Source of the DNA: Candidatus Cloacimonadales bacterium
GTDB lineage: Bacteria; Cloacimonadota; Cloacimonadia; G963667145
NCBI GenBank assembly: GCA_965140615.1
Contig: OZ223280.1
Coordinates: 1,075,555 to 1,139,554, forward strand
Direction: 5' to 3'
Length of the DNA: 64,000 nt
The notes beneath the pieces are model-generated. The model was not told the DNA's origin, made no database searches, and saw only the letters and a program-made list of their open reading frames with translations. Positions 1 through 64,000 of this stretch are shown in pieces (position 1 is the first letter of the stretch; each line of letters opens with the position of its first letter). The position numbers were made by a program, and so were the translations under genes.

Positions 1-1109
1 AGGTTATTCGGCAGGCAGACCTTGTCTTGCTGGTGGTGGATGCCAAAGTAGGGCTTTTGCCTGTAGAGCGGAAGATAGCCAAACTTTTGCAAGGTAAAGA
101 GACTTTGGTCATCGCTAATAAATGCGACTCTGAGTTGGATGAAACGCAAGTTTACGAGTTTTTGGCTTTAGGGCTAGGTGAGCCACAGCTAGTGTCTGCC
201 AAGCTAAATAGGGGCACACGCTTGTTGCTGGACAAAGTAGCAGACATCGCAGGAGTGAGGGTAAATAGCAGTGAAGAAAAAGATAAGCTGAGAAATAAAA
301 TCAGATTTAGCATAGTGGGGCGACCCAATGTGGGCAAATCGAGTTTACTGAACAAGATTTTTGGGCAGGAGCTTTCCATAGTTAGCCCCATCTCGGGTAC
401 TACGAGGGATTCTATTGGTAGCGATATTACCTACGATGGACGCGATATACACTTCGTGGATACAGCTGGTTTGCGACGGAAGAGTCGTGTGAAGTACGGA
501 GTGGAGTACTTTAGCACGCAGAAGGCGATAGCCACCATCATCTCTAGCGATGTGGTTATTTTTGTCTTGGATGCGACAGAAAATTTTTCCAATCAAGACC
601 AGAAGATAGGATCTTTTGCCAAGAACCATTACAAAAACATCTTGGTGGTGGTGAATAAGTGGGATTTGGTGGAAAAGGACAATCGCTCTTTCGACGAGTT
701 CAAAAAGCGGGCTTTCAAGTTTTTTCGCTTCTTGGACGATTGCCCGATTATCTTTACCTCGGCTTTTACTGGTCAGCGGGTGAATAAGATACTGCAAGAG
801 GGTATCGCTTTGTATGACCGCAGTTGTAGCCGTGTGCCTACTGCTAAGCTAAATATAGCTTTGAAAGATTGGTTGGTAAAGTTTCCTCCCAGTCGTTCAT
901 CTGGTAAGCTGGTGAAGATATTTTATGCGACTCAGGTGCAATCTTGCCCGATCAAGTTGGTGTTTGTTTGTTCAAATCCCGACAATATAAGTGCAGCATA
1001 CAAAGGTTATTTACTTAACAATTTTAAAAAAGATTTTGATATTAAAGGCGTAAATGCTAAGTTGATATTTAGACAAAGAGGTAAAAATGATAAACTCGAT
1101 GATGAATAA
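1..1109 (+). CDS. der: GTPase Der/EngA, 5'-truncated by the window edge. The frame is open from nt 3; nt 27 is only the first in-window Met.
   Basis: The second GTPase domain has the P-loop GRPNVGKSSLLNKI, DTAGLRRK and NKWDL, followed by a KH-like C-terminus. The reading frame continues to the left window edge. Confidence 0.9.
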   Translation, partial: VIRQADLVLLVVDAKVGLLPVERKIAKLLQGKETLVIANKCDSELDETQVYEFLALGLGEPQLVSAKLNRGTRLLLDKVADIAGVRVNSSEEKDKLRNKIRFSIVGRPNVGKSSLLNKIFGQELSIVSPISGTTRDSIGSDITYDGRDIHFVDTAGLRRKSRVKYGVEYFSTQKAIATIISSDVVIFVLDATENFSNQDQKIGSFAKNHYKNILVVVNKWDLVEKDNRSFDEFKKRAFKFFRFLDDCPIIFTSAFTGQRVNKILQEGIALYDRSCSRVPTAKLNIALKDWLVKFPPSRSSGKLVKIFYATQVQSCPIKLVFVCSNPDNISAAYKGYLLNNFKKDFDIKGVNAKLIFRQRGKNDKLDDE

Positions 1110-1725
1110 TGTAGTTTGGATATTTTTAGCAGGCTATCTTATCGGCAGTATCCCGAGTGGTTATTTGGCAGGTAAGATTTTCAAAAAAATAGATATTCGT
1201 AAATTTGGCAGTGGCAATATCGGTACGACCAATGTTTTTCGCACTTTGGGTTGGAAGTTCGGGTTGGCTGTGTTTCTGGCAGATTTCTTCAAGGCTTTTG
1301 CTTTTGTGCAGGTTGCCAAATGGTTCTATTTTTCGCAACAACCTTTCTTGCTAATTTTGGCAGCTTTTTTGTTGATAGTCGGCAATATTTTTCCCGTTTT
1401 TCTAAAGTTTAAAGGAGGCAAAGGAGTGGCAAGCAGTGCTGGGCTGTTTGTGGGACTGTGTCCATTTGCTTTTTTGCTAGCTTTTGTGGTGTTTTTTTTA
1501 GCAGTTTATTTTACGCGATATGTTTCGTCGGGATCACTCTTGGCTACGGTTACTCTGTTTCTGACAAACTTGTACTTCTATTTGCAAGGGGACAAATCTT
1601 TGCTGGCTGTCTTGATTTTAACGGGCGTAATTATGGTGTTTATTTGGTGGAAACATCTGGCTAATATAAAAAGAATTTTGAATGGAACTGAAAACAGATT
1701 GGGAAAGAAAAAAGAAGAAGTATGA
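1087..1725 (+). CDS. plsY: Glycerol-3-phosphate acyltransferase PlsY. The start is uncertain (1087, 1099 or 1102) and overlaps the der stop.
   Basis: FGSGNIGTTNVFRTLG motif, a polytopic hydrophobic protein, about 210 aa. Confidence 0.9.
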   Translation: MINSMMNNVVWIFLAGYLIGSIPSGYLAGKIFKKIDIRKFGSGNIGTTNVFRTLGWKFGLAVFLADFFKAFAFVQVAKWFYFSQQPFLLILAAFLLIVGNIFPVFLKFKGGKGVASSAGLFVGLCPFAFLLAFVVFFLAVYFTRYVSSGSLLATVTLFLTNLYFYLQGDKSLLAVLILTGVIMVFIWWKHLANIKRILNGTENRLGKKKEEV

Positions 1726-2711
1726 AAAATTTGAAAAAGTTATTGGGGAAGTTCGCTGGTAAGAAAATAGCAGTTTTTGGCGATTTGATGGTTGACCATT
1801 ATGTAAGAGGCTGTGTGAACAGGATATCTCCTGAAGCTCCGATACCTGTGGTGGATGTGCAAGATGAGAGCTATAGCCTTGGTGGTGCTGCCAATGTGGT
1901 GGCAAATATAGAGTCGCTAGGTGCAGAACCGTTGATGTTTGGAGTGTATGGGCAAGATATCGCAGGGCAAAAACTTTGTGAAGTTTTAGCCCAGAAAAAC
2001 ATCTCTACACATTATTTGCTCTTAGTCAAAAACCGTCCTACGACTCTTAAAACCAGAGTACTTGCTGCTAACCAGCAGATGGTACGGATAGATTTTGAAA
2101 ACAAAACTTTTATAGAAAAGGAGTTGGTGCAGCAAGTATTGACGAAGTTTGAGAAAGTAGCTAGTGAGTGTGTCGGGGTAATTTTGGAAGATTACAATAA
2201 AGGATTTTTGAGTGCTGAGCTAATCGAGGGCGTTATCAAGATTGCCAAGAAGCATAGCGTGCCTGTGAGTGTAGATCCCAAATTTTTGAACTTTGCTTCT
2301 TACAAAGGTGTTAGCGTCTTCAAGCCCAATTTGGTAGAGTTCTGTGCTTTGGCGGGTGTGCAAGCAGTGGCAGAAGATTTTCATGCGAAAGCGTGGCAAA
2401 TGGTGGAAAATTTGCAATGTGAATATTTAATAATTACCAGAGGTCGTGAGGGGTTGTCTATCTATCAAAAAGGGCAAAACAAGGTGGTGAATATTCCCAC
2501 ATTTGCTCAAAATGTTTACGATGTGTGTGGTGCAGGAGATGCGGTGATTAGTTCTTTGGCGTTGGCTTTGGGTAGTGGGGCGGACATTGTGCAAGCAGCT
2601 CAAATAGCAAATCACGCAGCAGGAGTAGTTTGCGGGCGTGTGGGTGTGGTGAATGTCAGCAGGCAGGAGATAATAGACTCCTTCGCCCAATGGGAGATGA
2701 GCTTAGATTAG
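1722..2711 (+). CDS. PfkB-family sugar kinase resembling the kinase domain of HldE/RfaE (D-beta-D-heptose 7-phosphate kinase)
   Basis: 329 aa. The C-terminal DVCGAGDAVISSLALAL motif is PfkB-type and the N-terminus (FGDLMVDHY) is typical of the RfaE domain I family. ATGA overlap with the plsY stop. Confidence 0.75.
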   Translation: MKNLKKLLGKFAGKKIAVFGDLMVDHYVRGCVNRISPEAPIPVVDVQDESYSLGGAANVVANIESLGAEPLMFGVYGQDIAGQKLCEVLAQKNISTHYLLLVKNRPTTLKTRVLAANQQMVRIDFENKTFIEKELVQQVLTKFEKVASECVGVILEDYNKGFLSAELIEGVIKIAKKHSVPVSVDPKFLNFASYKGVSVFKPNLVEFCALAGVQAVAEDFHAKAWQMVENLQCEYLIITRGREGLSIYQKGQNKVVNIPTFAQNVYDVCGAGDAVISSLALALGSGADIVQAAQIANHAAGVVCGRVGVVNVSRQEIIDSFAQWEMSLD

Positions 2712-2884
2712 AAGCGATTGCCTACTTTAATAGTTGACAATCGTCTCAGGGTAAAAAGTTTGCTCTAAAACGATAGAAAATTGGCTGACGAGATTTTACT
2801 CGTAAGACTCGTACAGCGGATGATGAAAAAACGGTTAAACAGTTTGATAAGGACTTGATCTGAAAACAAGGCAGGTACCTGAAA

Positions 2885-3598
2885 GTGAACAAAAAAAATC
2901 TCTATGGCATCGTAGGCTCTGGGCAGATGGCGAAGCATTTTTGCCACTATCTGAGTTTGAGCGATGTTTCTTATGTTACTTGGAGTCGCAACGCAGACAA
3001 AGGCTTGAGCCCTTTTGAAAAGTTGCAAGACGCTAAGGTGGTGCTATTGCTAATCAGTGATAGTGCGATAGCCTCTTTCTTAGAGCAATATCCGCAGTTG
3101 AAAAAGCTTAATCTTGTTCATTTTTCGGGAAGCGTCTTTCTGGAGGGTGTCCCTTCTTATCATCCTTTGATGAGCTTTGCGAAGGGGCTTTACTCACTGC
3201 AAGAGTACCAAAAAATCCCATTTATTTTTGAGAAAGGCAAGCCCGCTTTTGGCGAGGTTTTCTCCGAGTTGCCCAATCCATCTTTTGCTCTGGATAAAGC
3301 AGATAAACCATTGTATCACGCTCTGTGTGTACTTAGTGGCAACTTTACGGTGATGCTCTGGCAAAAAGTTTTTCGCGAGTTTGCTCAGCGGTTTTCGTTT
3401 AGTCCGAAAATATTATTACCTTATATGCACAAAATTTGTCAAAATCTGAGTGGTGATTGGGAGGAAGCTTTAAGCGGACCTTTGGCACGAGGCGATGAGC
3501 AGACCATTGCTAAAAATTTAAAATCTTTGCAAGGGGACGCTTTTGCAGATGTGTACCGTGCTTTTGTGCAGACATTAGAAAAAGGAGGAAAAGAATGA
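2885..3598 (+). CDS. Rossmann-fold plus DUF2520-type oxidoreductase. It is a candidate ketopantoate reductase from its position at the head of the pan operon.
   Basis: GTG start. N-terminal GIVGSGQMA dinucleotide-binding loop and C-terminal GPLARGDEQT (the ARGD signature I associate with DUF2520). The stop overlaps the panB start. Confidence 0.65.
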   Translation: MNKKNLYGIVGSGQMAKHFCHYLSLSDVSYVTWSRNADKGLSPFEKLQDAKVVLLLISDSAIASFLEQYPQLKKLNLVHFSGSVFLEGVPSYHPLMSFAKGLYSLQEYQKIPFIFEKGKPAFGEVFSELPNPSFALDKADKPLYHALCVLSGNFTVMLWQKVFREFAQRFSFSPKILLPYMHKICQNLSGDWEEALSGPLARGDEQTIAKNLKSLQGDAFADVYRAFVQTLEKGGKE

Positions 3599-4380
3599 AT
3601 GTTTTGAATTTTGCGAAAATGAAGAAGAAAGGAGATATTATCTCGATGGTAACCGCTTATGATAGCACGAGTGCTGCTATTGTGCAAGCGTCGGATATAG
3701 ACTGCATATTGGTGGGGGACTCGTTGGCGATGACGATGTATGGCTATAAGAGCACTCTGGAGGCGAGCCTGCAGATGATGTGTTTGCATATAGCCGCTGT
3801 TCGTAGAGGAGCACCCGATGCGTTCATCGTGGGCGATATGCCGTTTTTGAGCTATCGCAAGGGACTTACATCGGCGATGGATGCTGTGCAAGCGATAATG
3901 CAAGCTGGGGCGAATGCTGTGAAGCTAGAGGGAGTGGTGGGCAGTCAGTCGGTTATCTCCCATATCGTGGACTCTGGTGTGCCTGTGATGGGGCATCTGG
4001 GGCTAGTACCGCAGTCGGTGAACAGCTTGGGCGGTTATAGGGTGCAAGGTAAGGGAAAATCTCAAGAAGAGGTTCTACTTCAGCAATCGTTGGAATTACA
4101 AGAGCTTGGCTGTTTTTCGCTGGTGTTGGAGTGTGTGCCAGCTAGTGTAGGCAATTTGGTATCACAGCAATTACAAATTCCCACTATTGGCATCGGTGCT
4201 GGCAATGGTTGCGATGGTCAAGTGCTGGTTTGGCAAGATTTATTGGGAATGAACACTCAGTTTCAACCGAAATTTGTGCGAAAATATTTGGAAGGAGCAA
4301 AGTTGATGAAAGAGGCTTTAAACAGTTTTAACAAGGATGTGAAGAGCAAAAATTTTCCATCTCAAGATGAGGAGTTTTGA
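3595..4380 (+). CDS. panB: 3-methyl-2-oxobutanoate hydroxymethyltransferase
   Basis: VTAYDSTSAAIV and VGDSLAMTMYGY motifs, 261 aa. Confidence 0.93.
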   Translation: MNVLNFAKMKKKGDIISMVTAYDSTSAAIVQASDIDCILVGDSLAMTMYGYKSTLEASLQMMCLHIAAVRRGAPDAFIVGDMPFLSYRKGLTSAMDAVQAIMQAGANAVKLEGVVGSQSVISHIVDSGVPVMGHLGLVPQSVNSLGGYRVQGKGKSQEEVLLQQSLELQELGCFSLVLECVPASVGNLVSQQLQIPTIGIGAGNGCDGQVLVWQDLLGMNTQFQPKFVRKYLEGAKLMKEALNSFNKDVKSKNFPSQDEEF

Positions 4381-5135
4381 TGCAAGAGGTCAAATCTATC
4401 TGTCAGTGGCGTGAGATTTTTCGCAATTTGCCAGACAAAAGCGTGGGTTTCGTGCCAACGATGGGATTTTTGCATGAGGGTCATATTAGTTTGGTAGAGC
4501 GTGCAAAAGCGGAGAACGAGATCACGGCGGTGTCGATTTTTGTCAATCCTACGCAGTTCAATAATCAAGAAGATTTGCAAAATTACCCTGTGAGTATAGC
4601 GGACGATAAAGAAAAATTGCTTGAATTAGGTGTAGATTATTTGCTTTTACCAGATTATCAGGAGCTTTATTGCGATGGTTACAGGTACAAGGTCAGCGAA
4701 ACCAGCTATTCGCAAGAATTGTGTGGAGCTACTCGTCCGGGGCATTTTGACGGAGTGCTAACGGTGGTGCTGAAACTTTTGAATATTACTAAAGCCACTC
4801 GAGCTTATTTTGGGCAGAAGGATTGGCAACAGTTCCAGTTGGTCAAGGGGATGGTAAAGGCGTTTTTTTTGGACACGCAAGTTGTAGGATGTCCGACTGT
4901 GCGGGAGAGTAGCGGACTTGCTTTGAGCTCTCGCAACAAATTATTAAGTGAGAAAGATAAGCGGATAGCACCACTCTTATACGAGATTATTAGCAAAAAG
5001 CTACCCATCGCAGAAAAGAGAAAGCTTCTGAAAGAAAGTGGATTTGTGGTTGACTATTTGACCCAAAAAGAGGGAAGAGTTTTTGTGGCGGCTTTCCTAG
5101 GTAAAGTGAGGTTAATAGACAATGTCCCCATCTAA
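4380..5135 (+). CDS. panC: Pantoate--beta-alanine ligase
   Basis: VPTMGFLHEGHISLV (HIGH-type) motif. The ATG at 4380 overlaps the panB TGA; the ORF track starts 3 nt earlier at a TTG. Confidence 0.93.
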   Translation: MQEVKSICQWREIFRNLPDKSVGFVPTMGFLHEGHISLVERAKAENEITAVSIFVNPTQFNNQEDLQNYPVSIADDKEKLLELGVDYLLLPDYQELYCDGYRYKVSETSYSQELCGATRPGHFDGVLTVVLKLLNITKATRAYFGQKDWQQFQLVKGMVKAFFLDTQVVGCPTVRESSGLALSSRNKLLSEKDKRIAPLLYEIISKKLPIAEKRKLLKESGFVVDYLTQKEGRVFVAAFLGKVRLIDNVPI

Positions 5136-5658
5136 AATATTAGTGTGTGTGAGCGGCTCGATAGCGGCGTACAAGTCGGCAGAGCTAGTCTCATTGCTGA
5201 AGAAAAGCGGGTGTGAGGTAAAAGTGGTGGCGACAGACGGTGCTTTGCAGTTTATCGGCAAGGCCACGCTGGAAGCTCTCTCTGGGCATCAACTTTACAC
5301 GCAGATGTTTGCCACCTCGCAAAAGATACATCATATAAATCTGGTAAAATGGGCAGATTTAATTGTGCTTTATCCAGCTTCGGCCAGCACTTTGGGGCGT
5401 TTGCGTCTTGGTTTGGCAGAAGATCTGCTTACCGCTTGTTTTGTGGCAAATAATTTCATCAAGCCGTATCTGATAGCTCCATCGATGAATGTGAATATGT
5501 ACGAGCATCCAGCAGTGCAAGACAATCTGAAAACCTTGCGTAGTTGGGGAGCACGGGTGATAGAGCCAGCTTCGGGGACTTTGGCGTGTGGTACTGCAGG
5601 CAAAGGCAGAGCACCAGAGCCAGCTGAGATTTTGAAGATTATCAAGGAGAATTTGTGA
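5122..5658 (+). CDS. coaC: Phosphopantothenoylcysteine decarboxylase (stand-alone flavoprotein domain)
   Basis: ILVCVSGSIAAYKSAELV and PASASTLGRL motifs, 178 aa. Confidence 0.85.
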   Translation: MSPSKILVCVSGSIAAYKSAELVSLLKKSGCEVKVVATDGALQFIGKATLEALSGHQLYTQMFATSQKIHHINLVKWADLIVLYPASASTLGRLRLGLAEDLLTACFVANNFIKPYLIAPSMNVNMYEHPAVQDNLKTLRSWGARVIEPASGTLACGTAGKGRAPEPAEILKIIKENL

Positions 5659-6335
5659 AGATATTGGTAACCGCTGGAGCGACACGCGAACCTATCGACG
5701 GCGTGCGTTTCCTGACCAACTTCGCCACTGGCAAGACAGCAAGCGTGCTAGCCGACCACTTCGCAGAGCAAGGAACACAAGTGGTGTACCTGCACGCAGT
5801 GGGGGCGATAATGCCCAGCAGACCTGTAAAGAGCGTACAGTTCTCCACATTTGCCGATCTGGATGCAAAGCTACACACGCACTTGCAGGCGGGCGAGTGC
5901 GATGCAGTGGTGCATTTGGCAGCTGTAGGCGACTATGCCCTAGAGCATATTGAGCTATCCGATGGTAGCATCGCCTCTACTGGGGCGATAGCCGGCAAGT
6001 TGGACTCATCGCAGAGCATCAAGTTGCAGATGCGACGAAACCACAAGATACTGCCTTTGCTGAAGTCATACGCAGGTGGTGGCAAGCAACCCTTTGTTGT
6101 CGGTTTCAAGCTGACCAGATGTGCCACATCCGAGCAAATCTGTCAGAAGGTGGCAAAGATTTGGCAAGCAGGGGGTGTGGACTTGGTGGTGCACAACGCT
6201 AAAGAGCAGATAACGGCTAGTTGCCATCCAGCCACCTTTTATGCAAGCGATGGCAAAGTGCTGGCACGCACGGCAAGCAAAGGGGAGCTAGCAGAAAAAT
6301 TGTACAAGATAATAGAAGGAGAGCTAAAAAGATGA
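5655..6335 (+). CDS. coaB: Phosphopantothenate--cysteine ligase (stand-alone)
   Basis: ILVTAGATREPIDGVRFLTNFATGK motif. GTGA start/stop overlap with coaC. Confidence 0.85.
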   Translation: MKILVTAGATREPIDGVRFLTNFATGKTASVLADHFAEQGTQVVYLHAVGAIMPSRPVKSVQFSTFADLDAKLHTHLQAGECDAVVHLAAVGDYALEHIELSDGSIASTGAIAGKLDSSQSIKLQMRRNHKILPLLKSYAGGGKQPFVVGFKLTRCATSEQICQKVAKIWQAGGVDLVVHNAKEQITASCHPATFYASDGKVLARTASKGELAEKLYKIIEGELKR

Positions 6336-7102
6336 AGTTGTGCTTAGATTTTGGCAATTCGCAACTTTTGGGAGGATTTGTAAAGGGGCGAGAGATTTTA
6401 TTCCGTTTTCGTAAAGATATGAGCAAGAGTATCTCCTCGGATGAGATGGGGATTTTTTTGAGAGAGGTAATCAGGGAAAACGGCTACGAGCCAAGTACGG
6501 TGAAGAAGATTGTTTTTTGCAGTGTTACTCCCGAGGTGAACCACGCCGTGAAAAACAGCTGTCAAAACTACTTCCAGATAACTCCGCTGGCTCTGGAGCC
6601 GGGCGTGAAAACGGGCTTGCAGATAAAGTACGCCAACCCTGCGGAAGTGGGGGCTGATAGGATAGCTGGGGCTTTGGGAGCGAGTCAGGCTTATCCCGAG
6701 GCGAACATCATCATCGTTGATATGGGCACAGCCACGACTTTCGATGTTTTGACCAAACGAAAGGAGTACCTCGGCGGAGTAATTACCCCGGGAATGTCTA
6801 TCGCTATGCAATCTTTGGAACAGCACACGGCAAAATTGCCTAAGGTGGAGATAGTACGCCCAAGGTGCGTGTGCGGAAAGTCAACGGTGCAGAGCATCCA
6901 AGCAGGTTTGTATTTTGGCAACTTGGGAGCAATCCGCGAGATTTGTGGCGAGATTGCCAAGAGTTGCTTTGCCGATGAGGAAGTTTTGATTTTGGGCACT
7001 GGCGGATTTTCTGGGTTGTTTGCAGATGAGGGCGTGTTCGACCGAGTGAATAAAGACTTGGTATTGGAAGGACTTATAAAATTGGAGGAGTTGAATAGAT
7101 GA
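6332..7102 (+). CDS. coaX: Type III pantothenate kinase
   Basis: [18 protein letters not shown] and [11 protein letters not shown] motifs. The ATG at 6332 overlaps the coaB TGA; the track ORF from 6221 is an upstream extension inside coaB. Confidence 0.9.
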
Positions 7103-7440
7103 TGGTAGAGATGTTGAAAGCTAAATTGCACAGAGCCACGGTAACGGATGCGGATTTGAATTATGAAGGCTCTGTCTCGATAGACACCAAGCTCTGCAAG
7201 GCGGCAGGACTGCTGATGAACGAGAAGGTGGATGTGCTGAATATAGACAACGGTGCGAGGTTCTCCACCTATGTGATAGCTGGCAAAGATGGCGAAATCT
7301 GCTTGAACGGAGCCGCAGCAAGGCTGGTGCAAAAAGGGGACAAGGTGATAATCGTCGCTTATTGCCACATGGACGAGCAGGAAGCCAAAACTCACCAGCC
7401 GAAAGTGGTGCATCTGGATGCGAAAAATCGGGTGAGATAA
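7099..7440 (+). CDS. panD: Aspartate 1-decarboxylase
   Basis: [25 protein letters not shown], including the Gly-Ser self-processing site. 113 aa. Confidence 0.92.
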
Positions 7441-7550
7441 ACAAGAGCTTTTGCACAGTTACAGAGATGGCAAGGCAGTTTTTGTTTGACAGCAGCTCTC
7501 ACCAAATAAAGTGAGTTTGAAGTAATTATTTGAAAATTAAGGAGATTATT

Positions 7551-7742
7551 ATGCGTTTAATTTTAGCACTTTTGTTACCATGGCTACAGTTTTTTACCAT
7601 TGGCAAACCGATTTCAGGGTTTGTGTGTTTGCTTTTGCAAATAACGATTATTGGGTGGATACCAGCTACCATTTGGTCGGTTTACGCTCTTTCGCAGTAC
7701 AAAACAGATCAAAAAATTGCCTTGGCAAACCCAAACAGATAA
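7551..7742 (+). CDS. Small two-TM membrane protein (63 aa), family not securely recognised
   Basis: The ATG at 7551 lies 6 nt after AAGGAG. There are two hydrophobic helices (LILALLLPWLQFF, VCLLLQITIIGWIPATIW). Confidence 0.5.
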   Translation: MRLILALLLPWLQFFTIGKPISGFVCLLLQITIIGWIPATIWSVYALSQYKTDQKIALANPNR

Positions 7743-7888
7743 AAATTTTAATATTATACGGTTATGCTTTTTGAATTGTCCCTGCAAAATATTTTGGCTA
7801 AAAGTGCTAGACAAATTTTAGCGACCCTTTTTTTGAAGGGAACAAATTTTAAACTACAAAAACTAAAAAGTATATAAAGGAGTATGAA

Positions 7889-10141
7889 ATGAATGTGATC
7901 CCCAATTTATGGTATCTGGCACCTGCAGGTGCTTTGATTGCACTTATTTTTGCATATGTGATTTTCTTAGGTGTGAAAAAAATGCCTGCTGGAAATGAGA
8001 AGATGGAGATGATAGCAAAGCATGTCCGCGAAGGGTCTTTTGCATATTTGAAGCAACAATATAAGGGCGTGGCAATCTTTTTTGCGATCGCTTTTGTTGT
8101 TTTCAATATTATGGCTTGGGGAATGCATGTTTTGCACCCTTTGGTGCCTTGGGCTTTCTTGACTGGTGGCATCCTCAGTGGACTGGCTGGATTTTTCGGA
8201 ATGAACACCGCGACCATCGCCTCTGTAAAAACGGTGCAAGCTGCTACTAAAAGTATGGACTCAGCCCTAAAGGTGGCTTTCCGTGCTGGTGGCGTGATGG
8301 GTCTTGTGGTTGTGGGCTTGGCACTGGCAGACATTTGTGCCAAGTTCTTCGCTCTGAACTATCTTGGCTTCGATTTGCAGACTATCACCACAATAATGCT
8401 CGCCTCGGCAATGGGAGCATCGACTCAAGCACTTTTTGCTCGCTTGGGTGGTGGTATCTACACCAAAGCTGCAGATGTGGGAGCTGACCTTGTGGGTAAA
8501 GTAGAGGCTGGCATCCCAGAGGATGACCCTCGTAACCCTGCTACTATCGCCGACAATGTGGGTGATAATGTGGGTGATGTTGCTGGTATGGGTGCGGATT
8601 TGTACGAGTCTTATACTGGTTCTATTTTGGCTACGGCTATCTTGGGATTTTCGGCTGCTGCCAAGGTTGGTGCTAATGCGATGAACTTCGTGATAGCTCC
8701 GATGGTGCTTGCTGGTGTGGGTGCTATCTTGGCTATCGTAGGTATTTACCTTGTGTCCACCAAAGAGGGTGCGTCTATCAAGGAGTTGATGGCTAGCTTG
8801 AACAAAGGTGTGCATATTAGCTCTTTGTTGATAGTGGTCGCTGCTTACTTCGTAACGGACTTGCTACTACCTGCTGACTTGGCTTTGGGCATCTTCTTCG
8901 CTGCGGTCATCGGTCTTGTCGCTGGCATCATGGTCGGCTACTTCACCGAGAGGTATACCTCCGATGCGTACGCTCCTACTAGGGGCATCGCCGAGCAAGG
9001 CAGTTTCGGTCCAGCTACGGTTATTATCGACGGTCTGGCTGTGGGTATGCAATCTACCTTCGCTTCTGTGCTGGTCATCGTCGTGGCAATCATTGCCGCT
9101 TTCAGTGTCTCTGGTGGCTTCACTCAGATGGAGTTCGGGCTTTACGGTATAGGTTTCGGTGCTGTGGGGATGCTCTCTACCTTGGGAGTTACCTTGGCGA
9201 TGGACGCTTTTGGTCCTATTGCCGATAATGCAGGCGGTAACGCCGAGATGAGTGGACTATCCGAAGAGGTGAGAAAACGCACGGACGCTCTAGACTCTGT
9301 AGGCAATACCACAGCAGCAACAGGCAAAGGTTTTGCCATCGGTTCGGCTGCACTTACTGCCATGGCTCTTTTGGCATCTTACATCGAGCAAATCAGAATT
9401 GGATTTATGGAAATGGGCGTGAAGACGCTCACGGTGGTTTACTCCAGCGGAGTGCGAGAGGTTATCTCTGTTTCCAAGGCTGGCATCGCCGATTTCGTGA
9501 ACTATTACAACATCACCTTGATGAACCCCAAAGTGCTTTGTGGACTGTTTATCGGGGCGATGGTCTCGTTTGTGTTCGCTGCCATGACGATGAAGTCTGT
9601 GGGCAGAGTTGCCGCAGAGATGGTGGCAGAGGTGCGTAGACAGTTCCGAGAGATAGCTGGCATCTTGGAGGGCAAAGCCACTCCAGACTATGCTCGTTGT
9701 GTGGAGATTTCTACCATCGGTGCACAAAAAGAGATGATAGCTCCAGCGATGCTGGGCATCTTGACCCCCATAGTCGTCGGTTTGCTGTTGGGCGTGTCGG
9801 GTGTGATGGGACTCTTGGTCGGTGGCTTGGCTACTGGCTTCTCATTGGCGATAATGATGAACAACGCCGGTGGTGCGTGGGATAACGCCAAGAAGTATAT
9901 CGAGGCTGGTAACAACGGCGGCAAAGGCTCGGACTCGCACAAGGCGTGTGTGGTGGGCGACACCGTAGGCGATCCGTTCAAAGACACCTCTGGTCCATCT
10001 ATCAACATCTTGATAAAGCTTATGTCTATGGTTTCTATCGTGTTTGCAGGGCTTGTGATAGCTTACTCTCCGATGGTTGAGGGGCTTTACAGCCAGACCT
10101 CTGCGGAGAAAGCTACGCTTACGCAGGTTGATGGTAAATAG
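7889..10141 (+). CDS. hppA: Membrane-bound ion-translocating pyrophosphatase
   Basis: GGGIYTKAADVGADLVGKVEAGIPEDDPRNPATIADNVGDNVGDVAGMGADL signature. 750 aa, polytopic. Confidence 0.95.
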   Translation: MNVIPNLWYLAPAGALIALIFAYVIFLGVKKMPAGNEKMEMIAKHVREGSFAYLKQQYKGVAIFFAIAFVVFNIMAWGMHVLHPLVPWAFLTGGILSGLAGFFGMNTATIASVKTVQAATKSMDSALKVAFRAGGVMGLVVVGLALADICAKFFALNYLGFDLQTITTIMLASAMGASTQALFARLGGGIYTKAADVGADLVGKVEAGIPEDDPRNPATIADNVGDNVGDVAGMGADLYESYTGSILATAILGFSAAAKVGANAMNFVIAPMVLAGVGAILAIVGIYLVSTKEGASIKELMASLNKGVHISSLLIVVAAYFVTDLLLPADLALGIFFAAVIGLVAGIMVGYFTERYTSDAYAPTRGIAEQGSFGPATVIIDGLAVGMQSTFASVLVIVVAIIAAFSVSGGFTQMEFGLYGIGFGAVGMLSTLGVTLAMDAFGPIADNAGGNAEMSGLSEEVRKRTDALDSVGNTTAATGKGFAIGSAALTAMALLASYIEQIRIGFMEMGVKTLTVVYSSGVREVISVSKAGIADFVNYYNITLMNPKVLCGLFIGAMVSFVFAAMTMKSVGRVAAEMVAEVRRQFREIAGILEGKATPDYARCVEISTIGAQKEMIAPAMLGILTPIVVGLLLGVSGVMGLLVGGLATGFSLAIMMNNAGGAWDNAKKYIEAGNNGGKGSDSHKACVVGDTVGDPFKDTSGPSINILIKLMSMVSIVFAGLVIAYSPMVEGLYSQTSAEKATLTQVDGK

Positions 10142-10160
10142 CTGGTAACTTTTAAAACTC

Positions 10161-10197
10161 CCCGACTTCGTCTAGATCAGATGAAGTCGGGTTTTTT
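10161..10197 (+). terminator. Intrinsic terminator of hppA
   Basis: The stem cccgacttc (10161-10169) pairs with gaagtcggg (10183-10191) and is followed by TTTTTT. Confidence 0.8.
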
Positions 10198-10466
10198 GTT
10201 TCGCTGGCAATTGGCGGGTTTCGCCCGACTACCTAAATACGGCTAATCATTTAAGAGTTCATTTATGTGGTCAGAAAAACCCTCAATTAAAAAATAAAAG
10301 TTAAGAGTTAAGAGTTGCTCAAGAGGGAAAAGGGTACACCACCCTACCCACTTTTGGATTCCAGCTTCCGTGGTAATGAGGGAAGAGGAGCGAAGTTGCT
10401 TTTTTTATGCTGTAAACCTTTTTTTAATTGACATCAAACGAACTTTCTTTTTTTTGATAAGACGCT

Positions 10467-10493
10467 GGGGTTGTAGTGGCAACCCTTTTTTTT
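10467..10493 (+). terminator. Orphan terminator-like hairpin with a T8 run, 29 nt upstream of the OMP gene start
   Basis: gggttg(t) pairs with (g)caaccc, a 6-7 bp stem, followed by eight T (10486-10493). There is no T-run on the opposite strand. Confidence 0.5.
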
Positions 10494-10521
10494 GGCGAAA
10501 ATAGTTTGAGGAAGGGTAAAA

Positions 10522-12327
10522 TTGAAAAATAATCGCATCTTTTTGTTGTTGCTTCTGAGCGTGTTTTGGGCATCTGGTTGGTCTGCAAATACCAAAAAAA
10601 GCAGTAAGGAGAGCACAATCTATCAAGATTGGCAGAAGTCTGCTTCCAAGTACAAGATTACCAAAGAGCTTTTTAAAACGGTTTTCGATGTGCAAGAGAA
10701 GCAGAAGAAGAAGTCCAAAATTAGGAACAATGTGAGCTCCAGCTCTTCTCGCTTTAGGAAGCACTCGGGCAAGAGAATCCGCAAGATATATGTCAGGCAA
10801 GAGGATGTCTTTAGCGGGAAGAATTTCTTTTCCCGTCTGGGTAATGGTGCACATATGGACACCCGAGAGTTCATCATTTTGAACAACCTTTTTTTCCAAG
10901 AGTACTCTATTGTTAATCCTGAGCTTTTGGCAGAAAACGAGAAATTTTTGAGCGGATTGTCTTATATTAAAGATGCCGAGTTTTTTTTGGTGCCGGTCAA
11001 GGGCAGTTTGACTTTTGTTGATTTGGTGCTGGTGATAAGGGACAAGTGGTCTATCGGAGCAGATGGAGATTTCACGGATTTGGACAAGTTCCGCCTTGGT
11101 GGTTATGACAAGAACTTCTTTGGTTTCGGTAATGAGTTCGAGTATAAAGCTAAATATAACAAAGACAATAGCCCACAGTGGGGACACGATTTTTCTTATG
11201 AGATTCGCAATGTTGACCGTAGTTTTATGGATTTGAAGGTGGACTATTACGATGACTACAGCAAGCAGAAGTACGGTGGTAGCCTCAATAGAGGGTACAT
11301 CTCGGGCAAGAAGTATGGTGGTGGTGGTAGCTGGTACATAGTGGAGACCAAAGAGCAAAAGTCGGAGGTGGACAGCACTTTGGAGGTGAGCGTGCCCAGA
11401 GCGAAGAGTGTCGATTTGGATTTCTGGATTGGTCGCAAGTTTAAATTTAGAGGCTCTTTTTTGGGGTTCGATCAGGTAGCTTGGGCTTTGAGGCACAAGT
11501 CGCAAGATTTTGAGGATCGTCCCGAAGGGGTTACGGCAGATTCCCTGCGTGGCTATCACGACATCGAATTTTTTCGCCTTGCCTCTTTTAGTATGAGCAA
11601 GCAGCTTTTTTATCGTAGTAGCCTTATCTACGGATTTGGCGTTGCCGAGCATATACCGTATGGCAAAAACTTGGAGTTGGTGTATGGCAAGGAGAGTGGA
11701 GAGTTTTGGAAGCGGGATTATTTCGGCATCTCGTATGCACAGGGGAAGTTTTACAAAAATGTGGGGTATCTGTACAACAAGGTTGCCATGGGAGGTTTTT
11801 GGCTGGATGACGAAAGTCGAATGGAAGACTTGACAGTTAGATTGAAGGTCTCCTACTTTAGCTTGCTGTACAAATGGGGGCATTACTACACGCGTTATTT
11901 CGCCAATCTGGACTATGTAACGAGTGTGAACAGGTCGCTGAAAGATAGCATAAGCATAAGCGATGATGAGATAAGGGAGCTGTCTTGGGATAAGAACGAT
12001 GAGCAAAAGCTGGTGTTGAGCACAGAGATGGTTACTTTTGCTCCTTGGAATTTGGCTGGGTTTAAATTTGCTTTGTTTTCGTTTGCCGATGGTGGTTATC
12101 TGGCAGCTAACGAGAATATTGCTGTGGGAGGCTCTTTTGCCTCTAGCATCGGCTTAGGTGTCAGGATTCGCAACGAGAACTTGGTGTTCAAGACTTTGCA
12201 ACTACGGATTGCTTATTTCCCCACACGGCAAGAAGATGGCGACTACAAGTTCCGCCTGTCGGGCGAAAAGGGTTACTCGTTGCCAACTTTGGATGCAGGA
12301 AGTCCGAGCGTGATAGAATATTATTAG
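10522..12327 (+). CDS. Putative outer-membrane beta-barrel protein (Omp85/surface-antigen-like). The family assignment is tentative.
   Basis: TTG start after GAGGAAGGG. Signal peptide LLLLLSVFWASGWS. The C-terminal half is rich in alternating aromatic and Gly residues and ends ...SVIEYY. Confidence 0.55.
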   Translation: MKNNRIFLLLLLSVFWASGWSANTKKSSKESTIYQDWQKSASKYKITKELFKTVFDVQEKQKKKSKIRNNVSSSSSRFRKHSGKRIRKIYVRQEDVFSGKNFFSRLGNGAHMDTREFIILNNLFFQEYSIVNPELLAENEKFLSGLSYIKDAEFFLVPVKGSLTFVDLVLVIRDKWSIGADGDFTDLDKFRLGGYDKNFFGFGNEFEYKAKYNKDNSPQWGHDFSYEIRNVDRSFMDLKVDYYDDYSKQKYGGSLNRGYISGKKYGGGGSWYIVETKEQKSEVDSTLEVSVPRAKSVDLDFWIGRKFKFRGSFLGFDQVAWALRHKSQDFEDRPEGVTADSLRGYHDIEFFRLASFSMSKQLFYRSSLIYGFGVAEHIPYGKNLELVYGKESGEFWKRDYFGISYAQGKFYKNVGYLYNKVAMGGFWLDDESRMEDLTVRLKVSYFSLLYKWGHYYTRYFANLDYVTSVNRSLKDSISISDDEIRELSWDKNDEQKLVLSTEMVTFAPWNLAGFKFALFSFADGGYLAANENIAVGGSFASSIGLGVRIRNENLVFKTLQLRIAYFPTRQEDGDYKFRLSGEKGYSLPTLDAGSPSVIEYY

Positions 12328-12357
12328 AACTAAAAATAAAAATAGATGAGATAAAAG

Positions 12358-14715
12358 ATGAAAGAAGATATTTTGATAGAAAGCCCAGAGTTTGAATTTT
12401 CAGAAAGTTTGAATGTCGTGCCACTGCGAAACATTATGATGGTGCCCAAGATTGTCGCCCCCATATTGATCGGACGCAAAGTTACCATAGACGCCGTGGA
12501 GGACGCCCTAGCTAAGCACAAGAGGATAGTGTGTTTAACGCAAAAGTATGATAACAATCGTGCCACTTACCCCGATGGGAAGAACCTTTACCGTGTGGGG
12601 ACTTACTGTAGCATCTTGCAGGTGTTCAGATTGCCCGATGGCAACCTGAGGATATTGGTGGAGGGGCTCAAGTGCGTGCTGGTGGATAGACTGTCCAAGG
12701 GCAAGAACGGCTTTTTTAGGGCAAAAGTGCACGAGATGAGCTACGAGAAGACGGACGATCTGGAGTTGCAGGCAGAGGTAAGGGCGATTAAGAAGCTTTT
12801 TGCTGAGTACATCTCTATCGATGGGAATATCCCGCAAGAGGTGCTTAAACCGTTGGACGAGATAGTTAAGCCCAGTGAGTTTTTTTATTATGTCTTGGCT
12901 AATATCTCCTCGTCTGTGGACAAGAAGATTGAACTTTTTAGGATTGAGAATATCAATCAGGCTTTGAGTCAGCTCCTGCGACTCTTGCACAAGGAGCTGG
13001 AGATACTGAAGTTGGAGAAGAAGATAGATGTCAATGTCAACAACAAGCTCAACAAGTTGCAACGGGAGTACTACCTGCGAGAGCAGCTAAAGGAGATAGA
13101 GAAAGAGCTGGGTATGGATAAGCAGAGCAGTGCAGAAGTGGACGAGATGGAGAAATATTTGCTGGAACTGCCATTGAGTGATGAGATCCGCAAGATTGCC
13201 GATGGTGAGTTGCAAAAGCTCAAGAGGATACCTACAGGCTCGCAAGAGTACACCGTGATTTACAACTATCTGGACTGGATGCGGAGCTTGCCGTGGGAGG
13301 CAGACGAGGTCAAAGATTTCGATTTGATGCAAGCACAGAAAGATTTGGATGCCAATCACTATGGCTTGGATAAGATAAAAGATGTTATCTTGGAGTACAT
13401 CGCAGTGCTTAAGTTTGTGCAAGAGAACCGTGGCAAGATTTTGTGCTTTGTGGGTGCTCCGGGAGTGGGCAAGACCTCGTTAGGCAAGGCTATTGCCAAA
13501 TCTTTGGGTAAGAAGTTCGCTCGCTTGTCTTTGGGCGGTGTGAAAGACGAGGCAGAGATAAGAGGGCATCGTCGGACTTATGTGGGGGCAGTGCCCGGTG
13601 TTATCATCAACTCCATAAAGAAAGCCGGCACTATCAATCCCGTGATAATGATGGACGAGATAGACAAGCTCTCTAGCGACTTTCGGGGTGATCCAGCCTC
13701 GGCACTGCTAGAGGTGCTAGATCCAGAGCAGAACAACAGTTTTCGCGACCATTACCTAGATTTTGACTACGACTTGTCCAAAGTTACCTTCATCACTACT
13801 GCTAACACGCTCTCGTCTATCCCAGCACCGCTGTTAGATAGGATGGAGATAGTGCGGTTGCCCGGCTACACGATGTTCGAGAAGATCAACATCGCAAAGA
13901 AGCACTTGATAAGACGGCAGATAGACGCCTTTAAGACCAAAGGCAAGGTGGAGATTGACTTTAGCGACCAGATTATCCGTTATATCGTGAAAAATTACAC
14001 GCAAGAGGTGGGCGTGCGACTTTTGGAGAAGCAGATTGAGAAGATTTATCGCAAAGTTATTCGTGAGATTGTCCAGAGTAAGAAAGCAAAAATCAAGCTG
14101 AAGCTGACCCAAAAGTCGGTGGAAAAGTATTTGGGTGTGTCCAAGGTAATCCCCGCAAAGGTTGAGAAAAAGGATGTGGTCGGCGTGGTTAATGGGCTTG
14201 CGTGGACTATGGTTGGTGGTGAGATGCTCAAGATAGAAATCAGCAAGTTTCCCGGTACGGGCAAGATAAAGCTCACTGGGAATTTGGGTGATATTATGAA
14301 AGAGTCGGCACAAGCTGCTTACACTTTCGCTCGGGTGAACGCCAAGAAGTATAACTTGGTCAAAGATTTTTACAAGAACACAGATTTGCATCTGCATATC
14401 CCCGAGGGTGCTGTGCCAAAAGACGGACCTTCGGCAGGCGTAACTATGGCTACGGCGATTATCTCGGTGCTTTCGGACAGAAAGGTGCGTGCTAATATTG
14501 CCATGACAGGAGAAATATCCCTTAAAGGTGAAGTGATGGCTATCGGAGGTTTGGCAGAGAAGTTGGTGGCAGCGGGGCAAGCGGAGATAAAGAAGGTGCT
14601 AATCCCCAAAGATAACCTTGCACACCTGCAGGAGATACCCGATGAGATTAAGCACGGGCTGGAGATAGTGCCCATGGAGAGTATCGACCAAGTGCTTGGC
14701 GAGGCTCTGGTGTGA
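12358..14715 (+). CDS. lon: ATP-dependent Lon protease
   Basis: Walker A GAPGVGKTSLGKAIA, GHRRTYVGA, and the catalytic-Ser motif PKDGPSAGVTMATA. 785 aa. Confidence 0.95.
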   Translation: MKEDILIESPEFEFSESLNVVPLRNIMMVPKIVAPILIGRKVTIDAVEDALAKHKRIVCLTQKYDNNRATYPDGKNLYRVGTYCSILQVFRLPDGNLRILVEGLKCVLVDRLSKGKNGFFRAKVHEMSYEKTDDLELQAEVRAIKKLFAEYISIDGNIPQEVLKPLDEIVKPSEFFYYVLANISSSVDKKIELFRIENINQALSQLLRLLHKELEILKLEKKIDVNVNNKLNKLQREYYLREQLKEIEKELGMDKQSSAEVDEMEKYLLELPLSDEIRKIADGELQKLKRIPTGSQEYTVIYNYLDWMRSLPWEADEVKDFDLMQAQKDLDANHYGLDKIKDVILEYIAVLKFVQENRGKILCFVGAPGVGKTSLGKAIAKSLGKKFARLSLGGVKDEAEIRGHRRTYVGAVPGVIINSIKKAGTINPVIMMDEIDKLSSDFRGDPASALLEVLDPEQNNSFRDHYLDFDYDLSKVTFITTANTLSSIPAPLLDRMEIVRLPGYTMFEKINIAKKHLIRRQIDAFKTKGKVEIDFSDQIIRYIVKNYTQEVGVRLLEKQIEKIYRKVIREIVQSKKAKIKLKLTQKSVEKYLGVSKVIPAKVEKKDVVGVVNGLAWTMVGGEMLKIEISKFPGTGKIKLTGNLGDIMKESAQAAYTFARVNAKKYNLVKDFYKNTDLHLHIPEGAVPKDGPSAGVTMATAIISVLSDRKVRANIAMTGEISLKGEVMAIGGLAEKLVAAGQAEIKKVLIPKDNLAHLQEIPDEIKHGLEIVPMESIDQVLGEALV

Positions 14716-14951
14716 GCATAGAGGCTGTAAAGCCAGCAGTTGCAGCCGACGATGGTTACTACTACCATTTGCGGATACCGCAGAAGCAACAGTATTTTTT
14801 TGCCAGCATCGTGGAATCTTTTTCGGGACTTGCCAATCACACGACAGCAAGGGACGATAAGGGCGTTTTGATTTTTTTTGTTAGTCGCTGGCAGGTAGCG
14901 GATTTTGAAAGGTTATTAAAATTTTTGGCAGGTTATGAAAATTTGGAATAG
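14712..14951 (+). CDS. Small conserved protein, DUF4911-like (recalled from memory)
   Basis: GTGA overlap with the lon stop. The core FFASIVESFSGLANHTTARDDKGVLIFF resembles the DUF4911 pattern. Confidence 0.45.
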   Translation: MSIEAVKPAVAADDGYYYHLRIPQKQQYFFASIVESFSGLANHTTARDDKGVLIFFVSRWQVADFERLLKFLAGYENLE

Positions 14952-16755
14952 ATTGATATTAAGTGTGCTAGCTTGTGGTTCTGTGGCGTGGGGTGTAGAG
15001 ATAGATTCGCTCCAAGGCATTAGCGGTGGCAAAGATTATCTTTTCGAGATAAGCACTGGGGACTCGCTCAGGCGGGAGCGGAGCGAGTTCGAGAAGCTAG
15101 TAGAGGGCGATAATTTGGCACAAGATATCTCCGATAGCATTCCCATCGAGGACGAAGACAAGAAGCTGGCAATCTTTCGGCAGAGGCTGGGTGTAGAGGT
15201 TGACTCGTTTTTACAGCAAGAGGCACGAACCCAAAGAGTACCACTGTTTTTGTACAAGGAGAACAATCACTATTACAGCCCATCGCCCGTGCGGCAAGAG
15301 TTCCAGTACGAGGAGCTAACCATTCACCCCTTTTTGCTTCGTAGCTATCAACTTTACCAAGATTATAGCCCCTTTTGGGCAGAGTCCGAAAAACAGGGGA
15401 GCGTTTATTTCTCTCGGGTGAAGTACGATATGCCAGTATTGCTCACCAAAGCTTTGCTAGCACAAGGTTACAACGGCTCTGATCTAGACCAAGCGATAGT
15501 CAACATCTACAAAAGTCAAGTGTACGATTGTCTAGACTTCCAGCTGGGGTTCAACGGCTCTTCGGGCAAGTGGCTCTCCGAGCAGACAAAAGAGAAGAGC
15601 AAAGATTTGTACGGCAGTGTCCGTTACTACTGGGACGACTACTTTTCGCTCGACTACTCCTTTTTGTATTTCGACCACGATTTGCCCAGCGAAAAGCTGT
15701 TTTTCAGTCAGCTGAACACGACGACTGAATATGACTCGCTTTTAGATTTGGAGCATATCTCTTACAAATCGCAACAGCATTTCTTTGTGCTTCGCTCTGT
15801 AGTATTTGATGCGGGCTACAGCTATAGCAGAGAAGAGTATCTGCTGGATAGCTTGTTGCAGTTGGACAAAAAGTACAGCAATGAGAGTTACTTTTATGCT
15901 CTAGATTTGGACTTCTGGGGGCAAAACTTAGCTGTTGGTCGCAAGAGTTACAACAACTACGAAGCCACGAAGATAGACGAGCGGCTCTATTACAAGGGGA
16001 AGTTGCAGACCCAGCTTTGGCACGGTGCTAGCATCAGTGGCTATCACGATCAGGTCAACACGAGCTTCTCTGCCCAAAAGGGCTTGCCTTGGGGCTTTAG
16101 CGTGTTTGGCGATTACACAGACAAGCAGAACCAAGCCTTAGATACGGCTCTGCTTATCAATTCAAACATCATCTTTCAGAGGGTGGAGTCTTACACCTCT
16201 AGCTTCTGTGGAGTCGCTTTTGCCAACAAGGTACTTAGTGGCAGGGTGTCCGCGGGTAATTTGCAACTAGAGATAGCGGAGTACAGTGTCCTTGCGGACA
16301 CTACGCTTATCAAGCAAAAAGGCAACTACGACAACGATGTATTGCAGGCGGATGTGAAGGTGCGACTGCCATTTAGCTTGTGGGGTCAGAAGATGGCTCT
16401 TGGTTATCAGGTGGAGGCTCGTCGCTACTTGTCGGGCGATACTCCGTACATCTACCCAGAGGTGCAGATGCGACAAAACTACGAGATGATTTTTTACTTT
16501 AACTATGGCAATGTCTTAACCCTCGGATGGCGGAACTACAACGCTTCGGACTACTTTGCCAGCTTTGCCGATAAGAACAACTCAAAAGCTGTCTCGTCCA
16601 ATGAGATGCTAGATTACTACCTGAAGCTCGATTTGACAAACAAGTTCTCAGTGCTGATGGATATAAAAAATTACGACAAAGACGAGGAACACTTGGGTAC
16701 GACTCCTTATCGCCGTCACTTCAAGATGAACTTCGTCTGGTATCTGTTCGATTAG
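14935..16755 (+). CDS. Secreted protein or putative outer-membrane protein of unknown function
   Basis: Signal peptide LILSVLACGSVAWG. Tyr/Asp/Asn-rich, beta-strand-like composition. 17-nt overlap with the preceding ORF. Confidence 0.55.
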   Translation: MKIWNRLILSVLACGSVAWGVEIDSLQGISGGKDYLFEISTGDSLRRERSEFEKLVEGDNLAQDISDSIPIEDEDKKLAIFRQRLGVEVDSFLQQEARTQRVPLFLYKENNHYYSPSPVRQEFQYEELTIHPFLLRSYQLYQDYSPFWAESEKQGSVYFSRVKYDMPVLLTKALLAQGYNGSDLDQAIVNIYKSQVYDCLDFQLGFNGSSGKWLSEQTKEKSKDLYGSVRYYWDDYFSLDYSFLYFDHDLPSEKLFFSQLNTTTEYDSLLDLEHISYKSQQHFFVLRSVVFDAGYSYSREEYLLDSLLQLDKKYSNESYFYALDLDFWGQNLAVGRKSYNNYEATKIDERLYYKGKLQTQLWHGASISGYHDQVNTSFSAQKGLPWGFSVFGDYTDKQNQALDTALLINSNIIFQRVESYTSSFCGVAFANKVLSGRVSAGNLQLEIAEYSVLADTTLIKQKGNYDNDVLQADVKVRLPFSLWGQKMALGYQVEARRYLSGDTPYIYPEVQMRQNYEMIFYFNYGNVLTLGWRNYNASDYFASFADKNNSKAVSSNEMLDYYLKLDLTNKFSVLMDIKNYDKDEEHLGTTPYRRHFKMNFVWYLFD

Positions 16756-16756
16756 T

Positions 16757-17704
16757 ATGGCTCTTTGTCAGATGAATATCTATGTTGCTTTCGTTTTGCT
16801 ACTGGTGGGCTTTTACCTCTTGTTTCTAGCTGCCGAGAGGTTCGTGGACTTGGCAGTGGTCATCTCAGCCTATTTTGGCATCCCTGGGGTGCTTACTGGC
16901 ACGATTATCGTTGGATTTGCTACTTCCGCTCCAGAGTTTGCCGTGAGCATCTTGGCGTCTATGCAGGGGTTATCGCAGATGGGTCTTGGTAACGGTGTGG
17001 GCAGTGTTATCTGCAACGAGACTCTGGGCTTAGGTCTCGGCTTTGTCGCCGTGGGACTTGGCTCTGTGGCAACTTTTGATAAAAAGTACTTGGGTAAGGT
17101 CGTTTTGTTCTTGGACGCAGGACTCATCGCCTTGTACCTCTTTATGAGGGATGGAGTGCTCTTGCGGGCTGAGGCACTTCTTTTCGTTGCTTGTCTGGGG
17201 TTGTACTTCGTGGTGGTGGCTAGAAGCTCCCATAAGGCGAAGCTGGAGAGGGTGAAGCCTCCCAAGCACATCGGGCTGTATCTTTTGGGTTTCGTGCTAA
17301 TTTTGGCAGCTGTGGTGGTACTCAGCAGGTTGGTCGTGTTTTCTGTGGTGTATATTGCCGATTTCTTTCAAGTGAGCAAAACGATTATCGCTGTAACTGT
17401 CGTGGCGTTGGGTACATCTTTGCCAGAGGTTGCTACCGCTTTTGTTGCTTCACGCAAGGGGCATCTAGATATCGCCGTGGGCAATATCATCGGCTCGGAT
17501 GTGCTGAATATCTTTGGCATCGTGGGTGTTTCGGCTATCATCCACCCTGTGGTTATCAGCCCACAGGAGGTGCATTTTGTGTTTGGTTGGCTGGCAATCG
17601 TGATGGTGGCTACTTCCTTTACTATCTACAAAGGTTATACAAAGCCTTTTTTTTGGGGATTAGCTTTGGTTTTGCTCTATTTTTCTTATCTTTTTTTCGC
17701 TTAA
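16757..17704 (+). CDS. Ca2+/Na+ antiporter (CaCA/YrbG family)
   Basis: Duplicated alpha-repeats GTSAPEFAVSI and GTSLPEVATAF...GNIIGSDVLNI. Confidence 0.85.
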   Translation: MALCQMNIYVAFVLLLVGFYLLFLAAERFVDLAVVISAYFGIPGVLTGTIIVGFATSAPEFAVSILASMQGLSQMGLGNGVGSVICNETLGLGLGFVAVGLGSVATFDKKYLGKVVLFLDAGLIALYLFMRDGVLLRAEALLFVACLGLYFVVVARSSHKAKLERVKPPKHIGLYLLGFVLILAAVVVLSRLVVFSVVYIADFFQVSKTIIAVTVVALGTSLPEVATAFVASRKGHLDIAVGNIIGSDVLNIFGIVGVSAIIHPVVISPQEVHFVFGWLAIVMVATSFTIYKGYTKPFFWGLALVLLYFSYLFFA

Positions 17705-17780
17705 AAAGTAATTTTATTAGTTGACACAAAGGCACAAAAAAAAATTTTGTTAAGAATTAGATGCAAAGTAAGGAGATTTA

Positions 17781-18068
17781 ATGTTTTATTTTTTGCTTGG
17801 AGTCCATATTGTGATTTCGCTTTTATTGATTTTGGTGATTTTGTCCCAAACCTCAAAAGGTGGTGCTTTAGGTGGTGCTTTTGGTGGTGCTACTAGTACT
17901 GCGTCTTTTGGAGACGAGGCTGAGACTATCTTAAAAAAATGGACTAAGTACTTTATTTTGCTCTTTGTGGTTTCTTGTTTGGTGCTGGCTTTTTGTACTA
18001 AGGGAATGAATGTGGCAAAAAGCGGTGGAGAAGTGAGCAAGGAGTTACAAAAGGAGCTAGCCGAGTAG
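17781..18068 (+). CDS. secG: Preprotein translocase subunit SecG
   Basis: The N-terminal TM helix is followed by SKGGALGGAFGGA, then a second TM helix. AAGGAG precedes the start. Confidence 0.85.
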   Translation: MFYFLLGVHIVISLLLILVILSQTSKGGALGGAFGGATSTASFGDEAETILKKWTKYFILLFVVSCLVLAFCTKGMNVAKSGGEVSKELQKELAE

Positions 18069-18105
18069 GTTTTAGTTTTTTTCTTTTAAGAAAGACATAC
18101 TGAGT

Positions 18106-18194
18106 GCAGAAGTGGTGGAATTGGTAGACACGCAAGACTAAGGATCTTGTGCCCGCTTTTGGGTGTGCTGGTTCAAGTCCAGTCTTCTGCACCA
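18106..18194 (+). tRNA. tRNA-Leu (class II, long variable arm). The hand-folded anticodon is AAG (18140-18142). CCA is encoded.
   Basis: Acceptor GCAGAAG/CTTCTGC. Anticodon stem CAAGA/TCTTG with the 7-nt loop C-T-A-A-G-G-A. T-arm GCTGG-TTCAAGT-CCAGT. Confidence 0.85.
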
Positions 18195-18209
18195 TATTTG
18201 CTTTTAGAT

Positions 18210-18298
18210 GCAGGAGTGGTGAAATTGGTAGACACGCAAGATTCAGGTTCTTGTGCTCATTATTGGGCGTGCTGGTTCAAGTCCAGTCTTCTGCACCA
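18210..18298 (+). tRNA. tRNA-Leu(CAG), class II. CCA is encoded.
   Basis: Acceptor GCAGGAG/CTTCTGC. Anticodon stem CAAGA/TCTTG with loop T-T-C-A-G-G-T. The T-arm is identical to the upstream tRNA. Confidence 0.9.
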
Positions 18299-18645
18299 TT
18301 TACAAGATTTCCCAGTGTCCACCTTTGTTTGCTCCGAGTCTTCTGGTTTTCTTTTTTCGCCTTAGTTTAGCTAAAGCTCTGATTATCGTTCGGCGGTCTT
18401 TTGCAAAATTTTGGCTATCTTTTTTGTCGTAATGTATCTGTTTGTCTTTATTGGTTTAGATGTTTGTAGGGGCGTTTGTAAACGCTTTCTTGTCTTTAGA
18501 GTGGAGAAGTTCAAACTCCATCGTCTTGGGGATAAATTCGATAAATTCTGTGCAGTTGCAAGAGGTGCCCGACCTGTGAAGGGCTTGATAGTAAGCCTTT
18601 TGGTCTTCTTAAACGGCGGATTGTATGCAGATTTTTTCTCTAACT

Positions 18646-18996
18646 TTATAGGTTTTGTTGCTTAGCTCTTTTTTGTAGGCATTTGCTGATGATTTTTAGA
18701 TTTTGGTTGTTATCTCTTATTTGGGGAGTGAGCTTACCGTATATTGCCACGAAGGAGATGGCAGGAGGAACTGTAAATATCAATAAGATTTGTTCCAATA
18801 AGATTTTTTTTAGAGTGAGTAGCAAAGTTACTTTTGGTGAAATCCTAAGGGAAAGAGCCAGCAGAGAGTAAACTAAGATTATGATTAAAAAGACATTAGC
18901 GACACCTAGTAGGCTGTATTTTAGATGCTCTTTTTTGAGTTGTTTGTTTATTTGGGTGAGTTGTGTTTGTTTTGCGATGAGTTTGTTGCTACTCAT
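18646..18996 (-). CDS. Hypothetical membrane protein. The start is uncertain (18996 or 19026).
   Basis: Open frame with a basic/coiled N-terminus and two hydrophobic segments. No family recognised. Confidence 0.35.
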   Translation of the reverse strand: MSSNKLIAKQTQLTQINKQLKKEHLKYSLLGVANVFLIIILVYSLLALSLRISPKVTLLLTLKKILLEQILLIFTVPPAISFVAIYGKLTPQIRDNNQNLKIISKCLQKRAKQQNL

Positions 18997-19012
18997 CTTG
19001 CTCCAGTTTGGT

Positions 19013-19639
19013 CTAGGTGGTTTCATCTTTTTTTAACCATTTTACTAATGCATAGACCAGCGGAGTGTCGCAGAGAGCAAAAATTACCTTGAGAGCCAGA
19101 TAAGGCATAGACAGTTGCAACACGAACAGGGCGTCGAATTTTGGTGTCATTTTGTAGAGGAAGAGGAACATAAAGATGAATGTGTCCAAAGTTTGTGAGA
19201 TGATGGTAGAGACATTGTTGCGTAGCCAGAGGAGCTTGCCGTTGGTTCTTTTTTTTAGGTAGGAGAAGACGAACATATCGTTGAGCTGAGAGATGAAAAA
19301 GGCGGCAATGCTGGCAAAAATCATCCGCAGAGAGAAGCTGAAGATGGTGGTGTACTCGTGGTTGTAGGTGAACCTACTAGCGGGCTCCATCCAGATGGCT
19401 AGAGCCAAGAAGCCAAAAACTAAGACCAAGCTGAAGATAGCGGCAGTGATGAGGTTGAAGACGACATTTTTGCCGTAAACCTCTTCGATGGCATCGGTTA
19501 TCAAAAATAGAAAAGGTGCGATGAAGATGCTTATGGAAGTGCTGACACCAAAGATAGTTACAATCTTGATGCCGAGAAGGTTGGAAGCCGTGTACAAGGC
19601 GATGAAAACGGAAAAGAGTATGGTTAATTTTTTATTCAT
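19013..19639 (-). CDS. Queuosine-precursor transporter (YhhQ/DUF165, VUT family)
   Basis: Start at MNKKLTILF. The ITDAIEEVYGK motif and six hydrophobic segments are present. The track ORF to 19780 is an extension into moaA. Confidence 0.8.
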   Translation of the reverse strand: MNKKLTILFSVFIALYTASNLLGIKIVTIFGVSTSISIFIAPFLFLITDAIEEVYGKNVVFNLITAAIFSLVLVFGFLALAIWMEPASRFTYNHEYTTIFSFSLRMIFASIAAFFISQLNDMFVFSYLKKRTNGKLLWLRNNVSTIISQTLDTFIFMFLFLYKMTPKFDALFVLQLSMPYLALKVIFALCDTPLVYALVKWLKKDETT

Positions 19640-19644
19640 AAAGT

Positions 19645-20469
19645 TTACCCACCTATTTGGTTGATTTTGTAATTGGTGTTGCTTAGCCCCGACTTTGGTT
19701 TTATCTTCAGAGCTTTGTAGATAGCTTCTTGGATAGATTTTTCGCTCTTTATGTCTACGGCTTGGTCGGAGAAAAGGCAAGGCAGTATCTTGCCGTCGCA
19801 GGTGATGCGGAGTTTATTACACTTGTGGCATACGCCAGCGGTGGTGTCGGGCTCATCTGTGATGAGTGCCTCGAAAGAGCCGTTCTCGAGGTTCATCTCT
19901 TTGATAGTCCTGCCGATGATGTTGTTCTCTTGGCAAAAGTTATGCATGGCTTTCTGGTCTTCTGGTGAGTCGTTGAACCCCTTGATGAGGACGGTGTTAA
20001 TTTTGATTGGGCTAAAGCCTGCTTCTTGGGCAACTTTTATGCCCTCTAGCACTGAAGCGAGGTTGCCACGCCGTGTGATGTAGTGGAACTTCTCGGGGTT
20101 GAGGGTGTCTAGGGAGAAGTTGACTCTAGTTAGCCCAGCTAGCTTCAGCTCTTTGGCGTATTGTGCAAAAAGTGAGCCGTTGGTTGTTAGGCATAAATCT
20201 TGCACACCTTCTAGTTTACCGATTTTTTGCACTAACCACATAAAATTCTTTTTAACTAAAGGTTCGCCACCAGTGAGCCTGACTTTGGTTATCCCCAAGC
20301 GGACGCACTCTTTGACTATCTGGTACATCGCCTCCAAACTGAGGATGCTCTGGTGAGGGATGTCTGCCACGCCAGTTTCGTCTCGGCAGTAGCGACAGCA
20401 GAAGTTACATTTGTCCGTGAGCGATAGCCTGATGTAGTCTATTTTGCGACCATGAGCGTCTGTTAGCAT
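19645..20469 (-). CDS. moaA: GTP 3',8-cyclase MoaA (radical SAM)
   Basis: CNFCCRYC (CX3CX2C), a second cluster region CHKCNKLRITCDGKILPCLF, and a C-terminal ...IGG tail. Confidence 0.8.
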   Translation of the reverse strand: MLTDAHGRKIDYIRLSLTDKCNFCCRYCRDETGVADIPHQSILSLEAMYQIVKECVRLGITKVRLTGGEPLVKKNFMWLVQKIGKLEGVQDLCLTTNGSLFAQYAKELKLAGLTRVNFSLDTLNPEKFHYITRRGNLASVLEGIKVAQEAGFSPIKINTVLIKGFNDSPEDQKAMHNFCQENNIIGRTIKEMNLENGSFEALITDEPDTTAGVCHKCNKLRITCDGKILPCLFSDQAVDIKSEKSIQEAIYKALKIKPKSGLSNTNYKINQIGG

Positions 20470-20478
20470 CTGGTTTTG

Positions 20479-20943
20479 TTAGTTTTTAGCTTTGAAGTCG
20501 TCTAATACAGATTTAATAGATTCGGGTTTGAGATTGCCAAAAGTTTGGTCATCAATCATTAAAACTGGAGACAAAGAACAGCAACCCAAACAAGCTACGC
20601 CTTCTACGGAGTAGAATTTGTCTTTGGTAACCTCGTCCTCACCGATGCCAAGGTGTTCCAAAACAGCCGACTTGATAGCTTTAGCACCGTTCACATGGCA
20701 GGCTGTGCCTTCGCAGACCTTGATGATGTGCTTGCCTACAGGGCTTAATTTGAATTGAGCGTAAAATGTAGCAACGCCCATAATTTGTGTTGGAGGCAAC
20801 TTAGTAAATTCGGAAATTTTCTCGATAGTTTCGCGAGAGAGGTAAGAGTGTTGCTCTTGTGCGTATTGCAATATTTTGATTAGATTTGCTTGTTTGTTGT
20901 CGATAGAAGCGATTTTTTCTTCTAGTTTGGTGTATTTACCCAT
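20479..20943 (-). CDS. NuoE/HydC-like thioredoxin-fold [2Fe-2S] ferredoxin
   Basis: Start at MGKYTK, with AAGGAG upstream inside the prfA end. Cys motifs CEGTACHVNG and ACLGCCSLSP. Confidence 0.8.
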   Translation of the reverse strand: MGKYTKLEEKIASIDNKQANLIKILQYAQEQHSYLSRETIEKISEFTKLPPTQIMGVATFYAQFKLSPVGKHIIKVCEGTACHVNGAKAIKSAVLEHLGIGEDEVTKDKFYSVEGVACLGCCSLSPVLMIDDQTFGNLKPESIKSVLDDFKAKN

Positions 20944-20950
20944 TTTTGAT

Positions 20951-22015
20951 TTACTCCTTTCCTTTTTCTTCGTAAAAAGCGACTTGCAGAGATTTGGTAA
21001 TCTCCTCAATATCGCCACTCATAATGTTATCTAGTTTATATAAGGTCAAATTGATTCTATGGTCGGTTACCCGTCCTTGGGGGAAGTTGTAGGTACGAAT
21101 CTTGCCACTGCGATCGCCTGTACCGATTTGTGTTTTGCGAGTTTTGGCTATTTGTGCTTCTTGGGCAGCTATCTCTGTGTCTAATAGGCGAGAGAGTAGC
21201 ACTTTCATAGCTTTGTTTTTGTTTTTCAGCTGTGATTTCTCGTCTTGGCAGGTTACCACGGTGCCAGTAGGCAGGTGGGTGATGCGTACGGCAGAGTCTG
21301 TAGTGTTTACCGATTGTCCTCCGTTTCCGCTGGAGCGGTAAACATCTATCTTCAAATCTTTGGGGTCTATCTGCACATCCACTTCGTCCGCTTCGGGTAA
21401 TACAGCCACGGTAACGGCTGAGGTGTGTATTCTGCCGTTTGCTTCGGTAAGGGGGACTCTCTGTACTCTGTGTACGCCACTTTCAAACCGCATGGTGCCG
21501 TATGCGTTCTCGCCACTTAGTGAAAAGATAATCTCCTTAAATCCGCCCTTTTCGCTGGGGTTAGAGCTGATAATTTGCTTTTTCCACTTGTTTTGCTCGG
21601 CAAAGTAGGTGTACATCCTGTAGAGGTCAGCGACGAACAGTCCCGACTCGTTGCCACCAGTGCCCGCTCTTATCTCTACTATGCAGTCTCTTTTGTCGTT
21701 TGGGTCTTTGGGGATGAGCATCTTCTTTAGAGCGTCTGTTTTGCTATCCAAATTTGTTTCTAAGCTGGCGATTTCATCTTTGGCTAGCTCCAGCATTTCT
21801 TTGTCTGTCTCCGACTCTAGTAGCTCCTTGGCTTCTTTTAGCTGAAGCTCCAGCTCTTGCACACCACCTGCGAGGTTTAAGATTTTTTCCAGTTCGTTGA
21901 AACGGGAGCTTAGTTTACTATACGCTCTTTGGTCACTCATATATTTGGGGTCTGCGACTTTGATTGACAAATCTTGGTGCTCAGATTTTAATCTTTCTAT
22001 TTTTTGGCTGAACAT
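20951..22015 (-). CDS. prfA: Peptide chain release factor 1
   Basis: [20 protein letters not shown] and [17 protein letters not shown] (RF1-type P-x-T). Confidence 0.95.
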
Positions 22016-22953
22016 TAAATTTCTATCCTTCTTATTGCTTGATCTATTGGTTGATCTAGTACCGCTTTTAGGGCGACCACTGCTACAGCTATTTGCTCTA
22101 GAGTGGGTTCTTTAGTGGTAATTTTTTGCAAAAGCAATCCAGGACTGATAAAAAATGTAATAAGTTTGTTGTCTATATGTTTGTCGCTAAATTTCAAAAT
22201 TTCGTAGGAGATACCGGCTATTAAGGGTATGCACAATAGGTGATAAGCTATTCTCACTAGCAGATCTGGTCTGCCGTAGTGGATGTTGACCAAGCTATCT
22301 AAGATGGAGAAAAGGAAGATAGAGATGAGCAGTACCAAGAAGATGAAGCTCGTGCCACAACGAGGGTTGATGCGAGAGGCTTGACTGATGGTGGCAGGAG
22401 TTAGCTCTAGTTTTTTTTCGTAGGTGTTGATAGTTTTGTGCTCCGCTCCGTGGAACTGGAAAAGCTCTTTGACATCTTTTAGCAAGCCGATACTTAGTAG
22501 ATAACTCAAGAAAACTACAATTCGCAAGAGTCCAGCGGCGAGATTGAACCATACATCGTCTTGGCTTTGCGGGATTTGCTCTGCCAAAAAGTATGGCAAG
22601 CCTACGAAAAGACCAACACCTAGCACTAGAGAAAAAAGAAAGGTTAGTCCGTTTTCTAGTTTTTCGCGGAAAGCTGATTTTGCTTTTTGCTTTTTTTCAT
22701 CGAGCATTGCCCTATCGGCAGAGTATTGTAGCACACTGTATCCGATTTTCATCATCTGCAAAAGGTTCACAAAGCCCCTGATAATAGGAAGATTGAAGAG
22801 CTTGCTTTTTTGGGATAAGCTGGCAAACGGCTTTTTTTGAAGCTCGATAGTGTTGTCATTGCGGATAGTAGCGGTGGCTATAGATTCTCCAGAGAGCATC
22901 ATCACGCCTTTGATAACCGCTTGTCCACCAGCTTTGTTTAGTTTTTTTTTCAT
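22015..22953 (-). CDS. DUF1385 (YqhQ-like) membrane protein
   Basis: [10 protein letters not shown] motif. It holds the usual position upstream of prfA, with a TAATG one-nt overlap. Confidence 0.8.
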
Positions 22954-22954
22954 A

Positions 22955-22984
22955 TAAAAAAATAGACCTTATTATCTAAGGTCT
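22955..22984 (-). terminator. Intrinsic terminator after rpmE
   Basis: agacctta (22964-22971) pairs with taaggtct (22977-22984). On the minus strand it is followed by ATTTTTTT. Confidence 0.6.
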
Positions 22985-23005
22985 TTAGATTAGATTGCTC
23001 TACTC

Positions 23006-23215
23006 TTAATTTGCTTTGTATTTTTTCTTGAATCTTTCTACTCTACCAGCAGAGTCGACGATTTTTTGCTTACCAGTGTAAAAAGGATGGCAGTTTGAAC
23101 AAATCTCTACGGTCAAAGTTTTGTTCTCGCATTTGCAACTCTTCGTTGAGAAGACATTGCCACAAGCACATTTAACTTCTACGGTGTCGTATTTTGGATG
23201 AATATCTTTTTGCAT
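23006..23215 (-). CDS. rpmE: 50S ribosomal protein L31
   Basis: MQKDIHPKY... CACGN ... [13 protein letters not shown]. Confidence 0.95.
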
Positions 23216-23315
23216 TGTAAAACTCCTTATAAAACTATATTAACACAAAATTTGATTTGCCGTTCATTTGTCAATAAAAACATAGTGGGTTGTGGAGGAT
23301 GAAATTTAATATGTT

Positions 23316-23564
23316 TTAGCCACATAAAATATAATCATCCAAAATGTCTTCTAAAATAGCTTCATCTTCTTTCATGACAAGTCTACTTTTTATCTTTTTA
23401 ACCCAAGAGATTATCTCTTGCTTTGAGTTTAGTTGCTTTAGAAAAATATAGTCGTGGTTAATACCAGCAATTTCAATATTTGCATTAAAGCTGTCGGCAT
23501 AAGAAATTTGGTTTTCAGAGACAATAGAAGTAAAGATTTCTATTTTTTTTTTAAAACTTAGCAT
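23316..23564 (-). CDS. Hypothetical 82-aa protein with an acidic C-terminus, translationally coupled to the upstream nuclease-like gene
   Basis: 7-nt overlap with the stop of the 255-aa ORF. It shares that ORF's extreme AT-richness. No family recognised. Confidence 0.5.
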   Translation of the reverse strand: MLSFKKKIEIFTSIVSENQISYADSFNANIEIAGINHDYIFLKQLNSKQEIISWVKKIKSRLVMKEDEAILEDILDDYILCG

Positions 23565-24325
23565 ATTGGTTGAGCTAATTGATATTCTTTTATAGCTTTT
23601 GGATGTATTATTTTTTCTTCAAAAATCAGATTTTTAGTTGGATTTTCTATGGTTAAAATTCGAGGAATGTCATTAAGGTTTAAAATTAGAGTAATGATAT
23701 AGTCATTTTTATATTCCAATGCTTTTTTATATTCATTTTCAGTTAATCTGAATTTTCCTTTCTTTTCTCTTATACCTTTTACTTCTGCCAAAAAAAAATT
23801 ACTTTTTACATCTATTTGAAAGTCGTAACCATCTCCATATAGTCTTGCATCTTCTAGTAATCCATTTTTGAAAATATCAATTGTATTATAGTTGTTAATA
23901 AAAAACAATTCTGCTTCCAAACCGGTTTCTTGTAATTTTTTAAATTTTGTTTTAGAAATTGGTTTTGCTTTACTTTTTATTTTAGAAAAATTAAAATGAT
24001 TTTCCATATATAATTTAATAGTATTAGCATATTCTTGTACAGTTTCATTTCCAAATAAACTGTCTATAAGAATTTTCCTATGAATATAAGTATTTTCCTT
24101 TTGCCACCAGCCTTTTCTACCATTTTCTGGGAAAAAAGGGTCAAATAAATCCATTCTATTTTTTACAGTACCAGTTGTTTTAGCAATTCCATTGCTTATA
24201 CAGAAATTATAGAAATCTTGTTTTTTGGAAAATCCAAATTCTTCGATAAAAGCGTTGTTAAATTTAGACATCCCATAACCTATTAAGTTTAAAATTTCAT
24301 AATTTTTATGTCGATTTTCATTCAT
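23558..24325 (-). CDS. Protein with a C-terminal DUF3883-like (PD-(D/E)xK restriction-endonuclease fold) domain and an unrecognised N-terminal domain
   Basis: The C-terminal GDGYDFQIDV...LAEVKGIREKKGKFRLTENEYKKALEYKNDYIITLI fits the G-x-D ... E-V-K ... l-t-x-n-E pattern I recall for DUF3883. Confidence 0.6.
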   Translation of the reverse strand: MNENRHKNYEILNLIGYGMSKFNNAFIEEFGFSKKQDFYNFCISNGIAKTTGTVKNRMDLFDPFFPENGRKGWWQKENTYIHRKILIDSLFGNETVQEYANTIKLYMENHFNFSKIKSKAKPISKTKFKKLQETGLEAELFFINNYNTIDIFKNGLLEDARLYGDGYDFQIDVKSNFFLAEVKGIREKKGKFRLTENEYKKALEYKNDYIITLILNLNDIPRILTIENPTKNLIFEEKIIHPKAIKEYQLAQPIC

Positions 24326-24621
24326 AATCTTAATTTATCTCTGTTTATAGTAGGATATATTTTTGACTTCTTTCCACATTTCCTCAGTCAATCTATTTGT
24401 CAAGCTCAAAGAATGCAGGGACGCCTTGCCTGAAACCCTCGTATCAAACTGTAAACCGATGCAGGTTATTTTGGCGTAATGTTTTTATTGTGAAAGGTTG
24501 CCTTATTGTAGAAGCAAATATCCAAAGGGATAGAAGCGAGTAAAGAGTAATAAATTGGTTGACATATATTAACCAATGCCAAAGATTGAAGCAAATCCTT
24601 ATTGTTTAGGAGGAGAAAAGT

Positions 24622-25695
24622 ATGGGTAAGAAGGCTCTTGTCATAAATCCCGGATCGACTTCCACCAAGATAGCTATCTACGACGAAAGCGGAAAGATTT
24701 TTGAAAGTATTATTCGTCATAAGAGTAGTGAGCTAGCTAGGTTTACTAGTGTAATGCAAGAGGGTGAGTTCCGCAAAGAGTTGATACTGAAAACGGTGCA
24801 AAAAGCGGGTATGGAGATGAAGCAGATGTCAGTGGTGGTGGGGCGTGGCGGTTTGGTGAGGGCAGTGGAAGGTGGAGTGTATCGAGTTAACCAAAAGATG
24901 CTGGACAACTTAGCTGATGAGAAGCTCTGGGGAAGAATACACGCCTCTAATTTGGGAGCTTCGCTAGCGAAATCTTTGGCGGATACGGTGAATATTCCTA
25001 GTTACATAGCTGATCCTGTTACTGTGGACGAGATGAGCGATATTGCCAAAGTGTCTGGTGTGCCAGAGATTAGTAGGCGGTCGATGTTCCACGCTTTGAA
25101 TATTCGTGCTTGTGTGAGGAAGGCGGCACAAGATATGGGTAAGTTGATGCAGGAGTGTAACTTTGTGGCTATTCATATGGGTGGAGGTGTCTCGGTGGTA
25201 GCTGTGAAAGAAGGTCGGTGTGTGGATGTGAACAATGGCTTGCTGGGGATGGGACCTTTTTCTCCGCAAAGAGCAGGAGCATTGCCGATAGGTGATTTGT
25301 TGGATATGGCTTACTCTGGGAAATACACTTTACAGAAATTAAAGCAGAAGCTGACTGCCAATAGCGGACTTATAGGTTATCTAGGGACTGCTGATGGGCA
25401 AGAGATAGTTAAGAGGATTGAGAATGGAGATAAGCGAGCAGAGTTTATTTTGCGTGCGTTTGCTTATCAGATAGCTAAAGAGGCGGGAGCTGCTGCGGCT
25501 GTGCTAAAGGGCAAGGTTGATGGTGTGATTTACACGGGTGGTTTGGCGTATTCATTTTTGGTGCTGAGTTACTTGCAAGAATATCTTAGCTTTTTGGGTA
25601 AGCAGATAGAACTTCCCGGAGAGATGGAGATGCAGGCTTTGGCGTCTGCTGGATTGCGTGTGGTAAATGGCGAAGAAGAGGCGAAAGAGTATTAG
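24622..25695 (+). CDS. buk: Butyrate kinase
   Basis: ALVINPGSTSTKIAIYDE N-terminus (ASKHA fold). 357 aa. AGGAGG precedes the start. Confidence 0.88.
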   Translation: MGKKALVINPGSTSTKIAIYDESGKIFESIIRHKSSELARFTSVMQEGEFRKELILKTVQKAGMEMKQMSVVVGRGGLVRAVEGGVYRVNQKMLDNLADEKLWGRIHASNLGASLAKSLADTVNIPSYIADPVTVDEMSDIAKVSGVPEISRRSMFHALNIRACVRKAAQDMGKLMQECNFVAIHMGGGVSVVAVKEGRCVDVNNGLLGMGPFSPQRAGALPIGDLLDMAYSGKYTLQKLKQKLTANSGLIGYLGTADGQEIVKRIENGDKRAEFILRAFAYQIAKEAGAAAAVLKGKVDGVIYTGGLAYSFLVLSYLQEYLSFLGKQIELPGEMEMQALASAGLRVVNGEEEAKEY

Positions 25696-25712
25696 CTAGG
25701 CATTGCTAGTGA

Positions 25713-25750
25713 TAAAAAAAATCCCCGAAAGATTTCGAGGGATTTTTTGT
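25713..25750. terminator. Bidirectional terminator between the convergent buk and ilvB genes
   Basis: An A8 run, then the stem atccccgaaa / tttcg(a)gggat with one bulge, then a T6 run. Confidence 0.65.
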
Positions 25751-25762
25751 TTTGTTTTGAGT

Positions 25763-27424
25763 TTATTTAATCATCGCTTTTTCTATGGCTTTGCCCGGAG
25801 GCACCATGGGGTATACGCATTCGTCGATGTCGATTTTGCAGTGCAAAAGGGCAGCTTTGGGGCAAGAGAGAAACTTTTGCATTGTGTTTTCCAGCTTGTT
25901 ACTATCCTCCAGGAGGAAGTAGTCCAAATCGTAGGCGTTAGCGAGTTTGTCCCAATGTGGACCTCTATCCAGCGTGGTGGCAGAGTAACGATTATCGAAG
26001 AACAACGATTGCCATTGTCGCACCATTCCCAGTGTGCCGTTGTCTAGTAGCAAAATCTTGATGGGTAGGTTGTAGGCGGTAACGGTGGAAAGTTCGTGCA
26101 GGTTCATTCGAAAAGAGCCATCGCCTGTTACTAAGATTACTGGTGTATCGGGGAAAGCTATTTGCGAGCCGATAGCTGCTCCTAGTCCAAATCCCATAGT
26201 GCCTAACCCACCAGAAGTAATGAATTTTCGGGGTGCAGAAAAGCGGAAATATTGGGCTGTCCAGAGTTGATGTTGCCCTACATCTGTGGTAACGATGCTC
26301 TCTCGTGGTGTTAACTCACTCATTTTGTTTATGATAGCTTGAGGTGCAAGTTTTTTGCCAACTGGTTGTAGGGTGATGTCGTACTTCTCTTTGAGTGCTA
26401 AGATAGTTTGGTTCCATTGATTGTTTTCTTTGGGCTGTACCATCTTTGTTAGCTGTTCCAATATTTTTCCAGCATCTCCGACTAAGTTCGTGGTGCAGAG
26501 GATGTTTTTATCGATTTCTGATTCGTCTATGTCGATATGGACGATTTGCGTGTCTTTTAGGAAAGTATCAGGATTGCTGGTTACACGGTCGCTAAATCTG
26601 GCACCAACTGCGATAACAAGGTCGCTTTGTTGGATAGCAACATTGGTGAATTTGGTGCCGTGCATTCCCACAAGTCCTGTGTAGTATGGATAGTCGGGAT
26701 CTATAGAGCCGAGTCCCATCAAGCTAGAGGTAGCAGGGCAGTTTATCTTTTTCACAAATTCGTTTAATGCTTTGGACGCTCTGGGGTTGTTCACTCCGCC
26801 ACCGAAATAGATGTAAGGTTTTTGGCTTTTATTTATTACCTTTGCGACCTTTTCTAGTTGGGCTTTTTGGGGAAGAGGGGTTTGGTTGGTCTCGATTTTG
26901 GGCGATTTGTACTCCACCTCTTGCAAAGCAACATTTTTGGGGATGTCGATTAGCACTGCTCCTTTGCGTCCTGAGCTTGCTATCTGGAAAGCTTCTTTTA
27001 CGATTTTGGCGAGATTTTTTGCATCTTTCACGAAGTAGTTGTATTTGGTAATGCCGATGGTGATGCCCACGATGTCCACCTCTTGGAAGCTGTCTTTGCC
27101 GATGAGTGAGAGTGGAACATTGCTGGTGATGGCTACTAAAGGGCTGGAGTCGATATGGGCGGTAGCTATGCCTGTAACTAGGTTAGTAGAGCCCGGACCC
27201 GAGGTGGCCAGACATACCCCAACTTTTCCTGTGGTGCGTGCGTATGCGTCGGCAGCGTGTGCAGCGTTTTGTTCGTGAGAGGGGAGTATATTGGTAATTT
27301 TGTCTTGGTTTTTGTATAGTTCGTCGTACAAAGGTAACGCCGTGCCACCCGGATAGCCGAAAACTGTGTCTACACCTTCTTCTATCAAGGTTTTTATTAC
27401 TATTTGTGCTCCTGTCAATTTCAT
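25763..27424 (-). CDS. ilvB: Acetolactate synthase large subunit
   Basis: GYPGGTALPLYDEL, the ThDP motif GGLGTMGFGLGAAIG...GDGSF. 553 aa. Confidence 0.93.
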   Translation of the reverse strand: MKLTGAQIVIKTLIEEGVDTVFGYPGGTALPLYDELYKNQDKITNILPSHEQNAAHAADAYARTTGKVGVCLATSGPGSTNLVTGIATAHIDSSPLVAITSNVPLSLIGKDSFQEVDIVGITIGITKYNYFVKDAKNLAKIVKEAFQIASSGRKGAVLIDIPKNVALQEVEYKSPKIETNQTPLPQKAQLEKVAKVINKSQKPYIYFGGGVNNPRASKALNEFVKKINCPATSSLMGLGSIDPDYPYYTGLVGMHGTKFTNVAIQQSDLVIAVGARFSDRVTSNPDTFLKDTQIVHIDIDESEIDKNILCTTNLVGDAGKILEQLTKMVQPKENNQWNQTILALKEKYDITLQPVGKKLAPQAIINKMSELTPRESIVTTDVGQHQLWTAQYFRFSAPRKFITSGGLGTMGFGLGAAIGSQIAFPDTPVILVTGDGSFRMNLHELSTVTAYNLPIKILLLDNGTLGMVRQWQSLFFDNRYSATTLDRGPHWDKLANAYDLDYFLLEDSNKLENTMQKFLSCPKAALLHCKIDIDECVYPMVPPGKAIEKAMIK

Positions 27425-27444
27425 AAGCTCCTCTTTTGCAAATT

Positions 27445-29103
27445 TTAACTTTTTAATACCGCTCCGGTATCGGCTGATTGTACCATTTTAGCATAGCGTG
27501 CTAAATAGCCTGTTTTTATCTTAGGCTCTTTTAGGGTAGTCTCTTTTTTTCGTTTGGCTATTTCTGAGGCATCCACTAGTATGTCCAAACTCCCTTTGTT
27601 TAGGTCGATTTTTACTAAGTCGCCTTCTTTTAGGTAAGCTATGGGTCCTCCTGAGGCTGCCTCTGGCGAGATATGCCCGATGGCTAGTCCTCTGGTGGCT
27701 CCCGAGAACCTGCCGTCTGTCAGCAGAGCAACATCTTTGTCTAGTCCCATGCCAGCTAGGAGCGAGGTGGGAGATAGCATCTCACGCATTCCCGGTCCAC
27801 CTCTTGGTCCTTCGTAAGCTATGGCGATGACATCGCCTTTGTTAATCTTGCCAGCGATGATGGCTTGCACACAATCTTGCTCGCTGTGGAATACTCTAGC
27901 TTTGCCTGTGAACTCGAAGATGGAGCTGTCAACGGCAGATTTTTTTATGACAGCACCGTCGGGGGCTAATGAGCCTTTGAGGATTAAGAGTCCACCTTGC
28001 TCGGAGTGTGGGTCTTGGCAGGGGCGGATGGTGGAGGTATCGTGGTTGTGGGCGTGTAGTATCCTTGCTTGGACGCTATCTAGCACGGTGAGCAGTTGAG
28101 TGTGCAAGAGCCCCTTTTTGGCTAGCTCTGCCATTACAGCACCTATACCGCCTGCTCGCTCGAGGTCTTCGATGTGTTTATCGCCAGATGGCGAGAGTTT
28201 GCACAGGTTGGGCGTTCTGGCACTTATTTGGTTGATTTTGTCTAAGGATATGCTCACGCCAGCCTCTTTGGCGATGGCAGGCAGGTGGAGGATGGAGTTG
28301 GTGCTGCATCCTAGTGCCATATCTACGGCTAAAGCGTTTTCAAAGGCGAGTTCGCTCATTATGTCTTTGGGCAAGATGTTGTGCTCTAAAAGGTGCATAA
28401 TGCGGTAGCCTGTTTCTTTTGCTAGGCGGACTCTTTTGCTGTACACAGCTGGCACGGTGGCAGCTCCGGGCAATGACATCCCGATGGCTTCTGTTAGGCA
28501 GTTCATCGAGTTGGCGGTGAACATCCCAGAGCAAGATCCACAAGTCGGGCAACTTTCTTCTTCGTACTCTTTGAGTTTGGTTTCGTTTATTTTTTTGGAA
28601 TTAAAAAGACCGACAGCCTCGAAAGTGGAGGCAAGACTTACCGCTTTGTTATCGATTTTACCAGCGAGCATTGGTCCGCCCGAGATGAAAATAGCTGGTA
28701 CATTTATTCTAGCTGCTGCCATGAGCATTCCGGGGACGATTTTATCACAATTGGGAATGAACACCAGAGCGTCGAAGCTGTGGGCTTTTGCCATTATCTC
28801 TACGGAGTCGGCGATAATCTCGCGGGAGACTAGCGAGTAGTGCATGCCTTGGTGTCCCATAGCGATACCGTCGCACACACCGATGGTGTTGAACTCGATA
28901 GGTGTACCACCAGCGGCTAGTACTCCTGATTTGACAGCGGAAGCTATTTTGTCTAGCTCTGTGTGTCCGGGTACTATTTCGTTTTTGGAATTTACTATAC
29001 CGATTAGCGGTTTTGCTATCTCTCTATCTGTGTAACCACAGGCTTTCATCAAACTTCTGTGCGGAGTTTTATCGCTACCTTTTTTTACTACATCGCTTTT
29101 CAT
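27445..29103 (-). CDS. ilvD: Dihydroxy-acid dehydratase
   Basis: Start at MKSDVVKKG. Motifs [12 protein letters not shown] and [11 protein letters not shown]. The track ORF to 29214 is an extension into leuB. Confidence 0.93.
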
Positions 29104-29120
29104 TGTCTTTACCTTTGTCT

Positions 29121-30239
29121 CTAAATGTTTTTCGCTACCAAATCTCCCATCTGGGTGGTGCCGACCACTTTTGGGGAGTTTGAGTTGCAAAGTTTGCTCC
29201 ACCAAGTTTGGCAAACCTCTTTGCTGCTTTCACCTTTTGTATTGGCTGTGGCAATGTCTTGGGTGCGGTAGCCTTGCTCTAGGACTTTAGTTACTGCATT
29301 TTCTATGCTCTGGGCTGCGTCCTCTTGCTCGAAGCTGTGGCGGAGCATCATGGCGATGGACAAGATGGTCGCCAAGGGATTGGCTTTGTCTTGCCCTGCG
29401 ATGTCGGGTGCTGAGCCGTGGATGGGCTCGTAGAGTCCGAACTTGCCTGTACCCACAGATGCAGATGGGAGCATGCCGATGCTACCTGTGAGCATTGACG
29501 ATTGGTCGGAGAGGATATCTCCGAACATATTGCCCGTTACTAGCACATCAAATTGCGATGGGTCGCGTACTAGCTGCATAGCGGCGTTATCTACATACAT
29601 ATGCACCAGCTCCACTTCGGGGAACTCTTGGTGAACTTTTTCCACGCTTCTTCGCCAGAGGCGTGATGAGTCCAGCACATTAGCTTTGTCTACGCTGGTA
29701 ACTTTGTTGTTTCGCTTTTTTGCCATCTGGAAAGCCAAACGGGCGATTCTCTCTACTTCGTTTGTGGTGTAGAGTAAGGTGTCGTAGGCACTATCGCCTG
29801 TGTCTTCTCGTTTGCCAAAGTAGATGCCTCCAGTTAATTCTCTAAGGATCATAATGTCAATGCCTTGCTTGGCTATCTCTTCTTTCAGCAGGCAAGATTG
29901 CCAGAGGGCTTGGTGCATCTTAGAGGGTCTGATATTGGCGAAAAGCCCTAGCTCTTTTCGGATTTTTAAAAGTCCGGCTTCGGGACGGTTGTTACCTTTT
30001 AAATTGTCCCACTTGGGTCCACCTACAGCACCCAGCAGTACAGCGTTGGCTTTTTTGCAGATGTCGATGGTTTCTTGGGGCAAAGGCGTGTTTTGTGCGT
30101 CCAGAGCTTCGCCACCTATCAGGGCGTATTCGTACGAGAATTTTAGCTTAAACTTTTCACCAACTTTATCCAAAACTTTTAGAGCTTCTTTTACGATGTC
30201 AGGACCTACTCCATCTCCCTTTAAAACGGCTATTTTCAT
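29121..30239 (-). CDS. leuB: 3-isopropylmalate dehydrogenase
   Basis: [10 protein letters not shown] and [20 protein letters not shown]. Confidence 0.93.
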
Positions 30240-30718
30240 TATTTTTTACTCCTTAATTTGTTCATCAATCCGCCATCGGCAATGATATCTTGCATAAACT
30301 TGGGGAAAGGCATAGCTTGGTATTTTTTTCCTGAGGTAAGATTTTCTATTTTACCTGTTGCCAGATTTACTTTCAGACTATCGCCAGCTTCTATTTCTTG
30401 GGCAGCTTCTTTGCATTCCAAGATAGGCAAGCCAATATTGATAGCGTTGCGGTAAAATATGCGGGCGAAACTTTTGGCGATGATGCAAAAGATACCTGAG
30501 GCTTTGATAGAGATAGGTGCATGCTCACGAGATGAGCCACAACCGAAATTAGCCCCTGCCACCATTATATCGCCTTCTTTTACTGTATTGGGGAAGTTAC
30601 TGTCTATATCTTCCATGCAATGTTTGGCAAGCTCTTGGTGAGAAGATGTATTCAAAAATCTAGCGGGGATTATCACATCTGTATCCACATTGTCGCCGTA
30701 TCTATAAACTTTATTCAT
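30239..30718 (-). CDS. leuD: 3-isopropylmalate dehydratase small subunit
   Basis: [14 protein letters not shown]. 159 aa. Confidence 0.9.
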
Positions 30719-30734
30719 AATCTACTGTTTCTCC

Positions 30735-31994
30735 TTATATCTCTCTTGGGTCGGTTATTTTACCTGTGAGTGCAGAGGCTGCAGCTACTGTGGGCGATGC
30801 AAGGTAAACTTCTGATTTCACATGTCCCATTCTGCCTACGAAGTTCCTGTTGGTGGTCGATACGCATCGCTCTCCCTCTGCCAAGATGCCCATATGTCCG
30901 CCAAGACACGGTCCACAAGTGGGGGTGGACACTACAGCACCAGCTCTCACGAACTGTTGCACTAAACCTTCTTCTATAGCTTGCAGATAGATTTTTTGTG
31001 TGCCGGGCAAAATGATAACTCGTAAGCCTTTAGCAACTTTTTTGTCTTTCATTATAGCTGCTGCTTGGCGTAAATCTTGCATCCTACCGTTGGTGCAAGA
31101 GCCAATAACCACTTGGTCTATTTTTAGCCCTTTAGCCTTTGAGATGGTTCTAGTGTTATCGGGTAAAAATGGGAAAGAGACGGTCGGTTCTAGCTTTGCT
31201 AAATCTATGGTTATATCTCTTGTATATTCTGCGTCTTCGTCTGCTTGGAACTCTTGGTATTTTCTTTGTGAGTGGCTGTGCAAATATTCTCTAGTTTGCT
31301 CATCTACTGGGAAGATGCCGTTCTTGGCTCCAGCCTCTATCGCCATATTGGCGATGGTGAACCTATCGTCCATGGTTAGTGAGGCTACTCCCGCACCGCT
31401 GAACTCCATCGACTGGTAGAGTGCTCCGTCTACGCCGATCATCCCGATGATGTGCAGGATCAAGTCTTTACCGCTAACCAGCGGTTGCATCTTGCCTAGT
31501 AGGGTGAACTTGATGGCAGATGGCACTTTGAACCACGCCTTGCCTGTAGCCATGCCGTATGCCATATCTGTGGAGCCGATGCCCGTAGAGAAAGCTCCTA
31601 AGGCACCGTAAGTACAGGTGTGCGAGTCAGCACCGATTATTACATCGCCAGCTACCACTAGTCCTTTTTCGGGGAGCAAGCAGTGCTCGATGCCCATTTC
31701 ACCCACCTCAAAGTAGTTTTCTATTTTCATCTCATTAGCGAACTGACGCACTTTTTTACATTGCTCGGCGGCTTTGATGTCTTTGTTGGGTGTGAAGTGG
31801 TCTGGTACAATAGTTACCTTTTTTTTGTCGAAAACTTGCTTAACTTGTGCTTTTTTAAATTCATCAATAGCCACAGGGGTGGTGATATCGTTTCCTAGCA
31901 CTAAAGATAGGTTAGCTTCTATCAATTGACCAGCTTTTACTTCTGCCAGATTAGCAGCATTGGCCAAAATTTTTTGGGTCATAGTCATTCCCAT
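30735..31994 (-). CDS. leuC: 3-isopropylmalate dehydratase large subunit
   Basis: [15 protein letters not shown] and GSCTNGR (aconitase-type cluster ligands). Confidence 0.92.
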
Positions 31995-32000
31995 AATAAT

Positions 32001-33566
32001 TTACTCCTTATTCATTAGTTTGTATTCTAGCGAGTCCACCAATGCTATCCAGCTAGCTTGGATTATGTTGGTCGAGACTCCCACGGTAGTCCAAGAGTCG
32101 TGTTCGTCGCCCGAGGTTATCAGCACTCTCACTTTGGCTTGACTCGCTTCTTTTTGATTTAACACTCTTACTTTGTAGTCAATGAGGTTCACTTTCTTTA
32201 GACAAGGGTAAAATTCCTCGAGTACCTTACGCAGAGCTTTGTCTAGGGCGTTGACAGGACCATTGCCCTCGGCTGCGGTGAAGCCCACTTTGTCGTTTAC
32301 CAATATCTTGATGATTGCCGAGGAGCTTTCGCTTTCCGACTCTTGGTCGTCGGCGATTATCTTGTAATGTTGCAGGTCGAACGACGGGGTGAACAGCCCC
32401 AAATATCGCTTTATCAAGAGGGCAAAGCTTGCACCAGCACCTTCGTAGGCGTAACCTTCAAACTCTTTCTCTTTTAAATATTGCACCAACTCTTTAGCTT
32501 TTTTGGGGTCGAGTTTAAGATTGGGTACGATTTTGAGAGCTTTTTCCAAGATTAAACTTTTGCCTCCTACCTCGCTAACTAAAAATCTGCGTTTACCGCC
32601 GATGCTTTCGGGGTCGAGGTGTTCAAAACTTTTAGAATTTTTCCGAACGCCGTCCACATGCATTCCGCCCTTGTGAGCAAAGGCACTCTTGCCCACGAAA
32701 GGAGCACGGCTGGTTATCCTGATGTTGGATATTTCTGCCACTTCTTTGGCGGTGTTTGTTAGAGAGCTAAGGTTTTTTTGTGGAATGCAGAGGAACTCTT
32801 TTTTCAGTTGTAGATTGGCGATGATAGACACGAGGTTGGCATTACCACATCGCTCACCAAAGCCCAAGAGCGTACCTTGGATGTGCCTTGCCCCAGCTAG
32901 CACTGCGGCTATGGAGTTGGCTACTGCCATATCGGAATCGTTGTGGGCATGGATGCCTATCTTTGCTTGCTTGCCAAATTTTGTAACCACTTTTTTGGTA
33001 ATCTCTTCCACTTCGTGAGGGAAGCACCCACCATTGGTCTCGCACAGACACAGTACATCGGCACTGCCATCCACGGCTGCTTGCAGACTTTGCATAGCGT
33101 ACTGGGGGTTGCTCTTGTACCCGTCGAAAAAGTGTTCGGCATCAAAGATAACCTCTTTCCCTTGCTTTTTTAGGTAAGCGATAGTCTCTTTTATCATTAG
33201 CAAGTTTTCGTCTAGCTCACAGTTGATTATTTGCTTGGCGTGGAAGTCCCAACTCTTGCCGAAGATAGAGACAACGCTACTACCAGAGAGTAGAAGCGAT
33301 TTTAGGTTTTCGTCTTCTTGTACTTTACTAAACTTGCGTCTGGTGGCACCGAAAGCGACAATTTTGCTTTTTTGTGTATCTATGGAGTGCAAACGAGCGA
33401 AGAAATCCAAATCTTTAGGGTTTGAGCCGGGGTTACCAGCCTCTATGTAGGCTACGCCTAAATTAGCCAAGGCACTGCTGATAGCAAGTTTGTCTTCTAC
33501 AGAGAAAGATATTCCTTCGGCTTGCGAGCCGTCCCGCAGGGTGGTGTCTAGGATATCTATTTGCAT
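32001..33566 (-). CDS. cimA: (R)-citramalate synthase-type member of the LeuA family
   Basis: ILDTTLRDGSQAEGISFS. 521 aa with a LeuA-dimer-like C-terminal regulatory domain. A second, distinct paralog lies next to a canonical leuA. Confidence 0.75.
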   Translation of the reverse strand: MQIDILDTTLRDGSQAEGISFSVEDKLAISSALANLGVAYIEAGNPGSNPKDLDFFARLHSIDTQKSKIVAFGATRRKFSKVQEDENLKSLLLSGSSVVSIFGKSWDFHAKQIINCELDENLLMIKETIAYLKKQGKEVIFDAEHFFDGYKSNPQYAMQSLQAAVDGSADVLCLCETNGGCFPHEVEEITKKVVTKFGKQAKIGIHAHNDSDMAVANSIAAVLAGARHIQGTLLGFGERCGNANLVSIIANLQLKKEFLCIPQKNLSSLTNTAKEVAEISNIRITSRAPFVGKSAFAHKGGMHVDGVRKNSKSFEHLDPESIGGKRRFLVSEVGGKSLILEKALKIVPNLKLDPKKAKELVQYLKEKEFEGYAYEGAGASFALLIKRYLGLFTPSFDLQHYKIIADDQESESESSSAIIKILVNDKVGFTAAEGNGPVNALDKALRKVLEEFYPCLKKVNLIDYKVRVLNQKEASQAKVRVLITSGDEHDSWTTVGVSTNIIQASWIALVDSLEYKLMNKE

Positions 33567-35080
33567 AACTGTTCCATTTTGTTTACAGCGTTGAGGAAAG
33601 CTTTGATGCTTGATTCTACTACATCTGTTGCTAAACCGTATCCGCTGGAAGATTTGTGGCTCTCTTTGTCTTGCAGGGTGATACTTACTTGCCCCTGTGC
33701 GTCTTGCCCACTGCCGATAGCTTTCACGATGTACTTTTCTAGGACATATTTTCGAGCAATTAGCTTTTCGATAGCCTTAAAAGCTGCATCGACAAGACCA
33801 TCTCCACTTTTGGTGGAAGATAGCAAGCCGTTTTTTTGGTCGAGCAAGGTGATGCTCACAGTGGGAGTAACTTCCATTCCTGAATTGAAAGTAAAGTCTT
33901 TTAAGCTGTAGCGAGGTTTGAGGGTGCTACTCACTTTGTTTTGTGCTAGAGCATCCAAATCTAAATCGGTAATCTCTTTTTTCTTGTCTGCTAAAGTTTT
34001 GAAGTTGATGAAAATCTCTTCTAATTGTTCTTTTTCAAAAGTGTATCCCAGCTCATTTAGTTTGTTTTCAAAAGCGTGCTTACCAGAGTGCTTGCCCAAG
34101 ACAAAAGAGTTCTGATGGACACCCACCGATTGTGGAGTCATTATCTCGTAGGTTTCTTTGTTTTCCAAAACTCCGTGCTGATGGATGCCAGCCTCGTGTG
34201 CAAAAGCGTTCTTACCGACGATAGCTTTGTTGGCTTGTACCATGCTACCTGTGATAGAGCTAATCATATTGGATGTGTGGAATATCTCCTTGGTGGAGAG
34301 CTTGGTTTGCACGCCGAAGTGGTCTTTTCGCACGGTGAGAGCCATTACCACCTCCTCTAGTGCTGCGTTGCCTGCTCGCTCGCCGATGCCGTTAATGGTG
34401 CACTCTACTTGGTCAGCTCCAGCTTTTATCGCCGCTAGGGAGTTGGCGACAGCCAGCCCCAGATCGTTGTGGCAATGCACGGAAATCGTGGCTTTGTCGA
34501 TGTTGGGTACATTGTGCTTTAGGTACGAGATTAGTTGATAAAATTCGTCGGGGGTGGTGTAGCCCACCGTGTCTGGCACATTGATGATCGTGGCTCCAGA
34601 GTTTATCACTGCGGTGATGATTTCTACCAAGAAATTTTTGTTACTACGGGTGGCATCTTCGGCAGAGAACTCTATCTCTGGGCAGAGCGATTTGCCGTAG
34701 GCTACCATCTGCTGTGCTTTGGCTAGAGCCTCTTGTCTGGTCATCTTCAGCTTGTACTCTAGGTGGATGTCGGATGTGGCGATGAAGATGTGTATCCTCG
34801 GCTTTTTGCAGTGTTGCACCGCTTGCCAAGCCCTGTCGATGTCTTTCTTGTTGGCTCTGGCTAGCGATGCCACTCCCACGGTTTTTACACTGCGGGCTAT
34901 TTGGGAGATAGACTCAAAATCTTCGTCCGAGGAGATAGCAAAGCCAGCTTCGATGACATCAACTCCGAGCTTCTCTAGTTGCAGAGCTATTTGTAGCTTC
35001 TCTTTTAGGGTCATCGAGCAGCCCGGTGATTGTTCTCCGTCCCGCAGGGTCGTGTCGAAAATTTTGATAGTTCTGTCCAT
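33557..35080 (-). CDS. leuA: 2-isopropylmalate synthase
   Basis: [14 protein letters not shown] and [16 protein letters not shown]. 507 aa. Confidence 0.9.
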
Positions 35081-35115
35081 TATTTCTCCTACTATTACTA
35101 TTTATTTAATTGTGA

Positions 35116-36628
<1,513 letters not shown>

Positions 36629-36706
36629 ATATTTCTCCTTATAAAAATTCTTTTGAAAGTTGGTTGATTACGCTGCCTTTATAAAGTTCCGAGACTATAA
36701 AGACAG

Positions 36707-36793
36707 CTAAACGAGGACAATAATAATGCAAAGAGTAGAAATCAAGCGTAGCTCTCTGAGAGACAGAGATAAAAGAAATAAATTTCTATACAT
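36707..36793 (-). promoter_or_regulatory. Candidate leader peptide ORF (28 codons, 15 of them Leu/Ile/Val) upstream of ilvN
   Basis: AAGGTG lies 6 nt before the ATG at 36793. My translation is MYRNLFLLSLSLRELRLISTLCIIIVLV*. A 12-bp hairpin starts at the stop codon. Confidence 0.4.
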
Positions 36794-37020
36794 AAACTAC
36801 ACCTTGATTAATTATTTACAACACCTTGTTAAGAAACACAGATATTGTTTAACTCCCCAAGCTGTTTAGGTTCGTCTTTTTGTCAAACTAAAAAGGAGAA
36901 ATTTTGCTAAAATCGCTTGTAGTGTGGGGCTTAGGTTACGCTATTGGGCAAGGTGTTGATAGTGCTAAAAAGTAGAAGTTGCTTTTAAAAGTGGGTTACA
37001 ATAGTGAAAACCACTATAGC

Positions 37021-37058
37021 AAAAATGAGACTTTATAAAGAATAAAGTCTCATTTTTT
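37021..37058. terminator. Bidirectional terminator downstream of the EIIA-like gene
   Basis: An A5 run, then atgagacttta (37025-37035) pairing with taaagtctcat (37043-37053), then a T5 run. Confidence 0.7.
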
Positions 37059-37073
37059 AAGCTCTTGCTTTTG

Positions 37074-37742
37074 CTAAAGGTCAAATTTTGGGTTGAGCAA
37101 AGTTTCTAAAATCTTTTCTTTGTCGTTGCTGGTTTTTAATGTTTTCATATTTTCGCTGTTGAGCAAGACTTTGTTTAGGTAAGATAAAGAAAAAAGGTGC
37201 TCTTTTTCGTTTCTGAGTAGTAGCAGAAACATCAGGTTTACAGGCTTATTGTCCAGAGCACCAAATTCGATGCCTTGGGCTGATCTTATCATCAGCACGC
37301 TGGGGGAGCTGATCTTGGAGGGGTGAGGGGCTCTGGTGTGCAAGAAGGCTATGCCCTCGCCTACAGCGGTGGTAGCCATGTTTTCCCGTGCGACGATAGT
37401 CTCGTTTAGCCAGCGATGATTTTGGATGATTTGGCAATCTTTGGCGAAGCTAGAGGCTTTGGCGATAGCGTCAAATTTGTTGCCAGCCTCGAAGTCAAGG
37501 TTGATGTACTCGAGCTTGATGTAGTCCGCAAATCGGCAAGTTATCCTCTGGACAGCCAGCTGTTTTTGCTCTTCTTCTTCCAGATTGGATATCCATTCGT
37601 CGATTTTGTCTTTGTCCAGCTTCACCGTCTTGCCCGATTTCACTGTTTTAAATCCGTTGACTTTTATCAGTTCGTTCAAGATAGTTTCGTTGACTCGCAA
37701 GTAAGCTACGCATTTTTTAAAGGTTATAAGATTTTCTGCCAT
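37074..37742 (-). CDS. PTS EIIA(Ntr)/PtsN-like domain protein with an N-terminal helix-turn-helix-like extension
   Basis: The C-terminal domain has GIAFLHTRAP (EIIA type-2 His loop). The N-terminal ~60 aa (FKKCVAYLRVNETILNELIK...) look like a small DNA-binding HTH. Confidence 0.65.
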   Translation of the reverse strand: MAENLITFKKCVAYLRVNETILNELIKVNGFKTVKSGKTVKLDKDKIDEWISNLEEEEQKQLAVQRITCRFADYIKLEYINLDFEAGNKFDAIAKASSFAKDCQIIQNHRWLNETIVARENMATTAVGEGIAFLHTRAPHPSKISSPSVLMIRSAQGIEFGALDNKPVNLMFLLLLRNEKEHLFSLSYLNKVLLNSENMKTLKTSNDKEKILETLLNPKFDL

Positions 37743-37767
37743 AGTGCCTCCAAAGTTTTTTTAAGGG

Positions 37768-38433
37768 TTATATTTTTTGATAGAGAAAGATGTTGGGTGC
37801 AAATCCTTGCTCTGATTTCAATTTTTCGAAGTAGGTGGTTTGTCTGTTTGCGAGTAAACTTTTGCGTTCTTTTTCGCCAACTTGTTTTAGCTTTTTTTCG
37901 CTATCTAAGCTCTGGGCGATTTGCTGGGCGTAATCTTGGTCGTCTGTGATGATTTGTAATATTCCAGAATTGGCGAGCAAATCGGGGAGCAAGCTGATGA
38001 ACTGCGGATTGATGAGTCTGTTTTTGTGATGCTTAGCCTTTGGCCAAGGGTCAGGGTAGTTGATGTAGATTTTCACAAAAGATCCAGCCGGTAGCACCTT
38101 TATGCTGTCTTGGTCTAAAAACAGTTGCAAGAGTCTCACATTGTCGGTTGTTAGCAGGTCTAGTTTTTGCACGATGGAGACGATCCTTTTTGGCTTGACC
38201 TCTATTCCTAAGAAGTTCGTGGCTTTTTGGCTTGCCGATTTGTGGGCAATAAATTCTCCCTTACCGCAGCCAATTTCTAACTCTGTGGATCGCGAGTTTG
38301 TGGGGAATATCTTATCCAGAGAGATTTTTTCTTGCAGAAGCTGTTCTTTTTCTTTGGGTAGATGGATAACGAACTTTTCTAGCTTGGCAATTATATCTTT
38401 TCTGGTGAGCAGGTTTGTCCACCCTCTACTCAT
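37768..38433 (-). CDS. trmB: tRNA (guanine46-N7)-methyltransferase
   Basis: LEIGCGKGEF and YPDPWPKAKHHKNRL. Confidence 0.9.
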   Translation of the reverse strand: MSRGWTNLLTRKDIIAKLEKFVIHLPKEKEQLLQEKISLDKIFPTNSRSTELEIGCGKGEFIAHKSASQKATNFLGIEVKPKRIVSIVQKLDLLTTDNVRLLQLFLDQDSIKVLPAGSFVKIYINYPDPWPKAKHHKNRLINPQFISLLPDLLANSGILQIITDDQDYAQQIAQSLDSEKKLKQVGEKERKSLLANRQTTYFEKLKSEQGFAPNIFLYQKI

Positions 38434-39508
38434 CTACATCTCCACTGAGTAGGATAGACAGGGTACGCATAGAGGGGATCTCTTTGATGATTAGGTTGAT
38501 GCACGATGTCAGGGGGATGGCCAAGACCATGCCCACAGCACCCCAGACCCAAGCCCAAAATATCAAGGAGAGCAAGATAAACAAAGGCGAGATGTTGAGC
38601 GTGTTGCCGATGTATTTGGGTTCGATGAGGTTGCCAAAGGAGAACTGGGTAACGGTGAGGGCTATGGCTATGGCAAATGGTTGCCAGCTGAGTCCGTACT
38701 CCAAAAAGCCAATCAGAACTGGGAAAGCAGAGGCAGTGATAGAGCCGAAGTTGGGGATGAAGTTGAAAAAGAAGAGCAAAAGCCCGCTGAAGAGGATGAA
38801 GTCTATGCCGAAAAATCCCATAAAGAGCATACTCACCAGAGCTGTGCCTAGCGAGATGAGGGACTTGACTGCGAAATATTTGCCGATGGAGTTTTCTATC
38901 TCTCCTAGGGAGCGAATTAGGTTGGACTGACCGTACTTCTCTTTGTGAGATATTTCCAGAGCTGCGATAAGGCGGTCTTTACTTGCCATCAAAAAGAGCA
39001 TAAACACTAGTGAAAGCAAAAGCTTAACTAAAAAGTCAACGAAAGTTCCCATAGTGGTTTTGAGGATTTTGGAGATTGAGAGTCTGTCCCACATACTTGC
39101 CCAATCTATTTTGAAAAGGTAATCTTTGAAGTTTGTCTTTAGGTCGGGCAGATAAACTTTGAGTGTTTCGATGGTGGTGTTGAACCGCGTAGATAAGATT
39201 TGCTCGTATTTGGGGAACTCGCTTACAAATGACTGAGAACCAAGGAAGATAAGGTAGCCGATGAGGTACATTACGCTGAACACGATGATAAGGACGATGA
39301 GGACTGCTAGCGAGTTGGGCACTTTTTTCTTGGTCAAGATCCTGTGGAGTGGATCGAAGAGAAAAGTGAAGAATACAGCGAAGAGCAAAGGGATGAAGAG
39401 TGATTGCATATTTTTGAGTGCCAAGATGATGATAGACGCCGAGATGAGCAGTAGAGAAAAGCTGATAATTCGGTAAGTCGTTTCGTGATTGGTTTCGATT
39501 GTTTTCAT
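38426..39508 (-). CDS. AI-2E/PerM (UPF0118) family transporter
   Basis: Polytopic protein with C-terminal LIEPKYIGN...GAVGMVLAIPLT. Confidence 0.8.
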   Translation of the reverse strand: MKTIETNHETTYRIISFSLLLISASIIILALKNMQSLFIPLLFAVFFTFLFDPLHRILTKKKVPNSLAVLIVLIIVFSVMYLIGYLIFLGSQSFVSEFPKYEQILSTRFNTTIETLKVYLPDLKTNFKDYLFKIDWASMWDRLSISKILKTTMGTFVDFLVKLLLSLVFMLFLMASKDRLIAALEISHKEKYGQSNLIRSLGEIENSIGKYFAVKSLISLGTALVSMLFMGFFGIDFILFSGLLLFFFNFIPNFGSITASAFPVLIGFLEYGLSWQPFAIAIALTVTQFSFGNLIEPKYIGNTLNISPLFILLSLIFWAWVWGAVGMVLAIPLTSCINLIIKEIPSMRTLSILLSGDVDE

Positions 39509-40683
39509 CGGTAAATATCCTTTAGGAAGCTGTCTCCTGATAAGTCTGTCTCTAGGGCGAAGAACTCGGCAATGGTGGCAGCGATATCGGCGAAGCTACG
39601 GCGAGTGCCAAGGTCTTGGGGTAGGACTCTTGCCCCTAGTACCAGCAGTGGCGTGTACTCTCTGGTGTGGTCTGTGCCGGGGAATGTTGGATCGCAACCG
39701 TGGTCTGCGGTGATAATCAGGATGTCTTGCTCTTGCAGGGAGTGCATGATGGCTGGGAGCTGCTTGTCGAACTGCTGTAGACCTTGTGCGAACTCGTGTG
39801 GGAGGTTGCGGTGTCCCCATTGGCTGTCAAAGTCCACGAGGTTGGTGAAGATGAGTCCCTCTTGCTGAAAGCTCTTGATGTGCTCTATGGTGGATGCGAT
39901 GCCCGCTTGGTTGGTCTTGGTGTGGTCTATCTTGGTAATGCCTTGTCGGTTGAAGAGGTCTTCTATCTTGCCGATGCCGACCACCTGTTTGCCAGCTGTA
40001 CTTAGGTAGTCTAGCACGGTCTTGCCTGTGGGCGATATGGCGAAGTCTTTCCTATTGTCTGTGCGGTAGAAGCTGTGCGAGTCGCTTCCGAGGAATGGTC
40101 TTGCTATGATGCGACCGATGCAGGTGTCGTCATCAAACACTTGCTCTCGGGCGATACGGCACATCGTGTAGAGCTCGGACGGGGTGTAGACCTGCTCGTG
40201 GCAAGCTATTTGGAAAACGCTGTCTGCTGAGGTGTAGATGATGGGCTTCTTGCTCTTGATGTGCTCTTGCCCATATTTGGCGATAGCTTCTGTGCCAGAG
40301 TAAGGCTTGTTCAGTAGCACCCCAGGGAGTTTATTCAGGCGAACGAATTTATCGATAATCTCTTGCGAGAAGCCATCGGGAAAGAAGTCGAAGTGCAGTT
40401 TGGGCGGTAGCCCTGCTATTTCCCAGTGTCCCGAGATGGAGTCTTTGGATGGCGAGAGTTCTGCCATCTTGCCAGTGGCAGCCAGAGGGTCGTCGCTGGT
40501 AGGCACTCCCAAGATGGGTACGATGTTCCCAAGCCCGAGGCTCTGTAGATGTGGCAGGTGCAGTCCTCCCAGCTCTTTGGCGATGTTGGGTAATGTAGCA
40601 GCACTTTCGTCGCCGAACTTGTGGGCGTCGGGCAGGTAGCCAACTCCTACGCCGTCTAGGACGATTAGGATTACTCGTTTCAC
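39505..40683 (-). CDS. deoB: Phosphopentomutase
   Basis: The GTG start at 40683 overlaps the pgsA TGA (GTGA). Motifs ILIVLDGVGVGYLPDA and ITADHGCDPT. The track ORF to 41184 is an out-of-frame run through pgsA. Confidence 0.9.
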   Translation of the reverse strand: MKRVILIVLDGVGVGYLPDAHKFGDESAATLPNIAKELGGLHLPHLQSLGLGNIVPILGVPTSDDPLAATGKMAELSPSKDSISGHWEIAGLPPKLHFDFFPDGFSQEIIDKFVRLNKLPGVLLNKPYSGTEAIAKYGQEHIKSKKPIIYTSADSVFQIACHEQVYTPSELYTMCRIAREQVFDDDTCIGRIIARPFLGSDSHSFYRTDNRKDFAISPTGKTVLDYLSTAGKQVVGIGKIEDLFNRQGITKIDHTKTNQAGIASTIEHIKSFQQEGLIFTNLVDFDSQWGHRNLPHEFAQGLQQFDKQLPAIMHSLQEQDILIITADHGCDPTFPGTDHTREYTPLLVLGARVLPQDLGTRRSFADIAATIAEFFALETDLSGDSFLKDIYR

Positions 40684-41243
40684 CTCTTTTCCCCGAAAAA
40701 GTAGGTAGCTCCCGAGGCGATGGTGATGAGTACTGTAATCCAGATGCTGGTGATGGCGAAGGTGTCTAGAGCGAAAGCAACGGAAGAGGGCATTGGTAGC
40801 CAATATTTGAGCAAGTGGAAGATGAAAGCGGCGATTACCACTCCGATTTGTGTGCCAGTTTTCAGTTTGCCCCAGTAGTTGGCTGGGATGTAGATGCTTT
40901 TTTTGATGTAGTAACTGCGGAGGATGGTAACTACCAGCTCCCTTGCCAAAACGATAAGCAGTGGGTAAAAACCGATGAGCTGAAACGGAGGGAGAGCCAG
41001 CAGGTAAAAAGCCACGCCGATGAGCCCCTTGTCGGCTATGGGGTCCATTATTTTTCCGAAGTTTGTGATGTTGTATTTGCGGGCAAATTTGCCGTCGTAG
41101 TAGTCGGTGATGGAAGCCACGATGAAGATGATAACGCCGTAGAACACGCCCCACGGCTCGCCCATTTGTGTGCAACACCACCACATAAAGGGGATAAGCA
41201 CGATGCGAGAGATAGTTAGGATATTTGGTAGAAGTTTTTTCAT
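40680..41243 (-). CDS. pgsA: CDP-diacylglycerol--glycerol-3-phosphate 3-phosphatidyltransferase
   Basis: CDP-alcohol phosphatidyltransferase motif DYYDGKFARKYNITNFGKIMDPIADK. Confidence 0.88.
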   Translation of the reverse strand: MKKLLPNILTISRIVLIPFMWWCCTQMGEPWGVFYGVIIFIVASITDYYDGKFARKYNITNFGKIMDPIADKGLIGVAFYLLALPPFQLIGFYPLLIVLARELVVTILRSYYIKKSIYIPANYWGKLKTGTQIGVVIAAFIFHLLKYWLPMPSSVAFALDTFAITSIWITVLITIASGATYFFGEKR

Positions 41244-42199
41244 TGTGCTAGTTTCCTAAATCGTAAGTGGATTAACAGGGATGAGAAGAAGATGGCAGAG
41301 AGTTCAAACAAAGGCAAGTGGATAAAAATTTTGATAATAGATGAGTAGCTGAGCTTGACTTTAAACAAAAGGTTGTATTTGTTGATAAACACGCAGAAGA
41401 CGACGCTGAACAAGATGGGCAAAAGAAAGTAGAGCAGGGAGCTGAGAAACAGGCGAACTTTGCGATGCGACGAGCTTATCCCGAGTTTTTTGTAGACTGT
41501 CCAGCGGTGATGATTGTACCAGATGGTGGATTTCCGCATATTGTAGAGCAAGATTATCAAGAAAAAAGCTAAGCAAATGTTGGCAATCCAGTAGATTTTG
41601 CTGAGTAGCTCTAGCTCTTCTAATTTTTGCTTGATTTCCAAGACAGGACCTTTGAGCAGTGTGCTGGTTTGGTAGTTTTGGAAAAGTTGCAGCTGCTGAG
41701 CAAAAATTTTGCCATCTAGAGTTTGCCCATTGTACTGGATGTTGAGGATGTTGGGCATCTTGCCTAAGCTTTCGTTTAGCAGGTAGTTTTCTTTGAGCTT
41801 GTATTTGTTGAGCAGGTTCTGGGTGAGTTTGACATTGGACGAGATGCTCAGCTGGCTGTAAAGAGGCTCTGTCTCGCGGTTGGCGATGTAAGTTAGCTCT
41901 TTGGAAAGGTAAGCGTATTTTTGCAGGTTAGAGGGCATCGCCTTTTCCCTGCTGATGTCCAGCTCGAGAAGCTCGGATTTGATGAGTTTGAGGGTGTTGA
42001 TGTTCATAGACAAGACTTTGATAGAGCGATTAGAGATTTGCTCGTAATTTTGCTCTAGCACCATACAAAAGAGGAAGCTGAAGCCTGTCCAAAAAAGGAG
42101 GTAGAAAAGGACGATGATTGAGTGTTTAAGGTTGCTGTGTTTCAATTTGTACTCCTTCGGGGCAGAGGGTTCCCTTTTTGATGATGAAGTTTTGCTCAA
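41240..42199 (-). CDS. Membrane protein of unknown function, a possible FtsX-like partner of the upstream ATPase. The start is uncertain.
   Basis: One N-terminal TM helix, a ~150-aa extracytoplasmic segment and three C-terminal TM helices. The 74-nt overlap with the upstream ORF suggests a later or non-ATG start. Confidence 0.5.
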   Translation of the reverse strand: MSKTSSSKREPSAPKEYKLKHSNLKHSIIVLFYLLFWTGFSFLFCMVLEQNYEQISNRSIKVLSMNINTLKLIKSELLELDISREKAMPSNLQKYAYLSKELTYIANRETEPLYSQLSISSNVKLTQNLLNKYKLKENYLLNESLGKMPNILNIQYNGQTLDGKIFAQQLQLFQNYQTSTLLKGPVLEIKQKLEELELLSKIYWIANICLAFFLIILLYNMRKSTIWYNHHRWTVYKKLGISSSHRKVRLFLSSLLYFLLPILFSVVFCVFINKYNLLFKVKLSYSSIIKIFIHLPLFELSAIFFSSLLIHLRFRKLAQ

Positions 42200-42749
42200 A
42201 TCCGAAAAGCTTGCGACCAGAGCTGACTATCACAGTAGAGCCTTCTTGTGCAGCAAAAGATAAGATGCTTCCGGCTTTTATCAGGTTGAGGTCGTCGAAA
42301 TATTTGTCGAAGTCGTCGATTAAGATTAAAAAAGGGTTTATCGCCGTGGCTCTGATGATCTCTACTAACTTTTTGTGCGAGTAGCAAAGGGTGGAGGTTT
42401 TGTTGTTTAGTTGGTGGTCTAGGTTTACCTTTTCCACTAGAGTTTTGAGCAAGTTTTTTTTGGTAGCCGTGGGTTTATTCACGCCTACGCAGAGGTTATC
42501 CCAGAGCGTTTTCTCGTCGAAGAGGTTGTTTTGACAATCTATCAACACAGAGCGGACTCGTTTCTCTTTGCCAGTTTCTAGCTCCAGACATTTGCCTGAG
42601 TGGATGTTTTCCAAAAAGACGCTTTTGCCAGTGTTGTTTGGTCCTAGCACCAAATATTTGCCTTGTCTTTCTAGGGTTATTTGGGGGACACTCAAGACGA
42701 CTTTGTCTTTCTTTTTTAGCTCTAGTTCTTTTATTTTCATCATATACAT
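42126..42749 (-). CDS. ABC-type ATPase-like protein with degenerate signature motifs
   Basis: Walker A LGPNNTGKS and Walker B FLILIDDFD. CYSHKK sits where LSGGQ is expected. Confidence 0.6.
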   Translation of the reverse strand: MYMMKIKELELKKKDKVVLSVPQITLERQGKYLVLGPNNTGKSVFLENIHSGKCLELETGKEKRVRSVLIDCQNNLFDEKTLWDNLCVGVNKPTATKKNLLKTLVEKVNLDHQLNNKTSTLCYSHKKLVEIIRATAINPFLILIDDFDKYFDDLNLIKAGSILSFAAQEGSTVIVSSGRKLFGFEQNFIIKKGTLCPEGVQIETQQP

Positions 42750-42774
42750 TACTCTTTTCTAGTCTCTTATTTCG

Positions 42775-43173
42775 TCAATATTTTTTTCCTTTTTCGAGTG
42801 AGAAGCTTTGTGGTAGGAGTTCGCCAAGTGTGGTAGAAATAGACTTTTGCTCATTACCGTAGATGATGGGCATACTAGGTGGGCAGAACTCGCTAAGTAC
42901 CTGACGACACGCACCGCAAGGCGGGAAGAGCTGTTGGCTCTGCACGAATACAGCCAGAGCTACAAACTCTCTTTCTCCTTGACCGATGGCAGAAAAGATT
43001 GCCGAGCGTTCGGCACAGATGCTCAAGCCGTAAGAGGCGTTCTCCACATTCACGCCTGTGTAGAGCTTGCCCGATTTGCCCAGCAGTGCAGCACCCAGCT
43101 GGTAGCCCGAGTAGCGTGCGTAGGCGTTTTGGCTGGCAGTTTTGGCTTTTTGTAATAGGTTTTCTAGGTTCAT
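42775..43173 (-). CDS. cdd: Cytidine deaminase
   Basis: CAERSAIF and PCGACRQVL zinc motifs. 132 aa. Confidence 0.9.
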   Translation of the reverse strand: MNLENLLQKAKTASQNAYARYSGYQLGAALLGKSGKLYTGVNVENASYGLSICAERSAIFSAIGQGEREFVALAVFVQSQQLFPPCGACRQVLSEFCPPSMPIIYGNEQKSISTTLGELLPQSFSLEKGKKY

Positions 43174-44351
43174 ATCTTCTTCCTTATTATCCCGTGAGGG
43201 GGAATTTTTTTGTCCAAGGGCAAGCTGATGATGCTGTTAGGGTCGGTCTTGCTGATGGGGGCGTTTTTCTGATTTTTGATGGAGTGAACGCTGTAGCTGA
43301 AATCTTGCTCGATGGTGGGGAAGATGAACTCGATGGTGTCGCCTAGCTCGAACTTGGCTTTGATGGCGATTTTCACGAAGCCTGCTTGCTGTTCTACGAC
43401 TGTCCCCAAAAATTGATACTGGCGGATATATGCCGAGGATTGTGGGTTTTGCTCGCCGAGCGAGTCGGGGGCGATGAAGCCGCTGCTGTATGCACGGTGG
43501 CTTGTCTTGGTCAGTTCGCTTTTGAGCTGCTGGAGGTTGTTATCGCCTAGTAGTGCTTGCTTGTAGGCTCTGGTGGTGTTGGCGACATAGTACAGGCTTT
43601 TCATTCGTCCTTCTATCTTTACGCTCTCTATGCCTGCTGTTTGCAGTTGGTCGAGGTAGTCGATTAGGCATAGGTCTTTGGAGTTGAGGATGTAAGAGCC
43701 GTAGTCGTCTTCTTGTAGCTGAAACCATTGTCCTTGATGTTTCTGCTCGCTGATGGCAAATCCCCAGCGACACACCTGTGTGCAGAGTCCTTGGTTGGCA
43801 CTGCGTTGATTGATGAAGGAAGAGAGCAGACATCGCCCTGAGTAGGCGATGCACATTGCCCCGTGCACAAACACCTCTAGCTCCAGAGCGGGGAGCTTTT
43901 GCTTTATCTGGGCGATCTCCTCTAGGTGTAGCTCGCGTGCCAACACTATGCGGGTAGCTCCTTGCTCGTACCAAAACTTGGCACTTTGGTAGTTGGTGAT
44001 GTTGGCTTGTGTGGAGATGTGAATGGGGATAGCGGGCACTAGCTGGCGACAGAGGCTAAAGACGCCCGGGTCGGAGACTATTACGCCGTCTGGCTGGAGT
44101 TCACCCAAGAATTGCAGGAACTTGCTTAGCTTTTGCAGGTCTTGGTTGTGGGCGAAGATGTTGAGGGTGATGTAGAGTTTTTTGCCCTGAGCGTGGCAGA
44201 GGGCTTTGGCTTGGCAGATTTCCTCGTTGGTTAGGTTGCCAGCTTTTGCTCGCAGGCTGAAGCTCTTGCCGGCACAGTACACCGCATCTGCTCCGTAGTG
44301 GAGGGCGTATTGCAGTTTTGCCAGACTGCCAGCGGGGGATAATATTTCCAT
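43170..44351 (-). CDS. Peptidase U32 family protein
   Basis: N-terminus LSPAGSLAKLQYALHYGADAVY and ...E.FVHGAMC.... 393 aa. Confidence 0.85.
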   Translation of the reverse strand: MEILSPAGSLAKLQYALHYGADAVYCAGKSFSLRAKAGNLTNEEICQAKALCHAQGKKLYITLNIFAHNQDLQKLSKFLQFLGELQPDGVIVSDPGVFSLCRQLVPAIPIHISTQANITNYQSAKFWYEQGATRIVLARELHLEEIAQIKQKLPALELEVFVHGAMCIAYSGRCLLSSFINQRSANQGLCTQVCRWGFAISEQKHQGQWFQLQEDDYGSYILNSKDLCLIDYLDQLQTAGIESVKIEGRMKSLYYVANTTRAYKQALLGDNNLQQLKSELTKTSHRAYSSGFIAPDSLGEQNPQSSAYIRQYQFLGTVVEQQAGFVKIAIKAKFELGDTIEFIFPTIEQDFSYSVHSIKNQKNAPISKTDPNSIISLPLDKKIPPHGIIRKKI

Positions 44352-44467
44352 AAGGTGGAAGCCTCCATAAAAAAGATTTATTTACCTTTCTTTTGGATTT
44401 GACGCAAAGAGTAAAGGCAAAACAAAAAATTCTTTAATTATTTTTGGGGTTTATATCAAATTTGAGA

Positions 44468-44849
44468 GGTGAGTCGCTTACAGCGGGTTTTTGTCTTTTC
44501 TTGGGATGCTTACGCTGGTGTTTTGTTTGTGGTTTGTTCTCCTGCGGAGGGCTTACTCTTTTCGGGCGTCCGAAAAGAGTAACAGAAAAGTACGCTCCGC
44601 TCCAAGTCGCGAGAGGGCTGGCGAGGTTTTCAAGAGTTCCTCTGGTGAAGAGACCTCCTGTATTCTTGCCTTGGGTGAGTTGTTTGCTTATGGCTAAGCT
44701 CTAGCGTCTATCACAAAGCTGTTTAAGCTCTCGCTTTGCCCGTGGAGCGGAGAGTGTCCCCGCCCTGCCTAGCAAGTGAGACCGCCACTACCTCCGCCCA
44801 GTGTGTGCTGACCAGCTGTGCGAAGCACACGCTTAGAGCGGTGTGTGGG
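44468..44849. repeat. Noncoding repeat family A, copy 1 (full length, including the 111-nt tail module)
   Basis: About 96% identical by hand alignment to 50649-50929. The tail 44739-44849 matches 51500-51610. A 13-bp perfect hairpin lies at 44553-44582. Confidence 0.85.
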
Positions 44850-44893
44850 AGAGGTTGGGCTAAAGAAAAAACTTTAAGCGAGTAGCGTAAAAA

Positions 44894-45079
44894 TTCCTTA
44901 CGCCGAGTTGAGCTACGCTGACAACGAAGTGCTATATCACCGTTAAAAACGAATGAGTGTGATTCATAGCACGAGGCTGAAAGCGTGCGAGACAAGGCTT
45001 AGGAATTTCGCTAATTGCTTAGGTTTTTTGGGGTTTTTCTTTGGCTTTACCTTTCTTTTTGTCTAGTCAAAAAGAAAGG
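44894..45079. repeat. Repeat family C, copy 1 (diverged, ends in a 12-bp pyrimidine/purine hairpin)
   Basis: ttccttacgccgagttgagctacgctgacaacga... aligns with 51151-51330 at roughly 70-75%. Hairpin cctttctttttg/caaaaagaaagg at 45050-45079. Confidence 0.65.
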
Positions 45080-45161
45080 TAATAAGTCTAAGCAGTGTGC
45101 GGAAGAATAGATTGAGATGGTTGGTGTCTTGCCCTTGTTCCCAAGTTTTATTTGGGGTTGC

Positions 45162-45236
45162 ATATGGAATAAAGCGTATAGTTAATTTATAACGCGTATA
45201 CACTTCCAAGCTGGAGCTTGGGAGCGAGAACCGCCC
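45162..45236. repeat. Repeat family B, copy 1 (~75 nt, with palindrome ccaagct-gg-agcttgg)
   Basis: atatggaataaagcgtatagttaatttataacgcgtatacacttccaagctggagcttgggagcgaga recurs at 51077-51148 and 51373-51447. Confidence 0.85.
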
Positions 45237-45241
45237 CTAGC

Positions 45242-45380
45242 CCCAACGCCAATGGTGAGTCGCTTACAGCGGGTTTTTGTCTTTTCTTGGGATGCTTACG
45301 CTGGTGTTTTGTTTGCGGTTTGCTATCCTGCTCTTTTCGGAGTGCTTCGCTTATAATTTGCTCTGCTAACGCAGGGTTTT
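45242..45380. repeat. Repeat family A, copy 2 (5' part only, rearranged)
   Basis: ccccaacgccaatggtgagtcgcttacagcgggtttttgtcttttcttgggatgcttacgctggtg matches copy 1. It then switches to the ctcttttcgg(a/g)gtgcttcgcttata...ctgctaacgcagg module, also seen at 50590-50635. Confidence 0.75.
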
Positions 45381-45602
45381 CTTTTTCTTTTTGACAGACC
45401 AAAAAGAAAGAGAAGGAAAGAAAAAGTCAAAATCATAAGCCTCAATTCTAACTTGCAAAACTACCTTCGCAGTGGCTGTTGTGCATCATTTAATTTTTTT
45501 TTTAGAAGCCTAAAGCAAGAGACCTAAACTCCTCACACAGCCTCTAGCTCAGTCGTTTGAGCAAGTTTACGAATTTCGGCTTGAATGATTTGCTAGCCAC
45601 AT

Positions 45603-45944
45603 CCCCAACGCCAATAGCGAGTCGCTTATAGCGGGTTTTCTTTTTCTTTGGACGCTTACGCTGGTGCTTTGCTTGTGGTTTGCTCTCCTGCGGAGGGCTT
45701 ACTCTTTTCGGGCGTCCAAAAAGAGTAACAGAAAAGTACGCTCCGCTCCAAGTCGCGAGAGGGCTGGCGAGGTTTTTAAGAGTTCCTCTGGTGAAGAGAC
45801 CTCCTGTATTCTTGCTTTGGGTGAGTTGTGTGCTTATTGCTAAGCTCTAGCGTTTGCGGTAGGGCTGTTTAAGCTCTAGCTTTGCCCGTGGAGCGGAGGG
45901 TGTCCCCACCTTGCCTAGCAAGTAAGACCCTCCGTCAGGAGACC
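45603..45944. repeat. Repeat family A, copy 3
   Basis: Collinear with copy 1 from ccccaacgccaat to ...cctagcaagtaagac. The hairpin at 45699-45728 has one mismatch. It ends in gtaagaccctccgtcaggagacc, also seen at 51329-51352. Confidence 0.85.
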
Positions 45945-45981
45945 AATCCAAGGAGAAAGGGGGCTGGCGGGCTACGCCCAC

Positions 45982-46010
45982 AAAAAAAGCCATCGCCAAA
46001 AGGCGATGGC
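45982..46010 (-). terminator. Intrinsic terminator of the lipoprotein gene
   Basis: gccatcgcc/ggcgatggc stem with an aaaa loop. On the minus strand it is followed by TTTTTTT. Confidence 0.8.
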
Positions 46011-46033
46011 TTTCATTCGTAGCCTAAGAGCTA

Positions 46034-47878
46034 TTACTTGAATTTTGGTTTCTCATCGTTTGTCCAAGAAGATAAAGTTTCATTGTCAAAACCCCAATGA
46101 TCAACAACTCTGCTCACATCCCAGTCGCCGATATCTTGGTTGAATGCCTTTGCACTAGAGAACATATTCCCCATATCTGTAACACTACTGACATCCCAGC
46201 TACCGATGTCTTGGTTAAATGCGTATGTACTAGAGAACATACCTTTCATATTCGTAACGCTACTGACGACCCAATCGCCGATATCTTGGTTGAAAGCATC
46301 TGCATGCATGAACATATATCCCATATCTGTAACGCTACTGACGACCCATTCATTGATATCTTGATTGAAAACCTCTGCATGATTGAACATATCTCTCATA
46401 TTTGTAACACTGCTCACATCCCAATCTCCGATATCTTGGTTGAATGTGACTGCATAATAGAACATCTGCTCCATATTCTTTACCTTACTCACATCCCAGC
46501 CACTAATATCTTGGTTGAAGTTTTGTACAACAGAACAATTATTAAAACTCTCCCCTAGATAATCGGCTACCGACTTCATTAAGTATGACATGTCGGTAAT
46601 GCCCGAGGTGTTGACTTGGGTTACATCTTTGCCCTCGGCGATCATTTGCACCAGTTCTGCTCTGGTTATGCGGGCTTTGGGGGTGAAGCTCCAGACTTCG
46701 CTGGCTACAGTAGTGCCGTACTCCGTGCTGGCTACTACCTGCCAGTAATAGGTGGTAGACTCTAGTCCAGAGAGTTTGTAGCTGGTGGCAGTCAGAGTCT
46801 CCGATTTGTTAGTTAGATTGCTAGCGTCTGTTCCCCAGTACACGGTGTAGCTCTTGGCGTTCTCTCCGCTCCAACTGAGGGTTGGGTTGCTGGGTTGCTG
46901 AGTAGCACCATTTGCTGGGTTACTCAGAGTTACTGTCGGTGCGTCGTCGTTTACGAAGCTCCAGATTTCGCTTTTACCCGTCTCGCCGTTTTCTTTGGTG
47001 CCAGTTACTTGCCAGTAGTACTTCACGCCTACTCCTGCGATACTAATCTCTTTTCTAGTGCTAGTTAAGTCGTTTTGTTCAAAATTGGGATTATCTTTAT
47101 CGTCCGACCACAGTTTTAAACTATACTTTTGGGCTTCTCCGCTCCATTTCAGAACGATAGTGTTTTCTTTCCCTATGGCAGAGTTGTTTTTTGGTTCGGT
47201 TAGCTCTACAATGTCAGAAGCTTTTCCATTGGTAGTAAACTGTTGTGTTAAGCTTTTTGCACTCACCTCTTTTTTAATGGCTACAACTTGCCAGTAGTAA
47301 GTAGTGCCGTAGTTTAGGTCGTCTAATGCATAGCTTTTGTCAGTGATACCTTCGACTTGCTTTACCAAATTTGTCTTGGCAGAGTCTGTGTGTAGATAAA
47401 TGTTGTAAACATCAGCATTGCCACTCCAAACAAGGGTTACTTTGACTTTTTCTTCTGCCGTCTCTTCTCCGTGAACTATTTCGTTATTTGTAGGCGAGGT
47501 GAGACTCACTACAGGTCCGTCTTTGGTGGTGAAGCTCCAGACTTCGCTGGTTTTCGAGGAGGTTTCGTTTTTGGCTTCCACTTTCCAGTAATATTTGGTT
47601 TCATAAATCAAGTCTTTTGGTGCATAGCTGGTTTGTGCTATGCCGTTTTTTACTTTTTTGAGGTTATCGGCAGATGTTCCCACATATACATCGTAGATTA
47701 GTCCATTGCTATTCCAAGATAGCTCCAGATCGATCTCCTGAGCGGTGGCTTCGTTAGCTGGAGTACTTAGAGCCGCAGACAAATCTTGATTGTCGCCAGA
47801 GCCAGTGGACGACGAACACGCCACCAAGAAAAATACCCCCCAAACAACGCTTAGTAAGAGAAAAACACGCTTTTTCAT
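46034..47878 (-). CDS. Surface lipoprotein with four FN3-like ~90-aa repeats and a C-terminal array of ~26-aa BspA/DUF285-type repeats
   Basis: Start at MKKRVFLLLSVVWGVFFLVAC (lipobox LVAC). The pattern W-S-G...Y-x-V/I-Y...T-x-YYWQV...S-E-V/I-W-S-F occurs four times. FNQDIG(D/S)WDVSSVT(N/D)M..MF occurs about six times. Confidence 0.85.
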   Translation of the reverse strand: MKKRVFLLLSVVWGVFFLVACSSSTGSGDNQDLSAALSTPANEATAQEIDLELSWNSNGLIYDVYVGTSADNLKKVKNGIAQTSYAPKDLIYETKYYWKVEAKNETSSKTSEVWSFTTKDGPVVSLTSPTNNEIVHGEETAEEKVKVTLVWSGNADVYNIYLHTDSAKTNLVKQVEGITDKSYALDDLNYGTTYYWQVVAIKKEVSAKSLTQQFTTNGKASDIVELTEPKNNSAIGKENTIVLKWSGEAQKYSLKLWSDDKDNPNFEQNDLTSTRKEISIAGVGVKYYWQVTGTKENGETGKSEIWSFVNDDAPTVTLSNPANGATQQPSNPTLSWSGENAKSYTVYWGTDASNLTNKSETLTATSYKLSGLESTTYYWQVVASTEYGTTVASEVWSFTPKARITRAELVQMIAEGKDVTQVNTSGITDMSYLMKSVADYLGESFNNCSVVQNFNQDISGWDVSKVKNMEQMFYYAVTFNQDIGDWDVSSVTNMRDMFNHAEVFNQDINEWVVSSVTDMGYMFMHADAFNQDIGDWVVSSVTNMKGMFSSTYAFNQDIGSWDVSSVTDMGNMFSSAKAFNQDIGDWDVSRVVDHWGFDNETLSSWTNDEKPKFK

Positions 47879-47934
47879 AATAACATCCTTAAAGATTTTA
47901 AATATCCAAGGTGTGAGAGCAAAATGACCACCTA

Positions 47935-49089
47935 TTATTTTTTGTGTGTAGCAACAACTGAAAACATTCGAACCATCCATCTGTTAAAAAATTTGTCAAG
48001 GGGAAAATAGTTTTTGGTGGGCGGTACACAGTAAAAGTATCCACCCTTATTTATTTTTTCTATATCTTTTAAATAATAATCTGTGATTATTGGGCTAATG
48101 TTCAAAACATTAAAATTGGGCTTCCTAGAATTTTCCCGCAAAATTTGCTTCGGAGTCTTACCTTTTCGCCCTCTGTTTCCTCTAAAATGATTAAAATACA
48201 GCGTATAACTGTGTGCTTTACGCACAAAATCGTTGCAATCATCAAATTCATCAATCAGATAAAACTCGTCCTCTACCAGCCGATGAGCACTTTCAACATC
48301 AGAATTAAAAGTGGGCGAACCTTTGGGGATAAGCGAATGATTAGCACCATTTATTTGCACACTTTTTTGAAAAAAGCTCAAACCCTTTTTCTTGGGACTC
48401 ACAAACTCTGAGCCATTGTCGGTTTGAAAAGTAACTTTGGAAAGATCAACACCACAACTCTTTAATCTTTTAGACAAAAAATCGATATAAATCCCTGCAT
48501 TTACGGCTGTTTTCTCATAGCAATAACCGATGAATTGCATACCAGTTTTGTAGTCTCTAGCAGTGATTTGATAGCGAGGATAATTTTTGTACTTAATCCC
48601 CTCAAACAATTCTGGCATATCGGTCAAATACTTAATATCCACTTGGATTTTTTCAAAAGGTTTTGCCCTAGCTCGCATTTCACTTAAATCTTTGCGTTGC
48701 TGATATTTCCGTTTCTTTTTCTTTACCAAACCAGCATCACAGAGCTTTTTATGAACAGTCGAAGCTGAACAATTTAACTGCAAATGGTCAATAATTCGCC
48801 TAGCTCCCCAGCGATTTTTTGCCTTTTTGCGACAAACTACTATTTCCTCTATTATCTCAGATTTTAAGCGATTTGGGAAATTTTGCTTTTTTCGAGATTT
48901 ATTAACCAGACCATCCTCGCCCTTTTCTTTATAGGCTTTGACCCACTTTCGCACAGTTTTTCTAGTGGTCTCAAATTCTCTAGCTGCAGCGGAAATAGAT
49001 GTTTCATTTGCAAATTTCACCAAATTTTTCCGATAAAATTTCTTGTCTTTTCTACTCATAATTTTCAAATTGTCTATATATTTATTCAT
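47935..49089 (-). CDS. DDE transposase of IS copy A. The ORF has no stop inside the element and ends in flanking DNA.
   Basis: N-terminal HTH (ETSISAAAREFETTRKTVRKWVKAYKE) and a DDE triad context (QVDIKYL, TFQTDNGSEF, DVESAHRLVEDEF). The start is uncertain, either ATG 49089 or TTG 49098. Confidence 0.85.
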   Translation of the reverse strand: MNKYIDNLKIMSRKDKKFYRKNLVKFANETSISAAAREFETTRKTVRKWVKAYKEKGEDGLVNKSRKKQNFPNRLKSEIIEEIVVCRKKAKNRWGARRIIDHLQLNCSASTVHKKLCDAGLVKKKKRKYQQRKDLSEMRARAKPFEKIQVDIKYLTDMPELFEGIKYKNYPRYQITARDYKTGMQFIGYCYEKTAVNAGIYIDFLSKRLKSCGVDLSKVTFQTDNGSEFVSPKKKGLSFFQKSVQINGANHSLIPKGSPTFNSDVESAHRLVEDEFYLIDEFDDCNDFVRKAHSYTLYFNHFRGNRGRKGKTPKQILRENSRKPNFNVLNISPIITDYYLKDIEKINKGGYFYCVPPTKNYFPLDKFFNRWMVRMFSVVATHKK

Positions 49090-49231
49090 AATGGTCAAAT
49101 TACAGCTCTCACGGCTGATTTGACCATTTTTTTTACAGACTATTTCTCCATTTTTCTAATTAACTTTTCCATTTTATCATAAACCAGCCAATTACAAATC
49201 ACTAACTTTGGGTGGATACTTTTAGTGTGGA
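48025..49231 (-). mobile_element. IS element copy A (about 1.2 kb, DDE/rve transposase, IS481-family-like), delimited by 22-bp imperfect inverted repeats
   Basis: The reverse complement of 48025-48046 (gggtggatacttttactgtgta) matches 49210-49231 (gggtggatacttttagtgtgga) at 20 of 22 positions. Confidence 0.7.
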
Positions 49232-50324
49232 GTTTCCAAAAATAGTTTTTGGTGGGCGGTACACAGTAAAAGTATCCACCCTTATTTATTTTTTCTATAT
49301 CTTTTAAATAACAATCTGTGATTATTGGGCTAATGTTCAAAACATTAAAATTGGGCTTCCTAGAATTTTCCCGCAAAATTTGCTTCGGAGTCTTACCTTT
49401 TCGCCCTCTGTTTCCTCTAAAATGATTAAAATACAGCGTATAACTGTGCGCTTTACGCACAAAATCGTTGCAATCATCAAATTCATCAATCAGATAAAAC
49501 TCGTCCTCTACCAGCCGATGAGCACTTTCAACATCAGAATTAAAAGTGGGCGAACCTTTGGGGATAAGCGAATGATTAGCACCATTTATTTGCACACTTT
49601 TTTGAAAAAAGCTCAAACCCTTTTTCTTGGGACTCACAAACTCTGAGCCATTGTCGGTTTGAAAAGTAACTTTGGAAAGATCAACACCACAACTCTTTAA
49701 TCTTTTAGACAAAAAATCGATATAAATCCCTGCATTTACGGCTGTTTTCTCATAGCAATAACCGATGAATTGCATACCAGTTTTGTAGTCTCTAGCAGTG
49801 ATTTGATAGCGAGGATAATTTTTGTACTTAATCCCCTCAAACAATTCTGGCATATCGGTCAAATACTTAATATCCACTTGGATTTTTTCAAAAGGTTTTG
49901 CCCTAGCTCGCATTTCACTTAAATCTTTGCGTTGCTGATATTTCCGTTTCTTTTTCTTTACCAAACCAGCATCACAGAGCTTTTTATGAACAGTCGAAGC
50001 TGAACAATTTAACTGCAAATGGTCAATAATTCGCCTAGCTCCCCAGCGATTTTTTGCCTTTTTGCGACAAACTACTATTTCCTCTATTATCTCAGATTTT
50101 AAGCGATTTGGGGAATTTTGCTTTTTTCGAGATTTATTAACCAGACCATCCTCGCCCTTTTCTTTATAGGCTTTGACCCACTTTCGCACAGTTTTTCTAG
50201 TGGTCTCAAATTCTCTAGCTGCAGCGGAAATAGATGTTTCATTTGCAAATTTCACCAAATTTTTCCGATAAAATTTCTTGTCTTTTCTACTCATAATTTT
50301 CAAATTGTCTATATATTTATTCAT
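49140..50324 (-). CDS. DDE transposase of IS copy B. Its C-terminal tail is read from the inter-copy junction.
   Basis: Identical to copy A except F/S (KKQNSPN) and Y/C (IITDCYL), plus a different 3' tail after ...PPTKNYF. Confidence 0.85.
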   Translation of the reverse strand: MNKYIDNLKIMSRKDKKFYRKNLVKFANETSISAAAREFETTRKTVRKWVKAYKEKGEDGLVNKSRKKQNSPNRLKSEIIEEIVVCRKKAKNRWGARRIIDHLQLNCSASTVHKKLCDAGLVKKKKRKYQQRKDLSEMRARAKPFEKIQVDIKYLTDMPELFEGIKYKNYPRYQITARDYKTGMQFIGYCYEKTAVNAGIYIDFLSKRLKSCGVDLSKVTFQTDNGSEFVSPKKKGLSFFQKSVQINGANHSLIPKGSPTFNSDVESAHRLVEDEFYLIDEFDDCNDFVRKAHSYTLYFNHFRGNRGRKGKTPKQILRENSRKPNFNVLNISPIITDCYLKDIEKINKGGYFYCVPPTKNYFWKLHTKSIHPKLVICNWLVYDKMEKLIRKMEK

Positions 50325-50466
50325 AATGGTCAAATTACAGCTCTCACGGCTGATTTGACCATTTTTTTTACAGACTATTTCTCCATTTTTCTAATTAACT
50401 TTTCCATTTTATCATAAACCAGCCAATTACAAATCACTAACTTGGGGTGGATACTTTTAGTGTGGA
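49260..50466 (-). mobile_element. IS element copy B, in direct tandem with copy A (period exactly 1235 bp)
   Basis: The 48022-49256 unit repeats at 49257-50491, with about 5 substitutions noticed by eye. Confidence 0.7.
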
Positions 50467-50579
50467 GTTTCCAAAAATAGTTTTTGGTGGGAATTTTGTG
50501 ATGGGGTGTTGTCTCTACAAGGCAGAGAAGGGGCTTTCGTCGCAAGTTTCGCTTAGGTAAAATTTTTTTCTTTTGCCCG

Positions 50580-50929
50580 AGGGGCTTACTCTTTTCGGGG
50601 TGCTTCGCTTATAGTTTACTCTGCTAACGCAGGTTTTCTTTTTCTTTGGACGCTTACGCTGGTGGCTTGCTTGTGGTTTGCTCTCCTGCGGAGGGCTTAC
50701 TCTTTTCGGGCGTCCGAAAAGAGTAACAGAAAAGTACGCTCCGCTCCAAGTCGCGAGAGGGCTGGCGAGGTTTTAAGAGTTCCTCTGGTGAAGAGACCTC
50801 CTGTATTCTTGCCTTGGGTGAGTTGTGTGCTTATGGCTAAGCTCTAGCTTCTATCACAAAGCTATTTAAGCTCTCGCTTTGCCCGTGGAGCGGAGAGTGT
50901 CCCCGCCCTGCCTAGCAAGTGAGACTGCC
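50580..50929. repeat. Repeat family A, copy 4
   Basis: Near-identical to copy 1 across about 280 nt. Perfect hairpin at 50697-50726. Confidence 0.85.
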
Positions 50930-51076
50930 TTGTCCTGCCCTTTTGAGCATCGTGGGGTGGTGGTTTCCTGCGTCCGCTCAGAATGAAGAGAGTGAGCAGG
51001 AATAAGGGAGGATGAGTAAGAATGAAAGCGGGTGGAATGGAATGAGGGTGGGTGGTGAGAATGCAAGGCTGGTGGT

Positions 51077-51148
51077 CATACGGAATAAAGCATACAGTTA
51101 ATTTATTTACTCGTATACACTCCCAAGCTGGAGCTTGGGAGCGAGAAA
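51077..51148. repeat. Repeat family B, copy 2
   Basis: catacggaataaagcatacagttaatttatttactcgtatacactcccaagctggagcttgggagcgaga. Confidence 0.8.
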
Positions 51149-51150
51149 CA

Positions 51151-51330
51151 TTCTTTACGCTGAGTTGAGCTTACGCTGACGACGATGTACTATATCTCCT
51201 CTATTAAGACAATTGTGATTTCTAGCACAAGGCTTTCAGCGTGCGAAGAAGGTTTAGAATTTAGCTTGCTGATTTGGTATTTTGATTTTACCTTTTGTTA
51301 CTTTTCGCTTTGGTCAGCCAAAGGGAAAAG
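51151..51330. repeat. Repeat family C, copy 2
   Basis: ttctttacgctgagttgagcttacgctgacgacga... The hairpin cttttcgctttgg/ccaaagggaaaag at 51301-51330 pairs at 12 of 13 positions. Confidence 0.65.
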
Positions 51331-51372
51331 TAAGACCCTCCGTCAGGAGACCAAAAGTTTTACTTGGTGGTG

Positions 51373-51447
51373 ATATGGAATAAAGCGTATAGTTAATTTA
51401 TAACTCGTATACACTCCCAAGCTGGAGCTTGGGAGCGAGAGCCGCCC
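51373..51447. repeat. Repeat family B, copy 3
   Basis: atatggaataaagcgtatagttaatttataactcgtatacactcccaagctggagcttgggagcgaga. Confidence 0.85.
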
Positions 51448-51494
51448 CCTGACCGACGCCAGTGGTTTGCTTAGTGCGTACTTGTGCTTCGGAC

Positions 51495-51610
51495 TCTAGC
51501 CCGTGGAGCGGAGGGTGTCCCCGCCTTGCCTAGCAGGTAAGACCGCCACTACCTCCGCCCAGTGTGTGCTGACCAGCTGTGCGAAGCACATTCTTAGAGT
51601 GATGTGTGGG
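51495..51610. repeat. Repeat family A, tail module only (copy 5)
   Basis: About 93% identical by hand alignment to 44739-44849, with 8 differences in 111 nt. Confidence 0.8.
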
Positions 51611-51705
51611 TAAGTTTGGGGTTGATATCAAAAATCTACCTCATTGCAATTAATTTCCCTTTCTTGTTTGACAAAAGCAGATTTCCTCAAAGGTTGGTTA
51701 GCTAT

Positions 51706-53049
51706 ATGATGTACTCTAAAAGATTTGTATCCCAAGCTATTTTGGGCGTTATTTTGTGCCTGTGTTTGTCCGCGTGCGGTAGCCGAGGCGATATTTCGGG
51801 TGGTCCATTGGATGAGCTAAAGCCAAGTGTGGTGGGCACTGAGCCTAGTGAGTTCCGCTCTATCAAGAGTAAGATGCTCAAGGTCGTTTTTAACAAGCCG
51901 ATAGATGAGGCTAGTGCCAAAGAGCATATCAGATTTTATCCTAAGCTAAGCTACAGTGCCTATGCTACGGACAAGACGCTGAGCATCGCCATCAAATCGG
52001 ATTTACTCTTGGGCAAGAACTATTACCTGATAATCGAAAGTGGGCTGAAGTGCTACCACGATATCCCGATGGAGCGAAGTCAGAGTTTTATCTTTTGCAA
52101 CGACTATCTGGCGAGCAACGAGATTTCTGGAGAGCTTGTTTATGAGAAAAAGGAAGACGAGAGCGATACTGTACTTATTAAGGTTTACGACGAAGATTCG
52201 GTTTTCATCTTTCAGCAAGAGGCTCTATCGCCCGGGTATGAGCTAAAGTATCTTAGCCAAGGCTCTTACCAAGTGAAGGCTTACATCGATAAGAACAAAA
52301 ACGGAAAGGTTGACCGGAAGAGTGAGCCTTTTTGGGAGAAAGATTTTTTGGTGAGCAAGAAGTTTACTGTAGAGCCGATGGTAATGGGTTACACTGACAC
52401 CATCGCCCCTAGACTCAAGGAGGTGAAGCTTGCCTCCAATCGTAGGATGACTGTTGAGTTTGATGATGACCTGACACAGCTGGGTGAGTTTACCATTACC
52501 GCTCTGGCGGACACGCTGGTGAGTGTGAGCGAGGCTGGGGATACACTGCGGACTGCCAGAGCTCAGCAGGAGCTGGAGGTCTTGGCGTCCCGCTTGCTAG
52601 GTGGTCGGCTGAGTTTGCTGACACAGGAGATGCAGGAGCGGGAGTACCGCTTTACTTGCAAGGGTCTTGGCGACTGGAAGCAGAACAAGACAAAAGCGGA
52701 CACATTGTTCTTTCAAGGTAAGGCTGACCAGCTGGATACGCCTGTGCAGCTCACGGGGAGCGATCCTGCCAAAAATTCTGGGGTTACCTCGCTTTTGCCG
52801 GTGTTCAAGCTTAGTTTCGATAGACTGCTGCTGCCCACGCAGGTGAGCGTGGCTTTGGTGGCGAAAGATGGTGGTGAGCGGACAGCTTTGTCTTTGCAGA
52901 GTAGTGATGGCTTCGTGTTTGCGTATGTGCCTCAAAAGGAGCTGGAGAACTTTACCAGCTATCTATTGGTGGTTAGTGCCAGCGATGTAGAGGGCAACGC
53001 TATGTCTGAGAGCAAGATAGAGTTCATCACCACAGAGCAAAAGGAGTAG
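51706..53049 (+). CDS. Lipoprotein with Ig-like (SbsA_Ig/BIg-type) N-terminal domain features; function unknown
   Basis: Start at MMYSKRF... with lipobox LSAC. PSVVGTEPSEF...MLKVVFNKPID is typical of Ig-like surface-layer-type domains. The track start at 51604 lies inside repeat A. Confidence 0.6.
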   Translation: MMYSKRFVSQAILGVILCLCLSACGSRGDISGGPLDELKPSVVGTEPSEFRSIKSKMLKVVFNKPIDEASAKEHIRFYPKLSYSAYATDKTLSIAIKSDLLLGKNYYLIIESGLKCYHDIPMERSQSFIFCNDYLASNEISGELVYEKKEDESDTVLIKVYDEDSVFIFQQEALSPGYELKYLSQGSYQVKAYIDKNKNGKVDRKSEPFWEKDFLVSKKFTVEPMVMGYTDTIAPRLKEVKLASNRRMTVEFDDDLTQLGEFTITALADTLVSVSEAGDTLRTARAQQELEVLASRLLGGRLSLLTQEMQEREYRFTCKGLGDWKQNKTKADTLFFQGKADQLDTPVQLTGSDPAKNSGVTSLLPVFKLSFDRLLLPTQVSVALVAKDGGERTALSLQSSDGFVFAYVPQKELENFTSYLLVVSASDVEGNAMSESKIEFITTEQKE

Positions 53050-53054
53050 AACGG

Positions 53055-54917
53055 ATGAGAGTGGATAGGAAAGTTTTGCTGAGAGCCGTGAGCAAGTTTC
53101 TTTTGGTTAATTTCTTGCTTAGCTTGGCTTTGGGCTATCGATATGTGCCCGATGGATTGGGTTTTGGCTCGATGGTTTTTGTTTGGGTTTCGTTGGTTGC
53201 CAACACCTTTATGCTCTATCTGCCACTTGCTTTGCTTGGGTTTCTGTCCATCTTTGTCGTGCCACATCGCAAGTTTACCCTTTACTTCAATGTGATTTTG
53301 CTCTTTCTGTTTCAGTTTTTGTTGTTGGTGGATACGGTCGTTTATGCGATTTACAAGTTCCACATCAACGGTGCGGTGATTACTATCTTCACCAGCGGAG
53401 GCTTTGGCGATAGCGTGAGCCTTGGCAGTTTTACTACGATTTTGGCAGTTGTCGTCTTGCTTGGGTTTTTCCTCTTGGAGTTTTTTCTCTTGCGGTTTTT
53501 CGTAAACTCTTTGCATATAGGTGGATACAAGAAGAGGGTAAAGCTCTCGATCTTTGTTTGGATAGGGTTTGCCTTTTTGCTCACGGACAAGCTAACTTAC
53601 GCTGTGGCAGATATGTACAATGTAACTTCTGTCATCAGATTTGTAAAAGTTTTCCCGTTGTACCAGCCGTTGACTATCAAGAGCTTTATGGAGAAAAGTT
53701 TTGGGTTTAAGATAGATAGAGAGGATGCCGTGAGCTTATCGACCCAAGAGCAAAGCCTGAACTATCCCAAGAGTCCGCTAATTTACGGTGAGGCAGAGGC
53801 TGCCAGACCGAACATCTTGGTTATTTTTTTTGACGCTTGGCGGTACGATATGTTTACCCCCGAGGTTACGCCCAATGTATGGAATTTTAGTCAAAAGTCG
53901 TCTGTGTTTACGCAACATTATAGCGGTGGCAACGCCTCTAGATTTGGGGTGTTCTCGCTTTTTTATGGTATTAGTGGGTACTACTGGCACAAGGTGCTGG
54001 GCGAGCGGCGTTCGTGCGTGCTAATAGATGAACTGCAAGGTTTGGGCTACGACTTCTACATCTCTGCCAGCACTCGATTGACTTACCCCGAGTTTCGCAA
54101 GACTTGTTTTATTAACATCCCAGAGTACCTGCACGACAAGATAGAGGGTGAGAACGCTGTGGAGAAAGACCCTAAGCTTGCCAAGGGTTTTGTGGAGTAC
54201 CTGCACAAGAGGAAAGAGATCGGTGAGCAGAAGCCGTTTTTTTCGTTCTTGTTTTTTGATGCTCCGCACGGCACGGACTATCCAGCAGAGTGCGAGAAGT
54301 TTACCCCTACACAGCGATCGGTGAATTACCTAAAGATAGACGATGACCAAGAAAATGTGAAGATGATGCGAAACACTTATAAGAACGCGATATATTTTGA
54401 TGATGCTTTGATTGAGCAGGTGCTAAACACTCTGGAGGATGATGGCTATCTGGAGAACACCATCATTGTTTTTAGTGCTGATCACGGGCAGGAGTTCTAC
54501 GAGAACGGCTTTTTCGGGCATTGCAGTGCTTTTGACAAGTATCAGACGAAAGTTCCTTTCATCGTCTATTGGCCTGGCAAAGAGCCGGTTAAGTACGACA
54601 AGATGACCTCGCACTTGGACTTTGTGCCGACAATCTTGGCAGAACTGGGCGTGAGCAATCCCGCCAGCGACTACTCGCAGGGCAAAGATTTGTGGGCAGA
54701 TGATGGGCACAAGTTCGTGCAGTCTAGTGGCTGGGACGATGCGGCACTCATCTATCCCGATGGTTACTTTGTGTTTTCGGTGGAGACCTACAAAGCGGGG
54801 CTCTTCGAGGTGCGAGACGAAGATTATAAATTACAGGAAAATCAAAAGGAGCGAGTCTCACAAAAGAGGGGAGATTTGCTCAAGACGATAAAAGGGTTTA
54901 GCGAGTTTTCTCGTTAG
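53055..54917 (+). CDS. YejM/PbgA-like inner-membrane protein: N-terminal multi-TM (DUF3413-like) domain plus a periplasmic sulfatase/alkaline-phosphatase-superfamily domain
   Basis: Five N-terminal TM helices, then ILVIFFDAWRYDMF and FSADHGQEF motifs. 620 aa. Confidence 0.7.
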   Translation: MRVDRKVLLRAVSKFLLVNFLLSLALGYRYVPDGLGFGSMVFVWVSLVANTFMLYLPLALLGFLSIFVVPHRKFTLYFNVILLFLFQFLLLVDTVVYAIYKFHINGAVITIFTSGGFGDSVSLGSFTTILAVVVLLGFFLLEFFLLRFFVNSLHIGGYKKRVKLSIFVWIGFAFLLTDKLTYAVADMYNVTSVIRFVKVFPLYQPLTIKSFMEKSFGFKIDREDAVSLSTQEQSLNYPKSPLIYGEAEAARPNILVIFFDAWRYDMFTPEVTPNVWNFSQKSSVFTQHYSGGNASRFGVFSLFYGISGYYWHKVLGERRSCVLIDELQGLGYDFYISASTRLTYPEFRKTCFINIPEYLHDKIEGENAVEKDPKLAKGFVEYLHKRKEIGEQKPFFSFLFFDAPHGTDYPAECEKFTPTQRSVNYLKIDDDQENVKMMRNTYKNAIYFDDALIEQVLNTLEDDGYLENTIIVFSADHGQEFYENGFFGHCSAFDKYQTKVPFIVYWPGKEPVKYDKMTSHLDFVPTILAELGVSNPASDYSQGKDLWADDGHKFVQSSGWDDAALIYPDGYFVFSVETYKAGLFEVRDEDYKLQENQKERVSQKRGDLLKTIKGFSEFSR

Positions 54918-54947
54918 ATTACAGACATTTTTTGTGAAGGAGTTTAG

Positions 54948-55154
54948 ATGAAGAAGATGATAGGATTGCTTTTTTTGGTGTGTGGTGTGGCAGCTGGCTA
55001 CTATTTTTATGGGATGAAGCCCCCGACCAGCGTGGAACAGGCTTTGCTTAGTTTTGACAAGGCGAAGTTTTCTACGATGAGCCAATATTACATTAGCCTT
55101 GCTGGAGCGGGGCTTGTGTTTGTGCTGGGCGTTATGCTTACCCTCAGGAAGTGA
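54948..55154 (+). CDS. Small two-TM membrane protein (68 aa)
   Basis: GAAGGAG lies 6 nt upstream of the ATG. Two hydrophobic helices. Confidence 0.45.
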   Translation: MKKMIGLLFLVCGVAAGYYFYGMKPPTSVEQALLSFDKAKFSTMSQYYISLAGAGLVFVLGVMLTLRK

Positions 55155-55164
55155 TAGTAGCTAA

Positions 55165-56283
55165 GTGAAAGATTTTTTTAAGCTGGAGGCGACTTCTGGT
55201 CTGGCTAGAGCAGGGCAGATATCTACTGCTCACGGCACTATAAGTACACCGATCTTTATGCCAGTGGGTACTAGGGGCAGTGTGAAGGGCGTTAGCCCAC
55301 GAGACCTGCACGACGAGGTGAAAGCTCAGATAATCTTGGGCAACACTTACCATCTGCACTTGCGACCCACCAGCGAGCTAGTGGCGAAGATGGGCGGCTT
55401 GCACAAGTTTATCGGCTGGGATAAGCCGATACTTACAGACAGTGGTGGCTTTCAGGTGATGAGCTTGTCCGATTTCCGCAAGATTACCCCCGAGGGTGTG
55501 AAGTTCCGCTCGCATATCGATGGGTCTTACCATTTTTTTTCGCCACAGAGGGTGATAGAGATAGAGAACAATCTGGGTGCGGACATCATTATGTCTTTCG
55601 ATGAGTGCCCAGCCTACGGGCAGAGCTACGACTATGTGCGTTCATCTTTGGCTACGACCATCAAGTGGGCGAAGATAGGCAAAGAGAGCCACAAAAGACC
55701 AGACGAGCAAGCGTTGTTTGGCATAGTGCAAGGGGGCGTGTACGACGAGCTTCGTAGGGAGTCGGCACAGCGACTAATGGAAATTGGCTTTCCCGGGTAC
55801 TCTATCGGTGGACTGGCAGTGGGCGAGCCCAAGGAAGATATGTTCCGCATCACCCAACTGCTGGACGGGTTACTGCCCGCAGATAAGCCACGCTACCTGA
55901 TGGGAGTGGGTACACCGGGCGATCTGCTCGATGGCATCCGCACAGGGGTGGATATGTTCGATTGCGTGATGCCCACCCGTAATGCTCGCAAAGGCTCGGT
56001 TTTTACTTGGCATGGGCGTATGGTGCTCAAAGCCGCTCGTTACAAAGAAGACCCACGCCCTATCGATCAGAACTGCCACTGTTACGCTTGTCGGAACTTT
56101 TCCCGCGGGTATATTCGGCACTTGCTCTCGGTTGGCGAGGCTCTGGGTGGCACTTTGTCGTCCATTCACTCGTTGCACTTTTATCTGGAGCTAGTGGGTA
56201 AAGCCCGAGAAGCTATCTTGAAGGGCGAGTACGAGCAGTTTTATCAGAGGCACGCCCAAGCAGTGAAAGGGAAGTATGAGTAA
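55165..56283 (+). CDS. tgt: Queuine tRNA-ribosyltransferase
   Basis: PIFMPVGTRGSVKG, DCVMPTRNARKG, and the zinc site CHCYAC...H. Confidence 0.93.
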   Translation: MKDFFKLEATSGLARAGQISTAHGTISTPIFMPVGTRGSVKGVSPRDLHDEVKAQIILGNTYHLHLRPTSELVAKMGGLHKFIGWDKPILTDSGGFQVMSLSDFRKITPEGVKFRSHIDGSYHFFSPQRVIEIENNLGADIIMSFDECPAYGQSYDYVRSSLATTIKWAKIGKESHKRPDEQALFGIVQGGVYDELRRESAQRLMEIGFPGYSIGGLAVGEPKEDMFRITQLLDGLLPADKPRYLMGVGTPGDLLDGIRTGVDMFDCVMPTRNARKGSVFTWHGRMVLKAARYKEDPRPIDQNCHCYACRNFSRGYIRHLLSVGEALGGTLSSIHSLHFYLELVGKAREAILKGEYEQFYQRHAQAVKGKYE

Positions 56284-56695
56284 GATGAAAAAGTATTTAG
56301 CTGGTAATGCAGAGGGCTTTCGGCATCAGATTTTTCGTTACGCCGTAGGTGGACAGGTGTCGACCTTGGTGGACTTCTTGGTACTTATCTTTTTGACAGA
56401 TGTGTTGAGCGTTTACTATATGTTCTCCGTTACGATAGCTTTTGCTTGCAGTGTGTTGGTCTCTTACTTCTTTAATATCTGCTGGGTTTTTCATCAGCGG
56501 AAGTACGATAAGAGGCATCACGAGGTTATCTTGTTCTTTTCCATTAGCGTGGTGGGGCTTTTGCTCACTAATTTTTTGATGTACTTTTTTACCGAAAGTG
56601 TGGGGCTGTTTTATATCAAATCCAAGATTGTATCGGCGACGATTGTTTTTGTGTGGAACTTCGTGGCTCGTAAATATTTACTGTTTAACAACTAA
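56276..56695 (+). CDS. GtrA-family membrane protein
   Basis: 139 aa, four TM helices, FRYAVGGQVSTLVDFLVL N-terminus. Confidence 0.75.
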   Translation: MSKMKKYLAGNAEGFRHQIFRYAVGGQVSTLVDFLVLIFLTDVLSVYYMFSVTIAFACSVLVSYFFNICWVFHQRKYDKRHHEVILFFSISVVGLLLTNFLMYFFTESVGLFYIKSKIVSATIVFVWNFVARKYLLFNN

Positions 56696-56715
56696 AAGTT
56701 GAGGGTGTTAAGAAG

Positions 56716-59121
56716 ATGAAAGTTTTGAAAATTTGCGGAAGCATTTTTGAGTCGAAAGAGCTTATGGAGAACTCTTTGTGGGTGGTTCGTAATAAAGAAG
56801 ATGTGGCGATGATAGTGGTAGATGTGCCACTGGGTAGTCGCCAGATGTTGCTCCGGCTAAAAGAGGCGGTATTGAGTGGCGATGCTAATTGGCGAAAAGA
56901 TTTGGAAGAATTTTGCAAGAAGATCTGCTCGCTGAAGAACGACTACTTGCCAAGCCAGAGCATAGATTGCGTGTTGCCGTACTTGCAGCGGATAAAAGAT
57001 GTTTATGCTGGCCTAGAGCTGACGGCTTGCGATTTTTCGGGCTCTTTGGAAAAGCTCTTGGCGTTGACCTCTTTCATCTATACCAAGCTCTACAGCCTTA
57101 TATTGGAGAGCGAAAACATTGCCACCAAGCTATTTTTGGGCGAAGACCTTTTATTGCTACAAATGGGCGATAAGCTGGTGAGCAAAGACAGCTTGGAGCT
57201 TTGCTCGGGCAAGGTGCTGCTTTACCCATCGGGGGCAGTGCTAGACGAGAGCGGTAAGCTGAGTGTAGCCACGGGCGGAGCGGACTATCTGACTTGCTAT
57301 CTGGGCAAGCTCTTGCTTGCCGAGCAGATCCAGTTCTGGGGAGTGAATGCTGGTGTGCCGGTGTGCGACCCGCAGTTGGTAGCGGGCACTAGGCACATAC
57401 AGGCGATGAGCTATCAAGAGGCGATGGAACTCTCGCACTTTGGCTCGGACTTGATAAACTACCGTGCCATCGACCTTGCTAAAAAGCAAAACGCACGCAT
57501 CAAGATTTATTCGCTTTCCGATTTGGACTTTGTCGGCACGACCATAGAGAAAGATGCTACTGGCGAGCAAGCTCTTATCACAGGCATCTCGCATATCGAT
57601 GATATAGCACTCTTTAGGGTGTACGGCACTGGTATGGTGGGCAGGATAGGCACTGCCAAGCGACTGTTCGGATCTTTGGCGAAGGCGAACATTAGTCTGG
57701 TAATGATATCGCAAGCCTCCAGCGAACAGTCTATTTGCTTTGCCATTAGGTCTGATAGGCAAAATGTGCTGACAGCCACGCAAGCTATCCGCAAGGAGTT
57801 TTACTACGAGTTCGAGCAAGGGATACTGGAAAATATCGAGTACGACACCGATTTGGCGTCAGTGTCCATCGTGGGGCACAATATGGTGCAGCGAGTGGGG
57901 TTATCGGGCAAGATGTTCGGAGCTCTGGGTAAGAACGGCGTGAATGTGCGAGCGATGGCACAAGGCTCCTCGGAGCTCAATGTGAGCGTGGTGATAGCCA
58001 AAGCGGATGTCCCTAAGGCAGTGGCGTCTTTGTACAGTGAGTTCTTCGATAGGAAGAACATCAACCTCTTTTTGGTAGGCACAGGGCTTATCGGGGCGAC
58101 ACTGCTGGAGCAGATAGACCAGCAGAAGAGTTTCCTTAAAAAGAGCTACGGGTTGACCATGAGCCTCAGGGGCGTGGCAGATGTGCACAAGATGAGCTTT
58201 GCCGACGATTTGAGCTTTGTAAATTGGCGAGAAAAACTGAAAGATGGGCAAAAGAGCGACTTGGGCGAGTTTGTGAATAACATCAAAAAGATAAACTGTG
58301 CCAACTCCATCTTCATCGATTGCACGGCTACGCCGATGATGACACCCATCTATCAAGAGCTTTTGCAAGGCTCGGTGTCTGTGGTAACTCCCAACAAGAA
58401 AGCCAATTCGGACGACATTGCCACCTACCGCAAGATACATCAGATTGCCTCAGACCACAACGCCAAATTTTATTACGAGACCAATGTCGGTGCTGGATTG
58501 CCCATCATTAGTACGCTCAAAGACCTTTTGCAATCGGGCGATGAGATACAAGAGATACAGGCGGTGCTTTCTGGGACACTTAGCTACATATTCAATAACT
58601 TCAGCTCGGACAAGCGGTTTGTGGATGTGGTGGCCAAGGCTAAGGAGCTGGGCTACACAGAGCCAAACCCCAAAGAAGACTTAACTGGGCTGGATGTGGC
58701 ACGCAAGGCTTTGATCCTATCGAGGGAGATGGGCAGGCAGATAAACTTGGCAGACATAGAGTCCGTCTGCATATTACCCGATGAGTGTCTGGCACAGGAA
58801 CAAGCCGATGCGTTTATGCAAAGTCTGGAGGAGCACAACGACTATTTCGCCCAGATGGTGAATTCTGCCCAGAGTAAAGGCAAAAAGCTCCGCTTTTTGG
58901 CAACGATATCGCAAGCCGGGGCGAAGATAGGGCTGGAAGAGGTAGACGCCTCTAGTCCGTTTTACTCGCTCTCGGGCAGCGACAATATGGTGGTGTTTGT
59001 TACCAAACGCTACACGCACACTATGCCACTGGTGGTCTCGGGACCGGGAGCAGGTGCTGCCGTTACAGCCGCTGGCGTGTTTGCAGACATCATCAAGATA
59101 GCCAACTATCTTATTTATTAG
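56716..59121 (+). CDS. ThrA-like bifunctional aspartokinase/homoserine dehydrogenase. The homoserine dehydrogenase half is canonical and the kinase half is divergent.
   Basis: Two ACT regions ([19 protein letters not shown]). The dehydrogenase half has [26 protein letters not shown] and [19 protein letters not shown]. The kinase half aligns to ThrA ([14 protein letters not shown]). Confidence 0.8.
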   Translation: [801 protein letters not shown]

Positions 59122-59152
59122 TTTACCTTTAAAAAAGAGGAATTTAGCAGTT

Positions 59153-59881
59153 ATGAGGAAAGATTTTCAAACACTTTTGGGAGTGAATATAGACCATGTC
59201 GCTACCCTGAGGAACGCCCGTGGCGGTGTGAGTCCACAACCTGTGCAAGCTGTCATGGTGGCAGAGCAAGCAGGAGCAGACCAAATCACCATCCACCTGC
59301 GTGAGGACAGACGGCATATCAAGGATGCCGACTTGAGGATGATAAGTAAGGTGGTAACCACCAAGCTGAACCTAGAGATGGCACTGACCAAGCAGATAAT
59401 CGACATAGCGGTGGATGTAGTGCCAGACACGGTAACCATCGTCCCCGAGAAGCGAGAAGAGGTTACCACAGAGGGAGGACTGCTCTTGCACGAGTCGATG
59501 AGGTGTGATGTGCAAACGCTCAAGGATGCGGGGATAGAGGTGAGCCTTTTTATAGAGCCAGACGAGCGGATGATAACCATGGCTGCCAAGCTGGGAGCAG
59601 ACGCCGTGGAGATACACACGGGTGCTTATGCCAACAGATGGGGTACGACAGCGGCAGATGCGGAGCTGGAGCGGATACGAGCTGCTTGCACGCAGATAGC
59701 CGACTTGGGTATGCGAGTGGTGGCAGGGCATGGGCTAGATTATTACAACATCTTCCCTTTGCTGGATATGCCCATTGCCGAGTTCAATATAGGGCATAGC
59801 ATCATCGCTCAGAGCGTGTTCGTGGGGTTGCATCAGGCGGTGGTACGGATGAAGAGAATAGTAGTGAAAGGAGTTTTTTAG
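59153..59881 (+). CDS. pdxJ: Pyridoxine 5'-phosphate synthase
   Basis: LGVNIDHVATLRNARGG and ITIHLREDRRHI. Confidence 0.93.
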   Translation: MRKDFQTLLGVNIDHVATLRNARGGVSPQPVQAVMVAEQAGADQITIHLREDRRHIKDADLRMISKVVTTKLNLEMALTKQIIDIAVDVVPDTVTIVPEKREEVTTEGGLLLHESMRCDVQTLKDAGIEVSLFIEPDERMITMAAKLGADAVEIHTGAYANRWGTTAADAELERIRAACTQIADLGMRVVAGHGLDYYNIFPLLDMPIAEFNIGHSIIAQSVFVGLHQAVVRMKRIVVKGVF

Positions 59882-62083
59882 ATGCGTAAGTTTTTTTTGA
59901 TTTTTAGTTCTGTTTTTTTAGTTTCTTTTTTGTTTGCTACTCAGGTACAAAAGGTATCTTTTAAAGGGTTGCAAAATGTGAGCGAGGGTGCGGCCTTGTC
60001 GCATATGGGATTGCATGAGGGAGACTATTACGACCAAAAGGTGCTGGAAGAGTGCAAGCTGAATTTGCTCAAAAGTGGGATGTTTGCCAGCGTGGCAGTG
60101 GTGGATTGGGCTGGGAGCATCGGTGTGAGTGTAGAGGAGAACCCGATTGTCAATGAGTTTGTCATCGACGATTATAGCGGTATTAGCAGGGCAGAGTTGG
60201 AGAAAATGGTCGATTTGCAACACGGCTCTTTTTGGTCTGAGAGCCTTAGAGATACCTTCGTGCTGAGGTTGCAGGGTTATTACCAAGAGGACGGCTACTA
60301 CAATTCCACGATAAATTTTACCCAAGAGTTGTTGGAGAATAACTATGTGAATGTGTCCCTCTCGTGCGATGATGGTCAACGGGTGAAGGTGGAGCGGATA
60401 AAGTTCTATGGGAATAAGAATTTCACGGATAAGCAGATAAAGGAAGTGATGAAGACCAAGACCACGGGTTGGTTTCGCTCGGGAAAGTACAACAAGAAGG
60501 AGTTGGCAGAAGACCGTATGCGGATAGTGGCTTTTTATAGCCAGAATGGGTACATTGACGCTACTGTGTCCGAGCCAGAGGTGGAGAGCCTTGCCGATAG
60601 CAATCGCTTGGAGGTCTCTTTTTACATTAAGCCGGGTGCGAAGTTTTATCTGGGCGATATTTTTGTGGTGGGCAATGTCCACTTCCCGCAGATGGAGATT
60701 TTGAGTAAGTTTAAGTTCAAGAAAGACGAAATATTTGATAAGCAAGAGTTTGAGAAAAAGCTTTTTGATGTGTACACTATGTATCACGAAGATGGTTTTG
60801 TGTATAGCAAGGTCGATTACGAGCTAGAGAAAGAGAGCGGAAAGGTTAATGTGATAATCACTATTACCGAGAACCCCAGAGCCAAGGTGCGGAAGGTGGT
60901 AATTCGGGGCAATAAGCGAACGAAAGAGAAGGTGGTGCGGCGGAAGCTGGACATTCGCCCCGGCTCTTATTACAAACGCTCGGATATCGTCTCTTCGCAG
61001 CGACGGATTTACAACTCGGGATTTTTCGAGGCAGATATGGGAATAGACACAAGGACGATAAACAGCAGTGGTGATATGGATGTGATTTTTGACCTTACAG
61101 ACCGCAACTCGAACACGCTCAACGGATCGATAGGTTACAACAGCTTGGATGGGATGGTCGGAGAGTTCAGCATCCAGATGCGAAACCTCTTGGGTAACGC
61201 TTGGCAGACCACCGCTTCTATCAAGTTTGCCGAGGAACTCTTGAACTACGAGCTGAGCTTTACTAACCCTTATCTGTACGACTCGGATGTGCTGGGGGGC
61301 TTTTCTGTCTATAACACGGAAAGAGGCTATGACGATTACGACTGGCAAAAGATGGGTGGTTCTTTAACGCTGGGTAAGTACCTTTACTGGCTGGACTACG
61401 CCAACGCCAAGTTGACTTACAGCAACTATATAACCAAGTATTCTAACCTTAGTAGCGACGCTAGCGACGACCTGCATGAGGAGGTTGAAAAAGGGTGGGA
61501 AAACACCAGTAGCTTGGGCTTAAGTTTCTCTAGAGCCAAAAAGGATAATGTCTTTTTTCCTAGTCTTGGCTCGGATTTTAGCATCTACTCCGAGCTTGCA
61601 GGCTCTTTACTCGGAGGGGACGAACACTTCTTCAAGCAGATTTATCAGGTTAGCTGGTATCTGGATTTGCCGGGGAGTTTTGCTTTTCGCACCAAATGGC
61701 GGACAGGCTTTGTGGAGCCGATACGAGCCAACGAGGGCGTGCCCACAGCCGAGAAGTTTTACATCGGAGGTATGGGTTACAACGGGTTGCGTGGCTATAG
61801 CAACAGTAGTATCCCAGATGAGGGAGACGGTGCGATGCGGATGTTGATTTTCTCTAGTGAGCTGGCTTACCCGATAGTGGGCGAGACTTTCATCGGTTTA
61901 CTTTTTTATGATGCTGGAGACGCCCGCGACAAGTACGAGCAGATAAATTTTACCAATCTGAAGAATGGTGCAGGGTTCGGCTTTAGGTTCAATAGCCCTA
62001 TCGGGATAATCGGTATCGACTACGGGTACAATCTGGACGAAAACTCTTGGGAGCCACAGTTTCAGATTGGGATGACATTTTAG
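59882..62083 (+). CDS. bamA: Outer membrane protein assembly factor BamA
   Basis: Signal peptide, POTRA-like repeats (I..I.F.GN..F), and an Omp85 barrel ending ...QFQIGMTF. Confidence 0.88.
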   Translation: MRKFFLIFSSVFLVSFLFATQVQKVSFKGLQNVSEGAALSHMGLHEGDYYDQKVLEECKLNLLKSGMFASVAVVDWAGSIGVSVEENPIVNEFVIDDYSGISRAELEKMVDLQHGSFWSESLRDTFVLRLQGYYQEDGYYNSTINFTQELLENNYVNVSLSCDDGQRVKVERIKFYGNKNFTDKQIKEVMKTKTTGWFRSGKYNKKELAEDRMRIVAFYSQNGYIDATVSEPEVESLADSNRLEVSFYIKPGAKFYLGDIFVVGNVHFPQMEILSKFKFKKDEIFDKQEFEKKLFDVYTMYHEDGFVYSKVDYELEKESGKVNVIITITENPRAKVRKVVIRGNKRTKEKVVRRKLDIRPGSYYKRSDIVSSQRRIYNSGFFEADMGIDTRTINSSGDMDVIFDLTDRNSNTLNGSIGYNSLDGMVGEFSIQMRNLLGNAWQTTASIKFAEELLNYELSFTNPYLYDSDVLGGFSVYNTERGYDDYDWQKMGGSLTLGKYLYWLDYANAKLTYSNYITKYSNLSSDASDDLHEEVEKGWENTSSLGLSFSRAKKDNVFFPSLGSDFSIYSELAGSLLGGDEHFFKQIYQVSWYLDLPGSFAFRTKWRTGFVEPIRANEGVPTAEKFYIGGMGYNGLRGYSNSSIPDEGDGAMRMLIFSSELAYPIVGETFIGLLFYDAGDARDKYEQINFTNLKNGAGFGFRFNSPIGIIGIDYGYNLDENSWEPQFQIGMTF

Positions 62084-62100
62084 GTGGTTTTGAACTTGGG

Positions 62101-62922
62101 ATGAGAGCTCTTGGTTGTCTTCTTCTTGTTGCTTTCTTGTTGGTGAGCTTATCGTGTAAGAGTAACCAGCGAGGTGGCTTGGTGGTTACCTCGCCAGAGA
62201 TAGCTGACATCTTAGTGGCTCTGGGTGCAGAAGATATGGTGGTGGGTGCTACCAGAGAGTGTCGCTTAGCAGGAGCTGAGGTAGTGGGGAGTTTTGGCAA
62301 TGTCAACTTCGACAAGCTGGTTAGGCTCGCCCCCACAGCGGTGTTAGCTACGGGGTTGGAGCAGGAGCTTCTGGTGTCCAAATTGCAAAAGATGAAGATA
62401 CCCTCTCACCGCTTTTATGCACGGAATATCCAGCAGATGCTGGAGAATGTCTTGGCAGTGGGGCAGATTTGTGGCAAGCAGCAAGAGGCTCAAGAGTTGG
62501 TTGACGCTTTCCAAGACTCTCTGCGGGCGTTGAGCCAAACCCAGCAAGCCCAGCTCAGAGTGTATGTGGAGATAGCCACTAAACCCTTGATGAGCGTCTC
62601 GGGTAGCTCGTTTGTAGGAGCTTTGCTTACGGCAGCTGGTGGCGAGAACATCTTTCAGGCGTTGCCTCGGGACTATTCCCGCATTCGCCAAGAATATTTG
62701 CTCAAAGCTGACCCGCAAGTTATTTTTTGCTTTGTGCCGGGGGTCAAGAAAAAGGACATTGCTAATCGTTTGGGATGGGCAGAGCTTTCGGCTGTCCGCA
62801 CAGGGCAAGTTTTCACCGTGCAAGATATAAATCCAGATGTGGTCCTCAGAGCCACACCAAGCTGTTTGCAAGGTATCAAGCGGATGAAAGAGCTCATCAG
62901 GAGCAAAGAAGCGATAAATTGA
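62101..62922 (+). CDS. ABC transporter periplasmic substrate-binding lipoprotein (BtuF/FhuD-like, Peripla_BP_2)
   Basis: Start at MRALGCLLLVAFLLVSLSC (lipobox). VVTSPEIADILVALGAEDMVVG is typical of this family. Confidence 0.75.
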   Translation: MRALGCLLLVAFLLVSLSCKSNQRGGLVVTSPEIADILVALGAEDMVVGATRECRLAGAEVVGSFGNVNFDKLVRLAPTAVLATGLEQELLVSKLQKMKIPSHRFYARNIQQMLENVLAVGQICGKQQEAQELVDAFQDSLRALSQTQQAQLRVYVEIATKPLMSVSGSSFVGALLTAAGGENIFQALPRDYSRIRQEYLLKADPQVIFCFVPGVKKKDIANRLGWAELSAVRTGQVFTVQDINPDVVLRATPSCLQGIKRMKELIRSKEAIN

Positions 62923-63815
62923 GAAAAAGTTTCTTACTGTTTTTTTTAATATCTGTCGCTTACCTTTTTTTTGGGTTTAGCTCGTGGCATCTTTTTTGGC
63001 AACTTCGCCTGCCCAGATACCTTTTATCGCTCTTTGCTGGAGGATCTTTATGCCTTGTGGGGCATATTTATCAGCAGATTTTTCGTAACCAACTAGTCGA
63101 GCCTTACATCTTGGGTATCTCTTCGGGAGCTGCTTTTGGCTCTTGCTTGGCTTTCTTGTCGGGTTTTTTTCTGCTGATGCCGTTATTTGGCTTTTTGGGA
63201 GCTTTGCTTACCATGTTTATCGTGTTCAAGATTGCCAACTCTTCGGGAGTTTTTAGTAGCTCCAAGTTAATTATCTCGGGCGTAGTTTTGAACTTCCTAT
63301 TTTACTCTCTCATCTCGTTGCTGTTGTACCTGCTGGCAGATTCGCGGATTTTGGGCATCTTGCTGGGCAATTTGGACTATATCTTTTTGAGGCAGGAGTT
63401 TTACTTTTTCTTGTTCTTCTTGCTTTTTATGGTGATGATTATTTTTTCCCTCTTTCGCCTGCGTCGCCAAGTGGAGATTCTCTCTTTTGGTAATCAGTTG
63501 GCACACTCTGTGGGTGTGGACATACATCTGCTAAAAAAGAAGATATTTTTCTACTCTTCCATTCTCATTGGATTTTTTACCGCTTTTATCGGCATTGTTC
63601 CTTTTGTGGGGCTCATCGTTCCTAGCGTTTTACGCAGGTTGCAGGTCAAAGAGTTCAGCAGTTTTTTTTGGCTGGGAGCTTCTTTCTTGCTTCTTTGCGA
63701 TTTCATTTGTCAGTTCCTATTGCCGTGGCTTTTGCCAGTGGGCGTGGTAACCTCTATCTTGGGCAGTTTTCTTTTTTTGCTACTTTTGTGCAAAGGCAAA
63801 AACTTCTCTCTTTAA
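62919..63815 (+). CDS. FecCD/BtuC-family ABC permease. The start is tentative, a TTG at 62919 overlapping the upstream TGA.
   Basis: Polytopic protein with YILGISSGAAFG and FVGLIVPSVLRRL motifs. Confidence 0.75.
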   Translation: MRKSFLLFFLISVAYLFFGFSSWHLFWQLRLPRYLLSLFAGGSLCLVGHIYQQIFRNQLVEPYILGISSGAAFGSCLAFLSGFFLLMPLFGFLGALLTMFIVFKIANSSGVFSSSKLIISGVVLNFLFYSLISLLLYLLADSRILGILLGNLDYIFLRQEFYFFLFFLLFMVMIIFSLFRLRRQVEILSFGNQLAHSVGVDIHLLKKKIFFYSSILIGFFTAFIGIVPFVGLIVPSVLRRLQVKEFSSFFWLGASFLLLCDFICQFLLPWLLPVGVVTSILGSFLFLLLLCKGKNFSL

Positions 63816-63957
63816 GTAACCTATTTTACAAAACTCGTGAGAGTTTGGCAGATAAAGGGATAGAGTGCCATTATATTTTGTTTTTTTCCTTGTCAAAGCG
63901 TTTCCCGCTACAGAAAGTGGGACAGAAGTAAAAAATAACTAATAAGGAGAAAAATTA

Positions 63958-64000
63958 TGGATGTAAAAAACAGAGGGTCTTTTGGCACGAAAATCGGCAT
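63958..64000 (+). CDS. 5' end of a gene truncated by the window, possibly a sodium-dependent (SNF-family) transporter
   Basis: AAGGAG lies 7 nt before the ATG. Only 14 codons are visible (MDVKNRGSFGTKIG), which resembles SNF-family N-termini. Confidence 0.3.

Follow-up and report, generated by a model that had tools for sequence, protein, structure and literature searches.

A DUF3883 nuclease gene coupled to a small acidic partner in a Cloacimonadota genome: a candidate nuclease-inhibitor cassette orphaned from C5-methyltransferase operons

Between rpmE and buk, in a 64,000-nucleotide stretch of Cloacimonadota DNA (called here the window), lie two small genes on the minus strand, one encoding a protein of 255 aa and the other a protein of 82 aa. 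I propose that they constitute a cassette in which a nuclease from a methyltransferase-containing operon is coupled to an acidic partner, and that the cassette now acts without any methylase, as a nuclease-inhibitor, addiction and/or abortive-infection element. I put the probability of this reading at about 0.4. The nuclease itself, as judged by its homologs, traces back to the nuclease of restriction-modification-type operons that are linked to a C5-cytosine methyltransferase, and the copy in the window is fully orphaned, having lost the methyltransferase, the restriction enzyme and the ATPases. The pair may function in defense or as a toxin-antitoxin pair. If the reading is right, then part of a restriction-modification system can break away from its methyltransferase and live on as a very small, mobile unit of nuclease and inhibitor. 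Such a unit would be an additional candidate for a minimal defense or addiction system and a concrete test case for the evolutionary links that have been proposed between restriction-modification and toxin-antitoxin systems. Even if it is wrong, the proteins of about 255 aa known only as "DUF3883 domain-containing proteins" would be recognizable as the nuclease of C5-methylase-linked restriction operons, or as orphans of them.

The two genes make up an AT-rich insertion at a variable junction, gained horizontally (Table 1). The GC content of the inserted segment is 0.257, compared to 0.453 across the whole window, and it is the lowest-GC stretch of 1.1 kb within the 64 kb. Only 1.35% of stretches of that length have a GC content of 0.30 or less, and all of those overlap the insertion. 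An earlier reading of the sequence alone had arrived at the same contrast from G+C counts in three lines of 60 nt (13/60, 13/60 and 33/60), which a recount reproduces exactly. It was also right to name the flanking genes rpmE (TIGR00105, E 2.4e-32) and butyrate kinase, buk (TIGR02707, E 2.3e-137), but not to call them universally conserved core genes, as the gene for butyrate kinase is not universal. Three related Cloacimonadota genomes lack the pair at the rpmE-buk junction. The DNA that the window has in common with two relatives, L001 and L002, stops in the alignment at about position 23296 on the rpmE side and restarts at about 24421 on the buk side. Both relatives carry different cargo there and not the pair. 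Wherever the cassette is found, its GC content (0.23-0.32) is lower than that of the flanks. The absence of the pair from the junction in L001 and L002, together with the low GC of the cassette in every host, argues for horizontal acquisition, as the sequence-only reading had it. The leader upstream of the pair resembles none of the regions upstream of the other loci, where a remnant of a methyltransferase abuts the ATG. An Rfam search of the inserted segment gave a match at chance level only, and a non-coding RNA is not supported.

Table 1. Features of the insertion (positions are those of the 64-kb window)
Feature	Position	Strand	Basis or detail
Window-specific inserted segment	23297..24420		Alignment with relatives L001 and L002; GC 0.257
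5' non-coding leader of the window copy	24326..24420	-	TTGACA at 24403-24398; unique to the window copy
255-aa HTH + DUF3883/NOV_C nuclease gene	23558..24325	-	ORF; PF13020, E 6.8e-15
N-terminal basic domain, residues 1-135	23921..24325	-	pI 9.5; predicted HTH-like DNA-binding module
NOV_C/DUF3883 PD-(D/E)xK domain, residues 141-226	23648..23905	-	Predicted catalytic residues E139, D165/D168, E181-V-K183
82-aa small acidic partner gene	23316..23564	-	pI 5.0; predicted all-helical
Stop/start overlap, ATGCTAA on the coding strand, 7 nt	23558..23564	-	Translational coupling

There is little doubt about the family to which the larger protein belongs. Its C-terminus had been assigned to DUF3883 by eye, and this holds up: PF13020 (NOV_C) matches from profile position 4 to 91 of 91, scoring 55.3 bits where the cut-off is 22.1. 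The residues E139, D165, D168 and E181 are invariant in 75 of 75 subfamily sequences, and K183 is found in 74 of the 75, the remaining one having a gap. In an alignment of 67 sequences from the wide family, E139, D168, E181 and K183 are likewise invariant. An AlphaFold2 model has pLDDT values of 80-92 in the C-terminal half (residues 53-82 are poorly modeled), and the best matches of Foldseek to it are D212, Hjc, SPARDA DREN and R.SwaI, with probabilities of 0.9-1.0, though E values of only 3.5e-3 to 5e-2. The model has an alpha/beta fold like that of restriction endonucleases, with the D/E/K residues intact, rather than the non-nuclease fold that would have undone the original assignment. At the level of sequence, no relatives were found in the PDB.

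The N-terminal domain is of the HTH type and is predicted to bind DNA. A motif, (I/V)KN.RD.FD ... R.GW.Q, is conserved in it across the wide family, and a few of 67 distant members match HTH families outright: three match HTH_23, and single members match MerR_1, HTH_29, Sigma70_r4_2, HTH_17 and Phage_terminase. A role as controller (C-protein) was considered and is weakened by the co-occurrence of an HTH_3 controller with members of the family. The nuclease has 1962 homologs, the best of them 68-80% identical and spread across phyla, and the family comprises about 2,000 protein clusters, ranging from Patescibacteria to Francisella, Flavobacterium, Campylobacterota and Cloacimonadota. The ratio dN/dS is about 0.13 for the nuclease and about 0.43 for the partner, values that are rough because dS is close to saturation. 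They point to purifying selection on the nuclease and to weaker constraint on the partner.

The 82-aa protein has seven close relatives. In 58 of 83 loci the nuclease gene is followed by a homolog detected by profile, as it is in two more loci that use genetic code 25, so the ORF that the sequence-only reading had picked out is real, conserved and translationally coupled. The motifs SYADSFNANI and DDYILCG are conserved amongst the homologs. The junction ATATGYTAA recurs in most related loci irrespective of the class of partner that follows, and about 90% of close and intermediate loci carry a coupled small ORF. In the close subfamily, at least three unrelated classes of sequence, one of them a Zn-ribbon class, occupy the same overlapping start. 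Neither the 82-aa protein nor the other classes belong to any family in Pfam, NCBIfam, PHROG or PADLOC. What the classes share is acidity: the median pI of class A is 4.5 and those of classes B and C range from 4.05 to 5.76, while the N-terminal half of the nuclease has a pI of 9.5. The model of the 82-aa protein is helical, at low confidence (pLDDT 58). The idea that the small ORF is a remnant of some larger gene was rejected, since it shows no similarity to the GHKL ATPase, Z1, the methyltransferase, the restriction enzyme or a 480-aa protein.

In the close subfamily (64-80% identity, in many phyla), the nuclease is found between a C5 methyltransferase and a restriction enzyme of the NgoFVII type. 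These are by far the commonest neighbors (C5 methylase in 16 and the NgoFVII B3 domain in 10 of 146 neighboring ORFs), and neither a GHKL ATPase nor a Z1 helicase occurs amongst the 146. As judged by tblastn, methyltransferase and/or restriction genes or their remnants are present in 19 of the 39 loci with usable flanks, and further mini-remnants come to light when the junctions are read by eye. In many loci these neighbors are remnants or are absent, and where both have been deleted the pair is intact. At least 20 independent loci without such flanks have kept it. Cassettes are also found directly after unrelated genes: polA, a glycosyltransferase and DUF1294. Within the 64 kb of the window, the best similarity to a methyltransferase has an E of 0.38, which is no C5 methylase, and neither a restriction enzyme nor a PLD-B3 endonuclease was found; the neighbors are rpmE and buk, and the GHKL ATPase and Z1 helicase are absent. 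The remark that the pair has no methyltransferase is thus correct for the window but misleading for the family, which is tightly linked to C5 methyltransferases. Remnants of methyltransferase and restriction genes flank the closest relatives of the window copy, and so that copy is to be seen as part of a restriction-modification-type system that has been orphaned, not as a system that arose by itself. Where the methyltransferase and restriction genes are retained, they diverge in step with the nuclease and are similarly constrained (rough dN/dS values of 0.05-0.20 for the retained parts of the methyltransferase and 0.09-0.17 for the restriction genes, with one outlier pair at 0.42). In the ancestral operon the pair thus has the look of an accessory integrated with the rest and not of a module on its own, which tells against the reading proposed here.

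More distant relatives of the nuclease (25-28% identity) occur in five independent contexts, each with a complete C5 methyltransferase and a GHKL ATPase. In four of the five (L115, L122-124, L125 and L128), the genes run in the same direction in the order methyltransferase, NOV_C, GHKL ATPase, Z1 helicase. In the fifth (L116-118), NOV_C is convergent to an operon of Vsr, methyltransferase and GHKL, with no Z1 gene. The small partner does not follow the nuclease in any of the five; the gene directly downstream of the distant relatives, with overlapping stop and start, is the GHKL ATPase. Operons of this sort appear to be the paraMORC restriction-modification operons, with their 'E-D-ExK' protein of the restriction-endonuclease fold (Iyer, Abhiman and Aravind 2008, PMC2292703), though the unnamed protein of that report may be DUF4420 instead. 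The likeness of the window nuclease to the paraMORC/Z1-helicase protein extends to a profile E of about 1e-84, 25-33% identity, a two-domain architecture of about 260 aa and the E, D and ExK residues, invariant in both. The paraMORC-type relatives are accompanied by DCM, a GHKL ATPase and usually a Z1 helicase (with or without Vsr, DUF4420 and AIPR), whereas the window copy has no adjacent C5 methyltransferase, GHKL (HATPase_c_3) ATPase or Z1 SFII helicase and is a member of a close-knit subfamily (64-80% identity) that has been transferred widely and has a coupled small acidic partner.

How might such a nuclease live without a methylase? In the close subfamily, the partner protein would replace methylation as the means of self-protection. 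The acidic partner would bind the basic nuclease and hold it inactive, in the manner of antitoxins, immunity proteins or DNA mimics, and DNA would be cut or nicked once the partner was lost or displaced. If the nuclease is held in this way, then an orphan pair could persist as a methylase-independent nuclease-inhibitor module. Type II toxin-antitoxin systems, the colicin DNase-Im pair and toxin-first operons such as higBA resemble the pair in being two-gene operons with overlapping stop and start (here the 7-nt ATGCTAA). They resemble it also, so far as sequence can tell, in that a basic enzyme acting on nucleic acid is joined by a small protein, helical and acidic, of some 80 aa. The pair, again like them, is mobile, AT-rich and retained while its neighbors decay. 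It is unlike them in that it has no similarity by sequence or profile to any family of toxin or antitoxin and in that some lineages of the nuclease lack the partner. Those lineages speak against the nuclease-inhibitor reading, as do the absence of family members from phage and viral records, the partial extent of the PADLOC matches and the unusual number of conserved positions at which the window copy departs. One may go further and suppose an undescribed minimal module, widely transferred, that has switched from restriction-modification to toxin-antitoxin or abortive infection, with interchangeable acidic inhibitors and with a motif-X-less methyltransferase that is non-catalytic, serving for example in recognition of DNA. 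This larger claim I regard as tentative and, on balance, unlikely.

There are other ways to look at the pair. One, rather unlikely, is that the protein is a solitary restriction-type nuclease that recognizes foreign DNA by its sequence or, like Type IV enzymes, by its modification, and that it is assisted, not inhibited, by the small protein, which would have stepped in as activator, adaptor or sensor where the ancestral operon had a GHKL ATPase and a Z1 helicase. Motor proteins do accompany the distant nuclease in its restriction-modification-type operon, and the small ORF of the close subfamily holds the very position of the GHKL ATPase, with its overlapping stop and start. Catalysis by DUF3883 is known from modification-dependent enzymes, and a constant effector with varying classes of partner is reminiscent of sensor modules. 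Furthermore, in L028, L035 and L047 the nuclease is intact but its partner is truncated or absent (protein P0039 of L035 is found on 42 contigs), so the partner is not strictly essential. However, no domain that reads modified bases (PUA, SRA or DUF3427) was found in the nuclease, whose only other family signal is of the HTH type; the small partners have no similarity to GHKL, Z1 or other proteins of the operon; and a sequence-specific nuclease with neither methylase nor inhibitor would threaten an unmethylated host genome. It is also conceivable, but a poorer bet, that the pair has no present role and is merely the last fragment of a decayed NgoFVII-type restriction-modification operon. In many relatives the methyltransferase and restriction genes beside the pair show plain signs of decay, and the window copy has neither of them. 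That copy is also more substituted than most, departing from the consensus at 7 of 117 highly conserved positions (the median is 1), and a promoter scan upstream found the TTGACA hexamer but no full sigma-70 consensus. Yet both ORFs are intact, where unconstrained AT-rich frames would soon acquire stop codons, and the invariance of the catalytic residues in 75 sequences and the low dN/dS of the nuclease do not fit with a gene left to drift. Retention of the same two genes in flank-less loci while their neighbors were deleted is not what random decay predicts.

Two further proposals take their start from the methyltransferase. The gene vsr overlaps dcm, and the nuclease gene of L115 overlaps the stop of its methylase by 11 nt in much the same way. 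If the nuclease were an analog of Vsr, nicking T:G mismatches that arise by deamination of 5-methylcytosine, then its position after C5 methyltransferase genes, an adjacency seen throughout the family, would be explained. The curated operons of the NgoFVII type do carry an accessory gene for Vsr or for base-excision repair. But a true Vsr gene is present in the NOV_C operon of L122-124 and adjoins it in L116-118, and this co-occurrence weakens the case for a substitute. The pair is kept where the methyltransferase is truncated or absent, the window has no C5 methylase at all, no match to the Vsr domain (PF03852) was found, and the coupled acidic partner is left without explanation. A repair function seems to me very improbable. 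I give lower odds still to a selfish, homing-type cassette that cuts a conserved site, perhaps the region encoding motif X, and is copied into the break. It would account for the breakage of every neighboring methyltransferase no later than motif X, just where the cassette begins on its 5' side, for the end of DNA homology amongst cassettes at the ORF boundaries, and for the cassettes that come directly after the unrelated polA, glycosyltransferase and DUF1294 genes. It would not account for methyltransferase and nuclease divergences that track one another pair by pair, which bespeak long co-inheritance and not a series of invasions. What is missing from the 3' part of the methyltransferase never turns up downstream of the cassette, no intron, intein or phage context was found, and the insertion in the window is intergenic, with no remnant of a methyltransferase.

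The nuclease-inhibitor reading does not place the pair within a described system. The sequence-only reading had failed to recognize the pairing as a named one, and neither PADLOC, Pfam, NCBIfam nor the searched literature offers a match, PADLOC 2.0 returning only partial matches to TmtA. The restriction-modification systems closest to the operon of the close subfamily are NgoFVII, NgoAVII and CglI, which consist of a C5 methyltransferase and a PLD-B3 endonuclease (PMC4267653, PMC4267654). The methyltransferase and the PLD-B3 endonuclease of the close subfamily are 54-59% and 41-43% identical, respectively, to those of the curated operons, but the curated operons have neither an HTH-DUF3883 gene nor a small partner. 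The methyltransferases adjoining the pair, for their part, lack motif X, and the window has neither methyltransferase nor PLD-B3. The same catalytic domain is found in HmaA of Hma, a NOV_C nickase required for phage defense (PMC11232893), and in YenY4I, a modification-dependent restriction enzyme with a NOV_C/DUF3883 domain and proven nuclease activity (PMC6765204). Their nicking or cleavage needs the D/E/K residues. HmaA, TmtA and YenY4I/McaZI are large multidomain proteins, with helicase, ATPase, PUA or DUF3427 domains, unlike the 255-aa protein of the window with its HTH-like domain and separate partner. The reader domain (PUA-superfamily, DUF3427) that is fused to DUF3883 in YenY4I/McaZI was not found in the window nuclease. 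TmtA of Tiamat joins an ATPase to DUF3883 in about 1300-1780 aa, and the PADLOC matches to it cover just the last 65-140 profile positions (best E 7.7e-10), so the window nuclease is no full-length TmtA.

As to the manner of insertion, the 9-mer ATTTGTCAA had been put forward as a possible target-site duplication. Both copies are real (23266-23274 and 24395-24403). The left one, however, belongs to DNA upstream of rpmE that is conserved in L001 and L002, 22 nt outside the insert, and since the insert spans only from about 23297 to about 24420, the copy lies beyond it and the duplication must be rejected. The word is also over-represented in the window, with 5 occurrences where 1.18 are expected. 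Neither terminal inverted repeats of the insert nor conserved cassette ends amongst related loci were found. A phage origin was considered as well: the 255-aa protein, used as a single query, has no relative on IMG/VR contigs, no member of the nuclease family was found in GenBank phage records, and the viral structures matched by the nuclease are generic PD-(D/E)xK folds, no sign of a phage origin.

There remains the matter of motif X. It is present in the methyltransferases of all five distant contexts and absent from those of every close or intermediate locus. A split or permuted methyltransferase, with motif X moved elsewhere, was sought in six frames in 12 loci and not found, although positive controls were detected. 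An alternative genetic code lies behind the truncation of the methyltransferase only in L109 and L110. The methyltransferase without motif X may still be functional. It is a puzzle that C5 methyltransferases lacking this motif appear to be maintained by selection.

The two genes between rpmE and buk are minus-strand ORFs lying where the sequence-only reading had put them, with a stop/start overlap of 7 nt (ATGCTAA). Its three G+C counts are also exact (13/60, 13/60 and 33/60), and the segment, at a GC of 0.257 against 0.453 for the window, is the 1.1-kb stretch of lowest GC in the 64 kb: only 1.35% of 1.1-kb windows have a GC of 0.30 or less, and every one of them overlaps the cassette locus. 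NCBIfam bears out the flanking genes, those of ribosomal protein L31 (rpmE) and butyrate kinase (buk), and places prfA and a DUF1385 gene beyond the former, ilvB and ilvD beyond the latter. The host belongs to Candidatus Cloacimonadota, and two relatives, L001 (Buk 83% identical) and L002 (72%), keep the order prfA, DUF1385, rpmE ... buk, ilvB. It had been suggested earlier to look for an empty junction. In these two syntenic relatives the pair is in neither rpmE-buk gap, and other cargo sits there instead: three metabolic genes in L002 and, in the closest relative L001 (3975-8000), genes for an HsdS-like protein (PF01420) and an N6 DNA methyltransferase of 677 aa (PF02384), no HsdR being visible. 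The L001 cargo implies that the junction has acquired restriction-modification-type genes more than once. By alignment with the relatives, the DNA specific to the window runs from about 23297 to about 24420. The segment is an insertion at a variable rpmE-buk junction, and the pair was acquired horizontally.

About 200 nt upstream of buk (24421-24620) are strongly conserved with L001 and partly with L002 and another relative locus, L003. They contain a TTGACA..ATAT core, have no match in Rfam, and possibly form the leader or promoter of buk.

The 9-mer ATTTGTCAA (reverse complement TTGACAAAT) had been offered as a possible target-site duplication. The geometry rules this out: the left copy (23266-23274) lies 22 nt outside the insert border, in rpmE-upstream DNA also found in L001 and L002, and the right copy lies inside the insert, close to its edge. 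The word is moreover over-represented, occurring 5 times in the window where 1.18 are expected, a count reached by 0 of 100 shuffles. It could be a promoter-like word, though its placement relative to genes is inconsistent. A search for terminal repeats of the insert found none.

Coordinates of the features, with the sizes of the partner groups
Feature	Location	Strand	Description
255-aa ORF	window 23558-24325	minus	nuclease gene
82-aa ORF	window 23316-23564	minus	small-partner gene
ATTTGTCAA	window 3434, 21964, 23266, 24395, 47991		
Methyltransferases without motif X	L022 4400-5233; L077 2-862; L052 66-548; L041 479-1141; about 20 others		
Partner, 82-aa type and longer relatives			78-93 aa
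Partner, CxxC...CxxC type			62-73 aa; unrelated
Partner, helical type			58-68 aa; unrelated
Partner, Cys-rich type	L119 5779-6003; L127 5782-6003		73-74 aa; 51-53% identity branch

The larger protein has a nuclease domain. Its suspected kinship to DUF3883 is upheld by a match to PF13020 (NOV_C, formerly DUF3883) over residues 141-226 (55.3 bits), a domain that has been placed in the PD-(D/E)xK superfamily (PMC3424549), is catalytic in YenY4I (PMC6765204), and in HmaA nicks DNA and is required for phage defence (PMC11232893). Across 75 subfamily sequences E139, D165/D168 and E181-V-K183 never vary, nor do they in a 67-sequence alignment that extends to members at about 22% identity. The structural comparison called for by the sequence-only reading agrees: an AlphaFold2 model (mean pLDDT 74, good in the C-terminal half, poor at residues 53-82) matches Hjc resolvases, nuclease D212, the SPARDA DREN domain and R.SwaI. 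The N-terminal half is basic (pI 9.5), carries a family-wide motif, (I/V)KN.RD.FD ... R.GW.Q, and matches HTH families in a few distant members; I read it as a putative HTH-type DNA-binding domain. In the window copy all catalytic residues are intact, and 7 of 117 highly conserved positions deviate (family median 1), mostly by conservative changes.

A word-indexed search finds 1962 relatives of this protein, the best 120 of them all about 255 aa long and 68-80% identical, from sources that include Patescibacteria, Francisella, Thioploca, Victivallales, Flavobacterium, Sulfurovum, Aliarcobacter and Sulfurospirillaceae. An exhaustive search of 50%-identity representatives gives 398 clusters at E <= 1e-3, of which about a hundred are full-length and 26-49% identical. 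Cassette GC at 48 loci is 0.23-0.32, below that of the cassette's own flanks (0.29-0.44) every time. Cassettes resemble one another in DNA sequence no further than about 13 nt from the first ATG on one side and the stop of the small ORF on the other.

The ancestry of the nuclease lies in a restriction-modification operon. Among 146 neighbour ORFs annotated at about 60 non-redundant loci, the commonest families are C5 DNA methylase (16 ORFs) and the NgoFVII C-terminal B3-like domain (10), with all others at 3 or fewer. In the close subfamily (64-80% identity) the methyltransferase gene immediately precedes that of the nuclease on the same strand, ending 3-20 nt before the nuclease ATG, and the B3 domain is part of a downstream 350-400-aa protein, homologues of which on plasmids (41-43% identity) bear the annotation NgoFVII-family PLD restriction endonuclease; where the partner is of the 82-aa class, the downstream gene is a 143-aa B3-only version. 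By tblastn, methyltransferase and/or restriction-enzyme genes or their remnants are present at 19 of 39 loci with usable flanks, and the 90 nt upstream of each ATG reveal further mini-remnants, among them 'FIDLFAGIG' then a stop at L049, L086 and L105-L110.

Curated NgoFVII-type operons (Priestia, Caldicellulosiruptor and Finegoldia plasmids) have methyltransferase and restriction enzyme, a controller, and a Vsr or base-excision repair gene, and lack the pair. Their methyltransferases end in '...LYKQ(A/S)GN(S/A)V...', whereas every pair-adjacent methyltransferase stops at or before '...LYMQAS*' and so is without catalytic motif X; a six-frame search at 12 of these loci found no motif X, with positive controls. 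The closest relatives of the window copy (78-80% identity; L024, L025-27 and L022, a Parcubacteria contig) have a truncated methyltransferase on one side and a B3-only gene on the other. The window copy is a complete orphan: nowhere in the 64 kb is there methyltransferase or B3 similarity (best E 0.38). The 95-nt leader of this copy resembles no other locus.

Relatives at 25-28% identity present the parent system in full. In five independent contexts a C5 methyltransferase and a GHKL (HATPase_c_3) ATPase are linked to the NOV_C protein. Four (L115, L122-124, L125, L128) run co-directionally from methyltransferase through NOV_C protein and GHKL ATPase to Z1 helicase, with an occasional Vsr gene, HTH_3 controller, 480-aa protein or DUF4420. 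In the fifth (L116-118) the NOV_C gene is convergent to a Vsr, methyltransferase and GHKL operon, and no Z1 gene was seen. Motif X is present in all five methyltransferases, and a small partner is missing from every one of the five contexts. On a Terribacillus plasmid, a 28% relative has AIPR and Z1 genes beside it. Iyer et al. (PMC2292703) described operons of this kind for paraMORC ATPases, and these include an uncharacterised restriction-endonuclease-fold protein with E-D-ExK motifs. At 51-53% identity, two intermediate contexts consist of the nuclease, a fragment of a methyltransferase and a small Cys-rich ORF, and nothing more. The pattern is thus one of a complete methyltransferase and motor proteins without the partner, or a truncated or absent methyltransferase with it.

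The 82-aa partner and its coupling to the nuclease gene are real, although a word-indexed search with it finds only 7 relatives. Of 83 loci where at least 200 nt follow the nuclease, 58 have a profile-detectable homologue in that DNA, which bears on the co-occurrence that had been in question; two more (L109, L110) look broken because their host reads TGA as a sense codon. Another small ORF follows the nuclease at 17 loci, and in a handful the partner is absent or truncated. Nearly all partner ORFs begin at the same overlap, ATATGYTAA, giving 'ML...'. No partner group matches a known family. All classes are acidic, with a median pI of 4.5 for the 82-aa class and 4.05-5.76 for the two unrelated classes. 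The Cys-rich type, a fourth class (pattern LNLDYWDC.CE..YIHPIK..VCKKCD), starts 8 nt past the nuclease stop, with no overlap.

Both genes are conserved as a coupled pair. Pairwise Nei-Gojobori dN/dS, rough because dS is near saturation (about 1-1.6), has a median of 0.125 for the nuclease (2537 pairs) and is 0.43 for the partner (1030 pairs). As controls at the same locus pairs, retained methyltransferase parts give 0.05-0.20 and restriction genes 0.09-0.17 apart from a single outlier pair (0.42). Unexpectedly, these genes are as constrained as the nuclease and their divergence tracks it, which means that the four genes co-diverged as a single operon and that the internal deletions in many loci are recent. 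The motif-X-less methyltransferase is apparently kept by selection.

I propose, tentatively and with a probability of about 0.4, that the partner restrains the nuclease. An acidic partner would hold a basic, DNA-binding nuclease in check, and the pair would be a methylase-independent nuclease-inhibitor module, toxin-antitoxin-like or serving abortive-infection defence. The inverse relation of intact methylase and partner, the acidity common to unrelated partner classes, and the persistence of just these two genes as their neighbours decay point this way. Against it, an intact nuclease stands with a broken partner in L028, L035/P0039 (42 contigs) and L047, and the nuclease co-diverges with the methyltransferase and restriction enzyme. 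The leading alternative is that the partner is an accessory or activator of a solitary restriction-type nuclease, followed by the view that the pair is a non-functional leftover. A Vsr-like repair enzyme comes lower, weakened by the presence of a true Vsr gene in the same operons. A selfish cassette of the homing type comes last, weakened by the co-divergence of methyltransferase and nuclease.

The DUF3883 domain and the parent operon type are already known. In line with the sequence-only reading, which did not recognise the pairing as a named system, PADLOC 2.0, Pfam, NCBIfam, PHROGs and the searched literature hold no description of an orphan HTH-DUF3883 nuclease with a small acidic partner, nor of the cassette's breadth or its derivation from C5-methylase operons.

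Several loci have further features. The L115 operon (methyltransferase, NOV_C, GHKL ATPase, Z1 helicase, DUF4420) has a DarT and Macro (DarTG-like) toxin-antitoxin pair (880-2578) directly upstream, and the region looks like a defence island. A tRNA-like sequence, recognised by eye after the NOV_C gene at L116 (about 5960-6060), may mark an island boundary. In L109 (8001-9010) and L110 (3854-4863; protein P0028, 1.66-Mb contig) in-frame TGA codons fall at conserved Gly positions, placing the host on genetic code 25 (Gracilibacteria-like), and the cassette seems to have been resident long enough for recoding. In L105 (9034-10089), as compared with the syntenic L106 and L107, one Sulfurovum contig has a phage-type integrase gene directly after the pair.

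Follow-up and report, generated by a model that had tools for sequence, protein, structure and literature searches.

A lineage-restricted family of hairpin-rich, gene-less intergenic repeats in small-genome Cloacimonadota

Comparison of the non-coding DNA of a 64-kb window (the whole stretch analysed here, 64,000 nucleotides from a Cloacimonadota bacterium with a genome of ~1.55 Mb) with itself and with loci of related genomes uncovered a previously undescribed, lineage-restricted family of hairpin-rich, gene-less repeats, present in a few small-genome Cloacimonadota. We consider it somewhat probable that these repeats represent a new, lineage-restricted, non-autonomous fold-back family, similar to REPIN/BIME, BOX and MITE elements, that accumulates in intergenic islands. 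These islands also gather IS elements and surface-protein genes. Interspersed structured repeats shape bacterial genome plasticity, gene expression and IS targeting, and have been described mostly from cultivated Proteobacteria and Firmicutes; the present case is a dense multi-family repeat system in the reduced genomes (~1.55 Mb) of an uncultivated phylum.

Searches of the non-coding stretches against the whole window with blastn recovered three collinear copies of a repeat, referred to as repeat A, all on the plus strand: copy 1 (44468-44860), copy 3 (45603-45929) and copy 4 (50623-50929). Copies 1 and 4 share 94.5% identity over 311 nt (44476-44786 and 50623-50929), copies 1 and 3 share 91.4% over 313 nt (44471-44783 and 45619-45929), and copies 3 and 4 share 92.6% over 299 nt (45631-45928 and 50629-50925), so that the ~90-96% estimated in an earlier note on this DNA is borne out at 91-95%. 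The two partial copies reported there were also recovered on the plus strand: a 5′ part consisting of the head module only, fused to module D7 (45241-45331; self-comparison), and a 3′ part consisting of the 3′ arm of helix P1 and the tail module (51499-51620), 91% identical to 44738-44859. The proposed unit of 330-380 nt stands as far as a shared core of ~228 nt is concerned, but not as a single element: because the outer parts are not common to all copies, repeat A is best described as a mosaic around this core. For example, 44786-44859 recurs in the window only at 51499-51620, and 50580-50622 is part of another module, matching 45331-45390, rather than of repeat A. The core (44539-44766, 45685-45912 and 50683-50909) contains, in order, a head hairpin (CTCC-TGC-GGAG), hairpin H1, an AGAAAAG linker, a 157-nt body and a GTCCCC tail. 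In copy 1 it lies between a head module (44468-44538) and a tail module (44767-44860), and copy 3 is fused at its 3′ end to the end of a module C (45920-45946). The CM R1 matches 44581-44766 in copy 1 (155 bits), 45727-45912 in copy 3 (148.5 bits) and 50725-50909 in copy 4 (153 bits).

Modules B, C, D7 and U surround the repeat-A core. Module C, a second fold-back family (51146-51354, minus strand), carries the head motif CTCCTGACGGAGGGTCTTAC as in repeat A and a 16-bp hairpin at 51298-51333, and is 96% identical to copies in the related genome OY781061.1; a second subfamily (44860-45142, minus strand) contains an H1-like hairpin at 45047-45082. Module B (45143-45256, with further copies at 51070-51146 and 51355-51466) contains a palindrome related to CTCCCAAGCTGGAGCTTGGGAG, here TTCCAAGCTGGAGCTTGGGAG. 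Module D7 (45331-45390, plus strand) has another copy at 50589-50647, and the dispersed module U (45420-45602) has 15 matches in OZ245797.1 loci and two in OY781061.1 loci, at ~80% identity. All repeat copies within the window are confined to one island, which also encloses a DUF285/fn3 lipoprotein gene separate from the repeat (46034-47980, minus strand) and two tandem IS481-like insertion sequences, 99% identical to each other, with ends unrelated to the repeat (48004-50470, minus strand). The OY781061.1 genome carries 662-nt tandem arrays with the module order of the window, and the three window copies appear to belong to one degenerate array, built locally from a composite unit, rather than to stem from separate transposition events. 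Of the two possibilities raised earlier, a structured RNA or a mobile element, the structured, non-coding, multi-copy nature is upheld by dispersal and covariation. The island was also considered as a replication origin or terminus; genes diverge around it, but GC skew is positive throughout the window, and this assignment was rejected.

The repeats do not code for proteins, as had been noted from the letters alone: there is no ORF of at least 130 aa in 44352-46033 or 50470-51603, and no small ORF is conserved. A hidden small protein or type I toxin was evaluated and rejected. A 62-aa ORF through module C resembled a small membrane peptide, but its start codon is absent in most copies, its frame is broken in one subfamily, no protein homologue was found, and its variation tracks the hairpin loop. 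No small ORF is shared within the repeat families, which does not fit a type I toxin-antitoxin system. The repeat likewise matches no Rfam family in the window, in eight loci from relatives or in the island halves, in agreement with the earlier impression. At the gathering threshold, the whole window yielded two tRNAs only and the eight relatives' loci nothing, and in E-value mode both island halves gave only chance-level microRNA hairpin matches. CRISPR remains excluded as well, with units of 55-390 nt at irregular spacing in the window and a 662-nt period with no unique spacers in the relatives' arrays.

The core contains several conserved hairpins. H1 (44553-44582, plus strand) is a 13-bp stem with a polypyrimidine and a polypurine arm, TTACTCTTTTCGG-GCGT-CCGAAAAGAGTAA; it is perfect here and at 50697-50726 and has one mismatch at 45699-45728, exactly as first described, and other subfamilies retain this stem with sequences that differ. 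The small head hairpin (44539-44549, plus strand; motif search), common to repeat A, module C and elements of relatives, was also matched by a terminator-like scan (44536-44552), and looks like a terminator because a T-rich run comes next. Another small hairpin, GCTTA-NNNN-TAAGC, was found as reported, with a different loop in copy 3. The long-range complement given as 9 nt does exist, but it is 10 bp long and its 5′ coordinates had been set one base too low: CTCCGCTCCA (44595-44604) pairs with TGGAGCGGAG (44743-44752), and with its flanks the pairing covers 13 nt at 92% complementarity. This helix, P1 (50739-50748 with 50886-50895 in copy 4), and a second helix of 7-9 bp, P2 (in copy 1, GCGAGAG at 44610-44616 with CTCTCGC at 44729-44735), close the body (44595-44752, plus strand; 158 nt by these coordinates, 157 nt elsewhere in this report). 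The statement that terminal inverted repeats are absent therefore holds only for the boundaries drawn at the time, and not for the body, which is bracketed by inverted arms of 10-13 nt.

Covariation of the stems, a test named in the earlier note, was observed between subfamilies, and the body shows compensatory changes relative to relatives. Helix cells are paired in 95.7% of cases, versus 38-49% with partners slid; double changes occur at 7 pairs, with a covariation score reached by 0 of 500 shuffles, and at 18 pairs across all 91 matches. Module C is a long fold-back too, with 8 compensated pairs. Within subfamilies, 605 mismatched cells were counted versus 17 compensated cells. The helices are thus maintained through compensatory change between subfamilies and undergo uncompensated decay within a subfamily.

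Further copies, which the earlier note had suggested looking for, are dispersed around two related complete genomes. A strict full-element pattern has 60 matches in OZ245797.1 and 16 in OY781061.1; for the former this amounts to 60 bodies in 1.56 Mb by the strict pattern alone, alongside at least four further module families. The head motif has 46 matches around OZ245797.1 and 23 around OY781061.1, and neither pattern matched elsewhere among 185,579 species genomes. CM R1 matches number 3 in the window, 20 in OY781061.1 loci and 68 in OZ245797.1 loci, counts that include a few copies twice because two locus pairs overlap; the loci of two sister species and the outgroup locus gave none, and no copies were found in OY781092.1 or OY762943.1. 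JGI metagenomes and IMG/VR contain no match to the head motif; the full composite unit has none in phages or plasmids (blastn), and the exact 30-nt H1 hairpin none in the genome contigs searched. Of 73 copies, 72 fall outside any predicted gene; all four orientations with respect to neighbours occur, and copies frequently form arrays.

This dispersal bears on a further explanation, in which the copies have no wider family and stem from a segmental duplication at this locus alone or from a gene or IS end that has decayed. The confinement of every window copy to one island agrees with it, yet it is extremely improbable: two related chromosomes carry scattered homologues that have P1, P2, the linker and the tail in common with it, no ORF or protein similarity was found, and the termini of the IS481-like elements (window) and of IS3 (locus L013, TGATATG...CATATCA) are unrelated to the repeat, so that the repeat as an IS end was rejected. 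The same observations contradict two of the outcomes that the earlier note had named as refuting its own reading, namely a single locus and a gene or IS remnant.

The site of the island is orthologous across species and lies between a U32 peptidase gene and a Big_5 lipoprotein gene. In two sister species this gap is ~115-200 nt long and repeat-free; it is filled with repeats over 1.2 kb in OZ245797.1, 1.75 kb in OY781061.1 and 7.3 kb in the window. Of 9 comparable locus pairs from OZ245797.1 and OY781061.1, 7-8 have islands in the same intergenic region. Between species, identity is 94-96% for module C, ~80-82% for modules A, B and U, and 76.5% overall (59% at third codon positions) for the U32 gene. 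Module conservation above that of the U32 gene, together with shared island sites, would also fit functional, vertically kept elements.

The main rival explanation, which we regard as unlikely, is that the repeats are genes, or processed units of array transcripts, of new multi-copy structured ncRNAs of ~185-260 nt, their ends joined by P1/P2 or, in module C, by its long helix, and acting in trans, e.g., as a scaffold or guide for a putative protein. Compensatory changes that keep the helices across subfamilies and species, the identity of module C relative to the U32 housekeeping gene, and the synteny of some islands between species are consistent with such RNAs, as is an orientation independent of neighbouring genes, which is expected of autonomous units. 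In addition, copy 1 folds better on its minus strand than shuffled sequences do (z = -3.9). However, no Rfam family matches, and no conserved promoter was found in a sigma-70 scan, which gave no match in 50450-51750 and three in 44300-46100, none of them inside any repeat-A copy. No consistent RNA strand emerged when G-U and A-C mismatches were compared (within subfamilies, G-T 212 and A-C 176, without strand asymmetry), and P2 contains conflicting wobble cases. Variation within the family mostly disrupts pairing, two sister species lack the family (orthologous site and loci examined), and dozens of decaying copies per 1.56-Mb genome would be unusual for a trans-acting RNA. That the A/T and C modules constitute a new class of dispersed, arrayed structured RNAs working with a putative protein partner is quite unlikely; such RNAs could, for example, guide or scaffold an RNA-directed system for mobility or defence that is confined to the clade. 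If true, this would explain both the conservation tighter than that of a housekeeping gene and the presence of helices across the whole element, not at its ends alone.

An alternative that we find very doubtful is that the host keeps the repeats as cis-acting DNA or RNA signals, either as stacked intrinsic terminators or insulators, as mRNA-stabilising hairpins, or as recombination pads through which surface-protein genes and IS elements are exchanged at fixed islands. The region 44300-46100 contains 8 terminator-like hairpins versus 2.8 expected, several of them at module starts and including the head hairpin. Two species carry islands at shared intergenic sites, islands house DUF285, fn3 and other surface-protein genes along with IS copies, and module C of OY781061.1 is mostly found 100-300 nt downstream of a co-oriented gene. 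Against a role in cis, copies in OZ245797.1 have no uniform orientation with respect to flanking genes, the units at the U32 site are inverted between the window and OY781061.1, two sister species have no repeats at this same site, and a terminator needs no 157-185-nt body with conserved internal helices.

Between an RNA gene and mobile DNA, the decay without compensation seen inside subfamilies and the patchy occurrence among species would incline towards selfish DNA. As a non-autonomous fold-back family, the favoured reading, the element would be a single-strand-foldable unit with a head hairpin, H1, and a body whose ends are paired by P1 and P2. An enzyme encoded elsewhere in the genome might recognise the folded ends and copy or move the units; both mobility and a single-stranded DNA intermediate are features that we infer. 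New units would land preferentially in or beside existing units, giving rise to mosaic islands in a limited set of intergenic regions, and unequal recombination inside an island would then duplicate and shuffle modules. The array in the window would later have been split by the DUF285 surface-protein gene and the two IS copies.

In ~500 kb of element-bearing loci, neither a transposase nor any other candidate for a mobilising gene turned up; the only repeated ORFs there encode IS3 OrfAB, ORF6N-domain proteins and surface proteins. A crude HUH-motif screen of 64 element-bearing loci returned no credible RAYT or Y1 transposase candidate, no tnpA, tnpB or iscB ORF lies near the elements in such loci, and the Rfam HEARO and IS605-orfB motifs have no match. 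Neither P1 nor the head is flanked by a direct repeat indicative of a target-site duplication. The left flanks comprise several unrelated classes with a T-run as their only common feature, and there is no sharp constant terminus. Conserved sequence runs past the inverted arms to take in the linker (AGAAAAG), H1 and the tail (GTCCCC), unlike the terminal repeats of a MITE, and a search of the window and of the covered portion of each relative's genome yielded no parent IS whose ends match. One IS3 copy in OZ245797.1 is inserted into a repeat, interrupting a T2 linker, and is not bounded by repeats. Two further candidates were rejected: a MITE inserted as the body into a host element, given that no body-less head-linker-tail unit occurs in the loci examined, and an integron attC site, given that the arms, inspected by eye, have no R''/R' (RYYYAAC/GTTRRRY) arrangement.

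The repeat islands coincide with variable surface-protein genes and IS insertions, and whether the elements are purely selfish, have been domesticated or are RNA genes is relevant to the way in which small genomes live with repeats and exploit them. The family offers a clean test case, with related species that have or lack it and conserved helices of ~20 bp. For annotation purposes, gene calls within the repeat stretches should be avoided, and assemblies are likely to break there.

Several known systems share features with the family. Derivatives of IS200/IS605 elements (PATEs) and the guide RNAs of TnpB and IscB (omega RNA, HEARO) resemble it as 150-400-nt non-coding structured units with subterminal hairpins, which need no inverted termini and can occur without a neighbouring gene; here, no TnpA, TnpB or IscB gene is nearby, and there is no HEARO or IS605-orfB Rfam match. 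As for orientation, with skew domains standing in for replichores, T1 heads in OZ245797.1 show no bias (plus-to-minus counts of 18:15 in one domain and 7:6 in the other), and module C heads in OY781061.1 separate without exception, those up to 900 kb being minus and those from 944 kb plus. MITEs such as the Correia elements of Neisseria and ERIC/IRU are also 100-300 bp long, with inverted arms (here P1 and P2) and fold-back potential, and form dispersed intergenic copies that decay around a conserved consensus. Unlike in MITEs, conserved sequence lies outside the inverted arms on both sides, and neither a target-site duplication nor an autonomous IS with matching ends was found.

REP/BIME and REPIN-RAYT systems of Escherichia coli and Pseudomonas are likewise short, structured, palindromic intergenic units with tens of copies per genome or more, arranged in mosaic clusters with variable linkers that are targets of IS insertion, and intergenic palindromic units in mosaic arrays are found in both the window and its relatives. 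Their family sequence is species-specific, with some cluster positions common to related species, and their replication is thought to act on folded single strands. REP units measure ~20-40 nt, whereas the present elements combine a 157-187-nt body with a 30-40-nt hairpin and have no sequence relationship to them; no RAYT-like gene was seen in the ~500 kb of element-bearing loci by the crude screen. The BOX elements of Streptococcus pneumoniae (boxA-boxB-boxC) are similarly modular, non-coding and intergenic, with ends that can pair to close the element, have no known transposase, are recognisable without a target-site duplication, and reach ~100 copies in a small genome. They belong to a different phylum and share no sequence similarity with the family described here, in which modules recombine in more ways and also form head-to-tail arrays of a 662-nt composite unit.

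A blastn self-comparison of the whole window recovers the three collinear copies of the noncoding repeat family, repeat A, described in the earlier note. It pairs 44476-44786 with 50623-50929 (94.5% identity over 311 nt), 44471-44783 with 45619-45929 (91.4%), and 45631-45928 with 50629-50925 (92.6%), and also returns the two partial copies, at 45241-45331 and 51499-51620. All window copies lie within a single island, and no ORF of at least 130 aa is present in 44352-46033 or in its counterpart 50470-51603. Pairing in the 13-bp hairpin is complete at 44553-44582 and 50697-50726, and the copy at 45699-45728 has a single mismatch. The long-range complement is likewise real, although its 5′ coordinate had been set one base too low: it comprises 10 bp, 44595-44604 with 44743-44752, and including flanks covers 13 nt at 92%. 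The window's only Rfam or ARAGORN matches are a pair of neighbouring tRNA-Leu genes, with anticodons AAG and CAG, at 18106-18298.

The earlier finding is real and its interpretation right in outline, but the unit boundaries were drawn wrongly: the outer parts are separate modules, and the unit is a mosaic. An invariant core of about 228 nt occupies 44539-44766, 45685-45912, and 50683-50909. The head module (44468-44538) occurs again at 45254-45331, there joined to a further module, D7 (45331-45390, also 50589-50647), and the tail (44786-44859) has a single further occurrence, at 51499-51620. The stretches separating the copies are likewise built from repeat modules, namely B, which carries a palindrome (45143-45256, 51070-51146, and 51355-51466), C, on the minus strand (51146-51354 and 44860-45142), and U (45420-45602). 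The seemingly unique U is itself a dispersed module, with ~80% identity over 180 nt in relatives; loci of the related repeat-bearing chromosomes OZ245797.1 and OY781061.1 contribute 15 and 2 matches, respectively.

Every subfamily follows one plan (W in the window, T3 with one W-like copy in OY781061.1, T1 and T2 in OZ245797.1): a hairpin (H1), a linker, two helices closing the body (P1 and P2), the body, and a tail. H1 is built on CTTTTC/GAAAAG, with an outer stem whose sequence varies by subfamily, and the linker reads AGAAAAGnnnn. P1 pairs CTCCGCTYCA with TGRAGCGGAG and is followed by 3-4 unpaired bases, P2 pairs GC[C/G/T]AG[A/C]G(AC) with its complement, the body spans 137-167 nt, and the tail sequence is (A/G)NNGTCCCC. 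Inverted arms, said earlier to be absent, do exist. Position 8 of P1 shows a compensatory change, being C-G in the window and in one relative's locus (L065) and T-A elsewhere, while compensatory changes at two P2 positions run through G-C, C-G, A-T, and T-A. When 16 copies of the W and T3 subfamilies were aligned with MAFFT, 95.7% of cells paired vs. 38-49% with slid partners, double changes occurred in 7 pairs, and the covariation score was reached by 0 of 500 shuffles. A covariance model built from the MAFFT alignment of these 16 copies recovers three full window copies and no more (148-155 bits), 20 matches in OY781061.1 loci (one copy counted twice, as L005 overlaps L052), and in OZ245797.1 the T2 copies at 55-81 bits and the T1 copies weakly, at 20-25 bits; it scores no hit in loci from the two repeat-free sister species or in that of the outgroup. 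Across all 91 matches double changes occur in 18 pairs, in an alignment that leans towards structure because it was fitted to the model. Module C is a long fold-back too, its halves pairing with 8 compensated pairs.

For the head motif CTCCTG(N)CGGAGGG(N)CTTACTYTT, from the small hairpin region, the count is 46 around OZ245797.1 and 23 around OY781061.1; every other genome searched (one per species, 185,579 species) lacks it. A strict whole-element pattern (linker, P1 5′ arm, 137-167 nt, P1 3′ arm) has 60 and 16 matches in these same two genomes only. Neither JGI metagenomes, IMG/VR, nor phage and plasmid collections gave a match to the family, and no Rfam family fits the repeats. Nearly all copies (72 of 73) lie outside predicted genes, in all four arrangements relative to their neighbours. 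Because the repeats are dispersed in relatives, a purely local duplication or the remnant of a gene or IS is excluded.

A U32 peptidase gene borders the island; four complete MAG chromosomes (1.54-1.58 Mb) of Candidatus Cloacimonadota encode orthologues sharing 70-79% amino-acid identity with it. The gap between this gene and a Big_5 lipoprotein gene is about 115-200 nt and repeat-free in the sister species OY781092.1 and OY762943.1, and holds 1.2 kb of repeats in OZ245797.1 and 1.75 kb in OY781061.1. In the window it reaches 7.3 kb, comprising repeats, a DUF285/fn3 lipoprotein gene (46034-47980, minus strand) embedded in the island, and two tandem IS481-like copies (48004-49238 and 49239-50470, minus strand; HTH_32 and rve_3 transposase). 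The IS481-like copies are 99% identical and lie directly head to tail inside the island. Coding repeats with a 75-nt period (46106-46594) occur within the lipoprotein gene itself, and in relatives, too, repeat islands have similar genes (DUF285, fn3, and other surface-protein types) next to them. A replication origin or terminus at the island is ruled out by GC skew.

A composite unit in OY781061.1, [reverse C]-[B-like palindrome]-[T3]-[short spacer], is arrayed head-to-tail with a 662-nt period. The degenerate module order of the window (A, CCTGCCCTTTTG.GCATCGTG, reverse C, B, A) matches this array, and the window copies are most readily viewed as parts of a single old array. The 662-nt noncoding array (L035 6250-8000 and L041 1-4300, at 888-904 kb) has a large surface-protein gene before it, of which it is downstream. 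In OZ245797.1, T1 and T2 mostly form facing pairs with their heads outward. Repeats occupy the same intergenic gap in 7-8 of 9 locus pairs sharing OZ245797.1 and OY781061.1 orthologues, with differing families, and units at the U32 site run in opposite orientations in the window and OY781061.1. The window island has also taken up the two IS481-like copies and the DUF285 gene. The islands thus serve as landing sites that are either long-lived or recurrent.

An IS3 copy in OZ245797.1 (L013 5290-6575) splits the linker of a T2 repeat; this element, bounded by TGATATG...CATATCA, has TTT on either side, and IS3 copies adjoin repeats in 6 of 6 cases in the loci examined. A separate ~60-nt palindromic unit, CTGACCACATAAAT...ATTTATGTGGTCAG, repeatedly adjoins T2 tails (L001 9290-9360, L016, L013 462-570, and other OZ245797.1 and OY781061.1 loci) and at L013 stands in place of one T2 body interior. 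In OY781061.1, an ORF6N-domain protein gene and a T3 repeat are tandemly duplicated at L034 1944-6406 (unit ~1830 nt), and this protein family accounts for seven ORFs in element-bearing loci. Module C heads in OY781061.1 (loci L009-L052) are all minus at 332-900 kb and all plus at 944-1436 kb, a strand split not seen for T1 heads in OZ245797.1.

Between the window and OY781061.1, the U32 gene has 76.5% nucleotide identity overall and 59% at third codon positions, module C 94-96%, A 82% to its best copy, and B and U about 80-82%. The window module C nests inside OY781061.1 diversity, where the within-genome mean is 86%; the copy at 51146-51354 is 96% identical to L005 8873-9062 and L052 1367-1556, the best match being the copy at the orthologous locus. 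This module conservation is compatible with selection acting on the element (descendants come solely from competent copies), with exchange between lineages, or with some function for the host. It is the main argument for RNA or functional readings, among them a multi-copy structured RNA, which we regard as possible but rather unlikely. Within subfamilies, consensus Watson-Crick pairs show 605 mismatched vs. 17 compensated cells, and this almost wholly uncompensated variation is taken as a sign of selfish decay. Mismatches of G-T type (212) and A-C type (176) are about equally frequent and therefore give no sign of an RNA read from one strand, and P2 includes wobble cases that conflict, T1 having C-A intermediates and T2 a T-G. 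No conserved small ORF was found in the repeats, and a search of 5.8 billion proteins returned no homologue of a 62-aa frame across module C. The best-supported reading is a new family of interspersed repeats that are fold-back, non-autonomous, and lineage-restricted, and that resemble REPIN/BIME, BOX, and MITE elements while fully sharing the defining features of none.
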